A DNA stretch of 20,000 bases from an uncultured virus (IMG/VR IMGVR_UViG_3300025132_000024) (lineage: Duplodnaviria > Heunggongvirae > Uroviricota > Caudoviricetes): IMG/VR virus record IMGVR_UViG_3300025132_000024; one strand, written 5' to 3'. Shown here in pieces: positions 1 to 20,000 of the stretch. Numbering within the stretch: the first letter of the stretch is position 1; each line of letters begins with the position of its first letter. Both the position numbers and the translations under genes were made by a program. The notes under the pieces were generated by a model. The model did no database searches and was not told where the DNA came from. It was given only the letters and a program-made list of their open reading frames with translations.

Positions 1-3000
1 ACTAAAAATATTAGTGAAATTAATATATCACAACCCACATTTACTCTTACCATAACAAATAATAATACTGGTAATAGTATAACTGTACAACAACAGCCTA
101 ACCCGACATTATCAATTCAAACACCTGGCCCTCAAGGAGGCAGAGGATTACAAGGACCTAAAGGTGACAAAGGACTTCCTGGATCACTAGAAAGTGCTGA
201 CGGACTAATAGTTACAGGATCAGTGTTAGTTTCTGGATCTGGTACTGTAGATTTTTTATTATCTGAAGGTGGCGTAACTGGATCATTTTCTGGAGACGGA
301 TCTGGATTGACGGGTGTTATTAGTGCTTCGTATGCTGTAACCGCTTCACATGCCATAACAGCTTTAACTGCATCATTTGCATTGAATGCCGGCGGAGGTA
401 CCGGCGTTGGATTTCCATTTTCTGGATCTGCTGTCATTACCGGATCATTAGTAATATCCGGATCAGGCGACTTAACAACTACTGGAATAATAAGTGCAAG
501 TAAAGTAAAATCAGTAACAGGATCATTTGCTAGATTAGAAGGATTTTCTCCTATAAGAGTAGGAGATCAGATAACATTTGAACAAGTGTCTAGTTTTACT
601 AGCATAACTGCATCGGCTGGTATAAGTGCAAGTGGTAATATAATTGCGCCAAATTTAATACAAGATAGTAGTTCATTCAGTGCTAGGATAACTGCTAATG
701 AATTTGTCGTTGCAAAAACATTGATATCTGGATCAGGTCAAATTGCTTCTGATATAAGCGGGTCATTTACAAGTATAAGTGCATCACTTTCAGATAGAGT
801 AAGATCTAACGAACTTATAACTTCAAGAACATTAATATCCGGATCAGGTCAAATTGCTTCTGATATAAGTGGTTCGTCAACTGCTTTATCGTCATCTATT
901 GCTACAAGGATTGCAAATATAGAATCTGGCGCAACTTTAAAGTCTGGTATATTATCTGGATCTGCTCAAATAGCATCTCAAATATCTGGATCATTTACAA
1001 ATGTTAGTGAAAGTATAAGTTCTAGATTAACTATAAATAAAACCAATATAACTGATTTAACAGCAAATACTTCCTCATATGTATTAAATGCTCAAACATC
1101 ATCGATGACGGTATTTTTTGCTACTAGTGCATCATATGCTGTATCATCTTCTGTTGAAATATTGAAAGAAATATCATCTTCTCATGCTAATAGAGCTGAC
1201 TTTGCCGACGGGTTACGAGGCCAGCCATCAATTGATGTAACAGCAATAACAGCAAGTGGAGACCTAATCGTTCCTCAATATATCAAACATAAAGGCGATG
1301 TTAATACACTTATAAACTTTACTGATAATCGAATTCGATTTAAGGCAGGCGATATTGGATTCTTTGATATAGAAAAAGATGCTAGTGCTCCTTATCCTGC
1401 TACAATTAATCCCGGTGGTAATAGAATTAACTTTAGAGTTGTAGATAGAAATACTAATCTTCTTTTAAAAACTGATTCTGAAAAATTTAAGGTTAATTTA
1501 TATTATGCAGGTAATCAAAAACTTGAAACAGCAGTAGATGGTGTTAACATAACCGGTTCATTAAATATATCAGGTAGTATAACCGGCGATGGATCAGGTC
1601 TAACAAATATTCCTTCGACAGGTATAGTAGGATTAGATTTAGATAAAATTACATCTGGTACAGCAACAGCATCAATTTCAGAAACCGACGGATTTAAAGT
1701 AAACGTAAATTCTCAGATAACAGGATCTGGAGGTACAGAAAAATATGCATTAAAGGTATCTCAATCAATAAATGCATATAATGTTAATGTCGGAAATCCT
1801 ACATCAAATGCTTGGCAAACTAATTTGGAAGGGTCATTTTTTAATAATTTTACTACACAAACTGATACTTCCGAAATATTAAGATTTGTCGCAGGCATTT
1901 TAAGTGCATCAGCTCCTAATCCTTTGCCAAATACAAATATTTGGAATTCGGCAACAGCTAACTATACATTAGGTAGTACTATATCTAAAAATTCATTATT
2001 TGTAGGATCATTTGGAAGTACGACTTATGAATCAAGTGCAAAATTAAGCAAATCGTGGCAAACATCGACTTATATAAATTTAGATTTAACACAATCAATT
2101 GTAGATGTACAAAAATATTTAATATCAAAAGGCTTTTTATTAAGTTCAGAAACAGCATCGAGCGGCGAAACTGATCAGACAGGGACTAATCCATTTAATA
2201 ATAATTATGGATCAAATATACCATCGACCATAACAAGAACTAATCAATTTGGTAATTTTACTTTTAATATAGATGCAAATGCAGCTGGTAGTTCTACGGT
2301 TAAAAATAATGCAAATTATTTTGGCTTAGGTGCATTAAGTAGTGGAGGACCAAATCCTTATACAGTACTAATAAGAACAACACATTCATTTAGCGATACA
2401 GAGACTGATGATACTCCGGACGAAGATTCTAAATTTAGTACATCGTCGATTATAACATATACACAAAATTCATTTGGCACTTCCGGAGATGGATTAATAT
2501 TAGAAAAATTAGAAACTGCTCAGCCAACCGTTATTCCGGCAGCATTTCAAGATGGAGACTTTAATGGAGTTGATAGTCCAATATCTGGAAGAAAGTATAC
2601 AGGAGGAGCAACTGCAGCTGCAAATATTTCAGCTAGCGGATATTATAGAATACATGGAGTAGAAGTTGGATTGAAATCCGGCTCTCAGTCAGAGTTTACT
2701 ATAAAAACACCTAATACTGCTGCAACACAATTTTATTTATATACTGGAGATTTGCCAAGTAATATAACAACGGGTGCACCAAATGCGTCAATAAGCAATA
2801 CAAATTTGACAAGAACATCATTTTCATTTACGTCTGAATCGTTAAGTGGAGCTCCGTTTATAACAGCTACATCATATGGATTTACATTCTCTGGTCAAGT
2901 TGCAAATAGTTTTAATCCAATATATGGATATAATTCTACACCATTACAAATTACACAAAATAACGGATGGAATAGTATAGGAAGTCCAAATTTATCAAAT

Positions 3001-4002
3001 GACTCAGTAAGTGTAACATCTGCCGGAGTACAAACGGTATCTGCTACAAGAGGTGTATTATCATCAGATAAATCTGTACAGAGAACAAGTGGTAATATTC
3101 CTTTTATAAATGATATAGTATTTTGTACGGCATCATTTTCTTTTTCATTAAATAGTAGTGGCGGAAATATTTCTGAAGCAAGATCTATACCGACATATAA
3201 TTTGAATTTTACTTTAACTGGAAGAAATTGGCAAAACAGTTCACAAGGATCTACCACAAGTAATCAACCGTATTATGATTCATCTTTATTTGGAACGCCA
3301 GTAGCTAGTGGTAGTATGGGAATATTAGGAAGTGGATTAGCATCATCAACCAATACTGTTGAATATTTTCATGACGAAACACGTAGGAAGGTAATAGGAA
3401 CATCTACTACATTAACTAATGCTTGGGATTCTGATACATTATTAAATTTATCAGATTCTGGAGATTTACAAGTTAAGCCTGGATATTTAGTCGATCCAGA
3501 AAGCGCTAACGGATATTGGTATCCTGCAGATAATTACAATTCAGGACATTATAAATGGTATTTGAGAGAATTCACAACAACAGCTACAAATAATAAAGGT
3601 AGTATAACTATAGATTTATCTCCTAATTCATCTGCAGATTTAGTTGACTTTAGTAGTACGACAACAAATAAAATAGCAATAGGTATAATTTTTGAAGCAC
3701 AATTGCCTGCAAATAGTGGTGATAGTAGAACAAGAATATTTGATGCAGTTAAAGGAAATGCGTCATATGGGGGTAGCTTGGATAATCAATCAACGTCTGC
3801 ACAATTAAATCCATTTAGCGATAATATAGACATATTAGGAGACTTTGGTTCATTTTCAAATTCAAATGGAACATTAACATTAGGATTAAATAATCCAGTT
3901 AATCAAACCGTTAACGGTACATTTAAGAAAGTATATTTATTAATAAGATATAAAGGTACTCCAAGTCAAACATTAGAACAAATTAATATATCAGTAAGTT
4001 AG
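1..4002 (+). CDS. Large virion structural / fibre-like protein, 5'-partial (>1333 aa)
   Basis: Frame 1 is open from base 1 (TKNISEINISQPTF...) into the tracked 223..4002 ORF, so the true start lies upstream of the window. Contains 7 Gly-X-Y triplets (127-189), the GFPFSGSAVITGSL and GDGSGLT modules shared with the other fibres, ISGS repeats (715-1030) and a long non-repetitive beta-rich C-terminal half. Function inferred from composition and context. Confidence 0.8.
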   Translation, partial: TKNISEINISQPTFTLTITNNNTGNSITVQQQPNPTLSIQTPGPQGGRGLQGPKGDKGLPGSLESADGLIVTGSVLVSGSGTVDFLLSEGGVTGSFSGDGSGLTGVISASYAVTASHAITALTASFALNAGGGTGVGFPFSGSAVITGSLVISGSGDLTTTGIISASKVKSVTGSFARLEGFSPIRVGDQITFEQVSSFTSITASAGISASGNIIAPNLIQDSSSFSARITANEFVVAKTLISGSGQIASDISGSFTSISASLSDRVRSNELITSRTLISGSGQIASDISGSSTALSSSIATRIANIESGATLKSGILSGSAQIASQISGSFTNVSESISSRLTINKTNITDLTANTSSYVLNAQTSSMTVFFATSASYAVSSSVEILKEISSSHANRADFADGLRGQPSIDVTAITASGDLIVPQYIKHKGDVNTLINFTDNRIRFKAGDIGFFDIEKDASAPYPATINPGGNRINFRVVDRNTNLLLKTDSEKFKVNLYYAGNQKLETAVDGVNITGSLNISGSITGDGSGLTNIPSTGIVGLDLDKITSGTATASISETDGFKVNVNSQITGSGGTEKYALKVSQSINAYNVNVGNPTSNAWQTNLEGSFFNNFTTQTDTSEILRFVAGILSASAPNPLPNTNIWNSATANYTLGSTISKNSLFVGSFGSTTYESSAKLSKSWQTSTYINLDLTQSIVDVQKYLISKGFLLSSETASSGETDQTGTNPFNNNYGSNIPSTITRTNQFGNFTFNIDANAAGSSTVKNNANYFGLGALSSGGPNPYTVLIRTTHSFSDTETDDTPDEDSKFSTSSIITYTQNSFGTSGDGLILEKLETAQPTVIPAAFQDGDFNGVDSPISGRKYTGGATAAANISASGYYRIHGVEVGLKSGSQSEFTIKTPNTAATQFYLYTGDLPSNITTGAPNASISNTNLTRTSFSFTSESLSGAPFITATSYGFTFSGQVANSFNPIYGYNSTPLQITQNNGWNSIGSPNLSNDSVSVTSAGVQTVSATRGVLSSDKSVQRTSGNIPFINDIVFCTASFSFSLNSSGGNISEARSIPTYNLNFTLTGRNWQNSSQGSTTSNQPYYDSSLFGTPVASGSMGILGSGLASSTNTVEYFHDETRRKVIGTSTTLTNAWDSDTLLNLSDSGDLQVKPGYLVDPESANGYWYPADNYNSGHYKWYLREFTTTATNNKGSITIDLSPNSSADLVDFSSTTTNKIAIGIIFEAQLPANSGDSRTRIFDAVKGNASYGGSLDNQSTSAQLNPFSDNIDILGDFGSFSNSNGTLTLGLNNPVNQTVNGTFKKVYLLIRYKGTPSQTLEQINISVS
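715..1030 (+). repeat. Three intragenic ~37-41 aa repeats (LISGSGQIASDISGS..S.S...R)
   Basis: GGATCAGGTCAAATTGCTTCTGATATAAG occurs exactly at 730-758 and 841-869 (111-bp spacing). A third, diverged copy reads ILSGSAQIASQISGSF at about 949-996. Confidence 0.85.
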
Positions 4003-4010
4003 GAAAATAA

Positions 4011-4913
4011 ATGTCATATAATTCATCAGATAGATCAGAAAGGTTATTACAAAGTAGAAGATTTACTACTGATAATCTTATACTGAGTCAAGAAGCATTT
4101 ACTGATGTATTTGACTTAGGGGCAGGTGAGATATATACTGACGATCATTTGATACCATCAGCAAGTTCACAGTTGCCTTATAGTGGATCTGGACAAAATG
4201 CATTAATTGTATCTGCCAGTATAGTCGATCCGTCTTTAACCGGTATAAATAATTTACCTATATTAAGATATTATTACAGAAAAAAATTAAAACAAGCAGC
4301 TGATGGTCAAAGAGAAGTTTATTACTTTACTACATCAGATCCATCATCAATAAACGACACAGTAACGTCAGATCAGTTAATAGAATCAGATCAGCAAACT
4401 AATTTTATCTCTCCTAAATATATTGTGCCTGCAGATAGTGTTAAGTCTGCGGAAGCAAATCCTCCGGGATATAAGGCAATAGTATATAAAGATACTTCTG
4501 CAACAGCTGCCGGAGTAACTTCTAATGCAATTACAGATGATAAATATGTATTTGATTACAAGACAGGAGTGTTGACATGGAATAGCGGACAGCAGCCAGC
4601 ATCGAATCAATTTGTTTATATGTCAATTTATCAGTATGCTGGAAGAACATTAAGATCTCAAATAGATGATGGAACTATAGGAGGCGGGAGTACAGCAGAT
4701 GGATTCAGAATAACTTCTGGATCAGTGACTGCATCTGTGGACGTAGGAAATAGTTCATTTTTAATTACGTCTGCTAGTTTAAATTTATTTGAAATTGAAA
4801 GAAATGGAGTAGCAGTTTTTGCTACTCAATCATCAGTATTAACAACAGAAGCTCCAAATGGAGGAGTATTTTTTACAAGAACTAATTTTTATGTTGGTTT
4901 GGATAATCAATAG
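4011..4913 (+). CDS. Hypothetical protein, probably virion structural (300 aa)
   Basis: ATG 8 nt after the upstream TAG, with AGGA upstream. Contains YVFDYKTGVLTW...VYMSIYQYAG. Its C-terminal ITSGSVTASV segment resembles ITSGTATASI in ORF <1..4002. Confidence 0.7.
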   Translation: MSYNSSDRSERLLQSRRFTTDNLILSQEAFTDVFDLGAGEIYTDDHLIPSASSQLPYSGSGQNALIVSASIVDPSLTGINNLPILRYYYRKKLKQAADGQREVYYFTTSDPSSINDTVTSDQLIESDQQTNFISPKYIVPADSVKSAEANPPGYKAIVYKDTSATAAGVTSNAITDDKYVFDYKTGVLTWNSGQQPASNQFVYMSIYQYAGRTLRSQIDDGTIGGGSTADGFRITSGSVTASVDVGNSSFLITSASLNLFEIERNGVAVFATQSSVLTTEAPNGGVFFTRTNFYVGLDNQ

Positions 4914-4935
4914 TAATGTTTTTTGAAAAAAGAGA

Positions 4936-4949
4936 ATATTTATATTAAA
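4936..4949 (+). promoter_or_regulatory. Putative phage promoter motif ATATTTATATTAAA
   Basis: Intergenic, 21 nt before ATG 4971. Identical 14-mer at 18126-18139; the core ATATTTATA also occurs at 7395 and 11018. Confidence 0.55.
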
Positions 4950-4970
4950 ATTATAACATAGGGTATTATC

Positions 4971-6938
4971 ATGGCAGAATGGAAAAAGGTCATCGTCTCG
5001 GGCAGCCAGGCGGAATTAAATAGTTTAGATCTTAAAGGATCATCAGGAAATTTAGTAGTAGAAGGAAATTCTACATTAGGTAATGCTGCAACCGATTTTG
5101 CAAGAATAACTGGTTCAGCAGATATATCTGGTAGTTTAAATGTAGTTAGCTCAGCAGGTGTTTTTCGTGATAAATTATTTGTAGGCAATCGATTTGCGGG
5201 TAATGTTATTCCATCTCAATTAGGTTCAGCAACATTAACTGCAATATCATCTGGTAGTATATCTGCTTTATATTTAAAAACTAATAGCACCGTCGGTTCC
5301 ACCGGTGGTCAAATAACTTTACAAAGTGGCCAATATCAAACCAGTCCAATAATTAACCATCATACCTATAATGGAAATAATACATTTAAAGTAGAAACTT
5401 CAGGTAATATTACATCGCTAGGCGATTTGTCAATAGCAGGTAATACTACATTAGGTAATACTACAGCAGATACAACTCAGATCACAGGATCTACAGATAT
5501 ATCAGGTTCATTAAGAGTTGATGGTACATTAACAGTTACCGGAGATACATTACAAGAAGATCTTAGAACAACAGGAGTTACCAGATTAGGTAATGATATG
5601 GGTGACAAGACGGAGATTACAGGATCTCTTAATGTTACTGGATCTAGTACATTCTCTGGCGAAAATGCAAAAATAACAATTGATCCAGATTCTACCAGTG
5701 CAGTAATTGATGTCTTAGATGTAGGCGGCGGAACCCTAGAGTTAATTAAAATGAGAGATGTCGCCGGCGGTGATCAAATAAGAATAAGTAGAAGCGGCGG
5801 ACAAAATAGTTTAGAATTATTAGATAATGGTGCCAACAGTGTAAAACTTGATTCAAAAAATGATGGATTTTATTTAAATAATTTTGCAATTGGAGCAAGT
5901 TCTGCAGATGCAAGTAATACATTATCTGTAACAGGTAATGCAAAAATAACTACCAATTTAGAAGTAGATGGAAATACTACATTAGGTAATCAATCAGAAA
6001 TAGATAAAGTAGAAGTTTCGGCGTCAATGGGATTGTCTGGATCATTAGATATTAGACGTAAAAGAGATGATGGTGGCTATTTAATACATTTAGGATCGCT
6101 TGATGAAACTGCAGCACCCGGCCATTCCGGTCAAAAGACTGCAGCAATTACAATGCAGGGATTAGCAAATAATTCATCAGCTCCTCAAATTAGACTTCTA
6201 GCACATGAAAATTATGGCGGAAATGAAGCAATATTAATTAGCTCTACCGGTGGTACCAGATATGGTGTTGTTGAGATCAAATCAAATGGATCTAATGATA
6301 TTAAATTCACTGCAAATGAAGGTGGTTTTATTAATGATAAGCTTACTGTAGGACAAACTTCAATAGATTCTAGTGCAACTATATCTGCAATAGGTAATAT
6401 TAAAGCATCAACAGGTATTACAGGATCTTATTTAACCAATGATAATATATTAGTTGCGGGATCAGCAGGAGAAGTTGAATCAAGTGGTATCACTTGGGAT
6501 GGATCAACATTAGACCTAGGTGCAGGTAATATTACATCAACAGGCGATTTAACTATAGCAGATGCTAGAATAAATGGAGATTTAGTTGTAGCTGGAACAG
6601 CATCTTTTGAAAATACAGAAAACTTAAAAGTTACTGATAGATTTATATCATTAGCTTCTGGATCAACTGCTGCAGGAGATGGTGGTATTGTTATTCAGCA
6701 AGCGGCTACCGGATTAGGTGAAGTATTTGGATTTGATAATGCCAATGGTGGTAGATGGGGATTAAGAACAAGTTTTGATCCAACAGCATCATTATTTACT
6801 CCAACCGACTTTATGGTAACAACTGTGAAAGCAGCTGCAGATCCGTCTAATTCAACTGCCCCAACATATGGTGGCTCAAATGGCCATGGTAATATGCATG
6901 TTAATACATCGACAGGTGATATATTTATTTATGCATAA
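4971..6938 (+). CDS. Tail-fibre-like protein (655 aa)
   Basis: N-terminus MAEWKKVIVSGS is paralogous to that of 7489..11016. Four copies of a G(N)TTLGN...D...ITGS.DISGSL module. Ser/Gly/Thr-rich with beta-strand periodicity. Confidence 0.75.
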   Translation: MAEWKKVIVSGSQAELNSLDLKGSSGNLVVEGNSTLGNAATDFARITGSADISGSLNVVSSAGVFRDKLFVGNRFAGNVIPSQLGSATLTAISSGSISALYLKTNSTVGSTGGQITLQSGQYQTSPIINHHTYNGNNTFKVETSGNITSLGDLSIAGNTTLGNTTADTTQITGSTDISGSLRVDGTLTVTGDTLQEDLRTTGVTRLGNDMGDKTEITGSLNVTGSSTFSGENAKITIDPDSTSAVIDVLDVGGGTLELIKMRDVAGGDQIRISRSGGQNSLELLDNGANSVKLDSKNDGFYLNNFAIGASSADASNTLSVTGNAKITTNLEVDGNTTLGNQSEIDKVEVSASMGLSGSLDIRRKRDDGGYLIHLGSLDETAAPGHSGQKTAAITMQGLANNSSAPQIRLLAHENYGGNEAILISSTGGTRYGVVEIKSNGSNDIKFTANEGGFINDKLTVGQTSIDSSATISAIGNIKASTGITGSYLTNDNILVAGSAGEVESSGITWDGSTLDLGAGNITSTGDLTIADARINGDLVVAGTASFENTENLKVTDRFISLASGSTAAGDGGIVIQQAATGLGEVFGFDNANGGRWGLRTSFDPTASLFTPTDFMVTTVKAAADPSNSTAPTYGGSNGHGNMHVNTSTGDIFIYA

Positions 6939-6974
6939 TAATTGCTAATTAAAAAGTTATATAAAAAATTTATT

Positions 6975-7223
6975 ATGGGGTTTCGTTCTAAAATTAAAAC
7001 AAAAGAACAGGTAGCTAAAGAGGCGGCTCATTCGAAAGCACGTACTAAAAAGCCAACTACACTAAAAAAAGAAATAAATAAATTCGATCTAGATCGTAAT
7101 GAGATAAATTACATTTTAGGTTTGATAAAAGATACTACATTTAAAGGATCAGAAATAGAGAGACTTTACAATATAGTATACAAGTTACAATCACAATATC
7201 TAAAACAAGGAAAAGATGTTTAA
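6975..7223 (+). CDS. Small basic hypothetical protein (82 aa), possible fibre assembly factor
   Basis: In-frame ATG at 6975 preferred over the tracked TTG at 6942. Lys-rich N-terminus followed by a helical-looking NEINYILGLIKDTTFKGSEIERLYNIVYKLQ segment paralogous to the next ORF. The role is inference from position. Confidence 0.7.
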   Translation: MGFRSKIKTKEQVAKEAAHSKARTKKPTTLKKEINKFDLDRNEINYILGLIKDTTFKGSEIERLYNIVYKLQSQYLKQGKDV

Positions 7224-7377
7224 TATAAATGAATTAAGCGTTTTGCGAGGATCATTAGATGCAATAACAATTAAAGGTTCTGATGCAAAACAAATAGCAG
7301 CGTTACAAGATAAAGTAGAACAGCATATAACAAATATAAAAGCAGGTCCACCAACAAATAAATCTACAAAAAAATAA
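7216..7377 (+). CDS. Small hypothetical protein (53 aa), paralogue of 6975..7223; not in the ORF track
   Basis: MFNINELSVLRGSLDAITIKGSDAKQIAALQDKVEQHITNIKAGPPTNKSTKK. Overlaps the upstream ORF by 8 nt, fills the gap, ends in TAATAA, and shares the NE...T(F/I)KGS(E/D) pattern. Confidence 0.75.
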   Translation: MFNINELSVLRGSLDAITIKGSDAKQIAALQDKVEQHITNIKAGPPTNKSTKK

Positions 7378-7394
7378 TAAAAAATAATAGTATT

Positions 7395-7408
7395 ATATTT
7401 ATATAAAA
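7395..7408 (+). promoter_or_regulatory. Putative promoter motif ATATTTATATAAAA
   Basis: Intergenic copy of the recurring motif, immediately 5' of the structured leader at 7411. Confidence 0.55.
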
Positions 7409-7410
7409 GA

Positions 7411-7474
7411 ACGTTATAGGCCGAAAGGAAGTAGGCATATGCACGGCATAAGTGTATGTATCTAACCATAACGT
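7411..7474 (+). ncRNA. Candidate cis-regulatory three-way-junction RNA in the 5' leader of 7489..11016
   Basis: Manual pairing. P1: ACGTTAT(A)GG 7411-7420 with CCATAACGT 7466-7474. P2: CC-GAAA-GG 7421-7428. P3: TAGGCATATGCAC 7432-7444 with GTGTATGTATCTA 7452-7464 (12 of 13 pairs including G-U). No family assignment. Confidence 0.55.
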
Positions 7475-7488
7475 AAAAGGAACATAGT

Positions 7489-10400
7489 ATGCCAAACTGG
7501 AAAAAGGTCGTTGTATCGGGCAGCAATGCCGCATTTAAATCTGTATTTGTTACAAATCATGTTACAGCATCTGGCGCTGTAAGTTCAAGTAATTCATTAT
7601 TTTTTAGTTCTTCTTTATCTTCTGATACATCATTTAAAACATTAGTATATGATACCTCGACAGGTAAAATATTTCATACAGGGTCATATGCAGGCGGCGG
7701 AGGAGCATCAAGTTCTCCATTTACTGCGGCAGGCATTTCCGGATCATTTACAGAAGCATCAGAATCATTTAGTACAAGAGTAACAACATTAGAAACAAGT
7801 CCAGCCGCAGGGTTTCCGTTCGCCGGCGATGCTGTTATAACAGGTTCATTATTAATATCGGCATCCAATAATACTTCATCTTCTTTAATAGTACAAGGGT
7901 CTGGTTCGACAATATTTGAAGTTCAAGGTTCTCAAGGTCAACTATTTTCTATTACCGACGATCTTATACATTCAGTATTAGAAGTATCTGATATTTCTGG
8001 GGATACATTATTCAAAGTATCAGGATCTGGGTTAGTAGAAATACCAGTAGGAGATTTAACAGCAAGTTCTACATCTACTGCCTCATTTGGAAAATTTATA
8101 GGGGATGGGTCTGAATTAACAAATTTACCATCTTCATTCACAGCAGCCGGCATTTCGGGTTCTTTAGGAGATAATGCCGCATTAATAAGAAGTTTAACCG
8201 CTACGAGCATTTCGGGCTCATTAGGAGATAATGCTGCATTAATAAGATCTTTAACTGCTACAGGTATATCCGGTTCGTTTGCAGAAACAAGCGCAAGCTT
8301 AAGTTCAAGAGTAACCGATAATGCAGCAAATTTAAAAGCAATAACATCATCTCTTACTACAGCCGGCAGAATGGTATTTGTAGGAGCTGGAGGCACATTG
8401 ACATCCGAAGATGGATTCACATACAATGCAACCACCAATCAATTAGCAGTAGAAAATCTTATAGTAACTCATTTAACATCGTCATTTGTTACTGCATCTC
8501 GAATCACTACTTCAGGTTCAAACATATTTGGAGATGATACAACAGATACTCAAACATTAATAGGTACTACCAAGATAACAGGTAGTGCTCAAGTTACTGG
8601 TTCTACATCAATTTTAGGTGCCTTAGATGTTATAGGCAGTATAACAGCATCTAATGAAATTTTAATTGGTAGTGAATTAAATATAGGTCAAAGCCCATAC
8701 AATGGACAATATAAAGGACGTTTAAACATATTTGATTCAAATTCTAAACCTACATTTGAATTAAAACCTAACCTAAATACAGTTCAAAATACAGCAAACA
8801 TGACAATGTATGCTGGTTTAAATAACCCCCAAGTATTTTTAGTTGCAGGATCTGCTCGTTTAAATTATATAGGAGGAGGACTATCTATTGGTAATAGTAA
8901 TACCATGAATAGAACTAATACTAATACTACAGGTGATGCTAAATTATATGTTGCGGGCAATGCTCAAATATCAGGTTCAGTAAATATTTCTGGTTCAGGT
9001 GGTCTATCAGTAGAATCATCAGGTTCAACAGTATTCGAAGTAATAGGATCAGAAGGCACATTATTTACTGTTACAGATTCATTGGAAGGATCTATATTTG
9101 CAGCAAAAGATAAAACAGGTATTCCAATACTAGAAGTATTTGCAAATACTGGATCAACAGATGTTGTAGAAGTTAATCAATCAAACTTATTAGTTGATAC
9201 CGGAGATGTGATAGTTGATACTGGTAATATAAAATTATCAGGATCTTTAAATGTTACCGGATCACATATCAATGTGGCAGATAATTCAAAAATTAAATTA
9301 GGTACCGGAGGAGATTTAGAAATTTATCATGACGGCAGTAATAGTTATATAGATGAAGTAGGCACAGGAACATTATTTTATAGAGGTGGTACTCAAACAT
9401 TCCAAAATGCTGCAGGTACAAAAACAATGTTAACCTTGAATGCGGCATCATCTGTAGATTTAAGATTTAATAATTCAACAAAATTATCAACAACAAATAC
9501 TGGTATAGAAGTTACAGGCACTATATCAGGTAGTATTATAAGTGGTAGTCATGTTGGTGATGGTTCACAATTAACAGGCATATCTGCAGGAACAAATTTC
9601 ACTCAATCTTTATTTGTTTCACCATCTGGAGATAATTCTACAGCTGTAGTAGGAGATATGTCAAAACCATTTGCGACAATATTAGCAGCAACTGCTTCTG
9701 CAAATATAGGAGATACAATTATAGTATATCCAGGAACATATGAACCTACATCACAAATTATAAAAGACCATGTAAATTATTATTTCCAGCCTGGAGCAAC
9801 GGTTACGGGTTCTATAGCACTAATGGAAGGTACCTTTGATAATATTAATGTTAGAGGGTATGGTACTTTTGATGTGTGTGGAAATACAACGGGTATTAAT
9901 GTAACAGCTAATGGGCATATTGAAGTAGATAAATTTGTAATACGAGGAATTACAACTACAAATAGACAAAGGATGATCTTTAATGGATCAGGAAGCGGGC
10001 TTTTAGAATTAAAAGGTACAGGAATTGCAGAAGGTTTAGGAGCACGTGGTTCAGAACTTTTTCAATTTGGTACTGGTGATGTAATGGCAGATATTCAAGC
10101 ATTTGATAATACTGTAGCTGGAGATAGATGTATTGATGTTACTGGAGCAGGAACTAAAACTATAAATGCCTATGCTGTAAGTAAAATGGGAGATGCAGTT
10201 TATATTTCTACTGCTAACTACCCAGAGGCTATTAATCTCACAGGCCATTTTGAAACTCAAAACCAAGCTAATAAATATGGAGCATATTTATATACAGGAA
10301 ATGGAGCAGATATTAAGATAGATGCTCATATAGTAGGAGCTATATATTCTTTAAATAGTAATAATCATCTTACCCAAATCCACGGCAGTCAAGTCTGCAG

Positions 10401-11016
10401 TGCTTCCCCATTAAATAATGCAGCTGTTAGTTGTTATAATGGCGAACATTTATTAAATCAATATCTTAGATGTTCCACACCAACAGCTTATTATTTAAAT
10501 CATGTAAACGGTCAAGTGACAGTTACAGGAACAGCTCAACCAGAAGGACAATATAAAAGATTAATGGATGTTCAAAGTGGAAAATTTGTATGGCGTGGTA
10601 CTTCATTTAATCAATCTACTAGAGCTGAATCCAGTAAAATAGAAGGTACAGGTACAGTTATAATAGATTCTCCTCTTTTTCATTATGGAGCAACTTACCC
10701 ACAGAATGAATATGCCTTTCATTTAAATAGTGCAGATGCAACTTTAGAAATAAATAATAAACTTGAATATAATCATGATAAAACAGGATCAGGTGTAATA
10801 AATATTAGTTCCGGGCGTTTAGTACTAGATGGAGCTCAAATAATACACGGAGGCGGTACCGGATCATTTGCATATGCAATTAAATTAAATAACGCAGCAC
10901 ATTCTGGATCTATATTTAATAACAGCTTTACAAATTTAACACCATTTGGACCAGGATCATTTACTAACGAAATAGTAGGAGGCGGTACATTGTTTGAGTC
11001 GCACAAATTATATTAG
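7489..11016 (+). CDS. Tail fibre/tailspike with a predicted C-terminal right-handed beta-helix (pectin-lyase-like) domain (1175 aa)
   Basis: AGGA 8 nt upstream of ATG. N-terminus MPNWKKVVVSGS. ISGS shaft modules and a DNSKIKLGTGGDLEIYHDGSNSYI module of the kind seen in marine phage fibres. From about 9610, LFVSPSGDNS...KPFATILAATASANIGDTIIVYPGTY matches the usual N-cap of parallel beta-helix proteins. Confidence 0.8.
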   Translation: MPNWKKVVVSGSNAAFKSVFVTNHVTASGAVSSSNSLFFSSSLSSDTSFKTLVYDTSTGKIFHTGSYAGGGGASSSPFTAAGISGSFTEASESFSTRVTTLETSPAAGFPFAGDAVITGSLLISASNNTSSSLIVQGSGSTIFEVQGSQGQLFSITDDLIHSVLEVSDISGDTLFKVSGSGLVEIPVGDLTASSTSTASFGKFIGDGSELTNLPSSFTAAGISGSLGDNAALIRSLTATSISGSLGDNAALIRSLTATGISGSFAETSASLSSRVTDNAANLKAITSSLTTAGRMVFVGAGGTLTSEDGFTYNATTNQLAVENLIVTHLTSSFVTASRITTSGSNIFGDDTTDTQTLIGTTKITGSAQVTGSTSILGALDVIGSITASNEILIGSELNIGQSPYNGQYKGRLNIFDSNSKPTFELKPNLNTVQNTANMTMYAGLNNPQVFLVAGSARLNYIGGGLSIGNSNTMNRTNTNTTGDAKLYVAGNAQISGSVNISGSGGLSVESSGSTVFEVIGSEGTLFTVTDSLEGSIFAAKDKTGIPILEVFANTGSTDVVEVNQSNLLVDTGDVIVDTGNIKLSGSLNVTGSHINVADNSKIKLGTGGDLEIYHDGSNSYIDEVGTGTLFYRGGTQTFQNAAGTKTMLTLNAASSVDLRFNNSTKLSTTNTGIEVTGTISGSIISGSHVGDGSQLTGISAGTNFTQSLFVSPSGDNSTAVVGDMSKPFATILAATASANIGDTIIVYPGTYEPTSQIIKDHVNYYFQPGATVTGSIALMEGTFDNINVRGYGTFDVCGNTTGINVTANGHIEVDKFVIRGITTTNRQRMIFNGSGSGLLELKGTGIAEGLGARGSELFQFGTGDVMADIQAFDNTVAGDRCIDVTGAGTKTINAYAVSKMGDAVYISTANYPEAINLTGHFETQNQANKYGAYLYTGNGADIKIDAHIVGAIYSLNSNNHLTQIHGSQVCSASPLNNAAVSCYNGEHLLNQYLRCSTPTAYYLNHVNGQVTVTGTAQPEGQYKRLMDVQSGKFVWRGTSFNQSTRAESSKIEGTGTVIIDSPLFHYGATYPQNEYAFHLNSADATLEINNKLEYNHDKTGSGVINISSGRLVLDGAQIIHGGGTGSFAYAIKLNNAAHSGSIFNNSFTNLTPFGPGSFTNEIVGGGTLFESHKLY
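7720..8604 (+). repeat. 885-bp (295-codon) segment duplicated at 12153..13037, copy 1
   Basis: Colinear with no indels at offset 4433. About 33 aa differences in 295 by manual count. Contains an internal 57-bp tandem unit (ISGSLGDNAALIRSLTAT; TTAGGAGATAATGC at 8164 and 8221). Confidence 0.95.
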
Positions 11017-11017
11017 G

Positions 11018-11026
11018 ATATTTATA
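11018..11026 (+). promoter_or_regulatory. Putative promoter motif ATATTTATA
   Basis: Fills most of the 14-nt gap between TAG 11016 and ATG 11031. Confidence 0.45.
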
Positions 11027-11030
11027 AGAA

Positions 11031-13886
11031 ATGGCATTTACATCATCATATACACCGGGATTAATTCAGCAGTCAGAATATTTTTATGGCACTCCATTAA
11101 TACAACCAAATTTATCTGGATCATTCTCAGGTTCATTTGCTGGTGATGGTACTAACTTAAATTTAGCTAGTAATTCAACCATACCGGCATCAGATCCATT
11201 TCCATTCACAGGAGATGCTCAAATATCTGGATCATTAAAAATATCTGGATCTATAGAAATAGATTCTTTCGGTGATAATAATATAATTATAGGTTCTGGA
11301 TCAGGAGAAGTATTATCATCTGGAGCAAATAATATAATATTCGGTAATAATGCAGCAACTAGTTTATCTACAGGAGGTAGCAATTTAATAATAGGTCATA
11401 GAGCTGGAAAAAGTACAGCATTAAATCAAGAAAGTGGAAATACTCTTATAGGTATAGGTGCAGGCGAAGATGGAACTTATGATGCAAATTATGGAGATAA
11501 TACATTTATAGGATATAATGCCGGCAAAGGATCTAAAGCAATGTTTAGTACATTTGCAGGATCTGGAGTAGGACAAGGAACTACTAGTTTTAGTGTTGCC
11601 ATGGGAGCCAATGGAACTTTATCTTGTGCAGCTGCAGCATCTGTAGCAATAGGATATACATCTCAATTGAATGGTACCAATAATTACAATGTAAGTATAG
11701 GTGCATCAGCTATGCGATCAGGTAATGGAGGGTCTGTAAACGAATATAATGTTGCAATAGGATATCAAGCTCAATACACAAGTTATAGGAATTACAATAC
11801 TATATCAATTGGAGCTAACGCTTTATATGGAGCAAGTTATGTTAAAGAAGATATTTTTATAGGTTATGAAGCTGGTTATGATTATAGTGGAACAAATCTT
11901 GTATCAGGACGTAATACTGTTATAGGATATCGAGCAGGATATGATTTAGGAAATACAAGTGCTCATAATATTTTAATTGGACAAGGCGTAGGAGCAGAAA
12001 ATGTTGTTTTAAATAATCAATTAAAAATAGGTAGTGGCAGTTTAATTACAATATCAGGTTCATTAACAACTGGAGATATAATATTTCCTAGTACGGCATC
12101 AGCTGAATATTTTGTTGGAGATGGATCGCAATTAACTAATTTACCATCATCATTTACCGCTGCTGGTATCTCAGGGTCATTTACAGAAGCAAGTGGTGGA
12201 TTCAGCACAAGAGTAACAACATTGGAAACAAGTCCAGCCGCAGGCTTTCCATTTGCGGGAGATGCAGTAATTACCGGATCGCTTTTAATATCTGCTTCCA
12301 ATAACACATCATCATCTCTAGTAGTACAGGGATCGGGATCTACCATATTCGAGGTACAGGGATCACAAGGACAATTGTTTTCTATAACAGATGATTTAAT
12401 TCATTCTGTATTAGAAGTATCGGATATATCAGGGGATACTTTATTCAAAGTGTCTGGGTCTGGATTAATTACCATACCAGTAGGAGATCTAACGGGTAGT
12501 GCAGGTGCAACAGCCTCATACGGTGCCTTTAAAGGTGATGGATCGCAATTAACTAATCTTCCATCATCATTTACTGCCGCAGGTATATCTGGGTCGTTAG
12601 GAAACAATGCAGCATTAATAAGAAGTTTAACTGCAGTAGGTATATCTGGATCATTAGGTAATAACGCAACATTAATAAGAAGTTTAACAGCAGTTGGTAT
12701 ATCAGGTTCATTTACAGAAGCCAGCGCAAGCTTAAGTTCTAGAATAACTGATAATGCAACAAACCTAAAAGCAATAACTTCTTCATTAACAACAGCAGGC
12801 AGAATGGTGTTTGTGGGTGCAGGTGGTACATTAACTTCTGAGGAAGGATTTACTTATAATTCAACTACCAATCAATTGGCTGTTGAAAACTTAATTGTTA
12901 CTCATTTAACTTCTTCATTTGTAACAGCATCTCGTGTAACAACATCTGGTTCTAATATATTTGGTGATTCAACTTCTGATACTCAAACATTGATAGGCAC
13001 TACATTAATGAGCGGTAGTGCTCAAATATCTGGATCATTAAAGTTCGGAGGCAATGTATCAGAATTATTATATACTGGAGGAAAACCGGCTGTTATAGAT
13101 ACATCCGCAGTTGGAGGAATAAAAGCCAAAGGAGCAATTTTATTAAATGCGTCCGCTGATTCAACATATAATAGTAGAATATTATTTGGCACATCTCATG
13201 CAGGTATGGCATTTGGAAGATTGCAAGATAGTAGTGCAGGTATTAGAGGTGTTACTCAAAATTATGCATGGCAATTATTTGGTATTAGACATGGATATAA
13301 TAATCCTGGATCTGGATTTCATTATACAACAAACTTACCAGATACAACGTTTGCAGATAATTTAACAATATCTGGATCCGGAACTTATATGTCTGAACCA
13401 TTAAAAGTACATGGATCTGGTTCAAAAGTATTTGAAGTTATAGGAACTGAGGGTACATTATTTTCTATAGATGATGATTTGGACGGTACATTATTTAATG
13501 TCAAAGATAAAACAGGTATTCCAATATTTGAAGTATCAGCATCATCAGATGTATTTATAGGAAATTCTCCAACATCATTATATAGAACAGCACAAATTGC
13601 TTCAACTACAGCAAATGTAACTCAATCAATACATAGTTTAAGTACATCATCATATGACGGGGCATTCATAGAATATACAGCTGTATCTGCTTCTAATGCA
13701 AGAGCCGGTAACATAATGACAATATGGGACGGAAGTAATGTGACATTCACAGAAACAACCACAACAGATATAGGCGATACATCAGATTTATTATTTCAAG
13801 TTGCATTAACACAAAGTGTAGCACAAATTCAATCTTATACAACATCAACAGGTTATAGATTAAAAACAATTATAAAGGCTATTTAA
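11031..13886 (+). CDS. Tail-fibre/adhesin-like protein with YadA-head-like N-x-x-IG repeats (951 aa)
   Basis: About 11277-12033 encodes repeated NTLIGIGAG / NTFIGYNAG / NVAIGYQA / NTVIGYRAG units resembling trimeric autotransporter head (Hep_Hag-like) repeats. Then the duplicated 295-aa shaft and a compact C-terminal beta domain (YDGAFIEYT...WDGSNVTFTETTTTDIGDT...KTIIKAI). Confidence 0.78.
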   Translation: MAFTSSYTPGLIQQSEYFYGTPLIQPNLSGSFSGSFAGDGTNLNLASNSTIPASDPFPFTGDAQISGSLKISGSIEIDSFGDNNIIIGSGSGEVLSSGANNIIFGNNAATSLSTGGSNLIIGHRAGKSTALNQESGNTLIGIGAGEDGTYDANYGDNTFIGYNAGKGSKAMFSTFAGSGVGQGTTSFSVAMGANGTLSCAAAASVAIGYTSQLNGTNNYNVSIGASAMRSGNGGSVNEYNVAIGYQAQYTSYRNYNTISIGANALYGASYVKEDIFIGYEAGYDYSGTNLVSGRNTVIGYRAGYDLGNTSAHNILIGQGVGAENVVLNNQLKIGSGSLITISGSLTTGDIIFPSTASAEYFVGDGSQLTNLPSSFTAAGISGSFTEASGGFSTRVTTLETSPAAGFPFAGDAVITGSLLISASNNTSSSLVVQGSGSTIFEVQGSQGQLFSITDDLIHSVLEVSDISGDTLFKVSGSGLITIPVGDLTGSAGATASYGAFKGDGSQLTNLPSSFTAAGISGSLGNNAALIRSLTAVGISGSLGNNATLIRSLTAVGISGSFTEASASLSSRITDNATNLKAITSSLTTAGRMVFVGAGGTLTSEEGFTYNSTTNQLAVENLIVTHLTSSFVTASRVTTSGSNIFGDSTSDTQTLIGTTLMSGSAQISGSLKFGGNVSELLYTGGKPAVIDTSAVGGIKAKGAILLNASADSTYNSRILFGTSHAGMAFGRLQDSSAGIRGVTQNYAWQLFGIRHGYNNPGSGFHYTTNLPDTTFADNLTISGSGTYMSEPLKVHGSGSKVFEVIGTEGTLFSIDDDLDGTLFNVKDKTGIPIFEVSASSDVFIGNSPTSLYRTAQIASTTANVTQSIHSLSTSSYDGAFIEYTAVSASNARAGNIMTIWDGSNVTFTETTTTDIGDTSDLLFQVALTQSVAQIQSYTTSTGYRLKTIIKAI
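12153..13037 (+). repeat. 885-bp segment duplicated at 7720..8604, copy 2
   Basis: FTAAGISGSFTEAS...GSAQISGS aligns codon for codon with copy 1. Confidence 0.95.
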
Positions 13887-14603
13887 ATGGGTGTTAGCAG
13901 AGGTAACATAACAACAAGAATCGTTAAAGATGGGCTAATATTCAACATGGATCCAGCTAATAGAGCAAGTTATCCCCGAACTGGAACTACGGTTACAGAT
14001 ACTATAGGAAATATTACAGCTACTTTAACTGGTACAGGCGGATCTAACAATACACCTCAATGGGAAAATACAAATAGTGGGATTTTTGATTTAGATGGAA
14101 CAGATGATTATATAAATTCAAATCCTAGTACTAGTGGTTTAACAAATATATCTATTAGTTGTTGGACAAAATTTGAAAATATAAATAATAGTGATTTTCA
14201 ATATGTTGTTCATCTTTATAATACGGTTCAATCAAATTCTTGGAGAATAGGAGTAGCTATGATAAAAAGTAATTATTCTACATCTTCTGATAGATTTAAA
14301 TTATATACTATAGATGGACCTAGCTTAAATATATCAAGTTTTGTTGTATCACAGGATGTTTGGTATAATGTCGTTGTCACTCAATCAGGTACTATAAGAA
14401 AATTATATGTAGATGGGGTTTTAATAAGTACATTTACAGTTCCAGTTTTAAATTTAGGTAATATTTTTGATATTGGTAGGTTTCAAAATGATAATCATTA
14501 TCTTCCAGGAAAAATATCACTTACAAACATCTACAACCGCGCCTTATCAGCAAAAGAAGTATTACATAACTACGACGGATTACGAGGGAGGTTTGGTTTA
14601 TAA
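13887..14603 (+). CDS. LamG / concanavalin-A-like lectin domain protein, copy A (238 aa)
   Basis: DGLIFNMDPANRASYP, FDLDGTDDYI, ISISCWTK, WYNVVVT, KLYVDGV, IYNRALSAKEVLHNY: hallmark Laminin_G_3-type motifs. Confidence 0.88.
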   Translation: MGVSRGNITTRIVKDGLIFNMDPANRASYPRTGTTVTDTIGNITATLTGTGGSNNTPQWENTNSGIFDLDGTDDYINSNPSTSGLTNISISCWTKFENINNSDFQYVVHLYNTVQSNSWRIGVAMIKSNYSTSSDRFKLYTIDGPSLNISSFVVSQDVWYNVVVTQSGTIRKLYVDGVLISTFTVPVLNLGNIFDIGRFQNDNHYLPGKISLTNIYNRALSAKEVLHNYDGLRGRFGL

Positions 14604-15337
14604 TGGATTTCGGAAATATAACAACACGTATAATTAAAGACGGATTAATATTTAATATGGATCCAGCTAATAGAGCAAGTTATTCTAGAAGTGGGACTTC
14701 TGTTGTTGATACTTTAAATAGTTCAACTGGATCTTTAACAAATGGAGCATCTTTTCAATCTACATTACCTTTAAGTTTTGATTTTGATGGAGCTGATGAT
14801 GAATTAATTTTTTCAAATAATACTGCTATTAATAATTTAGGTACTTTAACTACAGATTTAACATTATCTATATGGTTTAGAAATGAAGGAGCATCTAATG
14901 TAGAACAGAGAATATTTGGTATGGCAACTAATCAAAGCTATACAGGAGGAAGATCAATTTCTGCAGTAATTTATCAAAATAATTTACAATCATATTATCG
15001 AGACAATAATGGATATAAATATAGAAATATTAGCTTTTCAGGTCAACAAAATCAATGGCTTAGTTATACAATTGTATTTCATTCAGGTGATGAAAATGCT
15101 ACTACTCAATACTTAAATAACGTAGCTTACCCCGGGATGACAGCAGGACAAGTAGGCGTAATATTCCCATCTTCATTTAATTTTGCAGATACTACAATAT
15201 ATCTAGGAAACAATTCTTCACATTCAACGCTAGCTTTAGATGGTCAAATTGGCTGTTTTCAAATGTATACAAGAGCTTTAAGTGATAATGAAAGAACACA
15301 CAACTACAATGCATTACGAGGAAGGTTTGGTTTATAA
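14603..15337 (+). CDS. LamG / ConA-like lectin domain protein, copy B (244 aa)
   Basis: TAATG overlap. DGLIFNMDPANRASY, FDFDGADD, TLSIWFR, YTRALSDNE..HNYNA. Confidence 0.87.
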   Translation: MDFGNITTRIIKDGLIFNMDPANRASYSRSGTSVVDTLNSSTGSLTNGASFQSTLPLSFDFDGADDELIFSNNTAINNLGTLTTDLTLSIWFRNEGASNVEQRIFGMATNQSYTGGRSISAVIYQNNLQSYYRDNNGYKYRNISFSGQQNQWLSYTIVFHSGDENATTQYLNNVAYPGMTAGQVGVIFPSSFNFADTTIYLGNNSSHSTLALDGQIGCFQMYTRALSDNERTHNYNALRGRFGL

Positions 15338-16014
15338 TGGGATTGGCACACGGAACAAATATAGTAAAAGATGGATTAGTATTTCAAATAGATGCTGCAA
15401 ATCCAAGATCTTATCCAGGAACAGGTACTACTGTAACGGATTTGAAGGGGTTAAGAAATGGCACTCTTAATGGAAATACTTTTCAAACTAATAATGGTGG
15501 AGTAATAGATTTTGATGGAATTGATGATAATATAACTTTTGGTACACCTCAATCAGGGGATATAATGGCATCAACAAATTCATTTACTAATTCTATATGG
15601 CTTAAAAGAACAGGTGATACTATATATTCTAATGTTATGGTAATATGGCAACAAAGAAGAAGTAATTTAGGTTATGGATATAATGGTGTTGCAGGAACTA
15701 CAACAAATAAAGCTTATTCATATGTAGGGACAAGTGCTTTAAATGGCAATGATGTAATAGCTCAAAATGTTTGGCATAATTTTGTTTTTACAATAAATGG
15801 ATCAAATGCAGCTAAGTTATATATAGATGGAGAATTAGAAAATTCAGGAACTAGAAGTGCAGAAAGTAATGTGGGACATTTATTTTATATAGGAAGATCT
15901 ATTAGTGGTAATTATGCAAACATGGAAGTAGCATGTGCCTCATATTATAACCGTGCTTTATCAGAAGGGGAAGTTAAACAAAATTATAATGCAATGAAAG
16001 CGAGATTTCAATAA
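15337..16014 (+). CDS. LamG / ConA-like lectin domain protein, copy C (225 aa)
   Basis: TAATG overlap. DGLVFQIDAANPRSYPG, DFDGIDD, FTNSIWLK, WHNFVFT, KLYIDGE, YNRALSEGEVKQNY. Confidence 0.88.
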   Translation: MGLAHGTNIVKDGLVFQIDAANPRSYPGTGTTVTDLKGLRNGTLNGNTFQTNNGGVIDFDGIDDNITFGTPQSGDIMASTNSFTNSIWLKRTGDTIYSNVMVIWQQRRSNLGYGYNGVAGTTTNKAYSYVGTSALNGNDVIAQNVWHNFVFTINGSNAAKLYIDGELENSGTRSAESNVGHLFYIGRSISGNYANMEVACASYYNRALSEGEVKQNYNAMKARFQ

Positions 16015-16712
16015 TGGCAGGATCAGTAGGTAGCATAACAACAAATATAATTAAGGATGGGCTAGTATTCAACATGGATGCTGCAAATAGGGCAAGTTAT
16101 CCTAAAACAGGTATTAAAACTTTCAATACTATAGATACTGCAGATTCGGGTAGTTTAATTAATGATGTAGCATTTAATACAAATCCTTCCACATTCGAGT
16201 TTGGCTTAGATGGTGTTGATGATTATATAGATTTTGGTCCTGATATATGTACCTCTTTAGGAAATAGTGTAACAAAATTAACAACATCAATATGGTTTAA
16301 AGCAGATGCAGGTTCAAATGATGGGATATTTGCAGCAAGGCCACCTAGTACAAATATTAGTTTAATAGGATTAAGTCTTAATAGTAGTTTAATATTTATT
16401 TGGTGTAACGGTACAAATCATTATAAATCTAAATCATTTACTGATTTTTCAAATTGGTATAATGCTACAATTGTATTTGAAGGAGGAAGTTCATTTGATT
16501 TATATTTAAATGGTGTATTACAATCTATGTCAGAAAATGGTAGCCAACAAAGTTCTATAGATTTAAGTACTAGTAATTTATATTTAGGTTTATATTTTAA
16601 TACAAGTTTTACATTTGATGGTAATATGGGACCTTTTCACATCTACAACCGCGCCTTATCAGCAAACGAAGTGTTACACAACTACAACGCATTAAAAGGA
16701 AGATTCGAATAA
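16014..16712 (+). CDS. LamG / ConA-like lectin domain protein, copy D (232 aa)
   Basis: TAATG overlap. DGLVFNMDAANRASYP, LDGVDDYIDFG, TSIWFK, WYNATIV, LYLNGV, IYNRALSANEVLHNY. Confidence 0.88.
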   Translation: MAGSVGSITTNIIKDGLVFNMDAANRASYPKTGIKTFNTIDTADSGSLINDVAFNTNPSTFEFGLDGVDDYIDFGPDICTSLGNSVTKLTTSIWFKADAGSNDGIFAARPPSTNISLIGLSLNSSLIFIWCNGTNHYKSKSFTDFSNWYNATIVFEGGSSFDLYLNGVLQSMSENGSQQSSIDLSTSNLYLGLYFNTSFTFDGNMGPFHIYNRALSANEVLHNYNALKGRFE

Positions 16713-17431
16713 TGGGAACAAGTTACTCTCCAAACATAGTAAAAGATGGATTGGTATTTCAAGTAGATGCTGCAAATCCAAGATCCTATCCTGGTAGTGG
16801 CACTACTACTAATGATTTAATAGGGCCAGCGGAAGGAACTTTAGCCGCAGGAGCAAGTTTTAATTCTATAAACTTAGGAGCATTTCAATTTGATGGAATA
16901 GATGATCAAATAAATTTTGGTTTTTCTACATCAACTAATATTGCTAATAACACAGATTTAACTATAGATGCATGGATACGATATACCAGTGATACCGGCG
17001 GAGAATCTCTATATCCCATGATTTTTACTAGAAGAAGAGCAATTCAAAATCAATCATCTCTAACTAATTATTATCTTTATTTACTCGACTCAACAACTTC
17101 TGGCGAAAGAACAATTAAATTTTTCTCATATTATACAGATGGTACTAATACTAGCGATCAACCTGTGAAAATTAACACTTGGACTCATATATCAGTAACT
17201 TGTAGATCCGGAATTAATAACGGAACCTTTATTTATAAAGATACAGAACAAGTAGCTAATTTTAGATCTGATATTCAAGGTGCATCTAATTGTACTACAA
17301 GAATAGGCGATTCTCCATTCTCAAGCAACAATTTTCCAGGTCAAATAGCTAATGTAAAATTATATAATCGTGCCTTATCAGCCGCAGAAGTCAAACAAAA
17401 TTATAATGCAACAAAAGCGAGGTTTAGATAA
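16712..17431 (+). CDS. LamG / ConA-like lectin domain protein, copy E (239 aa)
   Basis: TAATG overlap. DGLVFQVDAANPRSYPG, FDGIDDQI, TIDAWIR, WTHISVT, LYNRALSAAEVKQNY. Confidence 0.88.
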   Translation: MGTSYSPNIVKDGLVFQVDAANPRSYPGSGTTTNDLIGPAEGTLAAGASFNSINLGAFQFDGIDDQINFGFSTSTNIANNTDLTIDAWIRYTSDTGGESLYPMIFTRRRAIQNQSSLTNYYLYLLDSTTSGERTIKFFSYYTDGTNTSDQPVKINTWTHISVTCRSGINNGTFIYKDTEQVANFRSDIQGASNCTTRIGDSPFSSNNFPGQIANVKLYNRALSAAEVKQNYNATKARFR

Positions 17432-18123
17432 TGGGAGGACATGCAGCACCAAATATTGTTGAAGATGGGTTGGTATTTTATGTAGATGCTGCAAATTCAA
17501 GATCATATCCTGGGAGTGGAGCTACTGTTACAGATCTAAAGGGAAAAGAAACTGCTACATTACAAGATTCTGGCATGTTTGCTAATAACAATACAGGTGT
17601 ATTTACGTTTGATGGCGCGACTAATTATTATCAATTTGATCCACTTTCTATTAATATGTATTCAGTAAGTATTTGGTTTAATCCTTCTGTAGGATGGAAT
17701 AACACTACTTATAACAGTACTCCACTTAGTTTTGATGATTTTAAAGTTGCTGTTCATTTTGGTGATATTACCGGAAATTTTGATGCTTTATTATCCATAT
17801 GGACTAACGATAATCAAGCTAATTATTATGAAGGAGATGGTAAAACAATTGATGCTACTTGGAATCATGCAACTTTTAATTGGGAAACTAATAAATATCA
17901 AATATATTTAAATGGAGAATCTGTAACAACTAGTGCTCATTTAACTCCTAATTTAATAAACACATCATATATGGATTTTATTGGAGTAGGTAAATGGTTT
18001 AAACCTGGATCAGGTACTCCTTTTAATGGAGATATGGGGCCAATACAAATATATAACCGCACCTTATCAGCATCAGAAATCAAACAAAACTACAACGCCT
18101 TAAAAGGAAGATTTGGTTTATAA
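17431..18123 (+). CDS. LamG / ConA-like lectin domain protein, copy F (230 aa)
   Basis: TAATG overlap. DGLVFYVDAANSRSYPG, FTFDG, SVSIWFN, WNHATF, IYLNGE, IYNRTLSASEIKQNY. Confidence 0.88.
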   Translation: MGGHAAPNIVEDGLVFYVDAANSRSYPGSGATVTDLKGKETATLQDSGMFANNNTGVFTFDGATNYYQFDPLSINMYSVSIWFNPSVGWNNTTYNSTPLSFDDFKVAVHFGDITGNFDALLSIWTNDNQANYYEGDGKTIDATWNHATFNWETNKYQIYLNGESVTTSAHLTPNLINTSYMDFIGVGKWFKPGSGTPFNGDMGPIQIYNRTLSASEIKQNYNALKGRFGL

Positions 18124-18125
18124 TC

Positions 18126-18139
18126 ATATTTATATTAAA
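18126..18139 (+). promoter_or_regulatory. Putative promoter motif ATATTTATATTAAA
   Basis: Identical to 4936-4949; intergenic, 31 nt before ATG 18171. Confidence 0.55.
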
Positions 18140-18168
18140 GTACTTTTTGGATAGGGAAAAAAAGAACT
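18139..18168 (+). promoter_or_regulatory. Leader hairpin with purine-rich loop GGATAGGGAA
   Basis: AGT-A-CTTTTT (18139-18148) pairs with AAAAAG-A-ACT (18159-18168) and ends 2 nt before ATG 18171. The stem is AU-rich and weak. Confidence 0.35.
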
Positions 18169-18170
18169 AG

Positions 18171-20000
18171 ATGGCAAACGAATTCATAATAAAACACGGC
18201 TTTCATTCGAAAGGCAATTCTGAAATAACAGGATCATTAGGCATTTCAAGTGGCTTAAGGGTTATCGGAACAGCATCAGCTAGCAAATTCACAGCAATTA
18301 GCGGAAGCGCGGGACTACCTGCATATACATTTCATCATCAAGGCACTACAGGAATGTATTCACAAGGAAATGGGTACTTACAATTTCAAGTAGCAGCCGG
18401 CGGAAGTCCAGAAATAGAAATTACAACAGGACAAATTATATTCAGAAAATATTTGAATATGAATAATAATTATATTCAAAATATTTCTAGAATAATACGT
18501 TTAGGAAGTATAACAGGATCTTTAAGCGGAAATAATTTAGGTATGTCTGCTTCATTAGATTTAGTTGGAGATTTATCTATAAGTAAAACAATAGGTACTG
18601 CAGCACCAGGTACAGGAACAACTCATTCAATAGCAGTAACAGTGGCAGATGTAAACGGCGCTAATAAATATTTATTAGATGGTGTAGTTACAGCTTCAAT
18701 TGTCATGAATCAAGGCGATGCCTATAAATTCGATCAGTCAGATTCAAGTAATGGCAGTGGTGGAAGTCATCCATTTAGATTTTCAACTGATGCTGGCGGG
18801 AGTTCTCAATATAGTGTAGGAGTAGTAGTAGCAGGTTCTCCAGGATCTGGTGGAGCATATACATTGATATCAGTTACTAGTGCAACAACAGCGCCATTAT
18901 ATTATTATTGTACCAATCACGGTAATATGGGATTAGGGGGAATATTATCTGTTGATTCTGGGTCATTGAATACTTTAGCCGGAAGTGCAAAAATAACCGG
19001 TTCATTAAATGTTACGGGATCAACAAATATAGTAGGTGGTCTTACAGCAACAACTATATCAGGTGATGGTTCTGGATTAACAAATATTATACCTAGCAAT
19101 ACCGTTTCATCATCTGCACAAGTTAAAGCATTTTTACCAAGTGGTACCGTTAGTTCATCCGCACAAATATCTGCTTCTGCGGCAGCATCAGGATTTGGAT
19201 CTGGAGGTAGCGGCGGCGGCGGATCAAGTATATTTACAGATTCTAATGGGTTTAAACTAACTAACAACAATTTAATTGTTTCAAAATCTGCAGCAGGAGC
19301 TTTAACATCATCATTATCAGTACAAGGATCTGGTTCAAGTATATTTGAAGTAAAAGGGGCAGCAGGACAATTATTTGATGTGCAAGATGGATTAGATGGC
19401 GTGTTAATGTCTGTTAATGATATATCAGGTATTCCTATATTAACAGTATCATCTTCAGGGGATGTAATATTAGCAGCAGGATCAAATTTATTAGGTACGG
19501 CATCTGTAGCTTTAAATGTACCGGGAGCAACATCAGCTTTCCCATTTACTGGTAATGCCTTAATAACTGGAGAGTTAGATATAACAGGATCAGGTAATGA
19601 CATATTTAAAGTAAGATCATCATCAGGATCACTATTTTCAGTAGATGATGGATTAGATGGCATTCTAATGTCTGTTAATGATATTTCTGGTTTACCGTTA
19701 TTTGAAATATCTTCATCAGGCGATGTAAGATTAATAGAAGGAAATATTTCTGGTAGTGCAGCATATACTGCATCATTTGGACATTTGATAGTCAATGGCG
19801 TAGCTATCACAGGTTCTGGTGGCGGTGGCAGTGGAGGTAGCGGAACTACTGTAGTAGCGAATCCAGGATCTTCCGGTGATGGAGCATTATCAACTATTAC
19901 AATTGGATCTCAAAATTTTAGTGTCGGCGGAGGTGCTTCAATCGATACAGGCAGTTTAGGTAGTACAACTATCACTGGATCATTAATCGTTTCAGAATCT
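18171..20000 (+). CDS. Tail-fibre-like protein with a cupredoxin-like domain, 3'-partial (>=610 aa); not in the ORF track
   Basis: MANEFIIKHGFHSKGNSEITGSL... is open to the window end by manual translation. Contains YKFDQSDSSN...HPFRFST...LYYYCTNHGNMG (about 18621-18950), Gly-rich hinges and two copies of the GSG..IF.V....G.LF.V.DGLDG.LMSVNDISG.P module. Confidence 0.85.
   Translation, partial: MANEFIIKHGFHSKGNSEITGSLGISSGLRVIGTASASKFTAISGSAGLPAYTFHHQGTTGMYSQGNGYLQFQVAAGGSPEIEITTGQIIFRKYLNMNNNYIQNISRIIRLGSITGSLSGNNLGMSASLDLVGDLSISKTIGTAAPGTGTTHSIAVTVADVNGANKYLLDGVVTASIVMNQGDAYKFDQSDSSNGSGGSHPFRFSTDAGGSSQYSVGVVVAGSPGSGGAYTLISVTSATTAPLYYYCTNHGNMGLGGILSVDSGSLNTLAGSAKITGSLNVTGSTNIVGGLTATTISGDGSGLTNIIPSNTVSSSAQVKAFLPSGTVSSSAQISASAAASGFGSGGSGGGGSSIFTDSNGFKLTNNNLIVSKSAAGALTSSLSVQGSGSSIFEVKGAAGQLFDVQDGLDGVLMSVNDISGIPILTVSSSGDVILAAGSNLLGTASVALNVPGATSAFPFTGNALITGELDITGSGNDIFKVRSSSGSLFSVDDGLDGILMSVNDISGLPLFEISSSGDVRLIEGNISGSAAYTASFGHLIVNGVAITGSGGGGSGGSGTTVVANPGSSGDGALSTITIGSQNFSVGGGASIDTGSLGSTTITGSLIVSES

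Follow-up and report, generated by a model that had tools for sequence, protein, structure and literature searches.

A conserved three-way-junction RNA in the leader of the second tail-fibre-like gene of Immutovirus-like aquatic phages

What is a compact, apparently folded block doing in the longest intergenic gap of an uncultured tailed phage, directly in front of a large fibre-like gene? The window, by which we mean the whole stretch of 20,000 nucleotides analysed here (IMG/VR record IMGVR_UViG_3300025132_000024), is a plus-strand chain of large genes, and its longest gap (7378-7488, 111 nt) lies between an ORF of 53 aa (7216-7377) and one of 1175 aa. The gap holds a 64-nt block (7411-7474) with a G+C content of 42%, as opposed to 34% in the whole window, and it was this combination of gap and relatively G+C-rich block that had drawn the attention of a sequence-only reading of the same DNA. 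That reading placed the block between a promoter motif and the RBS of a tailspike gene, and proposed that it folds as a leader RNA. Here we examine whether it is an RNA, how widely it occurs, and what it may do for the gene behind it.

The leader and its fold in the window

The block starts 2 nt 3' of ATATTTATATAAAA (7395-7408) and is followed by AAAAGGAACAUAGU and the ATG at 7489, and it does indeed sit between a promoter-like box (ATATTTATA) upstream and the start of the fibre-like gene downstream (Table 1). From the end of the junction CC (7467) to this ATG the distance is 21 nt, and from the end of the P1 3' strand to the AUG it is 14 nt. The fold that had been drawn for 7411-7474, with a closing stem P1, a GAAA-capped hairpin P2, a long stem P3 and AAG and A linkers, is also the one returned by RNAfold, at a minimum free energy (MFE) of -17.9 kcal/mol compared to -11.6 ± 2.4 kcal/mol for shuffled sequences (z = -2.62; 2 of 200 shuffles equal). 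When the wider stretch 7378-7500 is folded, the same junction is kept, with a z-score of only -1.32. As the folding energy is only modestly unusual, the decisive support for the structure comes from the comparison of homologues described below. The register of P3 in the window copy (-17.9 kcal/mol) beats the register of the family consensus (-13.1 kcal/mol).

Table 1. Features of the leader and its surroundings in the window
Feature	Position	Strand	Basis or remark
Fibre 1, MAEWKKV...	4971-6938	+	gene order in 22 loci
Small ORF, 93 aa	6942-7223	+	gene order in 22 loci
Small ORF, 53 aa	7216-7377	+	gene order in 22 loci
Promoter-like box, ATATTTATA(TAAAA)	7395-7408	+	ATATTTATA ends 7 nt before P1
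P1, 5' strand, A7418 bulged	7411-7417 and 7419-7420	+	RNAfold; homologue alignment
P1, pairing (9 bp)	7411-7417/7468-7474 and 7419-7420/7466-7467	+	RNAfold
P2, 2-bp hairpin CC-GAAA-GG	7421-7428	+	RNAfold
Junction strand J2/3, AAG, invariant	7429-7431	+	invariant alignment columns
P3, long stem with base UAG/CUA	7432-7464	+	12 bp, one C.A mismatch, three G.U pairs
P3 apical loop GGCAUAA	7445-7451	+	long P3 is the extended arm of subtype A
Junction A	7465	+	RNAfold; alignment
P1, 3' strand, CC then AUAACGU	7466-7467 and 7468-7474	+	RNAfold; alignment
Spacer of 14 nt, AAAAGGAACAUAGU, with weak Shine-Dalgarno-like AGGA (7478-7481)	7475-7488	+	
UAUGCC of the start-codon region, candidate pseudoknot partner of loop 7445-7450	7488-7493	+	proposed pairing
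Fibre-like gene, 1175 aa, MPNWKKVVVSGS...	7489-11016	+	served by the leader

Several familiar classes of structured elements do not apply to this block. An intrinsic terminator consists of a G+C-rich hairpin and a U-tract; the element is followed by AAAAGGAAC, a scan yields no terminator-like site at 7378-7488, and the earlier statement that the missing U-tract speaks against a terminator holds. The same is true for its statement on the hammerhead core, since CUGA is absent from 7411-7474; the junction strands measure 0-1, 3 and 1 nt, and there is no hammerhead match in Rfam. ARAGORN predicts 0 tRNA or tmRNA genes in the window.

An uncatalogued RNA family with covarying stems

Positions 7411-7474 of the window are one copy of a widespread, uncatalogued family of three-way-junction RNAs of 55-70 nt, for which we collected at least 103 distinct copies in viral contigs plus one in the cultured Flavobacterium phage immuto. 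Copies were gathered along two routes. Along the protein route, a comparison of the first 300 residues of the downstream protein with viral contigs gave 79 loci, in 22 of which the match starts at residue 1; 21 of these 22 begin with MPNWKK and all 21 carry a recognisable element just upstream (in one case cut by the end of the contig), while the single locus starting with MATWKK has none. Altogether, the element is present in 24 of the 79 protein-derived loci, the remaining ones matching only an internal domain of the query. Along the DNA route, a pattern composed only of the junction words (GGAAGTRGGC, a gap, and AACCRYAA) retrieved at least 119 stretches in viral contigs. Flanking sequence was at hand for 80 of them: 62 have ATG-SCN-NNN-TGG-AAR-AA 8-20 nt after the end of the pattern, 3 further ones are genuine elements in front of a start that is variant or different, and about 15 are chance matches in G+C-rich DNA. 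The pattern fixes the AAG letters of the junction in the loci that it contributed (L080 onward), and AAG is also kept in those found through the protein.

All three stems covary in the alignment of 98 distinct copies that remained after removal of duplicates. The three-stem structure has 92.6% of its cells paired, compared to 81.0% in column shuffles, and a covariation score of 0.358, compared to 0.145, with 0 of 500 shuffles as high in either measure; when, as a control, the pairing partners are slid by 1-3 columns, the score falls to 0.03-0.11. The exchanges are found in every stem (pairs are numbered by alignment column): pair 7-83 in P1 is A-U in 68 sequences, G-C in 30 and unpaired in none, pair 8-82 in the same stem is U-A in 50 and U.G in 47, pair 14-37 in P2 is C-G in 44 and U-A in 29, pair 44-77 in P3 is G-C in 73, A-U in 25 and unpaired in none, and pair 48-71 occurs as five pair types. 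Because the search pattern had fixed some of the junction letters, the count was repeated on the protein-found copies (26 matches, 21 distinct), where 94.1% of the cells are paired, the score is 0.433 compared to 0.186 for shuffles, and 10 pairs have changed on both sides. RNAalifold, which was not given the structure, predicts the same junction. The sequence-only reading had looked to homologous leaders for a conserved junction and covariation, and both are found across the 98 copies.

The junction itself is near-invariant and comprises GG/CC, CC/GG, AAG, U-R-G/C-Y-A and A. Every one of these conserved residues is present in the window copy, where pair 44-77 is of the A-U type. Pair 46-73 is G.U in 98 of 98 sequences. 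As G.U pairs become C.A mismatches on the opposite strand, the structure is read on the sense RNA, and this invariant pair, together with the exchange of U-A for U.G at 8-82, bears out the earlier argument for a structure at the level of RNA.

A covariance model of the family (R1) scores the window element at 60.1 bits, a match by construction given that it is a seed member, with the runner-up at 8.8 bits, and detects a single copy in the window. The immuto copy lies outside the seed and scores 54.8 bits (NC_055915.1:137890-137948), directly upstream of gp052, with no second R1 match in the 160-kb genome; it carries A-U at the otherwise invariant G-C pair 11-80. This phage, vB_FspM_immuto, was reached by tblastn with the first 100 residues at a loose threshold, which returned three strains in four records. 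Against cultured phages, tblastn with 300 aa gave nothing at 1e-3, and blastn with the window region and one homologous element gave nothing or short spurious matches. A scan of 185,579 prokaryote genomes with a specific pattern resulted in 3 matches, all on MAG contigs and under three different taxon labels, and these carry no reliable information on hosts. The picture is that of a fold conserved with compensatory changes, present in one copy per genome at a fixed position before the AUG of one gene.

This family is absent from Rfam 15 and from the literature that we searched. Permissive Rfam 15 scans of 7000-7900, 7395-7500 and 18 homologous loci gave nothing on the element at E <= 10, in agreement with the earlier impression that it is no known riboswitch or ribozyme; the best score in these scans was 16.7 bits for gltS, whose gathering score is 47.5. 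The c-di-GMP-II riboswitch (RF01786) has no match on the window element or the 18 homologous loci, and neither GP20-a nor GP20-b, candidate cis-regulatory RNAs that likewise precede a phage virion gene directly, matches the element at E <= 10. At one locus (L101), weak matches to leader models fall on a terminator-like hairpin beside the element and not on the element itself. The glutamine-I riboswitch (glnA RNA, RF01739), which binds glutamine and has an E-loop in P1 and a ligand-induced long-range pair, is like the element a three-stem junction of about 60 nt found in marine microbes and phages, and its purine-rich junction word resembles GGAAGU. Its gene context differs, however, and its Rfam model (gathering score 35 bits) has no match at E <= 10 on the window element, on the 18 loci or in the immuto genome. 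Glutamine riboswitches in pelagiphage-like genomes are described elsewhere (PMC9004378). Full-text literature searches turned up no description of the present RNA.

Gene context and the start region in three subtypes

The family is the leader of the second tail-fibre gene (MPxWKK...) in Immutovirus-like aquatic phages. Among the matches listed, a start of the form ATG-CCN-NNN-TGG (MPxWKK...) follows 101 of the 103 distinct copies, with 12-24 nt between the junction CC and the AUG; in the two exceptions, an HNH endonuclease gene and a GIY-YIG-like gene are inserted right behind the leader. The product of the 1175-aa gene has no match in Pfam or PHROG, and its only named relative is immuto gp052, annotated as "putative tail fiber-like protein"; the label tailspike in the sequence-only reading is a tentative one. 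Where upstream DNA is available (22 loci), fibre 1 (MAxWKKV...GDIFIYA) usually comes first, followed by one or two small ORFs, then by the RNA and fibre 2 (MPxWKK). The element is never present at fibre 1 genes (MAxWKK); that of the window shares the promoter-like box but has a simple leader of 26 nt. According to phmmer, homologues of the 53-aa ORF adjoin the element in 11 of the 22 loci with enough upstream DNA, and homologues of the 93-aa ORF occur in 13. The small basic protein encoded upstream, which had been offered speculatively as the ligand, is not supported in this role, since the 53-aa ORF is found in only 11 of 22 loci and the upstream ORF of one subtype (B, below) is a different one.

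At codon 2 of the fibre genes we count CCA 84, CCG 11, CCC 4 and CCT 2 times, compared to CCA 167, CCT 126, CCC 30 and CCG 13 for later proline codons of the same genes, i.e., CCA and CCG together make up 95 of 101 in the former and 180 of 336 in the latter. This bias is real, and it is not accounted for by a UUGGC/GCCAA helix between P1 and the start region, to which we return below.

The set used to define subtypes holds 104 copies, after addition of the three MAG loci. P2 varies from 2 to 10 bp across homologues and is capped by GNRA, UUCG or other loops. In subtype min (56 copies), both P2 and P3 are short and their loops vary (GNRA, UUCG, others). The other two subtypes each have one long arm, which is P3 in subtype A (19 copies, that of the window among them) and P2, capped by loops such as GUGGCA or UUUGGCG, in subtype B (29 copies). 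The apical stem of subtype A covaries (CAC/GUG, CAU/AUG, CACU/AGUG) under a loop that is kept as GGCAU(A/U)A. The spacer grows with arm length, the distance from the junction CC to the AUG being mostly 14-18 nt in min, 17-18 nt in B and 19-24 nt in A.

The loops at the ends of both extended arms have their complements in the start region. For the window copy, six contiguous pairs are possible between GGCAUA (7445-7450) and UAUGCC (7488-7493), a duplex of -8.9 kcal/mol. Throughout subtype A (19 of 19), the P3 loop offers 5-8 contiguous pairs that include the AUG, landing at -1 to +5; in subtype B the complementary loop is that of P2, with 5-7 pairs from +2 (landing +2 to +6/7) in 27 of 29 copies. 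Shuffled loops reach five or more pairs in 21-25% of trials, and the best runs in subtype min (2-5 pairs) are at chance level. As the loops of min have no complementarity beyond chance, pairing with the start codon is not the mechanism shared by the family. Within the proposed helices the sequence is fixed, and beyond them it varies: position -1 is U in 18 of 19 subtype A copies, and position +6 is A in 29 of 29 subtype B copies and A in 14, C in 3 and G in 2 of subtype A. Covariation with position -1 is not seen for the loop variants GGCAUUA. Subtypes A and B probably each go back to one or two evolutionary events, and the complementarity argument therefore amounts to about two to three independent cases, and in each of them chance would give such a match at a rate of about 0.2.

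The subtypes also differ in other aspects of the start region. A Shine-Dalgarno (SD)-like word at -16 to -4 is found in 7 of 19 copies of subtype A, 28 of 29 of subtype B and 13 of 56 of min. In subtype B, the stop codon of the upstream ORF lies within the 5' strand of P1, and 27 of 29 copies have a GGAG whose first two G fall within the 3' strand of P1; with this arrangement, translation of the upstream ORF would melt P1 and free the SD sequence. These start-region features point to translation initiation; they are not common to min, and each subtype may represent a single event.

The promoter-like box is likewise distributed by subtype. In the form T[AG]TTTAT[ATC] (logo approximately (A/C)TATTTAT(A/T)), it is carried by 69 of 77 copies of subtypes A and min and by 0 of 29 of subtype B, and in most of the 69 carriers it ends 10-18 nt before the junction GG, i.e., 1-9 nt before P1. 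ATATTTATA is also found in the window upstream of the ORF starts at 4936, 11018 and 18126, with one further plus-strand copy inside an ORF, and the box recurs in immuto. A scan for sigma-70 promoters was uninformative (109 sites, 108.9 expected). From its recurrence and position, we read the box as a putative phage promoter, with transcription probably starting at or just before P1; on this reading, the element would sit at the 5' end of the mRNA.

Contigs of relatives are found in three seawater metatranscriptome runs, in small shares (0.06-0.08), and provide no information on transcript start, end, strand or level. One contig from an RNA library, in which carry-over of DNA is possible, covers at least 7405-7629, a stretch that spans the element and enters the gene, and carries A7470G, by which the P1 pair is kept as U.G.

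A putative translational operator and the competing explanations

That the structure is real, far beyond chance and characteristic of a widespread family is clear from the alignment, and the element probably controls production of the fibre protein. The explanation that we favour, with about even confidence, is that of a cis-acting translational operator of the fibre gene that works with a putative trans factor, repressing or activating. The leader would be transcribed from the ATATTTATA box 7 nt upstream, leaving P1 at or near the mRNA 5' end, and the element would then act in cis on initiation of translation of the fibre gene. The trans factor, either a phage protein or the ribosome, would dock at the near-invariant junction; with conserved positions that are mostly G-C pairs and only AAG and A unpaired, we judge recognition by a protein or the ribosome to be likelier than a small-molecule pocket. 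In subtype A, the folded junction would allow the P3 loop GGCAUA to pair with UAUGCC and hide the start codon, resulting in a repressible operator that could set the amount or timing of fibre synthesis. It is this complementarity between loop and start codon that favours control at the level of translation, and the anti-start loops, like the overlaps with SD sequences or stop codons, would be lineage-specific additions. The sequence-only reading had inferred a protein-binding translational operator, or else a processing or stability element, by which fibre stoichiometry is set, and this may plausibly be so. A short spacing to the AUG is also to be expected of any upstream element in a compact phage genome.

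Phage translational operators are well known from the gene 32 pseudoknot, the gene 43 hairpin and the RegA sites of T4, and from the replicase operator of MS2. Like these, the element is a structured phage leader next to or over the start codon of one gene, with a factor proposed to set the amount of protein; unlike them, it is a three-way junction with an invariant core, it shares no similarity in sequence or fold with any of them, and its operator role is proposed from position and complementarity. In E. coli, the rpsO (S15 pseudoknot) and thrS (anticodon-arm mimic) operators trap the start site, and there, too, the initiation region is paired with or held by an RNA fold just upstream. Both can be compared to the loop of subtype A, GGCAUAA, which presents CAU, the complement of AUG, within 7 nt, although the similarity is topological only and ARAGORN finds no tRNA-like gene.

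Foremost among the competing explanations, though in our view unlikely, is that the element is a 5' stability or nuclease-blocking structure, which, located at the very start of the late transcript, would shield the long mRNA of the fibre operon from decay that depends on the 5' end. Stem-loops at the 5' terminus stabilise E. coli mRNAs, and flaviviruses have exonuclease-resistant RNAs (xrRNAs). With the box 1-9 nt before P1 in most of its carriers in subtypes A and min, P1 would roughly coincide with the transcript start, and the topology, a three-way junction with a hairpin loop that may pair downstream of the closing stem, resembles that of flaviviral xrRNAs. No Rfam xrRNA family matches, however, and no 5' pseudoknot was identified in the element. 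Moreover, subtype B, which lacks the box altogether, has the element right after the upstream stop codon and hence inside a polycistronic RNA, and a plain protective stem would not need an invariant junction across phages as diverged as these.

A further explanation, which we regard as speculative and doubtful, is that the junction represents a new class of sensor or docking module and gates fibre synthesis, either as a small-molecule aptamer or as a ribosome-binding structure that replaces the SD helix in SD-poor Bacteroidota hosts, and that separate lineages later added anti-start loops on different arms (P3 in the window, P2 elsewhere), sharpening the switch.

Next in plausibility, but improbable, is a riboswitch, in which the junction would bind a small molecule or ion and the stability of P1 would gate access of the ribosome to the start. 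Its size and shape fit small junction aptamers, and P1 lies within the footprint of the 30S subunit. When the leader is folded together with 25 nt of the ORF, fewer than half of the copies (47 of 104) have the junction in their MFE structure and the median distance to the alternatives is 0-0.5 kcal/mol, which makes an equilibrium between two states energetically possible. Yet the commonest alternative, the UUGGC/GCCAA helix mentioned above (13 of the 37 non-junction MFE structures of the min group), has no covariation support: where the bulge base is A, +6 stays A in 12 of 14 min copies. Because the bulge base does not covary with +6, this helix was dropped as a conserved feature, and a two-state switch built on it in the min group was rejected. 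In addition, the junction has only four or five unpaired nucleotides (AAG, A and a variable bulge), its conserved positions being mostly base pairs, no Rfam riboswitch matches, and the tail-fibre context suggests no obvious ligand.

We consider it very improbable that the element is a processive antiterminator comparable to the put RNA of HK022, which would ensure read-through of the downstream operon of fibre and lectin genes. Such a role would be in line with the promoter-like box immediately upstream and with the 12.5 kb or more of co-oriented genes that follow, but not with the strict tie to the start codon of one gene, the loops complementary to that start or the absence of the box from subtype B; furthermore, the window has 5 terminator-like sites where 6.9 are expected, and none stands out.

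Very little credence is due to a self-cleaving ribozyme or a specific RNase site that generates a defined 5' end of the fibre mRNA. Small conserved junction RNAs in intergenic regions of phages are sometimes ribozymes, and in subtype B the element lies at a cistron boundary, but it has no hammerhead core, no Rfam ribozyme match and very few conserved unpaired nucleotides; the RNA-library contig of a relative is also unbroken across the element (7405-7629), which is a weak argument given the possible carry-over of DNA. That the block is a fortuitous palindrome, or that it works at the level of DNA, for instance as a hot spot of recombination or a target for homing, has next to no likelihood. 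The conserved leader and gene start do serve the two homing-endonuclease-like genes as their insertion point, so that the DNA sequence offers them a target at the least; compensatory changes and strand-specific G.U pairs, however, are not explicable in DNA, and 103 distinct copies exclude chance.

Structured cis-regulators of phage virion genes are few and, to our knowledge, almost none is understood outside T4, MS2 and lambda. The family described here is abundant (at least 103 distinct copies) and linked to one gene only, that at the joint of a multi-part tail fibre; with one copy in the cultured pair of Flavobacterium phage immuto and Flavobacterium sp. LMO8, its function is directly testable. 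If it turns out to switch translation, it would reveal how large aquatic phages, in hosts that rely little on SD pairing, keep the segments of their fibres in balance or time them, and would enrich the RNA repertoire with a compact new junction fold. At a minimum, the element is a useful marker by which the MPxWKK fibre gene can be annotated in genomes of uncultured phages, and it merits an entry in Rfam. As a side observation, the element is better conserved than the proteins that surround it.

Endonuclease-like genes and codon choice behind the leader

Two elements of the family, at the homologous loci L084 and L145, carry a homing-endonuclease-like gene directly behind the leader, and these are the only ones among at least 103 distinct copies that lack the fibre gene start immediately behind them. 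The gene at L084 is an HNH endonuclease whose opening codons are the first three codons of the fibre gene, while that at L145 is a GIY-YIG-like open reading frame (see the table). The conserved junction of leader and gene start resembles a homing target. At this same gene start, 95 of 101 copies use CCA or CCG as codon 2 of the fibre gene (window 7492-7494 and its homologues); CCT accounts for 37% of the later proline codons of the same genes. The helices proposed between leader and start-codon region do not account for this preference.

Promoter-like box and upstream hairpin

The promoter-like box, ATATTTAT(A/T), recurs 4-36 nt 5' of ORF starts, both in the window and at the homologous locus L199. 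At two of these sites it is separated from the ATG by only 4 nt, which would imply leaderless transcripts there if the box is a promoter. At another homologous locus, L101, a hairpin followed by a U-tract lies just upstream of the box and element; it gave weak Rfam leader-peptide matches (E = 0.15-1.9) and looks like a terminator closing the preceding unit.

Features in the window and at homologous loci
Feature	Location	Strand	Detail
Open frame, incomplete at window start	window 1-4002		at least 1333 aa
Promoter-like box	window 4936, 7395, 11018, 18126	(+)	
Promoter-like box	L199 4245, 5924, 10507		
Six tandem paralogous genes	window 13887-18123		225-244 aa each
HNH endonuclease gene	L084:149-389	(-)	22.5 bits, above Pfam cut-off
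GIY-YIG-like ORF	L145:2-388	(-)	E = 2e-4, below Pfam cut-off
Hairpin and U-tract	L101 493-592	(-)	

Fibre proteins and neighbouring genes

Both fibre-like genes (window 4971-6938 and 7489-11016) encode a common N-terminal peptide of the form M(A/P)xWKKV(I/V)VSGS, and the fibre 1 proteins of different loci have a conserved C-terminal end, ...GDI(F/W)IY(A/V/S). In the fibre gene, at window 7707-7807, 99 nt are replaced by 15 other nucleotides in the RNA-library contig of a relative; this difference is a length polymorphism, and the part of the fibre affected begins with a glycine-rich run.

The large open frame at the window start found no match in Pfam or PHROG. 3' of the fibre genes, the six tandem paralogues form a lectin array. 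All match PHROG 'virion structural protein' families, and in the single paralogue checked with Pfam the match is PF13385 (E = 2e-19), a lectin-like domain of the concanavalin/Laminin_G_3 kind.
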